A stretch of DNA of 64,000 bases, taken from assembly GCA_937863565.1 (NCBI GenBank), contig CALMGJ010000038.1:1-64000 (forward strand). Direction: 5' to 3'. The stretch is from an uncultured bacterium (GTDB lineage Bacteria; AUK180). Within the stretch, counting starts at the first letter, position 1. Each line of letters begins with the position of its first letter. This document shows, piece after piece, positions 1 to 64,000 of the stretch. The notes beneath the pieces were generated by a model. It had not been told where the DNA came from. It ran no database searches and saw only the letters and a list, made by a program, of their open reading frames with translations. The position numbers and the translations under genes were made by a program.

Positions 1-47
1 GCGGCAGGACCGTCGGCGCCGGCGTCGTGGCTAAGATCATAGAATAA
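1..47 (+). CDS. tuf: Elongation factor Tu, 3' end (partial)
   Basis: Frame from base 3 reads [14 protein letters not shown], the conserved EF-Tu C-terminus, directly upstream of rpsJ. Confidence 0.93.
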
Positions 48-60
48 TGCAGGTGTAGAA

Positions 61-390
61 ATGGACAGAGTCAGAATTTGTCTGAGCGCTTATGATTACA
101 GGATCCTTGATAAGACGGCGCAGTCGATCATCAAGGAAATCCGCAAGAATGAAGGCAAGATCGCGGGTCCGATTCCCCTTCCGACGAGGATATCGAGATA
201 CACGGTTCTGAGATCGCCCTTCGTCGACAAGAAATCCAGGGAGCAGTTCGAGATAAGGATACATAAAAGACTTATCGACATACTGGATTATACTCCGAAG
301 ACGGTCGAAGTGCTGAATAAACTCGTTCTTCCCGAAGGCGTAGACTTCAAGATCGACATCAAGTATAGAAAAGGAGCTGATGAAAAATGA
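61..390 (+). CDS. rpsJ: 30S ribosomal protein S10
   Basis: [23 protein letters not shown] and HKRLIDI motifs; first gene of the S10 operon. Confidence 0.98.
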
Positions 391-1052
391 AATTGGGAAT
401 AATCGGCACGAAAAAGGGAATGACGCAGATCTATAAGGACGGCGTCAAAATACCTGTGACTGTGATCCAGGTCGAACCCAATTTCGTGATCCAGGTAAAG
501 AAAAAGGAAAAGGAAGGCTATCAGTCCGTCCAGCTCGGTTCTCTGAAGAACAAGTGGTACAGAGGGACGAAGCCCGTACTAGTGCATGTCATGAAGGCAT
601 TCGGGATGAGCAATGAAGAGATCGAGAAAGAGATCGAAAAAAGGAATTCCGATAAGATCTTCACCTTCAGAGTGCTCAAAGAGTTCCTCTTTGACGACAC
701 TTCTGCCTTTAAACCCGGCGACGAGCTCGACATCACGAAATTCGGCGCGGGCGACAAAGTGACAATCTCCGGTACCTCGAAAGGACGCGGTTTCCAGGGC
801 GTTATGAAAAGATGGGGCGCCCACGGCGGTCCCGCCGCTCACGGAACCCATTTTCTGAGAAGGCCCGGCTCGATCGGTGCGTCCACCCCGTCACGGGTGG
901 CGAAGGGAAGACATATGCCCGGACATATGGGAGTGGACAAGGTAACGCTGCGGAACATACCCGTTGTGGATGTCCTGACCGACAAGAACATCATTCTTGT
1001 AAAGGGCGGCGTTCCCGGTCCCGTGAACGGCATCGTTTACCTGGAGAAATAA
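387..1052 (+). CDS. rplC: 50S ribosomal protein L3
   Basis: [22 protein letters not shown] and GRHMPGHMG motifs; operon position. Confidence 0.98.
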
Positions 1053-1062
1053 GGGGCGTCTT

Positions 1063-1695
1063 ATGGCTGAAGTGAAAATAATCAACAAAGAAGGAAAGGA
1101 AGTCGGAACGCTGACGCTCAGCGACAGCGTTTTCAAGACCGAGATCAAAGAACACCTGATGCAGCTTGCGGTAAGAAGCTATCAGAATGCGAGAAGGTCC
1201 GGCACCGCTACGACAAAGGGCAAAGGCGAGATCATTGGATCCGGCCGCAAATTATATAAGCAGAAGGGCACGGGCAATGCAAGGTTCGGCCAGAAACGCA
1301 CGCCTATCAGAAGAGGCGGCGGAGTGGCTTTCCCGAAATATCTGAGGGACTTCTCGATCAAAATGAACAAGAAAGAGAAAAATTCCGCGCTGCTTTCAGC
1401 GCTTTCCCAAAGATTTGCGGATTTCATGGTGCTCAATGAGCTTAAGGTCGAGACCCCGAAAACCAAAGAGATTACCCAGCTTAAGAAGAAACTCTCTCTG
1501 CCGTTAAAGACCTTGATCGTCGTCAAAGAGCCCGATATCGGCATCGACCTTTCGGTAAGGAACATACCCGAGACGAAGTGGGTGTCCGAAGCCTATCTGA
1601 ATGTATACGACCTTCTCTATTTCGATAAGATCGTATTCACGCAGGACGCGATCCTCGGTCTCGAAAAGAGGTTGAAAAATGAAAAATTATCATGA
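1063..1695 (+). CDS. rplD: 50S ribosomal protein L4
   Basis: KQKGTGNAR, RGGG and LNVYDLL motifs; operon position. Confidence 0.97.
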   Translation: MAEVKIINKEGKEVGTLTLSDSVFKTEIKEHLMQLAVRSYQNARRSGTATTKGKGEIIGSGRKLYKQKGTGNARFGQKRTPIRRGGGVAFPKYLRDFSIKMNKKEKNSALLSALSQRFADFMVLNELKVETPKTKEITQLKKKLSLPLKTLIVVKEPDIGIDLSVRNIPETKWVSEAYLNVYDLLYFDKIVFTQDAILGLEKRLKNEKLS

Positions 1696-1969
1696 CATGA
1701 TCATTGAACCCGTTCTGGCCGAAAAAGCGGACAAGGTCAGGGATAAAGGCGTTTATGTCTTCAAAGTGGCGATGTCCGCGAATAAAAGCGAGATCAAAAA
1801 GGCGATCGAGCATATCTTCAAGGTTAAAGTGCAGAGCGTGAACATACTCATTCAGAAGGGCGAAGTGAAACGCGCCAAGTTCCGCTATAAAACCAAAACG
1901 GAAGATTTCAAAAAAGCGTATGTGAAGCTCGCGCCGAACAATACGATCCCGCTTTTTGAAGGAATATAG
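1679..1969 (+). CDS. rplW: 50S ribosomal protein L23
   Basis: ANKSEIKKAIE..F.VKV..VN and KKAYVKL motifs. Confidence 0.97.
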   Translation: MKNYHDMIIEPVLAEKADKVRDKGVYVFKVAMSANKSEIKKAIEHIFKVKVQSVNILIQKGEVKRAKFRYKTKTEDFKKAYVKLAPNNTIPLFEGI

Positions 1970-1978
1970 GAGCAGGAT

Positions 1979-2818
1979 ATGGGAATCAAACAGTATAAAC
2001 CCGTTACTCCGACCCGCAGATGGACCAAACTGGCCGATTTCACGGAAGTGACCCAGGAAAAACCGTACAAACCGCTGACCAAAGGCAAAAAACGCATAAG
2101 CGGAAGGAACAATCTCGGCCGGATCACACAGCGCAGACGCGGCGGCGGATCGAAGAGGCTTTATCGGGAAATAGATTTCAAAAGGGATAAATGGAACATA
2201 CCCGGGATCGTTGAAACGATAGAATACGACCCCAATAGAACGGCGAGAATAGCTCTTGTGAAGTATGTAGATGGCGAGAGAAGATACATCATCGCCCCGC
2301 ATGACATCCAGGTGGGGAACGAGATCATCGCCGGAGATAATGTTGCCCTGAAACCGGGCAACTGCACCTATCTTAAGAACATACCCGAAGGCACCCCGAT
2401 CCACAATATCGAGATCAATGTTAGGAAAGGGACATGCCAGCTGGTCAGAAGCGCCGGTTCGAGCGCCATGATAAAAGCCCGCGAAGGCGATATCGTCTTC
2501 ATCGAAATGCCGTCGAAGGAACTCAGAAAATTCGACTGCGGATGCAAGGCGACCATCGGCGTCGTATCGGTCCCCGATCATTCGAACATATCTTTAGGGA
2601 AAGCCGGACGTTCGAGATTCATGGGAAGAAGGCCCAAAGTAAGAGGCGTGGCCCAGAACGCGGTAGATCATCCCCACGGCGGCGGAAGAGGCAAGTCCAA
2701 AGGCTACAGGACGCCGGTCTCCCCGACGGGAGTTCCCGCCAAGGGTAAAAAGACGAGAAGGCCGAACAAATACTCCGACAGGCTTATCGTAAGAAGAAAG
2801 AATTCAAAAAGAGGATAA
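1979..2818 (+). CDS. rplB: 50S ribosomal protein L2
   Basis: GRNNLGRIT, EYDPNRTARIAL and VDHPHGGG motifs. Confidence 0.98.
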   Translation: MGIKQYKPVTPTRRWTKLADFTEVTQEKPYKPLTKGKKRISGRNNLGRITQRRRGGGSKRLYREIDFKRDKWNIPGIVETIEYDPNRTARIALVKYVDGERRYIIAPHDIQVGNEIIAGDNVALKPGNCTYLKNIPEGTPIHNIEINVRKGTCQLVRSAGSSAMIKAREGDIVFIEMPSKELRKFDCGCKATIGVVSVPDHSNISLGKAGRSRFMGRRPKVRGVAQNAVDHPHGGGRGKSKGYRTPVSPTGVPAKGKKTRRPNKYSDRLIVRRKNSKRG

Positions 2819-2821
2819 TGT

Positions 2822-3112
2822 ATGAGCAGATCTGTCAAGAAAGGCTATTTTGTGCACGATAAACTTTTAAAGAAAGTACAGACCGCCGCGAAGACCAAAG
2901 ACAATAAACCTATAAAGACCTGGTCAAGGGCGAGCATGATAATCCCCGATATGATAGGAATGACCTTTCAGGTGCATAACGGCAAGAAGTTCGTTTCAGT
3001 GTTCATAACGGAGAATATGGTCGGGCACCGCCTCGGTGAATTCGCCATGACCAGATACTTCAAATCGCACAGCGGCAAACTGGTCAAGAAAGTCGCCGCC
3101 GGCGGGAAGTAG
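2822..3112 (+). CDS. rpsS: 30S ribosomal protein S19
   Basis: [13 protein letters not shown] and [10 protein letters not shown] motifs. Confidence 0.98.
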
Positions 3113-3122
3113 GAGGAGCTGA

Positions 3123-3464
3123 ATGGAAGCAAAAGCCATTGCCAGGTACATAAGGCATTCCCCGGACAAAATGAGAAAGGTCTCCAACGGCATTTACGAG
3201 AACCATGCGGGGAACATTTCCGACGCGCTGAGCATTCTCAAGCTTCAAACCACACGGGCGGCGCGGGTGCTTGAAAAAGTGATGAAGAGCGCGCTTGCGA
3301 ACGCCTTGAAGAAGAACATGGATTCAAAGAAGATCAGGATCAAGTTCATAGAGATCAGCGAAGGCCCGGGCCTCAAGAGAATGCGGCCTCTCGGTATGGG
3401 AAGAGCGACGATCATCAAAAGAAGGACTTCCCATGTCAAGATCGTTTTAACGGATGAGAAATAG
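3123..3464 (+). CDS. rplV: 50S ribosomal protein L22
   Basis: SPDKMR, KSALANA and EGPGLKR..GRA..I.RRTSH motifs. Confidence 0.97.
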   Translation: MEAKAIARYIRHSPDKMRKVSNGIYENHAGNISDALSILKLQTTRAARVLEKVMKSALANALKKNMDSKKIRIKFIEISEGPGLKRMRPLGMGRATIIKRRTSHVKIVLTDEK

Positions 3465-3473
3465 GAGGAATAT

Positions 3474-4121
3474 GTGGGTCAAAAGGTAAATCCCGAAGGT
3501 TTTAGGACCGGCGTAATAAAGAATTGGCATTCCAGATGGTTCAATGAAAAGAACTATAAGGATTACATCATCCAGGAAAGGAAGATCGAGAAATATATTA
3601 GGCAGAACTACAAGGATGCCGGTATCGGCAAGATCTTCTTCGAGAGGAAAGGCTCGAAGCAGAATAAGGTCATTATCCATGTTCTCAAGCCCGCATTCGT
3701 CATCGGGCAGAAAGGCGCCGAGATCAAGAAACTCTCTAAAAAACTCACCGATCTATGCGGCGAGGAATACAAAGTGGATGTGTCCGAGATCATCGAACCG
3801 AACCTGGATTCGCACATCGTCGCCCAGACGATAGCCGCGCAGCTCGCCAGAAGAATGCACTTCAAAAGAGTCATAAAAAAAGCGGCTCTTGATACGATAT
3901 CCCGCGGCGCGAAAGGCATAAAAATAAGAATAGCCGGCCGTTTAGCCGGCGCGGAAATGGCGAGAATTGAGTGGGAAAGAAAAGGCAGGACCCCGCTTCA
4001 TACTCTCAGGGCGAACATCGAATACGCATACCTGCCTTCGGAGACGACATACGGCATCATCGGCGTCAAGGTGTGGATATACAAAGGCGACGTCAATACC
4101 GGTGTCGATCTGATAGATTAA
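3474..4121 (+). CDS. rpsC: 30S ribosomal protein S3
   Basis: GTG start; MGQKVNP, GRLAGAEMAR, PLHTLRA and YGIIGVKVWIYKG motifs. Confidence 0.98.
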   Translation: MGQKVNPEGFRTGVIKNWHSRWFNEKNYKDYIIQERKIEKYIRQNYKDAGIGKIFFERKGSKQNKVIIHVLKPAFVIGQKGAEIKKLSKKLTDLCGEEYKVDVSEIIEPNLDSHIVAQTIAAQLARRMHFKRVIKKAALDTISRGAKGIKIRIAGRLAGAEMARIEWERKGRTPLHTLRANIEYAYLPSETTYGIIGVKVWIYKGDVNTGVDLID

Positions 4122-4134
4122 TAGGGGATGAATT

Positions 4135-4539
4135 ATGTTGATGCCTAAAAGGACAAAATACAGGAAAATGCAGAAGGGGCGCATTAGAGGCCATGCCTCC
4201 CGCGGCGCGCGTGTCGCGTTCGGGGAGTTCGGGCTTCAGGCCAAAGAGCATGCCTTTATAACGGCCAATGAGATCGAGGCGGTCAGGGTCAACCTTAACA
4301 AGAAACTGAGAAAGGTCGGAAAGATCTGGATCAGGATATTCCCGCAGAAAGTGCTCTGCAAGAAACCCATCGAAACAAGAATGGGGAAGGGAAAGGGCAA
4401 CCCTGAATTCTGGGTGGCTGCGGTTAAACCCGGACATGTGCTCTTCGAGATCAGCGGCGTGCCGGAAACGGAAGCCAAGACCATCCTCAGGGAAGCCGCG
4501 CATAAGATCGGCGTCCGCACCGGATTTATAACGAGGTAA
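4135..4539 (+). CDS. rplP: 50S ribosomal protein L16
   Basis: MLMPKRTKYRK and ETRMGKGKGNPEFWVA motifs. Confidence 0.98.
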   Translation: MLMPKRTKYRKMQKGRIRGHASRGARVAFGEFGLQAKEHAFITANEIEAVRVNLNKKLRKVGKIWIRIFPQKVLCKKPIETRMGKGKGNPEFWVAAVKPGHVLFEISGVPETEAKTILREAAHKIGVRTGFITR

Positions 4540-4739
4540 TGATGAAAACAACAGAAATAAAATCAATGTCGGTCGAAGAGATCAAACACAAACTCGTCGA
4601 ACTTAAAACCTCTCTCATGCAGATGAGGTTCCAGAAGAAGATCGGCCAGCTTACCGATACGAGTAAATTCTCTACGACGAAGAAGGACATAGCGAGGCTG
4701 ATGACCATGTTAACGGAGAAGGAAAATGGAAAAAAGTAA
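4539..4739 (+). CDS. rpmC: 50S ribosomal protein L29
   Basis: RFQ...GQL and KKDIARLMT motifs; operon position. Confidence 0.95.
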   Translation: MMKTTEIKSMSVEEIKHKLVELKTSLMQMRFQKKIGQLTDTSKFSTTKKDIARLMTMLTEKENGKK

Positions 4740-4983
4740 CCGCAAGATACTCAAGGGGACCGTTGTTTCCAGCAAGATGACGAAAGCGGTCGTCGTGAAG
4801 GTGGAAGTGAGAAAACTCCATCCCAAGTTCAAGAAGTATTTCAAGGTCGCCAAGAAATATTATGCCAGGGACGAGAAGGGCGAATGCAAGGTCGGCGATG
4901 TGGTGGAGATAGTTGAAACGAGACCCCTTTCGAAATTGATCAGATGGCGAGTCCGCGAAGTGGTTAAAAGCGCCGTATTGTAG
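4726..4983 (+). CDS. rpsQ: 30S ribosomal protein S17
   Basis: GTVVSSKMTK, HPKFKK and GDVVEIVETRPLSK motifs. Confidence 0.97.
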   Translation: MEKSNRKILKGTVVSSKMTKAVVVKVEVRKLHPKFKKYFKVAKKYYARDEKGECKVGDVVEIVETRPLSKLIRWRVREVVKSAVL

Positions 4984-4992
4984 GAGATCCAG

Positions 4993-5364
4993 ATGATACA
5001 GAGAAATACAGTGGTTAATGTCGTTGACAATTCCGGCATCAAGAAGGCCGCGGTTATCGGCTTCTTCGGGTCTAATAAGACCGTTGCCACGGTCGGCGAC
5101 ATAGTGAAGATCACCGTGAAAAAAGTACTGCCCAATACGAACTTCAAAAAGGGCGACAAGGTTAATGCGGTCATCGTCCGTGTCTCGAAAGAGATCGGGC
5201 GGCCTGACGGAACATATATCAGGTTCGACGATAACGGCGTTGTGGTGATCGACGAACAGAACAATCCCAGGGGAACGAGGATCTTCGGCCCCGTCGCGAG
5301 AGAGCTCAGGACGGGAAAGATCAAATTTCTGAAGATCGTTTCGCTAGCCCCGGAAGTATGGTAG
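4993..5364 (+). CDS. rplN: 50S ribosomal protein L14
   Basis: [31 protein letters not shown] and SLAPEV motifs. Confidence 0.98.
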
Positions 5365-5373
5365 GAGACGGGA

Positions 5374-5697
5374 ATGAGCAATCGCGTAAAAAAAGGTGAC
5401 ATTGTCTTCGTTCGGACCGGAAAGAGCAAAGGCAAGATAGGCAAAGTGCTGAAGATCATGAGGAAGGACGGCAGGGTAGTAGTCGAGGGCGTAAATCTCG
5501 TAAAAAAGGCCACTAAAGCCAACCCTAACGAGAACAAACCCGGCGGCATCATCGAGGAACCCGCGCCCTTGAACCTCTCCAATGTCATGCCCTACTGCAA
5601 TGCCTGCCATACCGGAGTGCGTGTAAAATCCGAAAGATCGAGCGGTAAATCCATACGCAAATGCGCCAAATGCTCCGCCGTTCTGGAATATAAATAA
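5374..5697 (+). CDS. rplX: 50S ribosomal protein L24 (with CxxC..CxxC)
   Basis: KKGD.V.V..GK.KGK.GKV, VEGVN and GGIIE motifs; C-terminal CNAC/CAKC. Confidence 0.97.
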   Translation: MSNRVKKGDIVFVRTGKSKGKIGKVLKIMRKDGRVVVEGVNLVKKATKANPNENKPGGIIEEPAPLNLSNVMPYCNACHTGVRVKSERSSGKSIRKCAKCSAVLEYK

Positions 5698-5707
5698 GAG
5701 GTAGAAC

Positions 5708-6256
5708 ATGGAAAAGCCCAGAATGCAGGTGAAATATGAAAAGGAAGTGAGGAAAAGCCTCGCGGACAAATTCAAATACAAGAACTTGATGCAGATCCCG
5801 AGGATCACGAAAGTAGTCCTCAATATCGGCGTCGGCGACGCCACCAAGGATTATAAGCTCCTGGAAATGGCCGTAGCGGACCTTCAGACGATAACGGGAA
5901 GAAAACCCCGTATCAACCGTTCCAAGAAGGCAATCGCGAATTTCAAACTCCGCGAAAACCTGCCCATCGGCACCTCGGTGACCCTGAGAAGATACATTAT
6001 GTGGGAGTTCATCGACAGGTTCGTAAGCGTGGCCTCACCGAGAATCAAGGACTTCAAAGGCTTCAGCCCCAACAAGTTCGACGGCCGCGGCAATTACAAT
6101 ATAAGCTTGCGGGAGCAGTTCATTTTCCCCGAGATCGATATGGACAAGGTCCAGACCATCCGCGGAATGAACATAACGTTCACGACAACGGCCAAGACCG
6201 ACGAAGAGGCAAAACACCTTCTGTCGGAACTTGGGTTCCCGTTCAGCAAGAAATAA
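5708..6256 (+). CDS. rplE: 50S ribosomal protein L5
   Basis: [14 protein letters not shown] and FDGRGNY..FPEI motifs. Confidence 0.98.
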
Positions 6257-6267
6257 AGGAGGCTCAA

Positions 6268-6453
6268 TTGGCTAGGAAGGCATTGATAGAAAGGCAGAAG
6301 CAACAGCCTAAATTTAAAGTGAAATTCCACAACAGATGTCCCATATGCGGAAGATCGAGAGGTTTTCTGAGAAGATTCAATATGTGCAGGATCTGCTTCA
6401 GGGAACTGGCCGGCGAAGGAAAAGTGCCGGGCGTAAGAAAATCTTCCTGGTAA
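6268..6453 (+). CDS. rpsZ: 30S ribosomal protein S14, zinc-binding (type Z), 61 aa
   Basis: TTG start after [37 protein letters not shown]. Confidence 0.96.
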
Positions 6454-6464
6454 GGAGGTTGACC

Positions 6465-6866
6465 ATGGTAATGACGGATCCTATAGCGGAACTACTCACA
6501 AGGATAAGAAATGCGATCGGCGCGGATCAGAGGTCGATTGAACTCGGCTATTCCCGCACGAAAGAGAACATCGTGAAGATCCTGAAAAAGGAAGGATATA
6601 TATCCGATTATACGATCGGCGATATAACCGATAAGAAGAAGAAACTCGTCCTTTTCCTCAGATACGATGAAACTCATAAGAACATCATCACCGGACTGGT
6701 GAGAGTGAGCAAGCCCGGAAGAAGAATTTATTCGGGCTATAAAGAAATACCCAGGGTGCTCAACGGATTTGGCGTGGCGATCGTCTCGACCTCCAAAGGC
6801 ATTCTGACAGACAGGGAATGCCGCGTGAAAAAGATCGGCGGCGAAGTCCTCTGTTATATCTGGTAA
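6465..6866 (+). CDS. rpsH: 30S ribosomal protein S8
   Basis: ATG after AGGAGG; TDPIAELLTRIRNA, RVSKPGRRIY and STSKG..GGEV motifs. Confidence 0.98.
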   Translation: MVMTDPIAELLTRIRNAIGADQRSIELGYSRTKENIVKILKKEGYISDYTIGDITDKKKKLVLFLRYDETHKNIITGLVRVSKPGRRIYSGYKEIPRVLNGFGVAIVSTSKGILTDRECRVKKIGGEVLCYIW

Positions 6867-6878
6867 GAGAGGTGTGCC

Positions 6879-7415
6879 ATGTCTAAGATAGGAAGGATGC
6901 CTGTCGCTGTGCCGAAGGACTGTAAAGTGGATGTCTCGGTGCACGACATTAAGGTCAAAGGCCCCAAGGGCGAACTTCATTTCAAGATCCCCGGCGATAT
7001 CACGGTCAAGCTCGAAGGAGCGAACCTCATGGTATCCAGAGCGAATGAGGAGAAGCCCACGAAGGCCAAGCACGGCCTTACTCGCGCGATGATCCGCAAT
7101 ATGATCGAAGGCGTGACCAAGGGATACGAAAAGCGCATAACGCTGAACTGGAAGGGCGGAAAGATGGATGTTGTCGGCGGCAAATTCGACATGAACGTCA
7201 ATTTCATCAAAAAGAATTTCGCGCCCCCTAAAGGCATAACGATAGTTAAAGAAAAAGGCGATGTGATAGTGATTTCCGGAATAGACAGACAGCTGGTCGG
7301 CGAAGTAGCCGCGAAGATCAGATCGTTCCTGCCTGCGGACCCGTATAAGGCCAAAGGACTCAAATACGATTATGAAGTGATCAAGCTCAAACCCGGAAAG
7401 AGCGCGGCCAAATAA
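6879..7415 (+). CDS. rplF: 50S ribosomal protein L6 (divergent central motif)
   Basis: MSKIG, VKGPKGEL, HGLTRA..NMIEGVTKG and PYKAKG motifs. Confidence 0.97.
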   Translation: MSKIGRMPVAVPKDCKVDVSVHDIKVKGPKGELHFKIPGDITVKLEGANLMVSRANEEKPTKAKHGLTRAMIRNMIEGVTKGYEKRITLNWKGGKMDVVGGKFDMNVNFIKKNFAPPKGITIVKEKGDVIVISGIDRQLVGEVAAKIRSFLPADPYKAKGLKYDYEVIKLKPGKSAAK

Positions 7416-7424
7416 GAGGGAGAT

Positions 7425-7778
7425 ATGAGACAGGAAAGAAGACAGAAAAGGAAAATGCATATAAAAAAGACGGTGACCGGCACGACCGATAAACCGAGAC
7501 TCTGCGTTTACAAGAGCCTGAAGAACATCTTCGTGCAGCTCATAGATGACTCGACCAGCAAAGTGATCCTTGGATGCTCGTCGCTCACCAAAGAAATCAA
7601 GGATTCGGTTAAATACGGCGGGAATATCGCGGCGGCTAAAGTTGTCGGGAAAAAGGTCGCCGAACTTTGCATCGAGAAGGGCATCAAGTCGATAGTTTTC
7701 GACAGGAACGGGTTCAAATATCACGGCCGTGTGAAAGCGCTGGCGGATTCCGCGCGCGAGAACGGCCTACAATTTTAA
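7425..7778 (+). CDS. rplR: 50S ribosomal protein L18
   Basis: PRLCVYKS and VFDRNGFKYHGRVKALADSARENGL motifs. Confidence 0.98.
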   Translation: MRQERRQKRKMHIKKTVTGTTDKPRLCVYKSLKNIFVQLIDDSTSKVILGCSSLTKEIKDSVKYGGNIAAAKVVGKKVAELCIEKGIKSIVFDRNGFKYHGRVKALADSARENGLQF

Positions 7779-7789
7779 GGGAGTATGAT

Positions 7790-8311
7790 ATGGCAGCGTT
7801 CAATGATATAGTCAAAGAATACGAAGAAAAAATAATCAAGATAAGCAGGGTAGCAAAGGTTCTCAAGGGCGGAAGAAAATTCTCTTTCAACTGCCTCATG
7901 GCTGTTGGCGATTTTAAAGGCAAGATAGGACTCGGGTTCGGTAAGGCCAATGAAACTTCGGATGCCATGAAAAAGGCTTCCAATGACGGGAAGAAGAACT
8001 TCGTGAACATACCTATAAACGATGAAGGCACGATACCTTTTGAAGTGATGGGCAAATGGGGGAACGCAAGGATACTGCTGAAACCCGCCCAGCCCGGAAG
8101 CGGCATCATTGCAGGCGGTTCCGCCAGAGTGATCCTTGAGGTTAGCGGAATAAGGAATATAGTCACGAAATCCCTGACGAGCGGTTCCCAGCTTAACCTC
8201 GCCCGCGCAACGATGGATGCCCTGAAGCAGGTATCGAAGATATACAAGAAGTGGCAGATCAGGCAGACATTCAAAGAAGTGAGGTCGGACAATGAAGAAA
8301 ATAAGAGTTAG
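7790..8311 (+). CDS. rpsE: 30S ribosomal protein S5
   Basis: ATG after GGAG; RVAKVLKGGRKFSF and LLKPA.PGSGIIAGG motifs. Confidence 0.97.
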   Translation: MAAFNDIVKEYEEKIIKISRVAKVLKGGRKFSFNCLMAVGDFKGKIGLGFGKANETSDAMKKASNDGKKNFVNIPINDEGTIPFEVMGKWGNARILLKPAQPGSGIIAGGSARVILEVSGIRNIVTKSLTSGSQLNLARATMDALKQVSKIYKKWQIRQTFKEVRSDNEENKS

Positions 8312-8489
8312 GATGACGGGCAGCCGCATCAGGGAAAAACCCGTAACTAAAAAAGTGATGGATTCCCTCGGTCTAAAAAGGATCGGCACCGTGAGGGAAT
8401 ATCCCTACAACGAATCGGTCATGGGAATGATCAAAAAGGTCATCCATCTCGTCAGCTATGAGATAATCGAAACGGAGGCGAAGAAATGA
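8292..8489 (+). CDS. rpmD: 50S ribosomal protein L30
   Basis: SLGLKRIG and [10 protein letters not shown] motifs; operon position. Confidence 0.95.
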
Positions 8490-8974
8490 GGCTTAATGAT
8501 CTTAAAATACCTGCCGGCTCCCGCAAAGTAGGCAAAAGAGTGGGCCGCGGCCCCGGTTCAGGTCTCGGAAAAACATCCGGGCGCGGCAATAAAGGCGCTA
8601 AATCAAGATCCGGATATACAAAGAAGATAGGCTTCTCGGGCGGCGCAATGCCCATTCTGAGAAGGATCCCGAAAAGGGGCATGTCGAAAGGTTCCAAGCA
8701 GAACATGATGAGAAACCTCAGAACGGAATACTTTGTTCTGAAAACATCTTTTTTCAACAGGTTCGAGACCGGTTCCGTGATCAACGAGGAATATCTCCTT
8801 AAGAACAATGTCATCCGGCCCTCTATGATAAAGAAGATCAAGATCCTGTCCGACGGAAAACTCGAGAAGAAGATCATCTTCTCAGATGAATTCATGTTCT
8901 CCGGGAATGCCGTAAAGGAGATCGAATCCAAAGGCGGTTCGTTCGCCGTCGGCGAGAAGGATAAAAAGGAGTAA
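8486..8974 (+). CDS. rplO: 50S ribosomal protein L15
   Basis: [17 protein letters not shown] and GG.MP..RRIPKRG motifs. Confidence 0.97.
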
Positions 8975-8977
8975 TAC

Positions 8978-10294
8978 ATGCTGAAAGGCTTCCAAAACAT
9001 ATTCAAGGTCAAAGAACTATCGCAGAAGATGCTCATCACCTTCCTTCTGCTACTGGTCTACAGACTGGGAAAACATATCCCGATGCCCGGCCTGGACGCC
9101 AAAGAGATCATCGATTTCATGGCGCGCCAGACGCAAGGTACGCTTCTGTCCCTTTATGATATGTTCACCGGAGGAGCCTTCTCTCATGTGACGCTTTTTG
9201 CTCTCGGCATCATGCCGTACATCACATCCTCGATCATCATCCAGATGCTCGTCTATGTCATCCCCGAATTCAAGAAACTCCACGATGAAGGGGAGAGGGG
9301 ACATAAGGTGCTTACGCAGTACACGCGCTACGGAACGATACTGATCTGCATCCTGCAGTCCATCGCATATGCCGTCTGGATCAGGAACCTGAATCTGCAG
9401 CAGGGGCAGGGGATAATCACGATAGACCCCGGCCTGTTCACTTTTGTGGCCATCCTCACATTCACAACCGGCACCGTATTTCTCATGTGGCTCGGCGAAA
9501 CGATCACGGAAGTGGGGATAGGGAACGGCATTTCGCTGATAATCCTTGTAGGCATCATCGCGAGGATCATACCCGATACGGGCCAGCTCGCCGCCAAAGG
9601 CGCCATCAGCATCATGCAGATCGTGCTTCTTGTCGTCATAATCTTCATCGTTACCGCGGCATCCGTGCTGCTGACGCTCGGCGCCAGAAAAATACCCATC
9701 ATGTACCCGAAAAGGATTCAGGGCAGGAAGATCGTGCAGGGAGCAAGGAATTATCTTCCACTCCGGATCAATTCCGCGAGCGTTATCCCCGTTATTTTCG
9801 CGCAGTCCGTTCTTATGATACCGGCCACCGTGCAGATGGTCATCAAGAATGAAGCGGTGCATACCTTCATCCAGAAATGGATGGGTCCCACAACCCCGCT
9901 TTACATAGTGCTCTACTTCATACTGACCGTGCTGTTCACGTTCTTCTACACGGCCATTACGTTCAATCCCGAAGATGTTGCCGACAATCTCCAGAAATAC
10001 GGCGGCTTCATCCAGGGTAAAAGGCCCGGCAAGGTCACGGCGGATTTCCTATCGACTGTTCTGAACAGGATCACTTTCATCGGCGGGCTTATGCTCGCGA
10101 TCATCGCCGTTCTTCCTCAGATCATAATGCAGATATTCGATCTTCAGGGGGAACTGGCAATGCTTTTCGGCGGAACATCTCTTCTGATCATAGTCGGCGT
10201 GGTCCTCGATACGGCTCAGCAGATCGAAGGCCAGCTGATCATGCGGCATTATGAGGGATTTTCGAAAAGAAGGATCAAGTCAAGGCACATTTAA
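8978..10294 (+). CDS. secY: Preprotein translocase subunit SecY
   Basis: FALGIMPYITSSII, GIGNGISLII, RPGK.T and FGGTSLLIIVGV motifs. Confidence 0.99.
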   Translation: MLKGFQNIFKVKELSQKMLITFLLLLVYRLGKHIPMPGLDAKEIIDFMARQTQGTLLSLYDMFTGGAFSHVTLFALGIMPYITSSIIIQMLVYVIPEFKKLHDEGERGHKVLTQYTRYGTILICILQSIAYAVWIRNLNLQQGQGIITIDPGLFTFVAILTFTTGTVFLMWLGETITEVGIGNGISLIILVGIIARIIPDTGQLAAKGAISIMQIVLLVVIIFIVTAASVLLTLGARKIPIMYPKRIQGRKIVQGARNYLPLRINSASVIPVIFAQSVLMIPATVQMVIKNEAVHTFIQKWMGPTTPLYIVLYFILTVLFTFFYTAITFNPEDVADNLQKYGGFIQGKRPGKVTADFLSTVLNRITFIGGLMLAIIAVLPQIIMQIFDLQGELAMLFGGTSLLIIVGVVLDTAQQIEGQLIMRHYEGFSKRRIKSRHI

Positions 10295-10959
10295 TGAATA
10301 ATATCTGTAAAAAACGCATCATCCTTTTCGGGCCTCCGGGTTCGGGTAAGGGCACCCAGGCGGAACTTCTGAAAACGCGTTACGGCTACCTGCACTATTC
10401 TACGGGGGAGATACTCCGCGAGAGCGTGCGGAAAAAAAGCCCGCTCGGCGACAAGGTGCGCGATATTCTCAACCGCGGCGATCTCGTTTCGGACGATATT
10501 ATGAAAGAGATCATCGCCGAGAAATTCGCATCAATACCTCCGCAGGAGGCGTTCATCCTGGACGGATATCCCCGCACACTGCCTCAGGCCGACGATCTCG
10601 CGCGGATTGAGGAAAAAACCGGAATAAAAATGGATATCGCTCTTTATATCAATGTTGATGACAGGGCGATCATCGACCGTGTTTCTAAAAGAAGGATGTG
10701 CCGAGACTGCGGCTGCGTATACAATACCGATACATCTCCTTCCAAGAAGGAAGGCATTTGCGATAAATGCGGCGGCGCTCTCTACCAGCGGGATGATGAC
10801 AAGAAAGAGGCCGTTACGCACCGGCTCGAGGTTTACAGAGAGCAGACGTCCCCGCTTATCGACTTTTACAGTAAACGGGGGCTTCTGAAGGAAATAGACG
10901 GCAACGAGATGATAGACAGCATCTTTAAAGTTGTTGAAAGGACCGTATCATGCCCCTGA
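10294..10959 (+). CDS. adk: Adenylate kinase with Zn-finger lid
   Basis: GPPGSGKGTQ, LDGYPRT, CRDC..CDKC and QRDDD motifs. Confidence 0.98.
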   Translation: MNNICKKRIILFGPPGSGKGTQAELLKTRYGYLHYSTGEILRESVRKKSPLGDKVRDILNRGDLVSDDIMKEIIAEKFASIPPQEAFILDGYPRTLPQADDLARIEEKTGIKMDIALYINVDDRAIIDRVSKRRMCRDCGCVYNTDTSPSKKEGICDKCGGALYQRDDDKKEAVTHRLEVYREQTSPLIDFYSKRGLLKEIDGNEMIDSIFKVVERTVSCP

Positions 10960-11696
10960 TAAAGACTCCCGGAGAGATCGAGAAAATGAAAAAGGCGGGG
11001 CATGAGCTCTTTCGCGTAATGGAAGGCCTTGAAGAAAAGGTCGTTCCCGGCATTTCAACGCTGGAATTGAACGATCTTATCGAGGAACGTATCCGCTCGA
11101 TACCGGCCACCCCCGCATTTCTCGGCTATAACGGATTCCCCGCAGCGGCTTGCATATCTCTTAACGAAGAAGTCGTCCACGGCATCCCCGACAAAAAGAG
11201 GATAATCGCCGAGGGAGATCTCGTGAAGATCGATGTGGGGCTGATCCTCGAGGAAGTGTACGCAGATATGGCGAGAAGCTACGTGGCGGGTACGGATAAC
11301 GGGAAGAAACAGGCTTTGATAGAGGCCGCCAAGGCCTCATGCGAGCGTGCCGGCGAGCTTTCATCTGACGGGGCTAAACTCGGCACTCTGGGTTCAGAGA
11401 TACAGCAGATAGCGGAATCCAGAGGTTTCAGCGTAGTCAGGGATTATGTGGGCCACGGGATCGGAGAACATCTTCACGAGGATCCCCAGGTACCCAATTA
11501 CGGGATCAGGGATACCGGCTTCGCCCTCAAAGAGGGCATGGTGATATGCATCGAACCTATGGTCAATGCGGGCGGTTTCGCCGTTTCGACGCGCGCGGAC
11601 GGCTGGACAGTGGAAACAAAAGATAAAAGCCTTTCGGCCCATTGGGAGAATATGTACCTCGTGGGAAAGGACAGAGGCATCAGAATAAATATATGA
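10950..11696 (+). CDS. map: Type I methionine aminopeptidase
   Basis: CISLNEEVVHGIP, GHGIG..LHEDP, IEPM and SAHWE motifs. Confidence 0.98.
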   Translation: MPLIKTPGEIEKMKKAGHELFRVMEGLEEKVVPGISTLELNDLIEERIRSIPATPAFLGYNGFPAAACISLNEEVVHGIPDKKRIIAEGDLVKIDVGLILEEVYADMARSYVAGTDNGKKQALIEAAKASCERAGELSSDGAKLGTLGSEIQQIAESRGFSVVRDYVGHGIGEHLHEDPQVPNYGIRDTGFALKEGMVICIEPMVNAGGFAVSTRADGWTVETKDKSLSAHWENMYLVGKDRGIRINI

Positions 11697-11911
11697 GTTC
11701 GAACAATGATAAATTCGTCTTAGGAGGAGAAGTGCTGCTGCAGCTCCCGAGCACCGTTTTCAGAGTAAAACTCGAGAACGGGATCGTTATCGACTGCACG
11801 ATATCGGGAAAGATGAGGCTTAACTTCATCAAACTGAATCCCGGCGACAAGGTGATAGTCGAAATAAGCAAATATGATGTGACCAAAGGAAGGATCATCA
11901 GGAGAGGTTAA
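11693..11911 (+). CDS. infA: Translation initiation factor IF-1
   Basis: ATGA overlap with map stop; FRVKLENG, ISGKMR and PGDKV.VE.S.YD.TKGRI motifs. Confidence 0.96.
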   Translation: MSSNNDKFVLGGEVLLQLPSTVFRVKLENGIVIDCTISGKMRLNFIKLNPGDKVIVEISKYDVTKGRIIRRG

Positions 11912-12028
11912 ATGAAAGTCAAAGCGTCCATCAAGAAAAGATGTGAATTCTGCAAAGTGATCAAGAGGAACGGAGTAGTTATGATAATCTGCTCGCGCAA
12001 CCCCAACCACAAGCAAAAGCAAGGTTAA
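11912..12028 (+). CDS. rpmJ: 50S ribosomal protein L36 (38 aa, zinc-binding type)
   Basis: Manual translation [38 protein letters not shown]; below the ORF-track cutoff. Confidence 0.97.
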
Positions 12029-12043
12029 TATTAGGAGGTAAAT

Positions 12044-12463
12044 GTGGCAAGAATTGCTGGTGTTGAAATCCCCAAGAACAAGAAAGTGACGGTCGGCCTG
12101 ACCTATATATTCGGCATAGGGATGACCACGTCAAAAAAGATCATCGAAAAAGCGAAGATAGACCCCGATAAAAAAGTGAAGGACCTGACCGAGGAAGAGA
12201 TCCAGAGGATCAGGACCATCATCGAGAATGAATGCAAAGTCGAGGGTGATCTGAGGACCGAAGTGATGATGAACATCAGAAGGTTAAGGGAAATTGGATG
12301 CTACAGAGGCATCAGGCATATGAGGAAACTTCCCGTGAGGGGCCAGAACACGCAGGCCAATGCGAGAACGCACAAGGGACCGAGGCCCGCGATCGGCGGC
12401 AGAAAGAAAGTGGCCGGCGGCGCTGCACCCGCACCATCCGCACCTGCTAAAGGAGGCAAATAA
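12044..12463 (+). CDS. rpsM: 30S ribosomal protein S13, with Ala/Pro-rich C-terminal tail
   Basis: GTG after [20 protein letters not shown] and YRGIRH..LPVRGQ motifs. Confidence 0.98.
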
Positions 12464-12861
12464 TGGCTACCGAAAAGAAAGTGAAAACACAGAAGAAGGA
12501 AAAGAAAAGATCGCTATTGGAAGGTGTTTTCCACATACAGGCTTCATTCAACAATACGATAGTCACACTCACCGACAATGACGGCAATACGCTGGCCTGG
12601 GCCAGCTGCGGCGGCGTCGGGTTCAAGGGATCGAAAAAAAGCACGCCGTATGCAGCGGGCAAAGCGGCCGAGAAGGTCGCGATCTATGCCGTGAACAATT
12701 TCGGCCTGAAAAGGGCCAATGTTTATATTAAGGGCCCCGGCTCCGGAAGGGACACGGCGCTGCGTTCAATCGCTGCCGCCGGTATCAGCATAGGCTATAT
12801 TGAGGACATCACGCCGGTGCCACATAATGGCTGCAAACCCAGGAAAAGAAGAAGAGTATAA
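12463..12861 (+). CDS. rpsK: 30S ribosomal protein S11
   Basis: ASFNNTIVT, KSTPYAA, GPGSGR and TPVPHNGC motifs. Confidence 0.98.
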   Translation: MATEKKVKTQKKEKKRSLLEGVFHIQASFNNTIVTLTDNDGNTLAWASCGGVGFKGSKKSTPYAAGKAAEKVAIYAVNNFGLKRANVYIKGPGSGRDTALRSIAAAGISIGYIEDITPVPHNGCKPRKRRRV

Positions 12862-12872
12862 GGAGGACGATC

Positions 12873-13526
12873 ATGTCAAAGCATATAGGACCCGCCTGCA
12901 GGCTCTGCAGAAGAGAACAGAAAAAACTCGAACTGAAATCGGATAAATGCTTCTCGGGAAAATGCCCTCTGGAAGGAAGCAAATCAAAAAAGCCCCGCGG
13001 CACCCCGGGCATGACCTCTAAATTCAAAAGAAGACTGACCGACTACGGAGTGCAGCTCAGGGAAAAACAGATCTTGAAAAGATATTACCTGTTGACCGAA
13101 ACTCAGTTCTCAGGATATGTGAAAAAAGCCCAGAATTTCGAGGGGATAACGGCCATGCATCTTTTCAGGCTCTTAGAGAGCAGATTCGATGTCGTTGTTT
13201 ACAGGCTCGGCATCGGGCATTCTAAAAAACACGCAAGGCAGCTTATCGGCCACGGATATTTCCTTGTCAATAAAAAGAAGGTGAACATACCTTCCTATAT
13301 CATAAAGCCCGGCGATGTGATCGAGTTCAGAAAAGAGATCACCGAAAAAAGGAATGTGAAGGACGCCGTTGAAAGCATAGACGAAGGCAACCTTCCCGCA
13401 TGGCTGAAGATAAACAAGAACGCGCTCACCTTCAGGATGGAAGAAGCACCCAAGGGAGAGGACATCAAAACAAGGTTCTTTCCCGAACTGAGGGAAAGCC
13501 TCATAGTCGAATTCTATTCAAGATAA
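12873..13526 (+). CDS. rpsD: 30S ribosomal protein S4
   Basis: CRLCRRE, DYGVQLREKQ, LESRFD..VYRLG and IVEFYSR motifs. Confidence 0.98.
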   Translation: MSKHIGPACRLCRREQKKLELKSDKCFSGKCPLEGSKSKKPRGTPGMTSKFKRRLTDYGVQLREKQILKRYYLLTETQFSGYVKKAQNFEGITAMHLFRLLESRFDVVVYRLGIGHSKKHARQLIGHGYFLVNKKKVNIPSYIIKPGDVIEFRKEITEKRNVKDAVESIDEGNLPAWLKINKNALTFRMEEAPKGEDIKTRFFPELRESLIVEFYSR

Positions 13527-13539
13527 AAAGGAGAAATAT

Positions 13540-14523
13540 ATGACGATGAACTGGGATTTCATAAAAAAACCTAACGGGTTCAAGATCGAAGAGAACAAAG
13601 CCGACGAAGGATATATTAAAGTATCCGTGGAACCTCTGATGAGGGGATACGGGAATACCGTAGGCAACGCGCTCCGGAGGATACTGCTTTCCTCGATGGA
13701 GGGCTCCGCGATTTACGGATTCATGATGGACGGCGTTGAACATCCCCTTTCCACGGTGGACGGGGTCGTTGAGGACACCACTCAGATCATCCTCAACCTC
13801 AAGAACGTAAGACTGTCATGTGTTGATGATGAGGCCGAAGTGAGGATAAAAAGAAAAGGGCCCGTGATCATCACGGCTGGCGATCTCGAAAAGGAGAATT
13901 CCAAAGTCCACGTCGTCAATAAAAATCTCGAGATCATCAATATAACGGCGAAAAGAGAAGTAGATGTTACTCTCTATATTAAAAAGAACGTTAATTTCGA
14001 GATCTCGGACAACATCGCTACGGAAGGCAAACCCGTGGGATTCATTCCCGTTGACGCGCTCTTCTCTCCCGTAACCAAGGTCAAGTACGATGTGATCGAA
14101 GATATACGCGTAGGCACCGAGAGGAATTACGAGAAAGTCATATTCGAGATCTGGCATGACAGGACCATGAATGGCGAGAACTTCATACCGTTCGCCGGCA
14201 AGATAGCAAAAGACATCTTTGGGGCTCTGATCAACTTCGATGACGAGGATGAGAAGGTAGCGCCCAAGGCCGTGTCCAAAAAGGCGCAGTCGGATCCGAT
14301 GGACGAGATACTCGATAAGGACATAGATGAACTCGAACTCTCCAAAAGACCCGCCAACTGCCTGCGCTCGTCCAACGTGAACAAGATCAAACAATTGGTC
14401 TCGATGACTCGCGACGAGCTGATGAAGATGAAGAACCTCGGTTCTAAATCGCTGAAAGAGATAGAGGAAAAACTCAAACAGAGGAATCTTTATCTCGGAA
14501 TGAACATTAAAAAGAGAGGATAA
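13540..14523 (+). CDS. rpoA: RNA polymerase subunit alpha
   Basis: EPL.RGYG.TVGNALRRILLSS, PVDALFSPV and NLGSKSLKEI motifs. Confidence 0.98.
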   Translation: MTMNWDFIKKPNGFKIEENKADEGYIKVSVEPLMRGYGNTVGNALRRILLSSMEGSAIYGFMMDGVEHPLSTVDGVVEDTTQIILNLKNVRLSCVDDEAEVRIKRKGPVIITAGDLEKENSKVHVVNKNLEIINITAKREVDVTLYIKKNVNFEISDNIATEGKPVGFIPVDALFSPVTKVKYDVIEDIRVGTERNYEKVIFEIWHDRTMNGENFIPFAGKIAKDIFGALINFDDEDEKVAPKAVSKKAQSDPMDEILDKDIDELELSKRPANCLRSSNVNKIKQLVSMTRDELMKMKNLGSKSLKEIEEKLKQRNLYLGMNIKKRG

Positions 14524-14530
14524 TGAAATT

Positions 14531-15070
14531 ATGAGACACCGCAAGAATATCGCGAAGCTGGGCCGCCCCGCCGCGCACAGGAAAGCGCTTTTAAGAACGC
14601 TCGTGGATAATCTCATCATTCACGGAACGATAGAGACCACGGTCGTAAAGGCGAAGGAATTAAAAAGATACACTGATAATTTCCTTTCCAAGATGCGCCG
14701 CAATGACCTGGCCGCAAAAAGAAGGGCACAGAGGATACTGAGAACAAAAACAGCTTTCCAGAAGATTTTCACGCCCGAGTTCATGGAATTCCTAAATTCC
14801 CGCGCCGGCGGATATGTGAGGGTGTTGAAAACGGATTACAGAGCCGGCGATGCAGCTCCCCTTGCCATTATAGAGCTCACCGGAAAATTCGATGCGAAAT
14901 CCTCGGAAAAACCCAAAGCGGTAAAAAAAGCCCCCGCCGCCAAGAAGGAAACCGCCGAAAAGAAAACGGTAAAAAAAGAAGCGGTTAAAAAGGAAGAGAA
15001 AAAAGATGCTTCCCCGAAAGAACCCGCGGCTGGAAAAAAGGAAAATACGAATACAGAGAAGAAAGAGTAA
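14531..15070 (+). CDS. rplQ: 50S ribosomal protein L17 with Lys/Glu/Ala-rich C-terminal extension
   Basis: MRHR, LGR..AHRKA, IETT..KAKE and GGY.R..K...R.GD.A motifs. Confidence 0.97.
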   Translation: MRHRKNIAKLGRPAAHRKALLRTLVDNLIIHGTIETTVVKAKELKRYTDNFLSKMRRNDLAAKRRAQRILRTKTAFQKIFTPEFMEFLNSRAGGYVRVLKTDYRAGDAAPLAIIELTGKFDAKSSEKPKAVKKAPAAKKETAEKKTVKKEAVKKEEKKDASPKEPAAGKKENTNTEKKE

Positions 15071-15076
15071 AGGCCG

Positions 15077-16279
15077 ATGCATAATATCGATCTGATCGAG
15101 ATATTGGCGGAGAAAACCGGATCAAAAATTGCGCATATCGTGTTGGACGGACTCGGTGATATACACCGCACGGATTCACCGAGCCCTCTTGAGGCTGCGA
15201 ACACGCCCAATCTTGACGCTTTGGCCGTACATTCTTCGCTGGGCGTTGCCGATCCGATCTTTCCCGGCGTAACTCCCGGGAGCGGCCCCGGCCATCTTGC
15301 CCTTTTCGGTTACGATCCGCTGAAGAATAATATAGGTCGCGGCGTACTCGAAGCCCTCGGCATAGGTCTTGAACTTAAAAAGGACGCGCTTTACACGAGG
15401 GGGAACTTCTGCATCATCGATGATAAAAAGATCATTACAGACCGCCGTGCAGGAAGAATATCCACCGAAGAGAACGCCAAAATATGCGAAAAGATCAATA
15501 TGGCGCTTTCCGGGTACAAGGATACTCAAGCTAAAGTGTTCCCCGTGAAGGACCACAGATTCGTCGTGGAATTCCTCGATGCGAAGATGGATCCCGGACT
15601 TACCGATGCGGACGCTCAGAAAGAAGGCCGTATGTATAAGTACGCGGAGGCGGTCCATGCCAAAGCGGAATATGCGAAAGAAAAGGTCAATAACTTCATC
15701 GATTTCATCCTTGATACGCTCAAGGGAGACAAGGTGAACGGCATTCTTCTGAGGGGATTCGCCAGGGACCCCGGACTCAGCGGTTTTGCGGAACGTTTCA
15801 AGCTCAATGCCGCCGCGATCGCACAGTACCCGATGTACAAAGGCCTGGCGAGCCTTGTCCGCATGAAACTTCTCGATGCGGGGGAGGCAATGACCGACAT
15901 CCCGTCCGCTCTTGAAGAGCATTTTAAGGATTTCGATTATTTTTTTATTCATGTCAAAAAGACCGACTCATACGGCGAAGACGGCAATTTTGAGGGGAAG
16001 AAACATATCATTGAGGAGTTTGACGCCGTGCTTCCCCGCATCCTCGCGCTTGCACCGGATTCGCTCATCATTACAGGCGATCATTCAACGCCATTCTCGA
16101 TGAAATCTCATTCATGGCATCCGGTACCCGTTCTGCTCCATTCTAAATATGCGATCCATGACGAGATGACCTTCAATGAAAGGAACGCGGCACGCGGTTC
16201 GCTGGGGCGTTTTAATGCCATCTACGAGATCCCTCTTCTGATGGCTCATGCGGGCAAACTCGCGAAGTACGGCGCTTAA
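15077..16279 (+). CDS. apgM: 2,3-BPG-independent phosphoglycerate mutase, archaeal (ApgM) type
   Basis: LDGLGD, TPNLD, PGSGPGHLALFGYDP, DRRAGRI, TGDHSTP and HSWHPVP motifs. Confidence 0.92.
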   Translation: MHNIDLIEILAEKTGSKIAHIVLDGLGDIHRTDSPSPLEAANTPNLDALAVHSSLGVADPIFPGVTPGSGPGHLALFGYDPLKNNIGRGVLEALGIGLELKKDALYTRGNFCIIDDKKIITDRRAGRISTEENAKICEKINMALSGYKDTQAKVFPVKDHRFVVEFLDAKMDPGLTDADAQKEGRMYKYAEAVHAKAEYAKEKVNNFIDFILDTLKGDKVNGILLRGFARDPGLSGFAERFKLNAAAIAQYPMYKGLASLVRMKLLDAGEAMTDIPSALEEHFKDFDYFFIHVKKTDSYGEDGNFEGKKHIIEEFDAVLPRILALAPDSLIITGDHSTPFSMKSHSWHPVPVLLHSKYAIHDEMTFNERNAARGSLGRFNAIYEIPLLMAHAGKLAKYGA

Positions 16280-16330
16280 GAACCTAATAACCGGAGATCC
16301 CCGGATAAAATATCAGTTGTTTAAAAAGGT

Positions 16331-17758
16331 TTGGAAGTGACGGAACTGACAGTATCCGATGTAAAAAGAACACTTATTAAAATGGCCGTTCCGATGCTGG
16401 CCGGCACTTTCGCGATGAACACGTACAATTTCGTTGATACGTGGTTCGTATCGAAATTGGGTACAGTTCCTCTGGCTGCCATGGGCTTCACTTTTCCCGT
16501 CGTCATGCTTCTGAGGTTCATCGTAAGCGGAATCGGTACCGGAGTCACGACACTGACATCCCATGCTCTGGGCCGCCGCGACCGGGACGGAGCATCAAGG
16601 TTCGTGACCCACGGAATGATCCTGATCTTCATGCTGTCGGCAATTCTTGCAGTGCTGGGTTCGCTAACGATCGTTCCGCTTTTCAGACGGCTTGGTGCGG
16701 ACGAGACCACGCTTCCCTATGTGGCAACATACATGCGCATCTGGTATTTCGGGGCGCTTTTCATGGCCGCACCGATGATGGGCAACGGCATACTCATTTC
16801 GCTTAATGATTCAAAGACCGCGGGCCGCGTCATGATGATCGGCCCCGTCCTCAACTGCATACTCGATCCGATCTTCATATTCGGGCTCTTCGGCCTTCCC
16901 GCGCTGGGGATATTCGGAGCCGCTTTGGCCACTATTCTGGCCCAGGCCGTTCAATCCGTCATCCTTTTCCGTATCCTTGTAAGCAAATACCGCATGCTCG
17001 TTTTCAGGGGATTCAGATTTCCCGACTTTGGGACATCTTGCGTAAGGATAATGGATTTCGCGATCCCCGGAAGCCTGAGCATGATGCTGATGCCGATATC
17101 CGCCGGCATTATAACGGCTCTGGTAAGTAGGCACGGAACGGCGGCCGTTGCTGCGATCAGCGCTGCCGGACGGATCGAAATGCTGGCCTTTGTTATACCG
17201 ATGGCGCTCGGCATGTCCCTTACGCCGTTCGTGAGCCAGAATTACGGTGCCGGACGCATGCACCGGATATACGATGCTAAAAAATATTCCACAAGATTCG
17301 CATTTTTCTACGGCGCATTCATCTCGGTAGTTTTTTTCATTGCCGCCCCGGTCATGGCGGCTATTTTCACAAAGGACCCGCGCGTCGAAGAGATCTTCAT
17401 TCTCTATGTGCGGACGATCTCATTCGGATACGGGATGATGGAGATCCACCGCTACTCGGGGTTCTTCCTGACAGGGATACACCGCCCAATGCTCGCGACC
17501 GCCGTAAATGCAGTCCGCGTGGTCGCGCTGCTCATACCGCTCTCTTTTCTCGGCAATAAGCTATACGGCATACTTGGGATATTCGGCGGCCGTCTTCTTA
17601 CCGACATTGCGGCCGGCTGCATAGGGCTTCTGTGGGTAACGCGGTTGCTGGGGAATATGAAAGAGATCGAGCCTGGAACGGATGGAATAAGGATAAACGG
17701 TGCTGGAGACGGCGAAGGGGAGATCTCTACCTGCAGGAGAAGTACTTCAGAAGAATGA
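16331..17758 (+). CDS. MATE family efflux transporter (start uncertain)
   Basis: YNFVDTWFVSKLG..LAA, LNCILDPIFIFG..GI.GAALAT and QNYGAG motifs; about 12 hydrophobic segments. Confidence 0.92.
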   Translation: MEVTELTVSDVKRTLIKMAVPMLAGTFAMNTYNFVDTWFVSKLGTVPLAAMGFTFPVVMLLRFIVSGIGTGVTTLTSHALGRRDRDGASRFVTHGMILIFMLSAILAVLGSLTIVPLFRRLGADETTLPYVATYMRIWYFGALFMAAPMMGNGILISLNDSKTAGRVMMIGPVLNCILDPIFIFGLFGLPALGIFGAALATILAQAVQSVILFRILVSKYRMLVFRGFRFPDFGTSCVRIMDFAIPGSLSMMLMPISAGIITALVSRHGTAAVAAISAAGRIEMLAFVIPMALGMSLTPFVSQNYGAGRMHRIYDAKKYSTRFAFFYGAFISVVFFIAAPVMAAIFTKDPRVEEIFILYVRTISFGYGMMEIHRYSGFFLTGIHRPMLATAVNAVRVVALLIPLSFLGNKLYGILGIFGGRLLTDIAAGCIGLLWVTRLLGNMKEIEPGTDGIRINGAGDGEGEISTCRRSTSEE

Positions 17759-18668
17759 AGAACATCGGCATCGTGATCATTGCCAGAAGATAACTTGCGA
17801 TCATCGCGGGATAAACGAATTTCCGCGCATCATGCTCCGGGCAATAGCGCTCGAAAATAATGGCGAGATTGTTCGCCGGCGGCGTTATAAGAGCGAGCGA
17901 TAGGCAGATCGAAATAAGCGGATCCCCTGAAAACATATGGATGAAGAAGAGGAAAACGAGAGGTAACGCAATATTTTTCAGGATTAAAAACGCCGTGATA
18001 TCCCGACGGTGCTCTTTCGTTGATCTGATCTGGGAGAGTATTCCGCCGAGCACGACCATGGCGCCGTAGATCCCCATGGTACCTATGAATTTCAATCCCC
18101 TGAACACCTGCCCGGGAACATACTTCTTTACTCCGAGTATTCCGAGAATTATCGAAATAACCGTTATTAGAAAAGGAAGGGGGACGCTTTTCAAGGAGAA
18201 TTTGACCTTGCCGTCCGTCATGAGATATACACCTAAGGACCACATAAGAAGCATGAAAAGCATCGTATAAAGAAAATTGACGATCATCGCATTGTCCAGC
18301 TCCGGCCCGCGGAAGAATTCCAGGATCATGGGCAGAACTATATACCCGCTGTTCGTGAAAGAGAGCATTGCGATGAACTCCTTTCTGAACGCGATACCCA
18401 GCATTTTTCCGATAAAGATCCCGGCGGTCAGGGAAAGACCGATGAAAAGAACGGAAAAAAACGGGATAACAGAATAGGAGCGGAGAAGATCGAGGCTGAA
18501 TTTCTGCAGGAACGTATTCAGGATCATGCAGGGGATCAGTATATTGATAAAAAGGAAAGAGATCCATTTCAGATGAGCGGGGCTGATAATGAACCTGAAA
18601 AGGAAGTACCCGAACGCACCCAGGGCATATGTTTTAACGATGAAAGAAAATATTGCCGCATTTGTCAT
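17727..18668 (-). CDS. AEC (auxin efflux carrier) family transporter
   Basis: F.NSGY..LP, MVVLG, LKN..LP and PPANN motifs; polytopic membrane protein. Confidence 0.85.
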   Translation of the reverse strand: MTNAAIFSFIVKTYALGAFGYFLFRFIISPAHLKWISFLFINILIPCMILNTFLQKFSLDLLRSYSVIPFFSVLFIGLSLTAGIFIGKMLGIAFRKEFIAMLSFTNSGYIVLPMILEFFRGPELDNAMIVNFLYTMLFMLLMWSLGVYLMTDGKVKFSLKSVPLPFLITVISIILGILGVKKYVPGQVFRGLKFIGTMGIYGAMVVLGGILSQIRSTKEHRRDITAFLILKNIALPLVFLFFIHMFSGDPLISICLSLALITPPANNLAIIFERYCPEHDARKFVYPAMIASYLLAMITMPMFFILLKYFSCR

Positions 18669-18673
18669 ATGGT

Positions 18674-18702
18674 ATTATATAAAAGAAAGGCCGGAAATGC
18701 AA
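18674..18702 (-). promoter_or_regulatory. Sigma70-type promoter of the AEC gene, likely leaderless
   Basis: Minus strand TTGCAT-17 nt-TATAAT, then 5 nt to the ATG at 18668. Confidence 0.65.
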
Positions 18703-18707
18703 AAAAC

Positions 18708-18736
18708 TTGATTTCGCGAGGTATTTTTCTTATAAT
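18708..18736 (+). promoter_or_regulatory. Sigma70-type promoter of the TonB cluster
   Basis: TTGATT-17 nt-TATAAT; AGGAG before the ATG at 18754. Confidence 0.65.
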
Positions 18737-18753
18737 AAATAATAGGAGTTCTT

Positions 18754-19731
18754 ATGACCCCGAGTCAGAAAACGATAGTGATCATAGAGGTCGTTCTTAT
18801 AGTAATAGGCGGCATTCTCCTTGTTATGCCCGGAAAAAAAGTCGACCTTCAGCCATTATGGCAGGAATTTGAGGCTACCAATACAGAATACAACAGGTTA
18901 TCCGTGATGTCTTACAGGATAGTCGTACAGAATATGAAACCCGTACAGGTGAAATACAATACGATCATAGAAAAGTTCAATTCGAAAAAACCAGTTTATA
19001 ATGAGATCGTTGTTCTGGTCGAACAGTATAAAAAAGATCTGAAGAACCTTGCCGAACTGGTGGATATCTATGAGCCCCTGCTGAGAGAGTATCAAGAGAG
19101 CAAAGGTAAGCTTAGCCAGTTCATAAATACCAATTCCGCATTGATCGAAAAATCCGAATCGCTTGCAGGGCAGGTAGAGTCTTCCAAGAGCAATTTCGAG
19201 ATGCTGAACGAGAAGCTGCAGAGCGCATCGACGCTCGAGGAGCTTACATTCATTAAGGAAAAACTTGCGTCGGAGCTTGGGAGGATCAACTCACTTGAAT
19301 CTCTGGCGGAGAACGAGGCCTCGCGCATCAAGGCGGAAGAGCAGGCAGCGCTGGCGGCAAAAAAGAAAACGACAACACCGATCGTTAAAAAGACCGTCAC
19401 TCCGCCTAAACCCGTTGAAATTCCCGTTGAGAAACCAAAGGTGGAGGAACCGAAAGGAAAAACCGCACCTGCGAAACTCATGTACAAGGCTATGCCCGAT
19501 TATCCCGACAATATCAAGGAGATGGGTTTTGGCGGCCTGGTGAAGATAAAAGTAACGGTCACTGCGGACGGAAGGCCGAAAGACCCCAAGATCATCAGAA
19601 GTTCGGGCAATGACAGGCTTGACGCGAATTCGCTGCGCTCCTCGAAAGAATGCACATTCGAACCCGCCTACGACAACGGACAGAAGATCGAGAGCGAATT
19701 CATCATAGAATATGAGTTTAAGGCATATTAG
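18754..19731 (+). CDS. TonB-family protein (TM anchor, coiled coil, Pro-rich linker, TonB C domain)
   Basis: PDYP..IKEMG.GG.VKI...V..DG, SSG...LD..S and FEPA..NG..I motifs at the C-terminus. Confidence 0.85.
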   Translation: MTPSQKTIVIIEVVLIVIGGILLVMPGKKVDLQPLWQEFEATNTEYNRLSVMSYRIVVQNMKPVQVKYNTIIEKFNSKKPVYNEIVVLVEQYKKDLKNLAELVDIYEPLLREYQESKGKLSQFINTNSALIEKSESLAGQVESSKSNFEMLNEKLQSASTLEELTFIKEKLASELGRINSLESLAENEASRIKAEEQAALAAKKKTTTPIVKKTVTPPKPVEIPVEKPKVEEPKGKTAPAKLMYKAMPDYPDNIKEMGFGGLVKIKVTVTADGRPKDPKIIRSSGNDRLDANSLRSSKECTFEPAYDNGQKIESEFIIEYEFKAY

Positions 19732-20254
19732 TATTCTGGCGGTCCTGCTTCTTTGTTCGTGCACCGTAACGATCAGGCCCCGGGTGAACGTGAACGTGAT
19801 CGATGTGACGGATTCTCTCGAAAAGCAGATCCTGGGCGATTTCAAGATCATCGAAGGGCATTATCTCTACATTGATATACCGTCTCCAAAAGAGGCAGGG
19901 AATTTAACAAAAGAGGACATGGAATTCTATGAAGCGATGAAAAACAGGATATATTTCGACGACATCATCACGGATTACAAGAAGAAAGGCCTGCTGGGCG
20001 AATCGGAATCGGGTTATCTTGAGATCGTCCCCGGAAAAAAGGATATGCTTGAGAATATGAATTTCGAGGAGGTTCAGGCGGTCATAAAAACGGAGAATGC
20101 CTCAAGGGATATCATCATTGCATATATAGCAAAAAAGAACAATGAATCGGACAATATACCGTTCTACAGGAACACTTTCTACAAGATCCAGGTGAAAAGG
20201 TCGCCTGTTGGCACGTTTATTGAAGAAAAAGGCGTATGGAAAGAAAAAAAATAA
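19712..20254 (+). CDS. DUF1318/YdbL-like lipoprotein
   Basis: Lipobox-like LLLCSC; LEKQILG; K.KGLLGE...GYL, EN..R and G.W..K terminus. Confidence 0.75.
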   Translation: MSLRHISILAVLLLCSCTVTIRPRVNVNVIDVTDSLEKQILGDFKIIEGHYLYIDIPSPKEAGNLTKEDMEFYEAMKNRIYFDDIITDYKKKGLLGESESGYLEIVPGKKDMLENMNFEEVQAVIKTENASRDIIIAYIAKKNNESDNIPFYRNTFYKIQVKRSPVGTFIEEKGVWKEKK

Positions 20255-21054
20255 CAACCCTCATCCTTGTACTCGTCACCGTCATGCTCCAGGGCTTTGT
20301 TTTCGTCAATCTCGTCGATACTAAAGGCAATATGGTCAATCTGAGAACCTCGGTCGAGGGAAAAGTGGTTTTAATGAACTTCTTTGCCACGACCTGCATT
20401 CCCTGCAAGAACGAACTTCCCGAATTGAGGAAATTCTATGAAGCCAATTCCAAGACCTTCAAGATCATTTTCATTTCCGAAGACGGTTCGGACGTCGCCT
20501 CGGAAGCCGTGGAAGGTTTTCTGAAAGAACACTTCGGCCGCGATGATATAACGATATACAGGGATGTATACCACCAGCAGTACCAGCTCAACGCCGAGAA
20601 AGGCGCGGGCGTTTCCATCCCCCGCAATGTGCTTCTCAAGAACGGCGATATCCTTCTGGATGTGACCGGTTTTCACGAGGATACGATATTGTCCATGGAA
20701 AAACAGTTGCAGGATCTCATCCAAAGAGCCAAGGACCAGAAACCGGTCAAGGTGCATCTGGTATATTCTTCGGTCAATATGGGTGAAGAAGGCGAGAAGA
20801 CAAAAGGATTCGTCAAAGCTTTCTGCGCAGGGAAAAAGCTGCTTCTTTCAGAGAACATGACAGAGGATACGGATTTCATCCTTAAGATAGAACTCAAGAC
20901 CATTGGCGCATACAAACTCTGCAAAATAAATGTTTTGGACAAACAGGGGAAGGACCTTGCGAATAAATCATCGGTGATATATCAGGATACGGAGATCACT
21001 AAAAAAGTAAGCGACCTTTTAAATGAGGCAGTGAATACTGTTATTCCGAAATAG
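20236..21054 (+). CDS. TlpA-like thiol-disulfide oxidoreductase with extra C-terminal domain
   Basis: Signal/TM segment; GKVVLMNFFATTCIPCKNELPEL; cis-Pro IPR. Confidence 0.85.
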   Translation: MERKKITTLILVLVTVMLQGFVFVNLVDTKGNMVNLRTSVEGKVVLMNFFATTCIPCKNELPELRKFYEANSKTFKIIFISEDGSDVASEAVEGFLKEHFGRDDITIYRDVYHQQYQLNAEKGAGVSIPRNVLLKNGDILLDVTGFHEDTILSMEKQLQDLIQRAKDQKPVKVHLVYSSVNMGEEGEKTKGFVKAFCAGKKLLLSENMTEDTDFILKIELKTIGAYKLCKINVLDKQGKDLANKSSVIYQDTEITKKVSDLLNEAVNTVIPK

Positions 21055-21055
21055 A

Positions 21056-21556
21056 TTGAAAGGGCCATTCTCCAAACAGCTGTTCCCCCCGGGAAAATAC
21101 GAATATATCAAAGGAAAAAGACCTGCAGTGGAATGCATATTGTGCGCGATCGTAAGCGGTGATCCTCGCGTTGAATCGATGAAGCTTTTCGAAACAGAAC
21201 TCAGCATGGTCGTTATGAACCTTTATCCGTACAATCCCGGTCATATCATGATATTTCCGAAAAGGCATGTTGCGGAGATAGGGAAAATGACCTTGAAGGA
21301 ATGGGATGAGACATTCCTTCTTGTTAAAAAGAGCCTAGGGATCATCAAAGACCTGTACAAATGCGGATCTTTCAATATCGGCTGGAATATAGGAAAGGAT
21401 TCGGGCGCTTCTCTCAAGCACGTACATCTCCATATCGTTCCAAGGTACCGCAACGAAATAGGCTTTGTGGACATCCTCTCCGGAACAAAAATAATTATCG
21501 AAGACCCGGGGAAAAGTTTCAAGAGGCTTTCCGCAGCGTTCAAGGAACGGCGCTGA
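21056..21556 (+). CDS. HIT-domain protein (Ap4A hydrolase/phosphorylase-like)
   Basis: TTG start; CILC, NLYPYNPGH, FNIGWNIG..SGAS and HVHLHIVPR motifs. Confidence 0.9.
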   Translation: MKGPFSKQLFPPGKYEYIKGKRPAVECILCAIVSGDPRVESMKLFETELSMVVMNLYPYNPGHIMIFPKRHVAEIGKMTLKEWDETFLLVKKSLGIIKDLYKCGSFNIGWNIGKDSGASLKHVHLHIVPRYRNEIGFVDILSGTKIIIEDPGKSFKRLSAAFKERR

Positions 21557-21646
21557 AGGATTTTCACCCGTTTGCCGCCCAGCCTCCTGCACACCTTCTT
21601 TCCTTGCATCAACAAATAAAAGTCACGGGGAATATTCAAATAATCC

Positions 21647-21675
21647 TTGAAAAAAAAAGCTTTATTATTTATAAT
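21647..21675 (+). promoter_or_regulatory. Sigma70-type promoter of the TPR/ExeA operon, likely leaderless
   Basis: TTGAAA-17 nt-TATAAT, then 5 nt to the ATG at 21681. Confidence 0.65.
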
Positions 21676-21680
21676 AAACT

Positions 21681-23936
21681 ATGGAAATGGTTGATAAAAG
21701 GCTACTTCTTCAGAAAGCGCAGACTTTCTATCAGCAGGGAAGACTCGACCTTGCCGCCAATGAATTCCTGAAGATCATAAACCTCGATCCGTACAATATC
21801 GTCGCGTTGAACACGCTCGGCGATATCTATTCGAGGCAGTCCAATGCAAAACAAGCCTTCGTTATCTATCAGCGCGTAGCGAAAATATACCTTGAGAAAG
21901 GCGAATACACGAAGGCGATCCAAGTCTACAAGAAGATACTCCACGTAGACCAGAATAATGCTTTCGCTCTTTACGAACTTGGCAAGATGTATGAGAATGA
22001 AGGCGTTATGGAAGATGCTCTCGACTGTTATATGAAAGCCCTCCAATATATGCCCAAAACGGAGGATGCGATAATCAAGGACATCTACGCAAGGATGGCC
22101 AATCTCGATCCGGACAATATCGAACTTCATGTGAATCTCTCTCAGAACTTCATCGCCGCCGGCAACAAGATCGAGGCTAAGGAAGAAATACTTACGGTCA
22201 TAAAGGCTTATCTCGGCAAGAACGACCTGAAAAAGGCCGAAGAACAGCTTAATGTCCTTTCATCGATAGCCGGTGACGAGGACATACTTTTCGCTAAGGG
22301 TCTTATCGCCCAGAAAAAAGAGGATTATGTTGCCGCTGAAAGCCTTTTCAAACAGGTCATAGCGAAGAACCAGTATTCCGTGGACGCGTATTATCAACTC
22401 GGCAATACAAGGATATTATCGGGTCGCGAACAGCAGGCCCTCATCCCGTTCCAGACCTGTCTTAAATATAAGCCGGATTTCATCCAAGTGCTGGATTTCA
22501 TGGGTGATAACTATAAAAAGCAGGGTAAGAGCGAAATGGCCGTTGAGAAATACGAAAAAGCCGTAAAAAGCGCCCTGGACAAGTCGCTCTTCAATGAAGC
22601 GAAAAGGATACTCAAGAAGATAATCGAAGCGGACCCCAACAATGTCCCCGCCCTTGAGAGGCTGAAAAGCCTGGGAGAGGATGTTGAAATGGGCATGCAG
22701 GTCTCCGAGGCAGAGATACAGAAAGAAGTGCAGAAGGCGGCCCATGTCGACGAGAAATCCAAGATCAAGGTCGTTAACATGGATATACCTTCCGTAACCA
22801 TCGACTTCACGAAAAGAAGGAAGATAGCCGACCTTCTCGATGAAGCCGGCAAGTTCCAGACCGGCGGCCTGGATGAAAAGGCCGATGAGAACTACAAAGC
22901 GGTCCTTGATATCGATCCCAATAATGATGCCGCACTGAACGCGCTTGCCGAGAACAATATGATGATGGGCAATAATAATGAGGCCACCGAATATCTGAAA
23001 ACCCTGATGAAAGTCTTCGTAAACCGCGGCGAATTTGAAAGAGCACTGAATACTTTTGACAGAAGCAAAAAATTGAACCCTTCGGATGCAGAGCTTGATC
23101 TTTATTACGATGAGATACAAAAAAGGAAATCCGTAATAGAACAGATGCGGAACACTAACATAGATGAAGCCGCTCTGGCCGAACCGGAACAGGTTCCCGA
23201 ACCCATGCCGGAACCTGAATCGCCCGCCCCCGAACCAACGCCGCCTAAACCGACACATGCGCCTTCAGCAAAGAGCGCGCCGCCTAAAGCCGAATCCGTC
23301 AAGGTCGATGCTGCGGCGATGACATCGGGAGGCGAAGAGAACTTCGTGGATAATTTCGCCGATAAAGTTGAAGAGGTTATCGGAGACGATGCCCAGGGGC
23401 ATTTCGATATGGGTATGGCCTTCTACAGCATGCAGCTTTTCTCCAAGGCGATATACGAACTTCAACTCGCATCCAAAAGCGATAAATTCCTCGTTCCGTC
23501 CTGCGAACAGATAGCGCAGTGTTTCCTTGATCAGGGTCTTCCCGAAGCATCGATAAACTGGCTTAATAAGGCTCTTGATAAATCGGGCGTTGAACCTTCC
23601 GCCCTGCTCGGCATCAAATTCAAACTCGGACAATCATATGAAGCGCTGGGAGATAAGAACAGGGCTTTCCAGTATTATCTTGAAGTATATCAGGAGAACG
23701 TTAAGTTCCAGGGTGTGGGCAAGATCATAGCAAAACTGAAAAAAGAACTTAATGTCCAGAAGCAGGCGACTGTCGGAGAGGAGGTCTCCAAAGGCGAAAG
23801 CCTGATGGATATGCTCGATTCGGCAACGGCCGGGAATACTGCGCCGTCAGAGACGCCTCCTCCGCCGGCCGAAGGGGAGAAAAAGAAAAAAGACGACACT
23901 CCCCCGAAACAGAATCCAAAGATCAGCTTCCTGTAA
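21681..23936 (+). CDS. Large cytoplasmic TPR protein, SgmX-like architecture
   Basis: Many TPRs; Pro/Glu linker; D..GHFDMG.AF..M.L..KAI.E.Q.A C-terminal TPR block; ends KISFL. Confidence 0.75.
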   Translation: MEMVDKRLLLQKAQTFYQQGRLDLAANEFLKIINLDPYNIVALNTLGDIYSRQSNAKQAFVIYQRVAKIYLEKGEYTKAIQVYKKILHVDQNNAFALYELGKMYENEGVMEDALDCYMKALQYMPKTEDAIIKDIYARMANLDPDNIELHVNLSQNFIAAGNKIEAKEEILTVIKAYLGKNDLKKAEEQLNVLSSIAGDEDILFAKGLIAQKKEDYVAAESLFKQVIAKNQYSVDAYYQLGNTRILSGREQQALIPFQTCLKYKPDFIQVLDFMGDNYKKQGKSEMAVEKYEKAVKSALDKSLFNEAKRILKKIIEADPNNVPALERLKSLGEDVEMGMQVSEAEIQKEVQKAAHVDEKSKIKVVNMDIPSVTIDFTKRRKIADLLDEAGKFQTGGLDEKADENYKAVLDIDPNNDAALNALAENNMMMGNNNEATEYLKTLMKVFVNRGEFERALNTFDRSKKLNPSDAELDLYYDEIQKRKSVIEQMRNTNIDEAALAEPEQVPEPMPEPESPAPEPTPPKPTHAPSAKSAPPKAESVKVDAAAMTSGGEENFVDNFADKVEEVIGDDAQGHFDMGMAFYSMQLFSKAIYELQLASKSDKFLVPSCEQIAQCFLDQGLPEASINWLNKALDKSGVEPSALLGIKFKLGQSYEALGDKNRAFQYYLEVYQENVKFQGVGKIIAKLKKELNVQKQATVGEEVSKGESLMDMLDSATAGNTAPSETPPPPAEGEKKKKDDTPPKQNPKISFL

Positions 23937-23945
23937 GGTTAACGG

Positions 23946-24773
23946 ATGAACATAGAAGAATATTTCGGCATGTCGGAAAACCCCTTTAAGACAACGGTTG
24001 ACGAAAAATACTATTTCCAGTCAATACAGCATTCCACGGCTTTCAATAAGATAAAATACCTTGTGGACAGAATGGGCGGCCTTTCCGTTCTTATCGGCGG
24101 CGCCGGCATGGGGAAATCCATGCTTTCTCGCAGGCTCATCATGGACCTCAACCCGGACGAATACGAGGTAGGCCTGATCATCGTTATCCATACGGAGATC
24201 AAAGGGGTCTGGATACTCAGACAGATTGCCAAACTCATGGGCGTGGATTCGGCTTCCGATGCGGATCCCATCGGCACTATTTCTAAGCTTTACGAGAAAC
24301 TCTATGAGCTCAACAGCGAAGGAAAGAAACCGGTAATCCTCATCGATGAGGCTAATATGCTTACGAAAAAAGACCAGATGGAGGAGCTGCGCGGCCTGAC
24401 AAATCTCGAAGTGCAAGGGCAGAAACTCATCAATATCGTTCTCATAGGGATCCCGGAACTCGAGGACTCCCTTAAACTCGATCCGCCCCTTGCCCAAAGA
24501 GTCACCGTTAAGATCACTCTCGGCCCGCTACAGCAGAGCGAGATCAAAACGTATATTCAGCACAGATTGAACATTGCAAAGGGCCCCGCGGGTCTTTTTG
24601 ACGAGGATTCCTATAATATCGTCTATAACAGGACAAAGGGCATACCCCGCCTTATCAATACGCTCTGTTACAACTCAATGTGGGCCGCGAAGGACCTTGG
24701 AGTAAAAAAAATATCAGCCGATGTCCTCGCTTCCGTGGCAACGAATGCTTTCAGTCATCTGGGTGAAGTATAG
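23946..24773 (+). CDS. ExeA/GspA-like AAA ATPase
   Basis: YFGM.ENPF, Walker A GGAGMGKS, Walker B ILIDEA, L.G.PEL, YI.HRL and GIPRLINTLC motifs. Confidence 0.9.
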   Translation: MNIEEYFGMSENPFKTTVDEKYYFQSIQHSTAFNKIKYLVDRMGGLSVLIGGAGMGKSMLSRRLIMDLNPDEYEVGLIIVIHTEIKGVWILRQIAKLMGVDSASDADPIGTISKLYEKLYELNSEGKKPVILIDEANMLTKKDQMEELRGLTNLEVQGQKLINIVLIGIPELEDSLKLDPPLAQRVTVKITLGPLQQSEIKTYIQHRLNIAKGPAGLFDEDSYNIVYNRTKGIPRLINTLCYNSMWAAKDLGVKKISADVLASVATNAFSHLGEV

Positions 24774-24844
24774 CGGGATTAGCTCAATGGTAGAGCACCT
24801 GCTTCCCAAGCAGGGGGTTGCGGGTTCGAGTCCCGTATCCCGCT
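24773..24844 (+). tRNA. tRNA-Gly (anticodon CCC), CCA not encoded
   Basis: Cloverleaf: acceptor GCGGGAT/ATCCCGC, anticodon stem CCTGC/GCAGG with loop TTCCCAA, T-loop TTCGAGT, discriminator T. Confidence 0.97.
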
Positions 24845-24859
24845 CTTTTTATAATTAAG

Positions 24860-25699
24860 ATGAAAGCGGACATGCATCTTCATACAACTTATTCCGACGG
24901 CATCCTAAGCCCTCTTAATATCGTGAAATTCACCCGGCTTACAAATCACGATGTGATATCGGTAACGGACCACGATACGATGGAAGGCCTCGAAGAAGTA
25001 GAGCATTGGGCCGAGCGTTTTGAAATAGAAATGATCCCCGGAGTGGAGATATCGACATATCATGCCGGCCGGGAATACCACGTACTCGGATATTATCTGG
25101 ATTGGAAAGATGCCGAATTGGCCTCCCTTTTCAATGAGATGCACCTGCAGCGGGAGAACAGGATACGGCTCATCCTTTCGAAACTTGTTGAAAATTACGG
25201 CATCAGAATAGAATTCTCCGATCTGAGGAACTTTTTTAAAACAAACAATTACGGCAGGCCTCATATTGCTCTTCTTTTGATGAAGAACGGGATCGTGGGA
25301 AGCGTCAGAGAGGCTTTTGATAAATATCTGGGAGATGATGGCCCCTGTTCGGCGGAAAAACTCCAGTTCGCCACTTCGGAGGCCGTGGAACTGATCAGGC
25401 GGAAGGGGGGGCTTTCCGTTCTTGCTCATCCTGGCATATATTTTGCACATACAGACACGGAGTTTAAAGATATTCTGGCTCTGGGTTTCGACGGAATAGA
25501 GGTCTTCCACCCGATGAACGATGCCGGCATGACTGCAGCCTTGTCCGAATATGCGGAAACAAGACATCTTATCGTGACGGGCGGTTCCGATTATCACGGC
25601 TACCTCAACGAGGATATATTTTCCGTGAACATCGATCTGAAGGACAGAGACCTTGCGCTCATGCGTTCGAGATCGTCCCGTGACCCGGCAAGCCGCTGA
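24860..25699 (+). CDS. PHP-domain phosphoesterase (TrpH/YciV-like)
   Basis: DMHLHTTYSDG, VTDHDT, PGVEIS, GRPHIA, LAHP and GGSDYHG motifs; start set at ATG 24860, after the tRNA. Confidence 0.92.
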   Translation: MKADMHLHTTYSDGILSPLNIVKFTRLTNHDVISVTDHDTMEGLEEVEHWAERFEIEMIPGVEISTYHAGREYHVLGYYLDWKDAELASLFNEMHLQRENRIRLILSKLVENYGIRIEFSDLRNFFKTNNYGRPHIALLLMKNGIVGSVREAFDKYLGDDGPCSAEKLQFATSEAVELIRRKGGLSVLAHPGIYFAHTDTEFKDILALGFDGIEVFHPMNDAGMTAALSEYAETRHLIVTGGSDYHGYLNEDIFSVNIDLKDRDLALMRSRSSRDPASR

Positions 25700-25710
25700 A
25701 GGAGTTGACG

Positions 25711-26717
25711 ATGAAAAAAATCTTAACGCTTTGCCTTATCGCCGCCGCGGTCGTTCTTTCGGCCGTAAATCTGAGAGAACAGGCGAAGATACACAAACAG
25801 AATGCCGAAAAATACCTCTTGGAGAACAATTACGAAGGCGCGGTTGAAGAATTCAGGAAAGTATTGTCCCTCGCTCCCGAAATGGACCCCGAGATCAAAG
25901 AGAAATTCATAGAGGCCCAGATAAAACTCGGCATCTCATATATCGGTAAAGATAATAAAAAGGCTGCCGATCTCTTCAAAGACCTTATGTATAACAGGAA
26001 AGATGAAACGCTTCCGTATTATTATCTCGGGTATCTAAGCGAGCAGAACGGCGATTACGACGGCGCGGAAAAATACTATAAGGAATTCATGGAGAAAGAC
26101 AAACTCAATATCGAGAAGAAAGAAGAAGCCGCAAAAAAGATAAGCATATGGACGAAGGACCGCGAAAATTACAATGAGGGAATTAAATACATGGCAGATG
26201 CGGAATTCCTGATAGCCAAGGAATGCTTCAAAAAGGTCGAGACCATAAACAAAAGGAAAGCGGAAGAATACATCGCACAGCTGGCCTCGCTTCTCGAGAA
26301 GGATAATACACCGGTCATCGACGCGCCGAAAACGGATACACCCGTCAAAGCGCCCGAGGGAACGGGGGCAGTAAAGGAAAAGGTCCTGCCGCTTTTCAAG
26401 AAAGCCTTAGAGAGCGAGAGCTATGATGCCCTTTCTGCGCTGTTCTCGCAGGAATTCATTTGCCCCATAGGTAACAAAACTAATTACTTAAGCTATTTCA
26501 GCGATTTCTGGTTTCTCAATTTCCAGAATCTTATTTTCGATTATTTCAATGAGAAGCAGACCTCTGCCGGGGATCATATCATCATCAGTTTCGATTATAC
26601 GCTCAAAGGCATATACAATGGGAAGGATATGACATTGTATAAACCGGAATTCAAATTCGGGAACGAATATTCGATCGCCGGCTCCATAGTGTTCACGATA
26701 AAGAAGGAAGGAGATCT

Positions 26718-26736
<19 letters not shown>
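25711..26736 (+). CDS. Exported TPR protein
   Basis: AAGGAG then ATG; signal peptide; TPR-like YYYLGYL.EQ.GDY..A..YY. Confidence 0.75.
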
Positions 26737-27695
<959 letters not shown>

Positions 27696-27701
27696 GGTTG
27701 T

Positions 27702-28382
27702 ATGAAGATGAAAAGAATTCCCTTTTTGATCATGGTGGTGATCGCCGTGCTTCTGGCCGGTTGCTTCGAATACGAGGAGGAAGTATGGATAGAAAACGAT
27801 CTCTCGGGCCGTATTGTGGTCACCTATTCCTTCCCTCTGGACAAGGGGTCTTCCGAAGAGAAGGATAAACCCGCGATCCGCGCAAGCGAAGGCATTAAAG
27901 TGGGAAAGACCGAGATGTACGTAAAAGACGGAAAATCCTGCATATCGGTGGAGCTCCTGTTCGATAATATCAAAAATCTCGAACAATTCACCTGGACGGA
28001 AGAAGAGGATAAAGGAGGAGGGGATAAGAACGAAGAGCTCATTCCCGGAACGATCGAACTGAGATCCGAGAAGGGCCGTCTTGTATTGATACGGCACATA
28101 TCAGCTGAAAAAAAAGAAGGAGAGAGCGCTCCGGAACCTCCGGCTGCACAGGATAAACTCGTTATGAAAAAGACAGGCCCGGATGAATCGATGTCGTCAT
28201 ATATCTGGCATTTCACATATCATCTGCCGACAAAGATACTTGATGTGCGCCCCGGCGAGATGAGCGTTTCTAAAGATAAAAGAACGGCTTTTTTGGAAAC
28301 GGACCTTTACAAGATAGACAGGGAAGGCTTGCATATAGAGATCAGGGCAAAGCCGGTCAAGAAGAAGATAATCAGGAAGTAA
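27702..28382 (+). CDS. Hypothetical lipoprotein
   Basis: Lipobox LLAGC; beta-rich body. Confidence 0.7.
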   Translation: MKMKRIPFLIMVVIAVLLAGCFEYEEEVWIENDLSGRIVVTYSFPLDKGSSEEKDKPAIRASEGIKVGKTEMYVKDGKSCISVELLFDNIKNLEQFTWTEEEDKGGGDKNEELIPGTIELRSEKGRLVLIRHISAEKKEGESAPEPPAAQDKLVMKKTGPDESMSSYIWHFTYHLPTKILDVRPGEMSVSKDKRTAFLETDLYKIDREGLHIEIRAKPVKKKIIRK

Positions 28383-28404
28383 CCGGAACATTCAGACCCG
28401 GATA

Positions 28405-29805
28405 ATGAAAAAAAGGTCATTTCTCAGAGATACGTTCAGAATATCCACGGCAGAGGGCATCTTCGTTCAGATACATGTTCTTCTCTCGGGTGCGGGCAGC
28501 GTCTTTTTGACCAAATTGGCCGTGCTCATGGGTGCGCAGCCCATCCATTTCTCGCTGATGTCCGCTATAACTCAATTTTCACAGATCTTTCAACCGTTAG
28601 GGTATTTCTTCACGAGAAAACTGGCCTCAAGAAAAAAGTTCGTATTTCAGACCGCGATGCTCAACCGTTCCCTTGTCATTTTCTACGGTATACTTCCTCT
28701 GATATTCATTCCCGAAAAAGCCATTGCCGTATTCCTTATTCTTTTCCTTATTTCAACGATACTCGGAGCGATGGCGGGCAATGCCTGGATAGCCTGGATC
28801 TCGGACAGCGTTCCGCTAAATATCAGAGGAAGGTTCTTCTCTTTCCGTTCACAGATCCTGATGGCGGTAGGACTCGTTGTGAGTTTCATCTTCAGTTACT
28901 GTATAGACCTTTTTTCCGGCAAGCGCATATTCTTTTCGGAACGCATCAAGAGCCTTTTTGCCGCGGATACTTTCAATCCGGTGAATCTGAAATTCGGCAT
29001 GGCGGCCGTTTTCGTTTTTGCTTTTCTATCGGGAATAATCGGGCTTATAGTAATGCTCGCCCAGCCGGAACGCAAAAAGGAGATAGAGAACGAGAATTTC
29101 GCGGAGACGATGAAAAGCGCGCTCTCGGACAGAAATTTCAGAAAACTTCTCGTCTATTCAATGTGGTGGATGTTCGCCGTCGGGATAGGGTCGCCGTACT
29201 GGCAGCCGTTCATGATACAGAAGCTGAAGATGACACTCATGGAGATCCAGCTCTACGGCGTTATTTCCACTGTTTCATCAGTGATCGCGATCAGGTTCTG
29301 GGGCCGCTTCATCGATAAGTTCGGGAATAAAACGGCTATGAGATTCGCGATAATTCTGGGGGGACTGAACCCGCTGGTCTGGCTTTTCGCAAGAGAGAAC
29401 CGGATATGGTTCCTGTTCTTTGAAGCGGCCACATCGGGCATTATGTGGGCCGGCGCCGGCATCGTGGCCACAAATTTCGTTTTGGCTATCGCGCCTCCGC
29501 GCCGTAGCCAGATCTATTCCGGCATTTACGGAGCATTCTCTGGTCTGGGTATGATGGCAACTATGATCCTTTCAGGCATCTTCATCCCGAAACGTGCCAT
29601 TCCCATTGCCGGAGGTATTCTCGAACCGGAACAGGTATTGTTCCTTATAACTGCCCTGGCACGCTGGAGCGCGCAGATACCTCTTTCGGGAGTGAAGGAA
29701 AGGGGCCGTCCTTTTAAAGAAGCGTTTTTCTTCCTCGTGGAATTCGCCAAAGTAAGGGTTCTGAATTTTCTCGGTTCGCCTAAAAGGAAAAGGTCAGATT
29801 CCTGA
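28405..29805 (+). CDS. MFS transporter
   Basis: W.AWISD.VP..IRGRFFS.R and WGRFIDKFGNK motifs; about 12 TM segments. Confidence 0.9.
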   Translation: MKKRSFLRDTFRISTAEGIFVQIHVLLSGAGSVFLTKLAVLMGAQPIHFSLMSAITQFSQIFQPLGYFFTRKLASRKKFVFQTAMLNRSLVIFYGILPLIFIPEKAIAVFLILFLISTILGAMAGNAWIAWISDSVPLNIRGRFFSFRSQILMAVGLVVSFIFSYCIDLFSGKRIFFSERIKSLFAADTFNPVNLKFGMAAVFVFAFLSGIIGLIVMLAQPERKKEIENENFAETMKSALSDRNFRKLLVYSMWWMFAVGIGSPYWQPFMIQKLKMTLMEIQLYGVISTVSSVIAIRFWGRFIDKFGNKTAMRFAIILGGLNPLVWLFARENRIWFLFFEAATSGIMWAGAGIVATNFVLAIAPPRRSQIYSGIYGAFSGLGMMATMILSGIFIPKRAIPIAGGILEPEQVLFLITALARWSAQIPLSGVKERGRPFKEAFFFLVEFAKVRVLNFLGSPKRKRSDS

Positions 29806-31032
29806 TACCTTGAGGGACAATACCATATTGTCCAGCATTGCATAAGGCAGAACGCCTTCTTCCGCTGCCCCCATGAAATCCCCGCCGAACATATCGAAAA
29901 TATTCCCGCTGATTTGAAGCTGGGGAAGTCTTCCTATCAATTTCTCCCCGTCGTAAAGGAAAGAAAGCTGTACGGGCAGCGACATATCGCCCTGAGGCGT
30001 GAAATCCCCTCCGGCGGACATCATCACATATACGGCTTTGCGTCCGCCGAGTATGTCCTTGATCGTTCTGTGCGTCCTGCCGATCTCTATGCCCGGAAGC
30101 GCCAGTGTCGGTTTTCCGTCATAATGCGATACCGATGCTCCGGTAAGTGGCAGTTTATAAAGATCGGCCGTGAATTTATCCGTATACGGGGTCTTGAAAA
30201 CACCCTTCTCGATAAGCGGGTATAAGAAGCCCTTATTGAAAATTCCCTCGGCATCGAAAAATTCGGTATACGCCTTAACGGGATCGGTCGACTGATAAAA
30301 GGAGAATTTTTCGTTGAAGACCTTCCGGCTTTCTTTCCCCGACAGAAGGGAAGTTCCGGAACCGTATGACATCCCACCCAGCGATTCTACAAGTTTGAAC
30401 AAAGCGTCCATACCCTCGTAGTGTTCGATGAATACGACGGGTATCCGCTCTTCCTTGGGAAGAGCCGCTTTTTTCGCGTATGCTCCGCAGAGTCCGTCCA
30501 AAAGCGGTAAGGCGTCATTTCTATCCCATTTTCTTGCTGCATATCCGAATCCGCCGTCTATGATATTGACCGAACTTTTCTCTTTGAAGATGAGAGAAAG
30601 CGCGAAGGTCCTGTCTTCGTTGATAAGATCAAGGCCGAGATCGTTTTTGAGAACGGTCCTGCTTTCCAATATCGAGATCTTGTGAGAGAAAGAAAATCCC
30701 TTGATGGAGTTCCTCAATTCTTTTAAAAATGCCTCATTCTCCTCCATGAACTCCTCAGTGCTCATCTTGAATTCATCTATCAAAATATGCTTCTTCACTC
30801 CCGCGGTTGGCTTGAACGGATAGGGATTCCTGTATTTGAGGGTAGCCGCGGCTTTCTTTGCCAGATCCTCTTCATCATAATGTCCAAGCACGCCCTTGAT
30901 ACCGATAAGGCCTTTATCATAGACGCGTACGGCAGTACGCAGCACATCCTTTTCCTTTACGGAAGCGATCTTCGTCTGCAGGATCTTGACCGAGAAACTC
31001 CTGCTCCTTATCTGGTATAGTTCTCTGTTCAT
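29794..31032 (-). CDS. TldE/PmbA-like protein
   Basis: FFDAEG, LIEKGV..TP..D..TA and GGDFTPQGD.S.PV motifs; no HExxH; directly downstream of tldD. Confidence 0.85.
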   Translation of the reverse strand: MNRELYQIRSRSFSVKILQTKIASVKEKDVLRTAVRVYDKGLIGIKGVLGHYDEEDLAKKAAATLKYRNPYPFKPTAGVKKHILIDEFKMSTEEFMEENEAFLKELRNSIKGFSFSHKISILESRTVLKNDLGLDLINEDRTFALSLIFKEKSSVNIIDGGFGYAARKWDRNDALPLLDGLCGAYAKKAALPKEERIPVVFIEHYEGMDALFKLVESLGGMSYGSGTSLLSGKESRKVFNEKFSFYQSTDPVKAYTEFFDAEGIFNKGFLYPLIEKGVFKTPYTDKFTADLYKLPLTGASVSHYDGKPTLALPGIEIGRTHRTIKDILGGRKAVYVMMSAGGDFTPQGDMSLPVQLSFLYDGEKLIGRLPQLQISGNIFDMFGGDFMGAAEEGVLPYAMLDNMVLSLKVSGI

Positions 31033-31041
31033 TCCGGCCTC

Positions 31042-32376
31042 CTACTGCACATTCAGTTCTTTGATGAGAACGAACGGCCCGCCGATACCGACATTCAGCG
31101 GATACTGTTCCATCTTGCCGCATCCTCCCATCACGAAGGACATCATCTCCATCTTCTTGGAAACGCTCTCGATAAGCGAAAGGGTTTTGAACACATCTCC
31201 GGTCACAACGGAAATGAGAAGGGGTTTCCCTATTTTCCCGTTCTTCACTTCATATGAGATCGAGGGTGCGATGGTAAAAGTGGACATGCCGGAACCGTGT
31301 TTTATCGTTTCTACGAAAATGCCGTCCTTGACCTTGGAAAAGAGCGCCGCCTTTGACAACTTGCCGGCCGCGATATAGGTGTTTGTCATGCGGACTATCG
31401 GCTCGAACTCATAGGAGATGGCTCTCGCATTGCCCGTGGGCTCTTCTTCGAGCTCCGCCGCCGTTTCGCAGCTGTGAAGACGCCCCGTGAGAATGCCGTT
31501 TTTTATAAGAAAGGTCTTCCCGGTTTTTACGCCCTCATCGTCAAAAGCGGCATAACCGGAATAGTTCAGCGTTCCGTCGTCGATGATCGAGAGGATGGAA
31601 CTGCTCACTTTCTTCCCGATCGTCCATTCCTTTTTCATGGCCTCGTCGCCGAGCATGAAATCGGCTTCGCTCTTATGCCCGAAACTTTCATGCGCGAAAA
31701 CGCCCGAAGCATCGGGCGACATTATCACCCTGTACTTGCCGGGTTTTACGGGAACGGCGTTTTTAAAGAATTCCTCGCATTTTTTAAGATAGTGCTCAAG
31801 CCTCACTTCATGACCGCGAAGATCTTCGAAATCATGGGAGGAGGCCTGGTATTTTTCCGTAAGTAAACGCTCGTTGCGCGCCATCTGGAAGATGAAGCAG
31901 AAGCCGCCTTTTTGAAAATCGTGAACGATATCCGCGCCCTTGCTCGAGCAGAACCGTTTCTCTATATAACTGTCAATATAGTAAACGCGCCAGTATTTTA
32001 TATGCTCCCTTTTCATGAACGGGAAATACGCTTTTAGCATGGCTGACTTCTTGTTGAGGCTGATCTTCGAGATGTCTTTTTTCTTGAAATTGAGGTGGAT
32101 CCCTGTATTCACAGGGAATTTTTCCACAACGGGTATCTTATCGATGTCTTTTTTAGGTTTTGCGAACTTGGCGAGCCGGTCGATATGCTTCTGAACATGG
32201 TCGAGGTCCGTCGTTGAAGAATAATACCATCTTTCACCGTCGAAAACGCGGATAAAGGCTCCCTCGATCTCTCTTTCCTTGATCTCATCGAGTTTGCCGA
32301 GAAGATAGGAAGCGGTTGCGGAAGCGGTTTTTTCGATGCGTACATCCGTATAAAGCCCTTTCGGAAATTTGAACAT
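31042..32376 (-). CDS. tldD: TldD metalloprotease
   Basis: GVFAHESFGH, FDDEG, GNARA..Y...PIVRMTNTY and GCGK..Q motifs. Confidence 0.92.
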   Translation of the reverse strand: MFKFPKGLYTDVRIEKTASATASYLLGKLDEIKEREIEGAFIRVFDGERWYYSSTTDLDHVQKHIDRLAKFAKPKKDIDKIPVVEKFPVNTGIHLNFKKKDISKISLNKKSAMLKAYFPFMKREHIKYWRVYYIDSYIEKRFCSSKGADIVHDFQKGGFCFIFQMARNERLLTEKYQASSHDFEDLRGHEVRLEHYLKKCEEFFKNAVPVKPGKYRVIMSPDASGVFAHESFGHKSEADFMLGDEAMKKEWTIGKKVSSSILSIIDDGTLNYSGYAAFDDEGVKTGKTFLIKNGILTGRLHSCETAAELEEEPTGNARAISYEFEPIVRMTNTYIAAGKLSKAALFSKVKDGIFVETIKHGSGMSTFTIAPSISYEVKNGKIGKPLLISVVTGDVFKTLSLIESVSKKMEMMSFVMGGCGKMEQYPLNVGIGGPFVLIKELNVQ

Positions 32377-32399
32377 CACAACCTCCTGATGACTTTAAA

Positions 32400-32428
32400 A
32401 TTATACCAGAATCGGCCGTATTTTACAA
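32400..32428 (-). promoter_or_regulatory. Sigma70-type promoter of tldD-tldE
   Basis: Minus strand TTGTAA-17 nt-TATAAT with extended TG; AGGAGG RBS downstream. Confidence 0.6.
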
Positions 32429-32512
32429 TGATTTACTAGGAAATTTTAATTTTACTTTTAGTGGGTTATTTGTAAATAAAAAAAGCGTTTATAATGGGAA
32501 TTCTTAAAAAAC

Positions 32513-32542
32513 TTGACATAGTTAATTTAAAAGAAGTATAAT
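32513..32542 (+). promoter_or_regulatory. Consensus sigma70 promoter at the head of the AT-rich island
   Basis: TTGACA-18 nt-TATAAT; AGGAGG at 32554-32559. Confidence 0.75.
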
Positions 32543-32563
32543 GATACGATAAAAGGAGGCGTT

Positions 32564-32683
32564 ATGTTAAATCAGAGGCTCCGGGGCATCATCTTTACTT
32601 CTACGATATTTCTCATTTCAATACAGATCCCGGCATTCTCGGAAGAAAACAGGGAATATACTCAGGCCGGGCAGATGGGGTAG
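32564..32683 (+). pseudogene. 39-aa signal-peptide ORF; truncated secreted-protein gene or small secreted peptide
   Basis: Manual translation MLNQRLRGIIFTSTIFLISIQIPAFSEENREYTQAGQMG*; strong promoter and RBS; the stop lies inside a junction hairpin. Confidence 0.55.
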
Positions 32684-32720
32684 AGTAATTCATGAGTGCA
32701 TTCTGTTCCAAGGTAAAGGG

Positions 32721-33401
32721 ATGAAGCGAATTATTTCTCTGATGATATTATTCTTGCTGGGGATTTCACTTGAAGCGAATACACTGACCTTAAGATTATC
32801 AATGAATGATTACAATCGCCTTGAATTCGAAGGTTTCATAAAGGAATATCATCATTGGTACGATATACAGATATTTGCGGATCTGATGCTCAATTATAGA
32901 ATTCCGCTTGGAGATAAATATATGTTGGGATTTACCACACAAGTAAAATCATTTCAAGACTCCAATCGCGAGTATTTTCTGTATTTATTCTTTTCCGGCC
33001 GCTTTACATTTCTATTATCAGAATATTCGGAACTCAGTTTGCAGATCCCTGCAAGATATTTTCCCGCTTTCGGATATTGGGACCCTATGGGATTTCTTCT
33101 TGAGAAGGAAGAGACGATCTATTATGAATGCAGAAAGAAAAGATTCTCATACCATATAGGCTTTGCTTTTGACATTGCTATCATATTTCAGTGCCAATAT
33201 TATTTCTGTAAATATTTCGGACTTGAATACGGAATAGAGATACGGCATGAAGAAGGCCTTGAGATCATTCCAATGGATATATCTTACCACAGGATCGGAC
33301 TGCTATTTAATGTCAAGTGCATAGATTGTAGGATTTACTATCATGAAGGCCGTGGCGACCCGGTTGTCAGAGTGGCAGGGAACATAGGAATAAAATTATG
33401 A
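32721..33401 (+). CDS. Hypothetical secreted beta-strand-rich protein (island paralog 1)
   Basis: Signal peptide; aromatic-rich alternating strands; ends AGNIGIKL. Confidence 0.75.
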   Translation: MKRIISLMILFLLGISLEANTLTLRLSMNDYNRLEFEGFIKEYHHWYDIQIFADLMLNYRIPLGDKYMLGFTTQVKSFQDSNREYFLYLFFSGRFTFLLSEYSELSLQIPARYFPAFGYWDPMGFLLEKEETIYYECRKKRFSYHIGFAFDIAIIFQCQYYFCKYFGLEYGIEIRHEEGLEIIPMDISYHRIGLLFNVKCIDCRIYYHEGRGDPVVRVAGNIGIKL

Positions 33402-33433
33402 ATGGGGACGGTTGTTGCATTTGTTGCAAAATC
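33394..33433 (+). repeat. 40-bp direct repeat, copy 1, spanning the paralog 1 stop
   Basis: AATTATGAATGGGGACGGTTGTTGCATTTGTTGCAAAATC; 34/40 identical to 34991-35030. Confidence 0.85.
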
Positions 33434-33474
33434 ACTGGAAAATGAATAAGGATAAGACCCTTTATACTAACATT

Positions 33475-33492
33475 AAGGCGGAGTGATGAAAA
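33475..33492 (+). repeat. 18-bp direct repeat (RBS and start), copy 1
   Basis: AAGGCGGAGTGATGAAAA; identical to 34295-34312. Confidence 0.85.
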
Positions 33493-34256
33493 GAATATTT
33501 CTTTTGCACATGGTTATATTGCTGATGATATCTTATGGGAATGATTTTGATATAAAAATATCATTAGGAGGTTCTGACGCAGAATTATTGTTCTATAAAG
33601 ATCTCAGATTAGATGACATTCAGAAGGATATTAATGATGATACGACATCTTTTCTGGCTCTTTATGACGATCAACACATTAATGTTTACGGAGGCTTGTA
33701 TTTAAATTTTACGACGGAAGTAAACAAAAGAATGGAATTTAATATTCAAACCCATATGAAAATATTTAAAGAGAAAATCCATTTATTCAATCACGACGAT
33801 TTCACGACAACAGCCTTTGAAGAATATGTAAATACGGCGGTTATTATTAACCCCAGGTTATCTATTTCACTTGTTAATAAAATAAAACTGAATATTCAAT
33901 GCCACTTAGGTTATTATCCAAGCATTAACAAATTCCATTTGCATATCGCAGAATCGCCGTTTATTAATTTCTATGCTGAATTCTTTATATTAAGCTGGCT
34001 TGAAATAGGAATTGGACTTACTCCGTCAGCATGGCTCAGAATATATCCTTTTAAAGGGACATCTATTGAGATCAGGGCCATTGATATTCTTCCGGATCCC
34101 TATGGAGGAAACGAGAGATACATTCATATACAACTCAGACACGAATTCGCATCCAAAAGCAGAATATTATGGCTGAAGAAATTTCATATTGAAGCAACAT
34201 TGCACAATGGATTTTTCGGTGTTCCGCTTGCTTTGGCAATCGGAGGAGAAATATAA
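33483..34256 (+). CDS. Hypothetical secreted beta-strand-rich protein (island paralog 2)
   Basis: Signal peptide; NPRLSISL..KIKLNIQ..LGYYP aligns by eye with paralogs 1 and 3. Confidence 0.75.
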   Translation: MMKRIFLLHMVILLMISYGNDFDIKISLGGSDAELLFYKDLRLDDIQKDINDDTTSFLALYDDQHINVYGGLYLNFTTEVNKRMEFNIQTHMKIFKEKIHLFNHDDFTTTAFEEYVNTAVIINPRLSISLVNKIKLNIQCHLGYYPSINKFHLHIAESPFINFYAEFFILSWLEIGIGLTPSAWLRIYPFKGTSIEIRAIDILPDPYGGNERYIHIQLRHEFASKSRILWLKKFHIEATLHNGFFGVPLALAIGGEI

Positions 34257-34294
34257 AGATAATGAAATGGCTGAGCCCCCTTTTCTCCACCTGC

Positions 34295-34312
34295 AAGGCG
34301 GAGTGATGAAAA
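34295..34312 (+). repeat. 18-bp direct repeat (RBS and start), copy 2
   Basis: AAGGCGGAGTGATGAAAA. Confidence 0.85.
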
Positions 34313-34998
34313 AATTATTATTTGTTATCCTTCTTTTCAGCGTTTATTTATCTTTAGAATGCAAAGCGTTTATATCTTTGACATACAACAATCGTATTTT
34401 GAATAATGAACTCGAGGGATTTGAAAACTATCTTCAACATATTGAAACAGAATACATCAAATGTTATCGTACCTCGTATGAAATCAGAAACAGATGGGAG
34501 ATCAACCTATCAAAAAGGTTCATGTTCAAGATCGATATGATATTCGCATCCCTGGATAGGATCGAAACGGTACCATTACCCGATCCGGAATTGTTCATAG
34601 GTACGGACCCGGCATTCGTATGGCATATCACGGAAAAATTTTCATTCGGCATCAAATATTCTTTCAAATACTTCATTAAGGCGGGATATTTTGATCTGAA
34701 CATCGAAAATATAACTGATGGTGCGGCAGAATTGATGTTCATGGAACTGCATTTTCCGAAAGTGGAAATCCATTTAGGATGTTCATGGATTCCCATATTG
34801 TTAAACACATCCGCTTTCCTGGAGTGGAGGATATTCAAGTATTTAGGGACGAGGGTCGGTCTTTATCATTGCCCCAATGCCCCGAAGTTATTAGACCCCG
34901 TCGGAGAAATAGGCCTTATATTCTATTTTAAAGAATTAAAAGCGATGCTGTTTTGGCATGAGGCACATTTAGGCGGGAAGATCGAGGTCCAATTATGA
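34303..34998 (+). CDS. Hypothetical secreted beta-strand-rich protein (island paralog 3)
   Basis: GTG/ATG after GGAG; signal peptide; shares EGF, KY.G, IGL.F..K and HE motifs and the terminal strand with paralog 1. Confidence 0.75.
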   Translation: MMKKLLFVILLFSVYLSLECKAFISLTYNNRILNNELEGFENYLQHIETEYIKCYRTSYEIRNRWEINLSKRFMFKIDMIFASLDRIETVPLPDPELFIGTDPAFVWHITEKFSFGIKYSFKYFIKAGYFDLNIENITDGAAELMFMELHFPKVEIHLGCSWIPILLNTSAFLEWRIFKYLGTRVGLYHCPNAPKLLDPVGEIGLIFYFKELKAMLFWHEAHLGGKIEVQL

Positions 34999-35030
34999 AT
35001 GGGGACAATGGTTGCAAGAGTTGCAAAATC
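34991..35030 (+). repeat. 40-bp direct repeat, copy 2, spanning the paralog 3 stop
   Basis: AATTATGAATGGGGACAATGGTTGCAAGAGTTGCAAAATC. Confidence 0.85.
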
Positions 35031-35201
35031 GCCGTAAGGCTTGTCTTTTTAACATATATGCAAAATAATAAATACAATAGATACCCAAACGGAAAGCCCC
35101 TGAAGACGGGTAAAGTTGCGGTGATCAAATGAGGGAACACTATTAATCAATGCCGTGGTCCTGAAATCATTCGCTAAATGGGCAGATAAAAAGGCTTTCT
35201 T

Positions 35202-35230
35202 TTGCTTTTTTTCCCATTTTATTTTATAAT
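35202..35230 (+). promoter_or_regulatory. Sigma70-type promoter of the DUF59-ligase-Fur operon
   Basis: TTGCTT-17 nt-TATAAT; GGAGG before the ATG at 35256. Confidence 0.6.
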
Positions 35231-35255
35231 AGAAAAATATGGAACGGGAGGTTGT

Positions 35256-35555
35256 ATGGCCACAAAAGAACAGGTATTGGAAAAATTGGGGAAGGTTCTG
35301 GACCCGGAACTCGGTCTGGACATAGTTTCACTCGGTTTCATCTACGAGATCGCTTTTCCGGCGCCGGATTCCGTGCATGTCAAGATGACCCTTTCGGTCC
35401 CGGGCTGCCCCCTTGTCTCCTTCCTTACCAATGAGGCGAAAACGGTCATACTGGAACTTCCCGATGTGAAGAACGCCGAGATAGAGCTCGTGTTCGACCC
35501 TCCGTGGTCGCCGGACATGATCACGGAAGAGACAAGAAAGAAACTGGGGTTGTGA
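35256..35555 (+). CDS. DUF59 (SufT/PaaD-like) metal-sulfur cluster assembly factor
   Basis: V.DPELGLDIVSLGFIY, MTL..PGCP and LVFDPPWSPDM motifs. Confidence 0.93.
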   Translation: MATKEQVLEKLGKVLDPELGLDIVSLGFIYEIAFPAPDSVHVKMTLSVPGCPLVSFLTNEAKTVILELPDVKNAEIELVFDPPWSPDMITEETRKKLGL

Positions 35556-35556
35556 T

Positions 35557-37086
35557 ATGCAAACATGCGAAAATCTTAAAGATGCCATAAATAAAGCCTT
35601 CAAGGCTTATCCGAAAAAAATATTCATGAAATTTCACGGCAAGAAATACACTTTTTCGGATATGAAGCACTATTCCAATAAGATCATACATTACCTTTCT
35701 CATCTCGGTTTGAAATACCAGGATAAGATAGCTACCTACTCGAGGAATATACCGGATTTCATAATACTGAATATTGCGGCGCTCAGAATGGGTGTCACGA
35801 TCATCCCGGTAAATTATCTTCTCACCTCCGGCGAAGTGGAGTATATCGTAAAGGACAGCGGTGTTAAACATCTTTTCGTTCAAGATGTATTTGTAGACCA
35901 CCTCAAGGAACTCCTGGATAAAAAAACAGTCCCGGATGTCCTCATTCTCGGAGGAAAGGCAGAAGGTTTTTCCAATCTGATGGAAGAAATAGAGAATTCC
36001 GCGGATGACAGTATGGATATCAATTATCCGGTCAAACACTCCGACCTTGCCATGATCATCTATACTTCAGGCACTACAGGCAACCCCAAGGGCGTGATGC
36101 TCACCCACAATAACCTTCTTTCCAATGTCAAGGACCTCATCGAAATAACCAATGTGAGCCATAATGCCGTACTGTACGGCCTTTTACCTCTTTTTCACGC
36201 GTATTCGTATACAACATCCTTCCTTTTATGTCTTGTGTGGGGCTGCCGGATGATCCTCATAGACGATCTTTCCAACGGCAAACTCATCGTGAAAACCCTT
36301 GTGAAGGAGCGCGTAAACTGGCTTATTGCGGTACCGACGCTTTTCAATGCGCTTTCCAAGGCTAACTTGCCCGGAATATTCAAATTGATCAATCCTCTGA
36401 AATACTGTATTTCAGGCGCAGCGCCTCTGCCTCCCGCCACCGTGGAGCGGTTCAAGGCAAAATTCGGACTATATATACATGAAGGATACGGCCTTTCGGA
36501 ATGTTCCCCCGTCGTTTCCGCCAATTCGCCGCTTAAGCCGCCCGTTATAGGTTCTGTTGGAAAAGCGCTTCCTTCCGTTTCGATCAAGATCGTTGGCGAG
36601 AGCGAGAATGAAGTAGCGTCCGGCGAAATGGGCGAGATCATAGTGAAAGGACCCAATGTAATGGAGGGATATTACAATAATAAGGAAGAGACCGAGAAGG
36701 TCCTGAAGAACGGCTGGCTTTTCACGGGCGACTATGGAAGGTTCGATTCCGACGGCAATCTCTATATTCTGGACAGGAAGAAGGACCTTATAATAAAACA
36801 CGGGATGAACATATATCCCCAGGAGATAGAGCGCGTCCTGATGAAAGAAGAGGCCATCAAGGAATCGGCTGTGGTCGGCGTAGAGGTCTCCCCCGGCGTG
36901 GAAGTTCCCGTAGCGTTCTACGAAACAGTCGATAAAAAACCCATCCCGGGAAATATCCTGCGAAATCTATGCGGGAAATACCTGGCCCCTTACAAGATAC
37001 CGCAGAAGTTCATCTTTCTTGAAGAGCTTCCCAAAACCCCGACCAATAAACCACTGAAAAGAGAACTGAAAAAGATGAAGATATGA
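35557..37086 (+). CDS. Long-chain acyl-CoA ligase (FadD-like AMP-binding enzyme)
   Basis: IYTSGTTGNPKG, EGYGLSE, GWLFTGD and DRKKDLII motifs. Confidence 0.92.
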   Translation: MQTCENLKDAINKAFKAYPKKIFMKFHGKKYTFSDMKHYSNKIIHYLSHLGLKYQDKIATYSRNIPDFIILNIAALRMGVTIIPVNYLLTSGEVEYIVKDSGVKHLFVQDVFVDHLKELLDKKTVPDVLILGGKAEGFSNLMEEIENSADDSMDINYPVKHSDLAMIIYTSGTTGNPKGVMLTHNNLLSNVKDLIEITNVSHNAVLYGLLPLFHAYSYTTSFLLCLVWGCRMILIDDLSNGKLIVKTLVKERVNWLIAVPTLFNALSKANLPGIFKLINPLKYCISGAAPLPPATVERFKAKFGLYIHEGYGLSECSPVVSANSPLKPPVIGSVGKALPSVSIKIVGESENEVASGEMGEIIVKGPNVMEGYYNNKEETEKVLKNGWLFTGDYGRFDSDGNLYILDRKKDLIIKHGMNIYPQEIERVLMKEEAIKESAVVGVEVSPGVEVPVAFYETVDKKPIPGNILRNLCGKYLAPYKIPQKFIFLEELPKTPTNKPLKRELKKMKI

Positions 37087-37517
37087 GCGCAAGAGAAAAA
37101 GAAATAGAGAACATGCTCAGGGAACTCGGGCTTAAGGTGACCCCGCAAAGAAAAGAAATAGTAAAATACATTTTTGCCAATAATCACTGCTCCGCACCCG
37201 AGATAAAAGAGCATACCGATAAGGTAATATCTTCCGTTTCGTATTCGACGATCTATCTCACGGCGGGAAAACTTGCGGAAGCCGGGATCATTATTCCGGT
37301 ATCCTTCGAGCCCGGCGTGGTAAGATACGATACGAACACGGAACCCCATCTTCACGTTGTTTGCTATGAATGCGGGCATGTTACCGAGGTGCCTTTCAAT
37401 ATAGGCGATCATAATTTTGAGGAGCTTCTTTCAGAAAACGGTTTCAATGATATCGCAGGCTTCGACATACACTTCTTCGCCAAGTGTAAAGAATGCTCCA
37501 GAAGTGTAAAAAAATAA
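37083..37517 (+). CDS. Fur/PerR-family transcriptional regulator
   Basis: GLKVTPQR, RYD....PHLH.VC.EC and C..C motifs. Confidence 0.92.
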   Translation: MSAREKEIENMLRELGLKVTPQRKEIVKYIFANNHCSAPEIKEHTDKVISSVSYSTIYLTAGKLAEAGIIIPVSFEPGVVRYDTNTEPHLHVVCYECGHVTEVPFNIGDHNFEELLSENGFNDIAGFDIHFFAKCKECSRSVKK

Positions 37518-37561
37518 TACAAAAAAAAGAATACACTTCCCAAAATAACTGGATTTAATAC

Positions 37562-37577
37562 TGGCATATATCTTGCA
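37562..37577 (+). promoter_or_regulatory. Sigma54 (-24/-12) promoter upstream of degP
   Basis: TGGCATATATCTTGCA with GG-N10-GC spacing; GGAGG RBS and ATG at 37606 follow. Confidence 0.75.
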
Positions 37578-37605
37578 CATTTTGGTTTTTTTCCGGAGGT
37601 TATTT

Positions 37606-38982
37606 ATGAAAAGAACACTATCCGTTCTATTGGTCGTTCTGCTTCTTTCTTTTACTGCGGCCCAGACGGGTCAGGACTATCTAAAAGCGCTTTCAAGGGC
37701 TTTCATCGATGTTTCCAGTAAAGTCCGCCCCGCAGTGGTGAATGTAAGCACGGAGGGAGAGATCAAGCAGCAGCTCAATCCCTGGATGAATGATGAATTC
37801 TTCAAATTCTTTTTCGGAGAGGAGCCTGAAGCGCGGGAACAGGTAAGAAAGGTCAGTTCGCTGGGAAGCGGGTTCATCATATCGGAAGACGGATACATTC
37901 TCACTAATTATCATGTGATCAAAGATGCTACCAAAATAACGATAACGCTCCTGGACGGGAAGACTTTCAATGCCGAGATCATTGGGAGCGATCAGATATA
38001 CGATATAGCTCTTCTCAAGATAAAAGGCAATAAACTTCCTTATGCGGTGCTCGGCGATTCCGATGAACTCGAGATCGGGGAATGGGTTGTTGCCATAGGC
38101 AATCCTTACGGCCTCAATTTCTCCGTCACGGCAGGTATCGTTTCGGCCCTGGGAAGGGAAAGTAAAACAGAATTCGGAATTCAGAGGATGATACAGACCG
38201 ATGCCGCCATCAACAAGGGGAATTCAGGGGGCCCGCTCATCAATCTTGATGGAGAGGTCGTAGGCATCAACTCGGCCATCGTATCGCAGACGGGCGGTTT
38301 CGAAGGCGCAAGTTTCGCGGTACCAATAAATATGGCCCGTTCGATCCTCGATCAGCTTAAGAAAAAGGGCGTAGTGCGAAGAGGTTTTCTGGGAGTGACG
38401 GTACAGACCATAGATAAAGATCTCAGAAAGGGTTTTAATATCGAAGGCGAGAACGGCGTTGTTGTGACCGATGTGATCCGCGGCAGCGCTGCCGAGAAGG
38501 CGGGTATCCAGGTAGGGGACATCATTCTTAAGGTCAATGATAAGGAAATAAAGGAATTCTATGACCTTCATTTCACTATATCCTCATTCGCTCCCGGTGA
38601 CGAGGTAAAAATAGAATTGATCAGAAATAAGAAGAAAAGAACTGTCGTAGCCAAGCTCAAGGACAGGGACGACTATGCCGGGGAACCCCAGACCAGATAT
38701 GATATGATCGGCCTTAAAGTGCAGTCGCTGACCGAAAGCATGAGAATGAAATACAAGATCCCCGCTGATGTTCAGGGCGTCATCGTAGTTGGAGTGGAAA
38801 ACGGCAAATTCGGAGAGAAGGCAAGACTCGAAGCGGGGGATGTGATCATCAGCGTGAACAATGAAAGGATAGCGACAATGGACGATTATCTCAATATTAT
38901 GAAAACGATACAGCCCAGAAACGGCATCCTTTTCTATCTCTACAGGGACGGGAGCAAGATATACACGTATTACGCGGAATAA
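37606..38982 (+). CDS. degP: Do/DegP-family periplasmic serine protease with two PDZ domains
   Basis: Signal peptide; LGSGFII, TNYHV, DIALLKI and IQTDAAINKGNSGGPL motifs; two PDZ domains. Confidence 0.93.
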   Translation: MKRTLSVLLVVLLLSFTAAQTGQDYLKALSRAFIDVSSKVRPAVVNVSTEGEIKQQLNPWMNDEFFKFFFGEEPEAREQVRKVSSLGSGFIISEDGYILTNYHVIKDATKITITLLDGKTFNAEIIGSDQIYDIALLKIKGNKLPYAVLGDSDELEIGEWVVAIGNPYGLNFSVTAGIVSALGRESKTEFGIQRMIQTDAAINKGNSGGPLINLDGEVVGINSAIVSQTGGFEGASFAVPINMARSILDQLKKKGVVRRGFLGVTVQTIDKDLRKGFNIEGENGVVVTDVIRGSAAEKAGIQVGDIILKVNDKEIKEFYDLHFTISSFAPGDEVKIELIRNKKKRTVVAKLKDRDDYAGEPQTRYDMIGLKVQSLTESMRMKYKIPADVQGVIVVGVENGKFGEKARLEAGDVIISVNNERIATMDDYLNIMKTIQPRNGILFYLYRDGSKIYTYYAE

Positions 38983-38983
38983 A

Positions 38984-39196
38984 GCGAAGGGCAGTGAAGA
39001 GAGAATAAGAGAGGCTAGAGGATAGAGGCTCTAGGATAGAGAGTGAAGAGTTGATAGTTGATAGTTAAAAGTTGATAAGGAATGATCTCTTTATAAACCC
39101 GTTAACTCATTAACCCGCAATAAAATAACTCTTCTTTAGACACTATTGCACTAAGCACTTTCCACTCTTCACTATTAGTTATTCACTGCGCTTCGC
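38984..39196. repeat. Non-coding fold-back element with terminal inverted repeats and short tandem repeats
   Basis: GCGAAGGGCAGTGAA (38984-38998) vs TTCACTGCGCTTCGC (39182-39196), 14/15; AGTGAAGAGT vs ACTCTTCACT; AGTTGAT repeats. Confidence 0.7.
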
Positions 39197-39202
39197 CTCT
39201 TC

Positions 39203-40483
39203 CTACCGGTTCAGCGAGTATTTCTCGATCTTATATGTAAGCTGATTACGGTTCAGGCCGAGGATCTTGGCCGCTTTCGAAAGGTTGCCGCCGCTCATCG
39301 CGATGGCCTTCTTTATGTATTTCTTCTCGATCTCGAGAAGGCGCATCTCGGTATCACCAGCGTCCTCTGAAACGATATCTGAAAATATCACGGCCTCAGC
39401 CTTGATGTTATCGTCATCCGAAAGAATGTATGCCTGTTCAATGATATTGTGAAGTTCTCTGATATTACCGGGGAAAGAGTAACCCTGCAATTTCTGCATC
39501 GCCTCGCCCCCGATCGTTTTCTTCATGCCGTATTTTGCATTGAGGAAAGCGGTTCTGCTTCTGATGAGCTCTTCAAGGTCCTCCTTCCTTTCTCTCAAGG
39601 GCGGGATGAATATCTCAACATTCTTGAGCCGGAAGAAAAGGTCTTTACGGAAAGCCCCCTTCTTCACGAGTTCTTCAAGGTCTTCGTTCGTTGCGCTTAT
39701 GATCCTGATATCAACATGCCTCTCCTGCGATTCTCCGATGCGGACAAGTACCTTCTCCTCGATGATCCGGAGGAATTTTTTCTGCATCTCCTCCCTCAAT
39801 GTTCCGATCTCGTCCAGAAATATCGTCCCTTTGTCCGCCGCCTCGAATTTTCCCGTTCTGTCGCTGATCGCGCCGGTGAAGGAACCCTTTTTATGACCGA
39901 ATAATTCCGACTCGAAAAGATCGGAAGGTATGGATGTGCAATCCACTTTCACGAACGGTGCGCTTCTGCGTTTGGAGTTATCGTGGATAAAACGTGCGAT
40001 CAAATCCTTGCCTGCCCCGGTTTCACCCTTCAGAAGGACAGTGGCTTCCGTTTGAGCCACTTTCTTTGCGGTTTCGAGGATCGTTCTCATCGTTTTGGAC
40101 GAACCCACGGGCACTCCCTCTCCGGGAGACGAAGTATCGCACCCTTCTATGATCTCGCGCAAGGCCTTGATCTCAAAAGGTTTGAGAAGATAATCAACGG
40201 CGCCGAGTTTCATCGCTTCGACAGCGTCGGGGATCGTTCCGTATGCGGTCATGAAGCAGACAGGGATATTGCCGAAATTGACACGCACGTTCTTTATGAA
40301 GTCGAAACCGTTCATCTTATCCATTTTAATATCCGAAACGATGAGGTCCGCCCGGAAGTCCGCCAACGCATTCAGCCCTTCCTGAGCTGAAGCGAAAGCC
40401 TTCACCTCATGGCCTTCCTTGGAAAGCGCCATTGAAAGGATCTTGCGCATATTCTCTTCGTCATCAACGATCATTATCTTCAT
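39203..40483 (-). CDS. Sigma54-dependent NtrC-family response regulator
   Basis: Receiver (DD, D, T, KP); GETGAGKD, ESELFGH.KGSFTGA, FLDEIG and FPGNIREL motifs; Fis HTH. Confidence 0.96.
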   Translation of the reverse strand: MKIMIVDDEENMRKILSMALSKEGHEVKAFASAQEGLNALADFRADLIVSDIKMDKMNGFDFIKNVRVNFGNIPVCFMTAYGTIPDAVEAMKLGAVDYLLKPFEIKALREIIEGCDTSSPGEGVPVGSSKTMRTILETAKKVAQTEATVLLKGETGAGKDLIARFIHDNSKRRSAPFVKVDCTSIPSDLFESELFGHKKGSFTGAISDRTGKFEAADKGTIFLDEIGTLREEMQKKFLRIIEEKVLVRIGESQERHVDIRIISATNEDLEELVKKGAFRKDLFFRLKNVEIFIPPLRERKEDLEELIRSRTAFLNAKYGMKKTIGGEAMQKLQGYSFPGNIRELHNIIEQAYILSDDDNIKAEAVIFSDIVSEDAGDTEMRLLEIEKKYIKKAIAMSGGNLSKAAKILGLNRNQLTYKIEKYSLNR

Positions 40484-42020
40484 TTAAATCCCTCCCGGAA
40501 AGAATGAAGGATTTCTTTCCGTTCTCTACTTTAACAGAGATCCTGATCCCCATTTGCTCGGCTGTGTTCTTAACAATGGACAATCCCAGCCCGACACCTT
40601 TTGCCTTCGTGCTGAAAAAAGGCTCGAAGATCCTGTCCGGCGGTTCCGGCAGGGCCGTGCCGTTATCGGAAATGGTGATCGCGTTCTCATCCACTGTCAA
40701 TTCTACGAGCCCGTCCGGCGTATCCTCAACCGCATCGAAAGCGTTCTGGATGATCACAAAGAGGATCTCCGCAAGACCTTCCGCATTTGCCCTGAACCTT
40801 TCCGTTCTGTATTCCTCTTTGAAATTACCCGTAGGGAATCTGTTGCCTGACATTATGGTGTCGACTATGGGTTTAACTTCGATATCCGAAATGTCGTAAG
40901 CGGGGTTCTTCACGAACCGGAGGAATGATCCCACGATGCCGTCCAATCTCTTCACTTCCTCTTCGAGGGTCTGTATCATCACGAGTTTCTCTTCCAGAGA
41001 GAATTTATCCTCGCGGAGAAGCTCAATGGAATTATTCATAACGGCGAGCGGATTACGGATCTTGTGCGTTATCGTTGCCGCCATCTGCCCCATAACGGAA
41101 TATACCCTGTTGCGGGCGATGTGCTCCTGAAGGTCCTGGATCTTGAGAAGATTGGCCTCGAGCCTCTCAGTAAAGAGAATGTTCTTAAGGCGGATATTAA
41201 GCTGTCTTTCGATGATCTTCAGGAATTCGTGTTCTTCATGAAAAAGGAATCGCCCTTTCCTTTCCATGAAAACGAATTCGGCATTATCGCTCCCGAATTT
41301 TATCTCGAGTCCCGGCAGCGGCAGAAGCTTCTTTAAAAAAACAGACGAGTATTTAAGAATGCCGTCCTTGTGCGATATCCTCATTATTTCAGAAAGGTAC
41401 GAGGCGAGATTAGCCGAGAAATTCGTATAGACGGGAAGAAGAAGATTGATAACCGGCTTAAGCAGGATGAAGATGACGGAGAGTGAAAAGGAAAGAATGA
41501 ACCCGATAATGAAAAGGTCCGTGGTCCTGTCGAAGTATTCCGAAAGAAGGATGGCATTGAGAAGTATCAGTGCCACAGGGAAAATGACCGCTGTGGTGAC
41601 GAGTATATTGAAAAACCTGTTCTCGATGCGCAGCCGCTCTTTTTTAAGCATCGAGGGGATTGCGGCGAAATACAGAATGAACACGGGCGCTTCAAAAAAA
41701 GCGGCCGGGATGCCGGGAATGGATGCGATCTCTCCCAGAAGCACCATCATGCCGAGCATGAGGAAGAAAAGTACACTGTAAAAAAGAAGTTTGAAGGCAT
41801 AAAAATCCGCGGAAAAGAAAAGAAGGCAGATGAAAAGGACCAGGGATACCGCAACCAGCGCGGTCTTTAAAAGGATGAAATGCCCGATCCCGATCCGCAG
41901 GAAGAACACGGCGAAGGCCGGAATGAAGAAAAGGCCGAATATAAGTTTTCTGATCCGCCACAGGATGAAAATAGCATTAATGAGTATCAGCGCCGATGCG
42001 GCGATATTATATACGCTCAT
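40464..42020 (-). CDS. Membrane sensor histidine kinase (atypical H-box)
   Basis: Multi-TM N-terminus; THKIRNPL, QNAFDA and IFEPFFSTK.KG.GLGL motifs. Confidence 0.9.
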   Translation of the reverse strand: MSVYNIAASALILINAIFILWRIRKLIFGLFFIPAFAVFFLRIGIGHFILLKTALVAVSLVLFICLLFFSADFYAFKLLFYSVLFFLMLGMMVLLGEIASIPGIPAAFFEAPVFILYFAAIPSMLKKERLRIENRFFNILVTTAVIFPVALILLNAILLSEYFDRTTDLFIIGFILSFSLSVIFILLKPVINLLLPVYTNFSANLASYLSEIMRISHKDGILKYSSVFLKKLLPLPGLEIKFGSDNAEFVFMERKGRFLFHEEHEFLKIIERQLNIRLKNILFTERLEANLLKIQDLQEHIARNRVYSVMGQMAATITHKIRNPLAVMNNSIELLREDKFSLEEKLVMIQTLEEEVKRLDGIVGSFLRFVKNPAYDISDIEVKPIVDTIMSGNRFPTGNFKEEYRTERFRANAEGLAEILFVIIQNAFDAVEDTPDGLVELTVDENAITISDNGTALPEPPDRIFEPFFSTKAKGVGLGLSIVKNTAEQMGIRISVKVENGKKSFILSGRDLNEDNDR

Positions 42021-42871
42021 GTGATCTTAAGGGATATATCCGCGCTCGTGTAGGAGTGGGTGAGCGAACCGGAGGAAATGATATCAATGCCCGGTGTGAG
42101 GTATCTGCCGATATTCTCAAGGGTGATGCTGCCTGACACTTCGATCTTTATCCCGCTTCCCCGTATGATCGCTATTGCCTTTTTGATCGCGTCCGGCGGA
42201 AAATTATCCAACATGATGAAGTCGGGCTTGAAAGAATGAGAAAGCACTTCTTTTATTTCCGCGATACTTTTCACTTCGATCTCGGTCTTGATCCTCTTTC
42301 TCCTCATTCCGAGGCAGGCATCCAATGCGGGTTTGATCCCTCCTGCCGCCTTTATGTGATTGTCTTTGATCAGAACGGCATCATAAAGCCCCATCCGGTG
42401 ATTGACTCCTCCTCCGAGGGATACCGCGCGCTTTTCGAAATACCTGAAATTAGGAGTTGTCTTGCGCGTATCGGCGATACGCGCCCCGCTCCCGCTTTTT
42501 TTTATGATCTCCCCGAACCTGGCCGTGAGCGTGGCAATGCCGGACATCCTCTGTATGAAGTTGAGGGCCACCCGTTCTCCGAGAAGGATGCTTCTGAGAG
42601 GGCCGCTCACTTCGGCTATTTTGTGTTTTCGGGATATCCGGTCGCCGTCAGCAGCCAGAAAACGTATTTCTATCCGCTTGTCGACAACACTGAAAACATA
42701 TTCGAAAACATCGCATCCGGCAAGAATGCCGGATGTTTTAAAAAGAAGTTCCGCGCTTCCGGTCAAATCCTTCCCGACGGTAAGTTCCGATGTTATATCG
42801 CCGTCCCCGACATCCTCGCTCAGAGCCCGGACGACATATTCTTTCCAGGCCGTTCTATTTTGCGAACGCAT
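42017..42871 (-). CDS. nadC: Quinolinate phosphoribosyltransferase
   Basis: ED...[41 protein letters not shown] and IMLDNF motifs. Confidence 0.97.
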
Positions 42872-45113
42872 CAATTATCTTCTTTATTAGATCCCCGTAT
42901 GCCACGATGAACCCTGCAAAGACAACGGAGACCATCGACATGAGTTTTATCAGAATATTCAAAGAAGGCCCCGATGTGTCCTTGAAGGGATCGCCTACGG
43001 TATCGCCTATGACTGCTGCGGCGTGATTCGGATTCTTCGATCCGTCGGGCAGTTTCTTGCCTCCGTAATTACCCTCTTCGATATATTTCTTCGCATTATC
43101 CCAGGCCCCACCCGCATTGTTCAGGAACACCGCGGTCACGAAACCCGTGGTGAGACCACCGGCGAGAAGGCCGAGCACACCTGCGACGCCGAGGAAAAGC
43201 CCGGTAAGTATCGGTACGATTATCGAAAGAAGCGAGGGGAAGATCATTTCCTTCTGCGCTCCCGAAGTCGAGATCTCCACGCATTTGGCATAATCGGGTT
43301 TACCGGTGCCTTCCATGATGCCGGCTATCTCACGAAATTGTCTTCTAACCTCATCTACCATCCTGCCGGCAGCCCGGCCGACAGCCTTCATCGTGAGCGA
43401 GCAGAAAACGAAAACGAGCATGGCACCGATGAACATACCTACAAGAACCCTCGGATTGAGAAGGGTTATATCATAATAACGGACCCAGTCCGTGATATTC
43501 GTTTCGCGAACGAGTTTTTCCGCACCGTCGATGAGCACCGTCGCCCCCTGTCCGTACATATGGATGAACCCGATCTTTACCTCTTCGATATATGCGGCGA
43601 GAAGGGCCATTGCTGTCAATGCCGCGCTCCCAATGGCAAAACCCTTACCGGTTGCCGCCGTGGTGTTCCCGAGCGCATCGAGCGCATCCGTTCTCTTTCT
43701 CACTTCCGGCCCCTGGCCGGTCATCTCCGCATTTCCGCCGGCATTATCTGCGATAGGGCCGTACGCATCGGTCGCAAGTGTAATGCCGAGAGTGGAGAGC
43801 ATGCCGACCGCTGCCAGACCTATACCGTAAAGTCCGTGGTTGATAGCATTGGGGTGAGTTGAGAAACCGCCGGAGAAGGCGAAACTGAGAAGGATGCCTA
43901 TGGCGATCACTACCACCGGGTATCCTGTTGACTGCATACCAAGGGCAATTCCCGAAATGATGACCGTTGCCGGTCCCGTCCTTGATTGCCCGGCTACATC
44001 CTTCGTAGGCGCGTATTCCTGAGATGTATAGTATTCTGTGATCTTTCCTATGAGCCATCCGGCTATGAGCCCCGTGATGACAGAACCGAAAATACCGATA
44101 TATCTTCCGGCGGGCACATTCTCTACGGCAAAGGATCTCCTGAAAAGAAGCAGAATGAAGAACGAAGCGATCAAGGTGAAAATAGTTGAGGAATTGACGC
44201 CCCTTGCCAGTGCGCCGAGCAGTTCCTTCTGCGAGGCTTTTTCGCCTGACCGTACAAGGAAGATGCCTATGATGGAAAAGATAACGCCTATACCCGCGAT
44301 GACCATCGGAGTGAGCACTCCGCCCAACCCGTAGCCGGCCGCTACGCCGAGCGCGGCCGTGGCAAGTATCGATCCCGCATAGGATTCGTAAAGGTCCGCG
44401 CCCATCCCCGCAACATCGCCTACATTATCCCCGACATTATCGGCTATAGTAGCGGGATTCCTTGGGTCGTCCTCGGGGATGCCCGCCTCTACTTTGCCGA
44501 CAAGATCCGCGCCGACATCGGCGGCTTTCGTGAAAATACCGCCTCCTACCCTTGCGAATAAAGCCTGCAGTGAAGCTCCCATACCGAATGTGAGCATCGT
44601 AGTAGTGATAATGGCCAATTGATGGTCTCCTTTCGGGATGGCGAGTTTCAGGATGATGAACCAAAGCGAAATGTCCAGAAGGGCAAGGCCTACAACAACA
44701 AGCCCCATAACGGCACCCGATCTGAAAGCTACTTGAAGACCTTTATTGAGAGAGATCTTTGCATTAGCGGCCGTTCTGTTGGAGGCGGAAGTAGCGGTAT
44801 GCATGCCTAACCATCCGGCCAAGCCGGAGAAAAAACCGCCGGTCAGGAAAGCGAAAGGTACCCATCCGTTCTGCGTCTTGAGGATATAGGCCATGACCGC
44901 GAAGATAGCGGCGACGATCATGAAAACAATGATGACCACGCTATACTGCCTTTTAAGATATGCCAGAGCGCCTTCTTTCACATGCCCGGCGATCTCCTGC
45001 ATCTCCTTCGTACCCGCATCCTGCTTCATAAGCATTCTATAAAAGGAAAATGCGAACACGAGGGCAAGTATAGAGCCCAACGGCGCAAGAACGAATAAAT
45101 ACTTCAATTCCAT
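42855..45113 (-). CDS. hppA: Membrane-integral ion-translocating pyrophosphatase, K+-dependent (probably Na+,H+ subfamily)
   Basis: [45 protein letters not shown] and [14 protein letters not shown] motifs. Confidence 0.97.
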
Positions 45114-45134
45114 ATGTCCTCCCTCATAATGTCA

Positions 45135-45163
45135 ATTATACATTTTTAGACAGGTAAAGTCAA
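45135..45163 (-). promoter_or_regulatory. Sigma70-type promoter of the hppA-nadC-HK-RR operon
   Basis: Minus strand TTGACT-17 nt-TATAAT; GGAGG RBS. Confidence 0.7.
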
Positions 45164-45367
45164 TAAAATAGAATTAAGCGCCCAGCGGCGATCTCCTCTT
45201 CATCCGGACCGGAAACCCTCCGCTAAGCGCAAGTGGATTCCGTATCAGAAAAAGAAGCTGCCGCCGGGAGTATGATCTAAATTGATACGGCACTCTCCGC
45301 GGGTCAATAAACCTGAAAGCCGCAGGATCGAAGTTGTTGAAAAATATTAAAAACGGCGCGATAACTA

Positions 45368-45396
45368 TTGAAAAAAAACATTGATTATGTTAAAAT
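45368..45396 (+). promoter_or_regulatory. Sigma70-type promoter of the yebC operon
   Basis: TTGAAA-17 nt-TAAAAT with extended TG; AGGAG RBS. Confidence 0.65.
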
Positions 45397-45422
45397 AAAA
45401 AATTGTTTTAGGAGCTATTTTT

Positions 45423-46166
45423 ATGTCGGGACACAATAAATGGAGTACGATCAAGAGGAAAAAGGGCGCGAACGATGCCAAAAGAGGGCAGATGTTCACG
45501 AAAGTAGCAAAGGAGATCATTCTCGCGGCCAAAAAGGGCGGAAATCCGGAAATGAACCCCGCATTGCGTGCGGCCATCGAAAAGGCGAGAAGTTACAATA
45601 TGCCCAAGGACAATATCAATAATGCGATAAAAAAGGGCACAGGCGAACTTCCCGGCGTTGTGTACGAAGAGATCGTTTATGAAGGGTATGCCCCTTACGG
45701 CATTGCCCTTCTCATCGAAGTGATCACGGACAACAAGAACAGGTCCACTTCCGAGGTCAGACATGCGCTGTCCCATGCCGGAGGCAGTCTTGCCGAAACC
45801 GGCGCCGTGGCCTGGAATTTCGAGAGGAAGGGTCAGATCTTTGTAAAAAAGGATAAAGCGGGCGAGGATGCGCTCATGGAGATCATAACGGATGCGGGAG
45901 CAGAGGACATGAAAACGGAAGAAGACGGTTTCTATGTGGTCTGTAATTACAAGGACCTTTTCAATATCTCGGCCGCTATCGAAGCGAAAAAGATCGAAGT
46001 CGAAACCGCCGAATTGACCTACATCGCGCAGAACCCCATCACCTTGGAACCGGAACAAGTGAAAAAGATACTGAGAATAATAGAAAATATTGAAGACATG
46101 GACGATGTTCAGAACGTATTCACAAATATGAACATCCCGGACGATCTTCAGATTGAGGAGGAATGA
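45423..46166 (+). CDS. yebC: YebC/PmpR family protein
   Basis: MSGHNKWSTIK.KK, NMPKDNI, YEGYAP and TDNKNR motifs. Confidence 0.96.
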   Translation: MSGHNKWSTIKRKKGANDAKRGQMFTKVAKEIILAAKKGGNPEMNPALRAAIEKARSYNMPKDNINNAIKKGTGELPGVVYEEIVYEGYAPYGIALLIEVITDNKNRSTSEVRHALSHAGGSLAETGAVAWNFERKGQIFVKKDKAGEDALMEIITDAGAEDMKTEEDGFYVVCNYKDLFNISAAIEAKKIEVETAELTYIAQNPITLEPEQVKKILRIIENIEDMDDVQNVFTNMNIPDDLQIEEE

Positions 46167-46168
46167 CA

Positions 46169-48247
46169 ATGAAACCCTATCTGTCCAAAGAGAAAATATC
46201 CATAGGATTTTTCGGACATAACGGAACAGGCAAAACGTCAGCCGCCGAGGCGATGTTCTTTAATGCAAAACTTACAACAAGACTCGGAAAAACAGCTGAG
46301 AAGAACCTCGTTCTCGATTTTGAAGAGGAAGAAAAGAAAAGACAGCAATCGATAAATCTCGGGCTCGGATATGTTGAGCACGGCGACTGCAAGATACACG
46401 TGCTCGATACGCCGGGTTTCCTTGATTATCTGGGAGAGATAGTGAGCGCTACTTATGCTGCGGACTTGGCGGCTGTTTTCGTTAATACAGAGAATGCGGT
46501 CGAAGTCGGTTTCGAGAAAGCGATCGAGATCCTTGAAGAAAAGCAGATGCCGGTCTTCTTCGTGATGAACGGTATCGATAAGGGCAATTCGGATTTCGGC
46601 AAGGCCTTCGATGACGTGAAGAACTATACTTCCGTCGGCATGGCCCCCCTCACGGTCCCCGCCGGAGAGAAAGACGGATTCAAGGGCATTATCGATGTCG
46701 TTGAAATGAAGCTCATATCTTACGGCTCAGAAGGGAAAACCGCAATTTCCGATGTCCCTGCCGAATACGCCGATACCGTGAAAAAATACCGTGAGAAGAT
46801 GATCGAAGCCGTGGCCGAATCGACGGATGAACTCACCGAAAAATATCTTGAAACGGGAGAACTATCCGCTGACGATATGAAAAAAGGCATTAAAGAGGGA
46901 GTGGCGTCCGGCAAATTCAGGCCCGTTTTCGCAACCTCGGCTCTCGCTAATTTCGGCCTTGATATCATGGTCGATATGATAGTGAAGTATTTTCCGAAAT
47001 ATGCCGATCTCCCGCCGTACAATGCGAAAAAGGCAGGAAGCGACCTTCTTATAAGAAGGGACGAAAGCGAAGCGCTCTCCGGCATGATCTTCAAGATCAT
47101 CTCCGATCCGCATCTCGGCGATATCGTTAACTGCAAACTTTTCTCGGGGAAACTTGCCTCCGGAGGAGAATTCTTCAATATCAATAAAAGCAAAGCGGAA
47201 AAAACCGGGCAGATATACGCGCTGCTCGGCGATAAAAAGGCGGATATTCCTGCCGCTTCGGCCGGTGACATCGTATCCTTCGTGAAACTTAAATATTCTG
47301 ATACAGGCGATTATATCGCGGAGAAAGATACCGGTATCGAATACGAACCGTTCACGGTCCAGGAACCGATCTATTCGATATCCATCCAGCCGAAATCGAA
47401 AGAGGACCAGGAGAAGGTCTCCATCGCGCTTCAGAAGATCAACAGGGAAGATCCCTCTTTTAAATACTTCATGGACAAAGAGTTCGGCGAGTTCATTCTT
47501 TCCGGCATGGGGGATTCTCATGTCAATATCATCCTGGAGAAGATCAAAAGAAAATACGGTGTAGAATTGACAACGGCCAATCCGCAGGTGCCTTACAGAG
47601 AAACGATTACGAGACCTGCGGAATCACAGGGACGTTATAAGAAACAATCAGGCGGCCGCGGTCAGTTCGGCGATACATGGATCAAAGTAGAACCTTGCGA
47701 AACAGGGTTCGAATTCGTGGACGCCATCGTGGGCGGCGTTATTCCCCGCAACTTCATACCTTCCGTTGAAAAGGGCGTGAAAGGCGCGATGGAAACGGGG
47801 CCTCTTGCGGGGTATCCCGTCGTCAATATCAAGGTCACACTGTACGACGGCTCTTATCACACCGTGGATTCTTCCGATATGGCATTCCAGATCGCCGGTT
47901 CCATGGGCTTCAAAAACGCCTGCGAGAAAGCGGAACTTCAACTTCTGGAGCCGATATACGATTTCTTCATCACGCTTCCGGACGACAATCTCGGGGATGT
48001 GATGGGAGACCTTTCCGGAAGAAGGGGAAGGATACAGGGGACGGACCAGAAAAAGGGCGGCAAAACGCTTATTCACGCCAAAGCGCCCCTTTCCGAGATG
48101 TTCACCTACATAAATACACTGAAGAGCATGACGGGCGGCCGCGGATTCTATTCGATGAAGTTCTCTCATTATGAACCGGTTCCGCATAATATCGCTCTGA
48201 AGATAATAGATCAGAGGAAGAAGAAGCTGGAAAACAAGAACGAATGA
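46169..48247 (+). CDS. Elongation factor G-like paralog (EF-G2 type)
   Basis: GHNGTGKTS, DTPGF, VPYRETI, KKQSGGRGQFG, DGSYH.VDSS and LLEPI motifs; start could be 46163. Confidence 0.92.
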   Translation: MKPYLSKEKISIGFFGHNGTGKTSAAEAMFFNAKLTTRLGKTAEKNLVLDFEEEEKKRQQSINLGLGYVEHGDCKIHVLDTPGFLDYLGEIVSATYAADLAAVFVNTENAVEVGFEKAIEILEEKQMPVFFVMNGIDKGNSDFGKAFDDVKNYTSVGMAPLTVPAGEKDGFKGIIDVVEMKLISYGSEGKTAISDVPAEYADTVKKYREKMIEAVAESTDELTEKYLETGELSADDMKKGIKEGVASGKFRPVFATSALANFGLDIMVDMIVKYFPKYADLPPYNAKKAGSDLLIRRDESEALSGMIFKIISDPHLGDIVNCKLFSGKLASGGEFFNINKSKAEKTGQIYALLGDKKADIPAASAGDIVSFVKLKYSDTGDYIAEKDTGIEYEPFTVQEPIYSISIQPKSKEDQEKVSIALQKINREDPSFKYFMDKEFGEFILSGMGDSHVNIILEKIKRKYGVELTTANPQVPYRETITRPAESQGRYKKQSGGRGQFGDTWIKVEPCETGFEFVDAIVGGVIPRNFIPSVEKGVKGAMETGPLAGYPVVNIKVTLYDGSYHTVDSSDMAFQIAGSMGFKNACEKAELQLLEPIYDFFITLPDDNLGDVMGDLSGRRGRIQGTDQKKGGKTLIHAKAPLSEMFTYINTLKSMTGGRGFYSMKFSHYEPVPHNIALKIIDQRKKKLENKNE

Positions 48248-48729
48248 TCATTCTCGGCATCGATCCAGGCATAGCCATACTCGGCTTCGCCTTTCTGAGC
48301 AAGGACGGCGGGAAGATCAACATTCTCGAATACGGTGTTCTGAGGACAGAGAAGGATGAAAGCGAGGAAAAAAGACTTATGATCCTTTTCGATTCGCTCA
48401 ATGCCCTTATCAATAAATACAAACCCGCGGAGATATCCGTTGAAAGCCTTTATTTCACGAATAATCAGAAAACAGCTTTTCAGGTCGGCCAGGCCCGCGG
48501 CGTAGTGCTCCTTGCAGCGGCAAAAAACGATGTCGAGGTCTACAGTTACAATCCGAACGAGATCAAGATAGCCGTTTCCGGATACGGAAGAGCCGGAAAA
48601 AAAGAGATCCAGGAAATGGTGAAGAGGATCCTTAATCTTAAAGAGGTCCCTAAGCCCGACGATGCGGCGGACGCGATCGCCTGCGCATTATGCCACATCT
48701 TCTCAAGAAAGATAAAGGTGAAAGCATGA
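48244..48729 (+). CDS. ruvC: Holliday junction resolvase RuvC
   Basis: ILGIDPG, VE.L.F..N, GQARGV and PDDAADA motifs. Confidence 0.97.
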   Translation: MIILGIDPGIAILGFAFLSKDGGKINILEYGVLRTEKDESEEKRLMILFDSLNALINKYKPAEISVESLYFTNNQKTAFQVGQARGVVLLAAAKNDVEVYSYNPNEIKIAVSGYGRAGKKEIQEMVKRILNLKEVPKPDDAADAIACALCHIFSRKIKVKA

Positions 48730-49295
48730 TAGAGAGCATCGAAGGCATCATTACCAGGAAAACAGAAGACAGGATCTTCATTAAAACTGCGTCGGGACTA
48801 GGTTTTTCCGTATTCTTTCTGAAGCGGAATCTCGGCCGGGTCGGTGAAGGGGAGATCAAGGAGATCCCCGTTCATTTCAGGGTCAAAGAGGACGGAATGG
48901 AACTATACGGCTTCATTTCGGAAAAGGAAAAATCGGCGTTCAGGATACTCGTCGGGATATCCTCGATCGGTCCCAAGACAGCGATGTCGATACTCGATCA
49001 TTATTCTCTGGACGAGATCCGGCAGATCGCGCATAACGAAGATATAGATTCGCTCTCTCTTATCCCGGGCATCGGGAAGAAGACCGCGAGCCGGATCATA
49101 CTGGAACTAGCCGGGAAACTCGTTATCAAGGATGAGGACCTCAAACTCGGGAATGAGTTCGAAACGGCGAAAGAGGGTCTTCTCGGGATGGGCTTCGAGA
49201 AGGATTATATTGAAAGAAAACTATCTGCCCTCATGACCGCTTCACCCGACCTCAAGGCGGCAGAGATAATTAAAAAGGTGCTGAAGGATGGCTAA
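48726..49295 (+). CDS. ruvA: Holliday junction branch migration protein RuvA
   Basis: ATGA overlap; V.ED...LYGF, IGPKTA..IL and IPGIGKKTA.RII.EL motifs. Confidence 0.96.
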   Translation: MIESIEGIITRKTEDRIFIKTASGLGFSVFFLKRNLGRVGEGEIKEIPVHFRVKEDGMELYGFISEKEKSAFRILVGISSIGPKTAMSILDHYSLDEIRQIAHNEDIDSLSLIPGIGKKTASRIILELAGKLVIKDEDLKLGNEFETAKEGLLGMGFEKDYIERKLSALMTASPDLKAAEIIKKVLKDG

Positions 49296-50301
49296 CGATT
49301 TCAATACCCCTTTCCAATTCAATGAGGAAGCCGATCTCGAAATATCGCTCCGCCCGAAGAATTTCAGCGATTTCGTAGGCCAGGCCGAACTTCTGGAACA
49401 TCTTGAGATCTCGGTGAAGGCCGCAAAGGAGAGGAACGAGAACCTTGATCATATATTGCTTTACGGGCCTCCGGGCCTCGGAAAGACAACGCTGGCCTAT
49501 ATCATGGCCAATGAACTCGGCGTTAATATCCATACGACGACCGGTCCGGCGATGGAACGTAAAAAGGATATAGCCGCGATCCTTTCTAATCTTGAGGAAA
49601 AGGATATCCTCTTCATAGATGAGATCCACAGACTGAACAGGTCCGTCGAGGAAACGCTCTATCCGGCAATGGAGGACTATGCCCTGGACATCATCATCGG
49701 CCAGGGCCCTTCCGCGAAAACGCTCCGGCTCGATATTCCGAAATTCACGTTGATAGGAGCGACCACTAGAGCGGGAATGCTGACCTCACCTCTCAGGGAC
49801 AGGTTCGGCATCATCAACAGGATAGATTTCTATGACCCGGAGGACCTTGCCCGTATAGTGGAAAGGGATGCTCACGTGCTTAATATCAGGGTCGAGCATG
49901 AGGCCGCGCTCGAGATATCGAAGCGATCGCGGGGAACGCCCCGCATCGCGATACGGATCCTGAAACGGATAAGGGATTATGCTCAGATCAAGGGTGACGG
50001 CACCGTGAAGCTCGATATCACACTTACCGCGCTGGAAAAACTTAATATCGATAAAATGGGACTTGATGAGATCGATAAAAGACTGCTCCGTCTGATCATA
50101 GAAAAATATGCCGGCGGCCCCGTAGGTATTGAAACGCTCGCGATCGCTCTTTCGGAGGCGAAGGAAACGATCGAAGATATCTATGAGCCCTATCTGATAC
50201 AGACGGGATTTTTAAAAAGGACGCGGAACGGCAGAGTAGCTACGGATTTTGCAAAAGAATATCTCGGCTATCCGGCCGACGGTTCCGGCGCGCTTTTCTG
50301 A
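49288..50301 (+). CDS. ruvB: Holliday junction helicase RuvB
   Basis: SLRP..F..FVGQ, GPPGLGKTTLA, FIDEIHRL, GATTR and SRGTPR motifs. Confidence 0.98.
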   Translation: MANDFNTPFQFNEEADLEISLRPKNFSDFVGQAELLEHLEISVKAAKERNENLDHILLYGPPGLGKTTLAYIMANELGVNIHTTTGPAMERKKDIAAILSNLEEKDILFIDEIHRLNRSVEETLYPAMEDYALDIIIGQGPSAKTLRLDIPKFTLIGATTRAGMLTSPLRDRFGIINRIDFYDPEDLARIVERDAHVLNIRVEHEAALEISKRSRGTPRIAIRILKRIRDYAQIKGDGTVKLDITLTALEKLNIDKMGLDEIDKRLLRLIIEKYAGGPVGIETLAIALSEAKETIEDIYEPYLIQTGFLKRTRNGRVATDFAKEYLGYPADGSGALF

Positions 50302-50317
50302 AACGAGGAGATGCAGG

Positions 50318-50506
50318 ATGAAAAGACTTTACAGATCAAGAGATGACAGGGTCATCTTCGGCGTTTGCGGCGGCTTCGGTAAATATTTCAATATGGATCC
50401 TGTGGTATTCAGGGTGATCATGATACTTCTCGTATTCGGTTTCGGAACAGGCATTCTGTTCTACCTCATAGCGTTTTTAATCATTCCGCCCGAGCCGATA
50501 AACTGA
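50318..50506 (+). CDS. PspC-domain protein
   Basis: MKRLYRSR.DR.I.GVCGG...YFN.DP...R motif plus a TM segment. Confidence 0.9.
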   Translation: MKRLYRSRDDRVIFGVCGGFGKYFNMDPVVFRVIMILLVFGFGTGILFYLIAFLIIPPEPIN

Positions 50507-50535
50507 TACGGGCATATTCCCGGCACGGATAAAAT

Positions 50536-50564
50536 TTGGAAAATAGCCGTGTTTTTATTATAAT
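50536..50564 (+). promoter_or_regulatory. Sigma70-type promoter of tRNA-Thr
   Basis: TTGGAA-17 nt-TATAAT, ending 11 nt before the tRNA. Confidence 0.6.
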
Positions 50565-50575
50565 AGCATTTAAGT

Positions 50576-50648
50576 GCTGGTGTAGCTCAGTCGGTAGAGC
50601 AGCTGATTCGTAATCAGCCGGTCAGCGGTTCAAGTCCGCTCACCAGCT
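50576..50648 (+). tRNA. tRNA-Thr (anticodon CGT), CCA not encoded
   Basis: Cloverleaf: acceptor GCTGGTG/CACCAGC, anticodon stem GCTGA/TCAGC with loop TTCGTAA, T-loop TTCAAGT. Confidence 0.97.
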
Positions 50649-50662
50649 TTTATATTTTTATT

Positions 50663-52510
50663 TTGAAGATCAAAGTTGGCGGGGCTCTTATTTGCGGGTT
50701 GTTCATAATACTGACCGCCGTAATGTTCCTGCGCATAGACCGCAGCGCCGGCTTCCTCGATTCTTCCGAGTTCGCGCTTTCGGTGACAGACGGCTCTCTC
50801 CTCCATCCGCCTTCTTATCCTCTGACCTTTCTTGTATTGCGCGCCGCTCCGGTTATACTGCCCTTCGCCGATAAGATCGTTGCGGCAAAAATGATCCAGG
50901 TCATCATTTCCTCCTCCGCCCTTTTTTTCTTTTTCCTCCTTACGGGATTTTTTTCTCGGAACATCTTTCTCAGGCTTGCCGCAGTCCTTCTGATCTTTTT
51001 CGGAAGAGCTTTTCAATTTTATGCCGTTAATCTTGAGTGCTATGCGATGTTCTTCTTCTTCACGGCTTTCTTTTTCTGGGCATATTTCGGCAACCGACGG
51101 AATTCAGGATATTTCAATATTGCCCTTTTCGCGTTTGCCGGAGGCATCGTTTCTCATCCGCTTTTCATTCTGCTGATCCCGTTTGTTCTTTCGCTCAAAC
51201 CTCCGACCAAACCGGCTCCTCTTCTTACCGCCTTTGCGTTCATCCTCCCATTTTTATCATATCTTGTATTGATACCCGCTTCGGCGAAAACACCCCTTTT
51301 GAATTGGGAAGCGCCGTCCAATCCGTATAATCTTCTGAGAATACTGATAAGAAGGGGATACTCCTCAACTACATTCGAGATATCGCCGGCCAATATACTT
51401 ACTTTCGGTACGGAGGTCCTGCTGCAATCCGGCGGCCTGATCCTTATCTGGTTCGCGGTCATGGCAAAGAAGATCAAAAGGGAACATGTTTTTATTCTGA
51501 CCTACCTTTTTTGCCTTGGATTATTCTTTAAAGCGGATAAAAAGATATTCGACTGGACAGCCTTTGTATTCCCGGTCTTGTGCATGACCATTCCGGAGGT
51601 GTCGGCCAACATGATCCTGGGGAAAAAGGGAAAGGTCCTGCTCGCTGCCGCTGCGCTCTTTCTTTTCATCGGGAACCTTCCGATAACCGGACTCCGGTTA
51701 AACGGATATGAGAAAGCCTTCGTATCGGATATTTATTCGAGGATAGAAGAACCGCGAACTTTTATTTTCGCCGATGAGGACTCAAGGGCCTTTCTCTTGA
51801 GCTACTATTTCGTCAAGGAAAAAAATCAGAAGATACCGGTGATCACGACCCTTTTGAGGCATAAATGGTACAGGGATTCCCTTGCCAAATACGGCAAAGT
51901 AAAAATGCCGGAATGGGAAGGGCAGGCCATTCGGGAATATGCCTTTTTAATGATGAGTGAGAACGGCATCGAAAATGCCTATGTAACTTCTTATTTATAC
52001 GATGAGTTCAGTAAAGAAGGCGAAGAAATGCCTCATTTTATCGTTGTAAAGATCACCCGGTCGGGCTTTGCTCTATCACCGTTCAGCAGAATAGAATTTA
52101 TTTCAAAGAAGAGATCCGGTATAAATTTCTTGTCAAATCTCTATGAGAATTACCTCGGCTACATACTCAATGGAGCGAAGTACCATGCCAGAAAAGGCGA
52201 TTATCCAACTGCGCTCCGTTATCTTGATCTTATTGAAAATCCCCGATGGGAGGATATTTATGTACGCTCAACGGTATATCTGGAGTCAGGTCGTCCGTCT
52301 GATGCCGTGCACGGCTTCATAAAGGTCCTTGAGCTCCAACCCCGGCATAAAATGTCCCATATTGGCTTGATTAGGGCTTTACTCGCTTCCGGCGCCACCG
52401 AAGCGGCCGAAAAGGCCTACAGAAAGTGCATCTCTGTTTTTCCTTCGGATGAGGCACTAAAGAGGCATTTAGAGGGATTTTTCACCCGGAATAGGCCTTA
52501 CTCCAAATAA
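50663..52510 (+). CDS. DUF2723/TMEM260-like GT-C membrane protein with C-terminal TPR (start uncertain)
   Basis: DSSEF....LLHPPSYPL and P.LNW..P motifs; many TM segments; TPR-like tail. Confidence 0.75.
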   Translation: MKIKVGGALICGLFIILTAVMFLRIDRSAGFLDSSEFALSVTDGSLLHPPSYPLTFLVLRAAPVILPFADKIVAAKMIQVIISSSALFFFFLLTGFFSRNIFLRLAAVLLIFFGRAFQFYAVNLECYAMFFFFTAFFFWAYFGNRRNSGYFNIALFAFAGGIVSHPLFILLIPFVLSLKPPTKPAPLLTAFAFILPFLSYLVLIPASAKTPLLNWEAPSNPYNLLRILIRRGYSSTTFEISPANILTFGTEVLLQSGGLILIWFAVMAKKIKREHVFILTYLFCLGLFFKADKKIFDWTAFVFPVLCMTIPEVSANMILGKKGKVLLAAAALFLFIGNLPITGLRLNGYEKAFVSDIYSRIEEPRTFIFADEDSRAFLLSYYFVKEKNQKIPVITTLLRHKWYRDSLAKYGKVKMPEWEGQAIREYAFLMMSENGIENAYVTSYLYDEFSKEGEEMPHFIVVKITRSGFALSPFSRIEFISKKRSGINFLSNLYENYLGYILNGAKYHARKGDYPTALRYLDLIENPRWEDIYVRSTVYLESGRPSDAVHGFIKVLELQPRHKMSHIGLIRALLASGATEAAEKAYRKCISVFPSDEALKRHLEGFFTRNRPYSK

Positions 52511-52523
52511 CATTAATTATTAC

Positions 52524-52552
52524 TTGACTTTTTTTTAGAAAAGGATTAAAAT
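52524..52552 (+). promoter_or_regulatory. Sigma70-type promoter of the OmpA gene
   Basis: TTGACT-17 nt-TAAAAT; GGAGG before the ATG at 52573. Confidence 0.65.
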
Positions 52553-52572
52553 AAAAAAAAATGGAGGTTTTT

Positions 52573-54162
52573 ATGAAGAACAAGAGCTTGCTTCTTGTTT
52601 TGATCCTGTCCGGAACAATGATCTTTGCCACATCGTTCAACTACAGTTCGGCACTGATCAATGCCCCTTCTGCTGAAGTCCTCAACAGCTTGGGTTACTG
52701 GCTTGTGATCAATCACGCCCACTCCTTCTCGAGCGATATCTTCGATGCAAGGGAAGTAGGCGAAGAGGACATGAATTTTAATTTCGCATATCACATCCCG
52801 ATGAACGAAGGGATCTTCAAACTGAACCTTGAAGTCGGATTGACCGTATATTCCATGTTCTCGGTCCTTCAGGACCAGAACGCACTGGCCGGCAATATTA
52901 AACTCCAGGTCATTCAGGATCCTACCGATAAGGATTATAAAGCGAATTTCGATTTCGACAAGAACCCTGTCTATAAATATCTTCCTTCTGTGGCGATAGG
53001 GTTGAAGAACATCTCGGGCGATAAATACCTGACCTCGATTGGCACCATCCCTCCGTATCTTGATGAGAACGGGGACGAGGTCACCTACGGCGCCGAAGAG
53101 TACAATCTCGACAATTCGTTCAATAACAGTTTCTACATCGCCTTCACGAAAAAATTCTACCTGGGCGATTTTTTCCTTAAAGGACATCTCGGCTGGGGCA
53201 TGGGCACCTTTATGGGAGTCAAGAAGGCCGACAGGAATGCGGGTCTGGTCTGGGGCGTCTCCACGACAATTTTCCCCATCAATAAACTTTCGCCTCTTTC
53301 CATCATGTTCGACTTTGACGGCAATAAATATTCCATTGGCGCGCAGCTTATCTATACGAACCCGCAGCTTCTCGACCTCGCGAAGGACGAGGGCATGAAA
53401 AAATTCATCCCCGGCTTCGTGGTCAACCTCGCGGTCACCGATATAGATGAAGCATTCAGGACATACGGAGAGAACGGCTGGTCTCCCAAGATCGAGTTCG
53501 GCCTCGGCATCACGAACAACGCCTATCTTTCTTATGGTTCCGATAAAGCGCTGGTAGCCAAGAAGACAGTGAAGAAACCCACGCCGAAAAAGGAAGTGAC
53601 CCCCAAGAAGGAAAAGGGCAAGGAAGGCGAGAAGAAAATGACGCCGGAAGAGATCAGAGAACTTGCCAAGCAGAAAGCTCTTGAAGCAAGAAAGAAGGCT
53701 GAAGAGCAGAAAGCTAAAGAAGAAGCTCTGAAGGCTCAGCCCGAGATCAAAAAAGAAGATGTTGAAAAGAAATTCTCCGACACGATAAAAGCCACGATGG
53801 ATTTCTTCTTCGAGGAAAAATTCGTAAGGTTCATTCCGAAAACGATCAAGTTCAAGACCGCTTCCGACGAGATCATGAGCGTTGCGTTCCCCGCACTTGA
53901 CGAGATCGCGAAATATCTCAAGGAAAATCCCACCGTGAAGACCGATATCGAAGGACATACCGATAATATCGGCGAAAGAAGCTTCAATGTCGATCTTGCA
54001 ACGAAAAGAGCCGAATCCGTAAAGAAATACCTTATAGGCAAAGGCGTGAAGGCCGAACAGCTTACCGCGATAGGCTACGGTCCCGATAAACCGAGATACG
54101 ATAACGCTACGCCGATAGGAAAAGCGAAGAACAGAAGAGTAGAGTTCAGACTGCACTATTGA
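52573..54162 (+). CDS. OmpA-family outer membrane protein (beta-barrel, Lys/Glu linker, peptidoglycan-binding domain)
   Basis: Signal peptide; IEGHTDNIG...N..L..KRA.SV..YL, GYG...P and NRRVEF motifs. Confidence 0.92.
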   Translation: MKNKSLLLVLILSGTMIFATSFNYSSALINAPSAEVLNSLGYWLVINHAHSFSSDIFDAREVGEEDMNFNFAYHIPMNEGIFKLNLEVGLTVYSMFSVLQDQNALAGNIKLQVIQDPTDKDYKANFDFDKNPVYKYLPSVAIGLKNISGDKYLTSIGTIPPYLDENGDEVTYGAEEYNLDNSFNNSFYIAFTKKFYLGDFFLKGHLGWGMGTFMGVKKADRNAGLVWGVSTTIFPINKLSPLSIMFDFDGNKYSIGAQLIYTNPQLLDLAKDEGMKKFIPGFVVNLAVTDIDEAFRTYGENGWSPKIEFGLGITNNAYLSYGSDKALVAKKTVKKPTPKKEVTPKKEKGKEGEKKMTPEEIRELAKQKALEARKKAEEQKAKEEALKAQPEIKKEDVEKKFSDTIKATMDFFFEEKFVRFIPKTIKFKTASDEIMSVAFPALDEIAKYLKENPTVKTDIEGHTDNIGERSFNVDLATKRAESVKKYLIGKGVKAEQLTAIGYGPDKPRYDNATPIGKAKNRRVEFRLHY

Positions 54163-54191
54163 TGCGGTCTTAACGGCAGAGAATAACAATC

Positions 54192-54228
54192 AAAGCCCAT
54201 TGCATTACGGTGCGGTGGGCTTTTTTTT
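54192..54228 (+). terminator. Rho-independent terminator after the OmpA gene
   Basis: Stem GCCCATTGCAT / GTGCGGTGGGC with TACG loop, followed by T8. Confidence 0.85.
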
Positions 54229-54240
54229 AGGAGTATTAAT

Positions 54241-55536
54241 ATGAAATCCGCGCTATTAGGAAAGATACGCGACAGAAGCGTGATCGTCGGCGTGATAGGG
54301 CTCGGTTATGTGGGGCTCCCCCTCATTACAGGCTTCGGAAAGAACAAAGTACGCACAGTCGGGTACGATATAGACAGAAGCAAGATCAAGTCCCTTGAAA
54401 AATGCAAGTCCTATGTCATCGATATTAAAGACGAAGAACTGAAAAGTATAAAGAAGTATTTCACTCCGACCAATGACCCAAAGCTGCTGAATAAAGCGGA
54501 TGCGCTGATCGTCTGCGTCCCCACACCGCTTCGGAAAACAAAGGACCCCGACATCTCCTTTATCATGAGCGCGCTTGAGATCATCTTGAACCTTGATTAC
54601 AGAGGGAAACTTATCATCCTTGAATCAACTACGTATCCCGGGACGACCGAAGAGATAATGCAAACCGCTCTGGAGAAGGAGGGTAAATACAAAGCCGGCC
54701 GTGATTTTTTCCTTGCCTTCTCACCGGAAAGGGTCGATCCCGGCAATAAGAATTTCAATATCGAGAACACTCCCAAGGTGGTAGGCGGCGTAACCCCCTC
54801 CTGTCTTTCCGCAGCGAAAGGATTATATGAGATCACTGTTCAAAAGGTATTCCCTGTAAGTTCCACGAGAGTGGCGGAGAGCGTGAAGCTTCTGGAGAAT
54901 GTTTTCCGAAGCGTCAATATCGGTCTTGTGAACGAACTTGCGCAGTTATGCAACAGGATGAAGATCGATATCTGGGAGGTCATTGCAGCGGCTTCCACGA
55001 AACCGTACGGGTTCATGCCCTTTTATCCGGGTCCCGGCCTCGGCGGCCATTGCATTCCGCTCGATCCGTTCTATCTCTCATGGAAGGCAAAGGCGTATGA
55101 TTTCAATACCAGGTTCATAGAGCTTGCAGGCGAAATAAACGGAAGCATGCCTTACTTTGTATCAGGGCTCGCGCAGGACATACTCAACAAATATAAGAAA
55201 TCTGTGAATGGAGCGAATATCCTGATCCTCGGTGTTGCCTATAAAAAGAATATAGGCGATACAAGGGAATCGCCCGCGATAGACGTGATCAAAATACTCA
55301 ATGCCCAGAAAGGGAAGATGTGTTACCATGATCCGTTCGTTCCCGAGATCGATATCGGAGGGAAAAAATACAAAAGCTCTGTCCTCGATAAAAAAACGCT
55401 TTCCAAGATCGATATCGCCATAATCGTTACCGACCATGAAAAAGTCGACTACCGCAAGGTGATAGCGCTCGGTATTCCCGTTCTTGATACGAGGAATGTG
55501 ATAAAGAAGAAGTTCCGCAATGTTTATACATTCTGA
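54241..55536 (+). CDS. Nucleotide-sugar dehydrogenase (UDP-GlcNAc 6-dehydrogenase, WbpA-like)
   Basis: GLGYVGLP, CVPTP, ESTTYPGTT, SPERVDPGN, GPGLGGHCIP.DP and D.RESP motifs. Confidence 0.93.
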   Translation: MKSALLGKIRDRSVIVGVIGLGYVGLPLITGFGKNKVRTVGYDIDRSKIKSLEKCKSYVIDIKDEELKSIKKYFTPTNDPKLLNKADALIVCVPTPLRKTKDPDISFIMSALEIILNLDYRGKLIILESTTYPGTTEEIMQTALEKEGKYKAGRDFFLAFSPERVDPGNKNFNIENTPKVVGGVTPSCLSAAKGLYEITVQKVFPVSSTRVAESVKLLENVFRSVNIGLVNELAQLCNRMKIDIWEVIAAASTKPYGFMPFYPGPGLGGHCIPLDPFYLSWKAKAYDFNTRFIELAGEINGSMPYFVSGLAQDILNKYKKSVNGANILILGVAYKKNIGDTRESPAIDVIKILNAQKGKMCYHDPFVPEIDIGGKKYKSSVLDKKTLSKIDIAIIVTDHEKVDYRKVIALGIPVLDTRNVIKKKFRNVYTF

Positions 55537-55548
55537 AAGGAGTTACGG

Positions 55549-56448
55549 ATGAAAAGTTTCAGCGAACTAGAGCAGTACATCAAGGGCAAAAAAAGGAAAA
55601 CGCTTGTTATTGCCGCCGCGGACGAAAAACATGTGCTTGAAACTGCCTCCCGGATCATTGAGGCCGATCTGGCGGATCTTATACTTGTCGGAGGAGAAGT
55701 TTTTATAAGAGAGCATTTGAAAAAAGGCAATTTCAAGGTCGTCGACGAGAAAGATCCGGCCAGAGCGACGGAAAAAGCTTTTGAGCTGCTCTGTTCCAAT
55801 GAAGCCGATGCCATCATGAAAGGACTTGTTCAGACGGATATCTATCTGAAAGCCCTGCTGAAAAGAAAAGAGCAGCTTCTGAGCTCTAAACTTCTTTCCC
55901 ATATCGCTCTCACGGAATTCAAGGGCAGATTTCTCATCATCACCGATGTGGCCATCAATGTAGAACCCGATCTCGAACAAAAGATCGAAATAATCAAAAA
56001 TGCCGTAAAGGTTGCCCGGAATATCGGCTTCGCAAAACCCAAGGTGGCGCTGATCTGCCCCACCGAGAAGGTCAATCCGAAGATCGAATGCACGATGGAA
56101 GCGGCCGTCATCTCGAAGATGGCTGAACGCGGTGACCTCGGGATCGAAGCCGAGATCGACGGCCCCATGGCGCTGGATGTTGCGCTTTCCGCGGAAGCGG
56201 CCGAGATCAAGAAGGTAAAATCCTTCACGAACGTAAAGGGACAGGCCGACATCATAGTATTGGATTCTCTGACAGACGGCAATGCGGTCTACAAGGCGCT
56301 CGAGATATTCCTGGACGCCCCGAGGGCCGCGGTGATAGCCGGAATAAAGCATCCGGCGATCCTGACTTCACGGAGCGACTCGAGCGAGATCAAATATAAC
56401 TCCGTGCTTTTCGCCCTATCCCAATCGGAGGAGAATGAAGCGGTATAA
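55549..56448 (+). CDS. Phosphate acyltransferase (Ptb/Pta family)
   Basis: AD.IMKG.VQT, TD.AIN..PDLE.K, DGP.ALD.A and LTSRSD motifs. Confidence 0.9.
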   Translation: MKSFSELEQYIKGKKRKTLVIAAADEKHVLETASRIIEADLADLILVGGEVFIREHLKKGNFKVVDEKDPARATEKAFELLCSNEADAIMKGLVQTDIYLKALLKRKEQLLSSKLLSHIALTEFKGRFLIITDVAINVEPDLEQKIEIIKNAVKVARNIGFAKPKVALICPTEKVNPKIECTMEAAVISKMAERGDLGIEAEIDGPMALDVALSAEAAEIKKVKSFTNVKGQADIIVLDSLTDGNAVYKALEIFLDAPRAAVIAGIKHPAILTSRSDSSEIKYNSVLFALSQSEENEAV

Positions 56449-57163
56449 TATCGCGATCACAGGGTACGGCAATTTAGGAAGAACATTATTTAATAATCTT
56501 TCCGGTCATCATGATATTACAGTTATAAGATCACCCTCTCAATATAAGCGCATAAGGAGCGCAGACATCCTTTTCATATGCGTTCCGGACGCGAAGATCG
56601 CCTCTGTTCACAGGGCACTGAAAAAGATCCGCAATGTCCCGGCATTTCACTTTTCAGGCTGCCTGACATCGGATATATTGAAGGCCGGCAGGGGAGTTCC
56701 GCTCGGAAGCATTCACTTTCCGCTTTCTTTCAATGTGAAGAACCGAATGCTCGATCTTAGGGAACGCTTTATCGTCTTTGAGGGAAATGATCCCGGCTTT
56801 GAGCTTGCATCCTCCGTATTCAAACCTTTTAAACCCAAAATGAGGAGAATGGACAGAAAAAAGAAACCCCTGTACCATCTTGCCTGTTCGCTCAGCGCGA
56901 ACCTTCCTTTCTATTATCTTGCTCTTTCGCGGAAGCATTTTACCGAACTCGGCCTTCCGGAGAGAATATCGGAAGACCTTTTCACATCCGCATTGGATAA
57001 TTTCAGGATTCTTGGGAAAAACGGACTTACAGGTCCTGTCATCCGCGGGGATGCCGCAGTGTTAAAAAAGCATATTGATGCGATAGAGGATAAAGGGGAG
57101 AAAAGGATGTACCGGAATGCTGTACGTTTTTTTACTGAGCTCCTTTTTAAAAAGAGGGCTTGA
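56435..57163 (+). CDS. Rossmann-like/DUF2520 domain protein
   Basis: G.GNLG, VPD..I, HFSG, LYHLAC...AN and LTGPV.RGD...L.KH motifs. Confidence 0.85.
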   Translation: MKRYNIAITGYGNLGRTLFNNLSGHHDITVIRSPSQYKRIRSADILFICVPDAKIASVHRALKKIRNVPAFHFSGCLTSDILKAGRGVPLGSIHFPLSFNVKNRMLDLRERFIVFEGNDPGFELASSVFKPFKPKMRRMDRKKKPLYHLACSLSANLPFYYLALSRKHFTELGLPERISEDLFTSALDNFRILGKNGLTGPVIRGDAAVLKKHIDAIEDKGEKRMYRNAVRFFTELLFKKRA

Positions 57164-60126
57164 TCGTGGAGATCTTCAGACGCACGGCCAATAAGGTCAT
57201 TATTATCCTCATTGCAGTGCTTTTTTCCGGATTGCTCCTTAATATGGACCGATCGGCCTCGCTCATGTTCGAGAAGAAAATAGAAAAAGCAGAAAAGCTT
57301 TTTATTTCGGGAAGGTCCCCGGGAAAATATCTTAAGGATATTAAATGGAGCATTGTCGATCTGACCGGTCCCGTGCCCGTCGTGGATAACGATTATTTCC
57401 ATATCGAAGGGAAATTGAAAACGGGGATCACGGAAGATAACTACCGCAATACCGTCCTTGTCATTGAACATCCGTCGGGAAAAAAATTCCTTTTCTTGAA
57501 GATCGGCTCTTTTCTGAGCCTGGAAAAAGATAAAAGCATTGAAACATACCTTTCAAAAAGAACGGGATTCAATTACAAGGTGCTGCCGTACAGGACCGAA
57601 TCGGCACCCGGAAGGAAACAGGATAAAGATGATAAATACGGCCTTTATTTCAACTCCCGCAACGGGGTCTGTTTTATAAATCCTCTTATTCTTATTTTCG
57701 CCGCATTGATACTCGCGGCTTCCCTGATCAATGTCCACTTTGTTCTCGATATCCTCATCATCGGAGCATCGCTCATTTTCCTGAAATTAACCGGCTCGAA
57801 CATGCACTTCATTTTCTTTCCCCTCTGCTGCATGCTTTTCAAACTCAAGTCCCCGCTTCATATCGCGCTTCTGAATCTCATCGCGCTTCTATGTCTCATC
57901 GCCTTCTACCATCCGTTGGCCGTTTTTTATTTGCTGGCGCTTCTCATTAAGATCTTAAGGGGTGAACTGAAATTACCGCTTCCGGTAATGCTGGCCTTCC
58001 TTTTAATATTTACCATCCTCGATATTTGGAATCTTCTCATGCTTCCGGCGCTTCTTGTCTTCATTTTCCCGGGAAAGAAACGTCCCGGCGAAGTAACGAT
58101 ATTCTTCTGGCTTATCCTTACCCTGGTTTCGCTGATCCTTTTCAAGGATTCCTCGTTCGAACATAAAATTAAAAAGGACCTTAGGACCCATGCGGGCAAT
58201 GAGCTTGTGAAACATGCTATTTTGAACGGGCAGACGAACTTCATTTCCTATATTTTTTCACAGTATTATTCAAGGGATATTCCCGTTCAGATAACATTGA
58301 GCGACGTATCCGGCTCCGTTCTGGACAATTTCACGCCTACCGATATGTTCGGCATGACTCCCGGCCCTTCCGACTTGCGAAGCATGAAGCGTATTGAACT
58401 GAACGGCATAGAATATGACTATATAGTCCTTAAAGAGGATATCTATGTGAAGAAGAGCATTGTAGGTTCCATTAGGGCGGCTTTTTTCAAGGAACGCGGC
58501 CCGGGGATCTCGGATATTACGAGATTTGTAAAGATATCGGGGTATGTATTCGTCTTTTTCATGATCTTCATCACGTTATTATTCTTAAAGACCATAGTTA
58601 CGAACATAACGAGTATCTTCAATAATCTTCTTGCAAAGATCTGCATCACTTTTCTCTTCGGCGGCGTTGTGCTGTTCCTGATCTTCAATGAATTCTACTT
58701 TCAGAATCAGGTGCAAAGAAGCCGTACTATGATGCGCAATAGCGCTTATAATTTCTTCAATACGGTCAATAATGAGGCCGGTTACGCGGAGAAGACCCTT
58801 GCGGGTATGAACATAGGCCCTTCGCAATTCTATTTCGAGAACCTTCACGTCACGATACAGGAAGGCGTACGGGATAAAGCGGCCGGCTGGCATCTATACG
58901 AGGGCGCCGACAGCAGGCTTTATTATACAAAAGCGTTCAAAGAGAACATGACCATCAAGATCCTGTTCAGGGACCTTATTTTCAAAACCAACAGGACCGA
59001 TATCATGCCGTTGACGATATATAAAAACGGCATTATCGCGTTCAACTCGAATATCAGGGGCATCGTAACAAACCGTTTGCCCGGGTATCTTGGAGATGCG
59101 CATGACGGGTTCACGATGAAGAACGAATATCTTTTCTTCAATGTCCTGCAGAAAACGGGGACCGATTCTTTTCTTATTGCCTTCGGATATGCGCTTCAGA
59201 ACAAGGATCTCAATATCTGGTTCTTCTTCGGCATCTATTATCTTGCCCTGCTGTTCATCCTCATATCCGCTATCCTTATAATTGATTTTACGATAAAAAG
59301 ATTAACCGTTATCCGCAATGCCTTTATAAATCTGAGAAGCGGCGATCACAGTTTCAGGATAGCGATACGTGAACCCGGCGAATTCGGAGAATTGTTCAAT
59401 GACTTCAATTCGATGGCGGAAAGGCTTGAGGAATCGAGGAAGAAGGAATTGGAGGTTGAAGCATTGAAGAACCTCGAAAAGGTCGCCAAAAGGATAGCGC
59501 ACGAGATAAAAAACCCGATCACTCCCGTGAAAATGCTCCTGGACCATCTGAACTTTCTCTATGAGAACGACAAACAGGAATTCGAAACGATCTATAAAAG
59601 TTCCTCGGCGATCATTAATGAACAGATAGAATATCTGAGATCGCTCTCCGAGGATTTTTACTATTACAGCAAAGTGTCGACACTCAATAAGACCGTGTTC
59701 GATATGGACCCTTTCCTGAACGATATTGGGATCATGTATAAAGGACTTCTAGAGAAGAACGGAATATCCCTGAAGATGAAGACGGGACCGCACATTAAGA
59801 TCAAAGCAGATAAGAACATGCTCCGGCATGTGTTCATTAATATCATTCAGAACTCAATAGATGCGCTCAAAGGAAATAGGGGAGAAATATCGATCCTGAT
59901 ATCACAGGAGAACGGGAGGATAAGGATGGTCTTCGAAGACAATGCGGGCGGCGTTCCCGAAGAACTGCTTCAGAAGATATTCCAATCTGATTACTCGACG
60001 AAGAAAGCGGGAATGGGCATAGGATTGACTTTCGTGAAGAATGCTGTTGAATTGCACTTCGGTTCCGTAAAAGCGGAGAATACGGGAACAGGGCTCAGAA
60101 CTGAGATCTTGCTTCCAGATCTTTGA
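57160..60126 (+). CDS. Large multi-TM sensor histidine kinase (HAMP-HisKA-HATPase, NtrY-like H-box)
   Basis: EFGEL..DFN.MA, AKRIAHEIKNPITP, NIIQNS.DA, DNAGG and STK..G.GIGL motifs; start uncertain. Confidence 0.9.
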   Translation: MIVEIFRRTANKVIIILIAVLFSGLLLNMDRSASLMFEKKIEKAEKLFISGRSPGKYLKDIKWSIVDLTGPVPVVDNDYFHIEGKLKTGITEDNYRNTVLVIEHPSGKKFLFLKIGSFLSLEKDKSIETYLSKRTGFNYKVLPYRTESAPGRKQDKDDKYGLYFNSRNGVCFINPLILIFAALILAASLINVHFVLDILIIGASLIFLKLTGSNMHFIFFPLCCMLFKLKSPLHIALLNLIALLCLIAFYHPLAVFYLLALLIKILRGELKLPLPVMLAFLLIFTILDIWNLLMLPALLVFIFPGKKRPGEVTIFFWLILTLVSLILFKDSSFEHKIKKDLRTHAGNELVKHAILNGQTNFISYIFSQYYSRDIPVQITLSDVSGSVLDNFTPTDMFGMTPGPSDLRSMKRIELNGIEYDYIVLKEDIYVKKSIVGSIRAAFFKERGPGISDITRFVKISGYVFVFFMIFITLLFLKTIVTNITSIFNNLLAKICITFLFGGVVLFLIFNEFYFQNQVQRSRTMMRNSAYNFFNTVNNEAGYAEKTLAGMNIGPSQFYFENLHVTIQEGVRDKAAGWHLYEGADSRLYYTKAFKENMTIKILFRDLIFKTNRTDIMPLTIYKNGIIAFNSNIRGIVTNRLPGYLGDAHDGFTMKNEYLFFNVLQKTGTDSFLIAFGYALQNKDLNIWFFFGIYYLALLFILISAILIIDFTIKRLTVIRNAFINLRSGDHSFRIAIREPGEFGELFNDFNSMAERLEESRKKELEVEALKNLEKVAKRIAHEIKNPITPVKMLLDHLNFLYENDKQEFETIYKSSSAIINEQIEYLRSLSEDFYYYSKVSTLNKTVFDMDPFLNDIGIMYKGLLEKNGISLKMKTGPHIKIKADKNMLRHVFINIIQNSIDALKGNRGEISILISQENGRIRMVFEDNAGGVPEELLQKIFQSDYSTKKAGMGIGLTFVKNAVELHFGSVKAENTGTGLRTEILLPDL

Positions 60127-61414
60127 CCAACCCGGCGAGTTCATCCCCTTCTTTTAGAAAGAACATCCGTTCATAGATCCCGATAAGCTGAAGATAACCC
60201 TCCATATCCTCCTTTGGAAGAGGTTTCCCGCTGCCGCCCTTAAGGGAATTCGGGTTGATCCATACGCCCTGTTTCTTCACGCGGAAATCCAGATGAGGAC
60301 CGGTTGCGAGCCCGGTGGCCCCAACATACCCGATCACTTCGCCCGTTTTCACTTTCTTTCCCGTTCTGAGGCCTTTTGCGTATCTGGAAAAATGGTTATA
60401 AATAGTCTCATATCCGTTGGCATGCTGTATCGTGACCGATTTCCCGGCGCCGCCGAACCACCCCATTTTTTTTACAAAACCGTCTCCGACCGTGTAAACG
60501 GGCGTGCCTGCCGGAGCCGAGTAATCTATGCCGTGATGAGGTTTGTAGACTTTCAAAACGGGGTGATAACGCTTCCCCGTATAACGGGACGATATCCGTT
60601 TGAACTTCAGCGGATATTTCAGGAAGGATTTCATTTTATTCTTTCCGTCCTTGTCGAAATACCCCTGATTCTTTCCCGATCTGAAAAAATATGCATCTGA
60701 CGAGATCCGCGCTCCCATATATTTTACAGCGAGCACCTTCCCGTAATTGATATTTCCGAACCCGCCCGTAAATTTCTCAAAGATCACAGCGATCCGGTCA
60801 TCCTTTCGGATATCTTTGAAAAAGTCAATATCCCACTTGAAGACATCCGCGATATTATTGACAAGCTCGTCTGTCTCATCGATCGTTTTGACCGCACTGT
60901 AAAGAGAACTTGTAATAGAGAACTCCTTGACCAGTACCTGCTTGAGAATGGGAACAGTGATAACCGAGAAATCCCACTTCAGGTCATCTCCGAGAAACAG
61001 GGTTCCGAAAGTATCTTTTTTATCCGTCAGAAAATCGAGAGCGAATGGTTTTCCGTCTTCGGAATATATGATGAACTCGGTCTTCAAAGGGAAAAACCTC
61101 GGATGAACCTTGTTCTTTTTCAGTACTTCGAGGATATTGTTGATATCCGCATCCTCAAAGCCGTTCCCCTTAAGGATCCCGATAAAAGTATCGCCCTTTT
61201 TAAAAATAATGTTCTTGCTGCTGAAATCCGTACCCGGGATCTCGGTTATTGCCACAACGGCCTCAGATGCCTTCTCCTGCCTTGCCGGAGGGATCGCCAC
61301 TGCGGCCAAAGTTACGAAGAGAATGAAAGGAATGAAGAACGCATGATAATCATTACTTTTAGAAAGTACCGGTCCGATCACGGAACGGAAAAAAGCATTA
61401 CTCCTCTTCTTCAT
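60095..61414 (-). CDS. M23-family peptidoglycan endopeptidase (MepM-like)
   Basis: F.WDIDF..DIR, RISS....R.HP, H.GIDY.AP.GTP and [10 protein letters not shown] motifs. Confidence 0.93.
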
Positions 61415-62948
61415 AGAATTCAAGCAGATTCTTACTTCTCGAAGGATGTCTTAATTTTCTTACGGCCTTTGATTCGATCTGCCGGACCCTTTCCCTTGTG
61501 ATATTGAAAATATTCCCAACTTCTTCAAGGGTCTTTGGGGTTTCACCGTTCAGTCCGAACCTGAGACGGACTATTTCCGCTTCGCGCGTTTCCAGCGATG
61601 CCAGGACATGGTTAAGTTTCTCCTTAAGCATGATGTGGCGGAAATGCTTCTCGGGTGACTCGATCTGATCAGATGCTATGAAATTTTCGAGTGATGTATC
61701 GTCCTTGTCCCCGATGGGTGAATCCAGGGAAACCGGGTTCTTGACCGAATCCATGATGCGAAGGATCTTTTCAAGGTCAGTCTCCAGATGTTCCGAGATC
61801 TCCTTCGTGGTCGGTTCCCTTCCAAGACGGATGGTCAGTTCTGAAAACGCTTTATTGACCTTATTCTTCGTTTCTATCAGATGTACCGGTATCCTGATCG
61901 TCCGGGACTGGTCCGCGATAGATCTCGAAATGGCCTGCCTGATCCACCAGGTGGCATAAGTGGAAAATCTGTACCCTTTCTGATATTTGTATTTTTCTAT
62001 GGCCTTCATAAGGCCGATATTGCCTTCCTGGATAAGATCAAGAAACGTCATGTTGGAATTCACGAATTTCTTGGCATAAGAGATCACGAGTTTGAGATTG
62101 GATTCCGCCATCTTTCTTTTCGCTTCATTGATGATGTTCTGCACTTTTTCGATCTTCCTGTATATCCTTTCTACCTCCCATTTCTTATAATAATCGTCAA
62201 TCTCCTCTTCGCTGCTTCGCAGTTTTTTCAGGATCTGGTCGATAAGCCTTTTAAAGAACTGATCGCTCAGATGAAAGCCCATGACGAGCTCATTCAAGCG
62301 CTCACGTCTCAATACGATCTCATTTGAATGCCGGACGGAGCCTTCATTCAGAAGTTCAAGGATCTCCGCCCGCAGAGTGCAAACATCCTCGTAGTTCTTT
62401 ATAAAACGCTTCATCTCCACTTTTTTATGTTCGGAGTTCATTTCATAGGCGTCCTCGAAGATGATGACCTTCTCAATCTTATCATTGCCTTCGTTCTTCT
62501 CCTCCTTGAACCGGCGGTAAAAGAATCCGAGAAAACCGATATTGACCTCGAGCATCGCTATGAGTTTGGCGAGTTCCCGGCGGCCTTTCTCGATCGTCTC
62601 GAATGTGGCGATCTCCTCTTCAGGCGACAAGCGCGAATATTTCCCCATATCCTTGAGGTAGAGGATAAGCGGGTTCTTCGAGCGCTGCTTGATCGTCTCC
62701 TCCTCGAAGATCATCTGGTTCTTCTCCTCTTCGGAGAGCTGTATCTCGTTGTCCGGGATAAAATAATCCTCTTCGCTGCTGTATTGAAGTGTGATGCTGT
62801 TCTTCCCGAGATTCTCGATCAGTTCGTCGACATCATCGATCGTGAACGTAGTGGGAATGAGCTTGTTCAATTCATCATACGTTATCTGATTTTTATTGAG
62901 GGCCTTGATCTTTGTGATCACCTTTTCCATTCTTTTAACTTTATCCAT
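61398..62948 (-). CDS. rpoD: Primary RNA polymerase sigma factor
   Basis: [43 protein letters not shown] and [18 protein letters not shown] motifs; downstream of dnaG. Confidence 0.96.
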
Positions 62949-64000
62949 CTATATTTCCTCCGATATTTTTCAACAGGTTCTGCATATTGTCGTTAAGATA
63001 CGCCATTCTTTCGAACAGTCCGGCCTCTCCCGTAGTTTTTTTTGCTTTGATCTCGCTGAGTTCATATGTTATCCCGAATATGTTGGCCAGCTTGCCGAAC
63101 CGCCGGAACGTATCGAGGACCTTGGTCCCGCCCTCTTCGCTTTTTTGTTCGCTTTCTAGCATATACCCCGTAAGGGCGGGAATAAAGTCGGACCCGCCGT
63201 TCTCTTCGAGAAAAAAAACAAAAGCGCCGACATTATCATTGCCCAGTTCTATGAAATCCTTAAGAGAAACCACAAGATTATAATGTTCGTGCATGACGAG
63301 GAATTCAGTATTCATGTTCCTGAACTCGTCGCGGCAGGCATCGAAATGGCAGACCGTATAAGACAGAAACCGTGAGAACGCATCATTGAATTTCCGCTTA
63401 TGGTCCGGTTCTTTTTCCTTTTCAGACTCCTTCTCCTTCTTCTCGTATCTTATTTCGCTGAACTTCTGATAATCCTCGAGGATGAACGGCAGTTTATATC
63501 CGAAATAAAAGGTCATTGAATCAAGAAATTCATTTTTATCATCATTGGAAACCATTTTCTTCAATACGGAAAGGGAAGCGCGGTAAGCCTCCTCCTTCGA
63601 CCTTTTATCTGAAAAATCGTGTGTCTTCTTCAAGTATTCGTGAAAGAACACCGCCCAGGTTGGGGAACCGTTCGCCAGCATGAACGATCTCATCTTCTCG
63701 GCGCCGTGTTTTGCGATGAATTCGTCGGGATCCTTTTCGGGAAGTCTGAAGACCTTCCCGTTTATTCCGAATCGGAAAAGTATTTCAATGGCTTTAAATG
63801 CGGCCTTCTCTCCTGCCTCGTCCGAATCAAGAAGGATATTGACAGTGTTCGTGAATCGCTTGATCACATATGCCTGATCTTCCGTAAGCGCTGTTCCCGA
63901 ACTTGCTGCGATATTGCGTATCCCGTTCTCGAAAAGGGCCAAAAAGTCGAAGTACCCTTCTACGAGCACCGCGGATTTCTCCTTTTTAATGTATTCTTTG
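62941..64000 (-). CDS. dnaG: DNA primase, 3' part (runs off the window)
   Basis: TOPRIM motifs LVEGYFD, GTALT, D.DEAG..A and KDPDE; upstream of rpoD. Confidence 0.95.

Follow-up and report, generated by a model that had tools for sequence, protein, structure and literature searches.

The three-gene array in the window (the 64,000-nucleotide stretch of DNA that was analysed) is probably a decayed copy of a multi-copy locus that combines secreted enzymes with outer-membrane β-barrel proteins, with junctions of three separate origins and no integron-like capture. In intact copies of the locus, a conserved promoter and leader would drive the secreted enzymes. In the window, the enzymes appear to have been lost, which would leave three divergent barrel paralogs whose transcription presumably still starts at the single promoter and whose translation would use their own conserved SD/start regions. 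The repeats after genes 1 and 3 are solo ~31-nt ends of the TIRYT type (RAYT-like Y1/HUH) in two sister subtypes. The junction before gene 1 is a propeller-gene stub joined to the 3′ end of the same gene, and the conserved sequences ahead of genes 2 and 3, an 18-mer and a ~50-nt spacer, trace by homology to the barrel family's own spacer and start region. An initial annotation had read this DNA as an integrase-less, integron-like array of promoterless cassettes. That lead is removed, and the cassette array would be mimicked by three unrelated processes, namely settling end-repeats, an internal deletion, and conserved start regions.

The barrel genes and the related loci

The array consists of three open reading frames on the forward strand, as annotated, in a block that is indeed AT-richer (GC 0.31-0.41) than its flanks (0.45-0.52) and the large contigs (0.46-0.48). 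The single consensus promoter reported upstream of the block is likewise present. It is a sigma-70-type TTGACA-18-TATAAT (32513-32542, + strand) that matches the consensus at 12/12 positions and is common to the paralogous loci. Over 142 nt, the surrounding region (32507-32648) matches the promoter/RBS/signal-peptide region of a locus on contig C26 at 75% identity (E 1e-21), and the promoter region is also matched on C11 and C33 (94%, 35 nt).

Gene 1 (32721-33401, + strand, 226 aa) encodes an outer-membrane β-barrel paralog with a signal peptide that is 36% identical to its paralog on C26. Its AlphaFold model takes on 13 strands (pLDDT 76.9, pTM 0.72), and every top Foldseek match is an outer-membrane barrel, the best in the PDB being OmpG, the intimin/invasin β-domain and the COG4313 channel (E 1.5e-5 to 1e-3, TM up to 0.53). 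No Pfam family was found for gene 1, no Pfam OMP family was significant, and a search of 5.8 billion proteins for homologues returned nothing beyond gene 1 itself. Gene 2 (33486-34256, + strand, 256 aa) is a divergent paralog without a BLASTP match to genes 1 and 3. It matches the barrel-family profile with E 1.2e-52, gene 2 itself being among the rows used to build that profile. Its nearest ESM Atlas clusters are named “outer membrane protein beta-barrel” (score 0.95), and its Atlas structure rows are outer-membrane barrels (TM 0.55-0.66). Gene 3 (34306-34998, + strand, 230 aa) is 21% identical to gene 1 across the full length (E 1e-4); the end of contig C11 matches its first 131 nt together with the junction at 95% identity. 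The models predict that the array genes combine a signal peptide with a closed barrel, as outer-membrane β-barrels do. The three genes are divergent paralogs of one lineage-specific outer-membrane β-barrel family and, despite their single promoter, not a set of unrelated promoterless cassettes.

This family has 8-10 copies in the genome, and the other paralogs reside in loci that still retain secreted enzymes. Intact copies of the locus are found on contigs C26, C11, C2, and C33 and in a related genus. Their secreted enzymes are a GH32/43/130-like propeller, a second enzyme, and a subtilase that ends in a type-IX sorting tail, and the enzyme genes are interleaved with small barrel genes, often through ATGA stop/start overlaps. 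A likeness of the second enzyme to zinc phospholipase C found no support. The flanks of the window's tldD-DUF59 interval lie on separate contigs in 5/5 same-family genomes where both flanks are present.

Tandem arrays of fast-diverging outer-membrane paralogs keep conserved leaders and start regions. The array resembles them in that signal peptides, SD, and start region are kept, with mature barrels down to 21% identity or less; it differs in that it would be the remnant of an enzyme-plus-barrel module and carries transposase end-repeats at two gene ends.

Origins of the junctions

The junction before gene 1 is a propeller-gene stub fused to the last ~60 nt of the gene by an internal deletion of ~0.8 kb. 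The stub (g0, 32564-32683, + strand) is the 39-codon beginning, signal peptide included, of a glycosidase-like “gene A.” Its residues 1-29 are 52% identical (tblastn) to the N-termini of 320-aa and 318-aa proteins on C11 and C26, which match Glyco_hydro_32N (E 9e-10 and 4e-8); gene A is intact in these paralogous loci. The relic of its 3′ end (32659-32720, + strand) reads ..FMSAFCSKVKG* and runs through an ATGA stop/start overlap onto gene 1. It is identical at 39/61 positions to the 62 nt before the C26 barrel gene (..GFMRIFSCEAE*), a score that 0/3000 and 0/1000 shuffles reach (1/1000 without the last 11 nt), and blastn aligns it at 67% over 134 nt (E 2e-4). The relic encloses the supposed fold-back at 32677-32709.

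Fold-back sites were central to the cassette reading, and no junction folds better than shuffled sequence as single-stranded DNA (z +1.16, 0.03, -0.92, and -0.40 across the four). The sequence at 32677-32709 reaches -0.1 kcal/mol, with 175/200 shuffles folding as well (z +1.16); 33404-33460 and 35001-35086 have z 0.03 and -0.92. The sole hairpin that forms is a 5-6-bp TTGCA/TGCAA within the repeat (z -0.42 and -1.49). ATGGGG does open three junctions (32675, 33402, and 34999), though not as one kind of site: two of these belong to a transposase-type repeat, and that at 32675 lies in the relic of a gene 3′ end. Cassette boundaries are likewise not recovered, as the end-repeat is present in just 2/4 junctions and a deleted gene makes up the one before gene 1. 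The annotation was right that attC cores are missing (0 RYYYAAC/GTTRRRY pairs 40-150 nt apart in the four junctions, both strands) and that no recombinase is at hand, which extends to the whole contig, C38, where no PF00589 or PF01797 gene occurs; the four PF00589 matches of the genome lie on C28, C30, and C14 (two). With no folding beyond shuffles, no core pairs, and no such gene on the contig, integron-like capture falls away. The array shares with integrons one promoter ahead of same-strand genes and short conserved boundary sequences, but it differs in lacking IntI, attC cores, and single-stranded fold-back, in having paralogous genes, and in the three unrelated origins of its boundaries. 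Terminator-like sites are absent from the junctions (three were found, all within ORFs, with 2.0 expected), and Rfam gives nothing relevant at E <= 1. Small Cys-rich ORFs at the ATGA overlaps (MNGDGCC.., MNGDNGC..) were rejected as candidates, since their common part is the repeat itself, which turns up in every context and reading frame.

The exact 18-mer AAGGCGGAGTGATGAAAA stands at 33475 and 34295 as described, and nowhere else in the 2.27-Mb genome. The spacer before gene 2 (33435-33485, + strand) ends in an SD and the 18-mer (33475-33492); that before gene 3 (34257-34305, + strand; 18-mer at 34295-34312) is without a transposase-type repeat. The two spacers are identical at 36/47 positions, which 0/3000 shuffles reach, and still at 25/36 without the 18-mer part (9/3000 shuffles). 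Their likeness to the C26 junction is limited to the last ~23 nt (21/23). Both elements are found only beside the barrel family, which is what the annotation itself had named as refuting a cassette junction. By homology, the 18-mer and ~50-nt spacers are the barrel family's own inter-gene spacer and translation-start region, in which they presumably function. The spacers (77%) are far more conserved than the genes, with the proteins of genes 1 and 3 at 21%. This counts against the decayed-locus explanation, which would need a function or a conversion event here. As a separate candidate, the spacers were compared with enzyme 3′ ends (..EAE*) as possible relics; 761 and 430 of 2000 shuffles reached the local scores, 206-1000 of 1000 scored as well in a second control, and the candidate was dropped.

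The 40-bp repeat at the stops of genes 1 and 3 holds at 34/40 identical, and a repeat search extends it to 63 nt at 75%; a second alignment gives 33/40, a score reached by 0/3000 shuffles. It contains a ~31-nt element, GGGGAC-GGTY-GTTGCA-TTT-GTTGCA-AAAT. The first copy is a solo TIRYT-type end-repeat of the “TTT” subtype (33402-33434, + strand, core GGGGACGGTTGTTGCATTTGTTGCAAAAT at 33404-33432) that begins 2 nt past the gene 1 stop. It agrees at 29/29 positions with a copy on C2 and again at 29/29 with the consensus built from 50 unique copies; such identity to another genus's consensus is odd for an old, unselected relic. The second solo copy (34999-35030, + strand, GGGGACAATGGTTGCAAGAGTTGCAAAATC) is diverged and nearer the “AAA” sister subtype, fitting GGAC-N3-GGTTGCRARAGTTGCA with 0 mismatches. 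The left flanks of the two copies at the stop codon are identical over 10 nt, though the copies are apparently of different subtypes, and a barrel gene in the relative G004 has a variant repeat 20 nt past its stop. These observations hint at a target preference or a role at barrel 3′ ends. A target-site duplication around the 38-nt insert after gene 1 (ATGAAT at 33398-33403 and 33442-33447) was considered and rejected; among 10 element pairs from five genomes, neither a consistent target duplication nor a fixed flank was found.

Downstream of the second repeat lies a probable remnant of the final codons of a type-IX-secretion C-terminal sorting domain (35086-35132, + strand, ..NGKPLKTGKVAVIK*), identical at 36/40 nt to the tail of a broken enzyme gene on C2. 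Over 28 aa, the C2-type tail matches the end of the C33 subtilase at 89% identity, and the C-terminus of this subtilase hits PF18962 Por_Secre_tail (E 1.6e-6, 28.7 bits, cut-off 27). NCBIfam gave no match for the relics, including the short 32-aa and 43-aa tail relics, or for the second enzyme. Since the repeat is followed by this probable sorting-tail remnant here and the same repeat sits inside the sorting tail on C2, the enzyme gene that once followed gene 3 was probably deleted, from roughly its start codon (ATGAAT) as far as the repeat. Upstream of the final 85 nt, C2 aligns too poorly with the intact C33 tail to reveal an insertion of the repeat. The repeats in the window are most likely passive relics or hitch-hikers rather than capture sites.

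The end-repeat family and its Y1/HUH genes

The core of the 40-bp repeat is a terminal repeat of the TIRtron/TIRYT class (Di Nocera 2013), present in the window as solo copies. An exact 19-mer, with up to 1 mismatch, was searched in 9/9 available genomes of the phylum: this genome has two copies, three genomes of a sister genus have 27, 21, and 12, G005 has one, and four have none; the reversed 19-mer gave 0 matches in all 9. Conservation among the 50 unique copies is restricted to the ~31 nt, and the housekeeping DNA of the same relatives is merely 64-67% identical to the window. The AAA subtype has 1-14 copies in 6/9 genomes; G001, G002, G004, and G006 have 7-14 each, and in G002 the subtype brackets a Y1_Tnp gene.

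In relatives, inverted copies bracket genes for 282-aa Y1/HUH proteins (two at locus L044 and one at L028; Y1_Tnp E 2e-16 and 3e-15), as the annotation's proposal of a Y1 gene beside such motifs would have it. PF01797 is matched in 5/5 Y1 proteins (E 9e-6 to 2e-16), and the HUH histidines and the tyrosine (H59, H61, and Y118) are invariant in all five aligned proteins. A C-terminal HTH_23 match is weak (E 1.6e-4, 21.8 bits, under the cut-off of 24.6), and the NCBIfam REP_Tyr_transpos match of a Y1 protein (E 6e-20) scores 71.6 against a cut-off of 80. Flanking inverted repeats were found at 14 of 20 further Y1_Tnp loci from relatives, 11 of the 14 starting with RGGGAC; inverted element pairs span ~190-227 nt. 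This genome has three Y1_Tnp genes (on C29, C30, and C13), each bracketed by inverted sister repeats of the same build that number 11, 7, and 5 copies genome-wide. A cognate Y1 gene for either window subtype was not found in the assembly, so any enzyme would act in trans, as had been anticipated; with an assembly completeness of 95.5% and with loci of the family running off the ends of several contigs, the cognate gene could be unassembled.

TIRtrons are described in PMC3733652 as dispersed, moderately abundant copies with a GGGGWSAS motif, which GGGGACGG matches at 7/8 positions; according to PMC6006769, the majority of TIRYT proteins belong to subclass 2.1 with a C-terminal HTH. The lineage agrees in its Y1/HUH genes of ~280-315 aa with a C-terminal HTH, in inverted repeats starting with GGGG(A/T)(C/G)-type sequence, in solo, paired, or clustered repeats at 2-27 copies per genome, and in several gene-and-repeat pairs per genome. 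Inverted repeats round a Y1 gene, the HUH and Tyr residues, and moderate dispersed copies are all found. It differs in that the window holds two solo repeats without the gene, and in that the lineage's repeats carry a second module of two direct half-sites (such as GTTGCA-N3-GTTGCA) that varies with the gene. No description of such a module was found in the passages of the TIRYT papers that the analysis covered. The lineage adds a place where this barely studied class is diverse (3-14 genes per genome), and the two-part build of the end-repeat, taken from sequence comparison, offers a binding/cleavage hypothesis for TIRYT enzymes.

REP/REPIN elements and their RAYTs are treated in PMC2817692 (Nunvar 2010) and PMC5581495 (Bertels 2017). 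The window elements share with these the short extragenic repeats, inverted round a single-copy-like Y1 gene and dispersed between genes, usually downstream of them. They differ in lacking a stable hairpin (the 5-6-bp stem does not outdo shuffles), in having neither a GTAG nor a CGTC tag at either end, and in their low copy number. The annotation's link to Y1 transposases stands for the GGGGAC-bearing 40-bp repeat and not for the other junctions, and its REP-like palindrome aspect gives way to TIRYT-type terminal repeats.

Alternative readings of the repeats

It is very unlikely that the GGGGAC repeats are recombination or insertion sites where a Y1/HUH transposase supplied in trans captures or exchanges gene modules, in the manner of an integron but with no tyrosine recombinase. 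As the annotation expected, the repeat adjoins many unrelated, variable genes in relatives: it lies between AT-rich island genes for GmrSD, Abi_2, Vsr+Dcm, RloB+AAA_21, AbiJ, caspase, Schlafen, and TIR-domain proteins, with Pfam matches in 17/23 island ORFs scanned. A GmrSD gene in G004 stands between two direct copies, and a repeat marks a G004/G001 synteny break. Six of the 22 copies in this genome begin 1-6 nt past the stop of a co-oriented ORF, and of the ORFs downstream of 48 unique copies, 33 share the orientation of the repeat and 9 oppose it (upstream 27 vs 11). However, co-orientation is also expected from strand-biased single-stranded transposition and from the settling of repeats downstream of genes (PMC3733652). 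The syntenic variable island of G001 differs as much with a single repeat in 19 kb, and the G006 island has none in 12 kb, so the variability does not depend on the repeats. The two-of-four occurrence in the window, the paralogy of its genes, and the lack of a consistent target duplication or fixed flank also speak against capture, and no TIRYT activity or biochemistry is reported in the two papers that use the term.

A related reading, for which we see only a slim chance, takes the conserved GGGGACGG as the Y1 cut site, the half-sites as read by each enzyme's HTH, and solo copies as break-and-join points. If true, gene modules would be deleted, duplicated, or exchanged at solo TIRYT end-repeats in this Cloacimonadota-like family, with defence genes as cargo in one genus and surface-barrel/enzyme modules here; the array, its enzyme apparently removed exactly to the repeat, would be a footprint of the process.

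Quite improbable is a selected regulatory site, either a sigma-54 -24/-12 promoter or a two-half-site operator, with Y1 genes as mere targets. The sigma-54 consensus is TGGCACG-N4-TTGCA, with GG at -24 and GC at -12 retained by every functional site. GGGGACG-GTTG-TTGCA fits it with GG and GC correctly spaced, rpoN is present in the genome, and the downstream gene is co-oriented in 33/42 determinable cases. Ahead of Y1 genes, the first TTGCAT followed after 17 nt by TATATT/TAGAAT resembles a sigma-70 promoter. Yet GG/GC is confined to the GTTGCA types, as same-build sister families have GA at -12 (GTTGAA, GTTGAC), and the half-sites covary with the adjoining Y1 gene in 10/11 RGGGAC-type pairs. 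Inverted pairs ~200-225 nt apart without a gene between them, copies inside or past convergent gene ends, and near-100% cross-genus identity including spacer bases are also unlike regulon sites.

That all junction repeats are the flanks of one gene tandemly duplicated together with its terminator and RBS is very improbable, and for the 40-bp repeat this reading is already contradicted. In its favour, genes 1 and 3 are paralogs along their full length, with homology extending ~25 nt from the repeat into their 3′ ends. Against it, the 40-bp core stands next to dozens of unrelated genes and, in relatives, on either side of transposase genes; what precedes gene 1 is a deleted glycosidase-like gene and not a duplicated flank; and no junction holds a terminator-like site. 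Tandem duplication applies to the 18-mer and spacer, which are private to the barrel family, and is there part of the decayed-locus explanation.

Gene content of the block and its sister loci

The block lies between the minus-strand TldD/PmbA pair (29794-32379) and a FeS_assembly_P (DUF59) gene at 35256 and is, as judged from sequence comparison, probably a decayed paralog locus that bears two solo end-repeats of the TIRYT class of Y1 transposases. As described in the initial annotation, it is AT-richer than the adjoining DNA (GC 0.31-0.41 versus 0.45-0.52) and harbors gene 1 (32721-33401), gene 2 (33486-34256) and gene 3 (34306-34998) on the same strand, downstream of a promoter with a 12/12 consensus match (32513-32542). 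Gene 1 is preceded by the 39-codon ORF g0 (32564-32683).

All three genes encode a signal peptide, and none of them matches a Pfam family. Genes 1 and 3 align end to end (BLASTP, 21% identity, E 1e-4); gene 2 has no BLASTP match to either. The AlphaFold model of gene 1 is a 13-strand barrel (pLDDT 76.9, pTM 0.72) whose Foldseek matches in the PDB are outer-membrane barrels (OmpG, the intimin/invasin beta-domain and the COG4313 channel, TM up to 0.53), and gene 2 falls among outer-membrane beta-barrel clusters in the ESM Atlas. A word-based search of 5.8 billion proteins yielded no homologue of gene 1 besides itself. A profile built from eight paralogs has 10 matches in the genome that contains the window (G000), seven of which are rows used to build it, two each in the sister-genus genomes G001 and G004, and none in the relatives G002, G003, G005 and G006.

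Sister loci are found on contigs C26, C11, C33 and C2 of G000 (tblastn and blastn). On C26 and C11, a common promoter, RBS and signal peptide head a protein of 318-320 aa, which is taken to be of the five-bladed propeller type because it matches Glyco_hydro_32N, GH130 and GH43. It ends in ..GFMRIFSCEAE and overlaps by ATGA with a barrel gene sharing 36% identity with gene 1. Positions 32507-32648 of the window match this promoter/RBS/signal-peptide region (75% over 142 nt, blastn E 1e-21), and g0 corresponds to just the first ~29 homologous codons of the propeller protein. The 62 nt before gene 1 agree with the 3′-terminal 62 nt of the C26 gene at 39/61 positions, a score reached by 0/3000 and 0/1000 shuffles and, without the last 11 nt, by 1/1000. 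Given the stub and the matching 3′ end, the junction formerly read as a GGGGTAGAGT/ATTCTGTTCC fold-back is instead an internally deleted gene.

Loci of the wider family are alternating series of secreted-enzyme and small outer-membrane-barrel genes, in most cases overlapping by ATGA at stop and start (C26:1-2063; C11:231988-234215; C2:39693-42310; C33:6400-13574; L053 in G001:C1). The enzymes comprise the GH32/43/130-like propeller, a ~340-aa protein without assignment and a subtilase that bears a type-IX sorting tail. The propeller C-terminus (..IWFTG.NS.HP..GFMRIF..) likewise closes two copies of the other enzyme, chimeric or truncated, one at the C2 contig end and one a 132-aa ORF on C11, which points to recombination between modules.

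Junction sequences and the DNA after gene 3

The repeats reported at the junctions are real. The 40-bp repeat that follows genes 1 and 3 is 34/40 identical and extends to 63 nt at 75% in a repeat search, the 18-mer is exact and occurs at only two places in G000, both in the window, and the spacers of genes 2 and 3 agree at 36/47 positions (reached by 0/3000 shuffles). The reading of the junctions as fold-back sites fails, as all four fold no better in ssDNA form than their dinucleotide shuffles (z +1.16, 0.03, -0.92, -0.40); the sole structure formed is a 5-6-bp TTGCA/TGCAA hairpin within the 40-bp repeat.

The junction after gene 1 consists of a 33-nt repeat and a 51-nt spacer, the latter a homologue of the 49-nt spacer preceding gene 3. 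With the C26 enzyme-to-barrel junction, the spacers share only the SD/start stretch (21/23), and inter-gene spacer and start region of the barrel family is the most fitting description of them. They keep 77% identity while the genes have diverged beyond recognition. A descent of the gene 2 and gene 3 spacers from enzyme 3′ ends was also considered, and the shuffle control did not bear it out.

Located 59 nt past the repeat after gene 3, a 40-nt stretch matches the end of a broken C2 enzyme gene at 90% identity. The encoded tail, ..SSGVYFYTVLKDGKPLKTGKVAVIK before the stop, recurs at at least nine gene ends in G000, and the intact tail on the C33 subtilase matches Por_Secre_tail. On C2, a repeat 29/29 identical to the copy after gene 1 lies inside the sorting-tail region, and the ORF terminates just past it. 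At the barrel-to-enzyme junction of C2 the sequence is ACTTATGAATAG; around the stops of genes 1 and 3 it is TTATGAAT, with GGGGAC directly after. From eight shared bases and the gene order, we infer that ATGAAT may be a remnant of the start of an enzyme gene once present downstream and since lost by a deletion reaching the repeat. Over their final ~85 nt (C2:39693-39780 and C33:6403-6490), the broken C2 gene and the C33 subtilase are almost the same, including about 60 consecutive identical bases, and the DNA upstream aligns poorly, a pattern that resembles recent gene conversion in the sorting tail.

Transposase end-repeats

A DNA search of 30 relatives placed copies of positions 33401-33434, 96-100% identical, at many sites in genomes of the same family, whose housekeeping genes are only 64-67% identical to the window. 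With up to one mismatch, GGTYGTTGCATTTGTTGCA has two copies in G000, 27 in G001, 21 in G004, 12 in the sister-genus genome G006, one in G005 and none in the other four of nine genomes searched in the phylum; the reversed-sequence control has none in all nine. Among 185,579 species genomes, a set from which G000 may be excluded, the exact 24-mer is found in 25 stretches of three genome records only. In an alignment of 50 unique copies, conservation is limited to ~31 nt (tcGGGGACGGTyGTTGCATTTGTTGCAAAAT), built of a GGGGACGG part and two half-sites. In relatives, the repeat brackets 282-aa genes in inverted orientation (two genes on L044, one of them at 5545-6396; L028). Their products match Y1_Tnp (E 2e-16 and 3e-15), retain the HUH histidines and the tyrosine and show a weak C-terminal HTH_23 match; the match to NCBIfam REP_Tyr_transpos (E 6e-20) lies under the model cut-off.

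Y1 genes with terminal inverted repeats are named TIRtrons and their proteins TIRYTs by Di Nocera et al. 2013 (PMC3733652), who place GGGGWSAS in many TIRtron repeats and describe moderately abundant dispersed repeat families. According to Quentin et al. 2018 (PMC6006769), most TIRYTs belong to subclass 2.1, with Bac_DnaA_C, HTH_23 or HTH_28 as C-terminal HTH. The 40-bp repeat is a TIRYT-type end-repeat. The resemblance to Y1-transposase repeats pointed out in the initial annotation was thus a good lead, but the window elements are not hairpin REPs.

G000 itself has three Y1_Tnp genes, each lying between inverted copies of its own sister repeat, which shares the build and is dispersed through the genome: AGGGACGTTG-GTTGAA-AAA-GGTGAA for the gene on C29 (11 copies), AGGGACGWTG-GTTGAC-ATT-GTTGAC on C30 (seven) and AAGGTACCTGGTCTTTAC on C13 (five). 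The GTTGCA-type repeat occurs three times, twice in the window and once on C2, and none of these three genes is cognate to it. The copy after gene 3 (GGGGACAATGGTTGCAAGAGTTGCA) is nearer a second subtype, GGTTGCRARAGTTGCA, which has 7-14 copies each in G001, G002, G004 and G006 and brackets a Y1 gene in G002.

The end-repeats combine a conserved (R)GGGAC-GGTG-like head with two direct half-sites 2-5 nt apart that vary by gene (GTTGCA, GTTGCC, GTTGAC, GTTGAA/GGTGAA, GTAGAA, GTGAAG, GTTAGT, TTCAC and others). This build is found in 10 of the 11 RGGGAC-type pairs among 20 loci of relatives (L089-L108), and also at C29:77338-78268 and C30:61593-62534 of G000. It suggests that the head is recognized by the Y1 domain and the half-sites by the variable C-terminal HTH.

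A tandem stutter stands ahead of many copies in relatives: 12-14 nt ending in GGGGAC are doubled once, as in GAACTTCGGGGACG-GAACTTCGGGGACGG (L042:1310-1345; L044:5500-5535; L028:860-905; L031:140-185; L033:430-480; L043:6570-6610). Gene-less inverted pairs spanning 192-227 nt (L109-L115, L118, L119), as miniature derivatives, occur in G001, G004 and G006 and in G000 (C11:203075-203266; C10:121545-121748, the latter joining two different subtypes). A variant end-repeat, AGGGACGGAGGTTGCGAAAGTTGCA, lies 20 nt past the stop of a barrel-family gene of another genus (L055:1275-1320, G004:C13), and 6/22 same-build repeats in G000 start 1-6 nt past the stop of a co-oriented ORF. The sister-genus genomes carry at least two further abundant short repeat families (L041:700-790, 1615-1700; L043:11240-11500). 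A ~45-50-nt sequence has matches, in both orientations, across dozens of contigs, and a longer repeat of ~100-250 nt is present dozens of times in G004 and G006.

Proposed capture and regulatory roles; assembly

Repeat hits adjoin other variable genes: in the sister genus they sit in AT-rich islands (34-36% GC; L039, L041 and L043, on G001:C95, G004:C37 and G001:C154) between defence-type genes (GmrSD_N, Abi_2, Vsr with Dcm (DNA_methylase), RloB with AAA_21, AbiJ_NTD4, Peptidase_C14 (caspase), SLFN_AlbA_2, TIR_2). By naive ORF calls on 48 copies, co-oriented ORFs outnumber opposed ones 33 to 9 downstream of the repeat and 27 to 11 upstream. That the GGGGAC repeats serve as sites where a Y1/HUH transposase acting in trans captures or exchanges gene modules is nevertheless improbable. 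One G004 GmrSD gene does lie between two direct copies, but the syntenic G001 island differs equally with one repeat in 19 kb, a G006 island has none in 12 kb, and ten element pairs show no consistent target duplication, which leaves a capture role without positive support. Slightly less probable still is a regulatory site such as a sigma-54 promoter: the motif fits that consensus and rpoN is present in G000, but sister families carry GA where the -12 GC is expected, half-sites covary with the neighbouring Y1 gene, and inverted pairs exist without a gene. For the decayed locus with two solo end-repeats, the initial annotation was partly right in what it observed, and its interpretation stands only for the link to Y1 transposases.

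The G000 assembly, in which the window is bases 1-64000 of contig C38, comprises 2.27 Mb in 38 contigs (95.5% complete). The tldD and DUF59 flanks lie on separate contigs in 5/5 same-family genomes that have both. Contigs C11, C26, C2 and C33 each terminate within loci of the barrel/enzyme family, so that the family is larger than assembled and the assembly probably collapses or breaks at its recent duplicates. Positions 34296-34426, 131 nt covering the start region and first part of gene 3, share 95% identity with C11:234085-234215 at the very end of that contig, the final 55 nt being identical.
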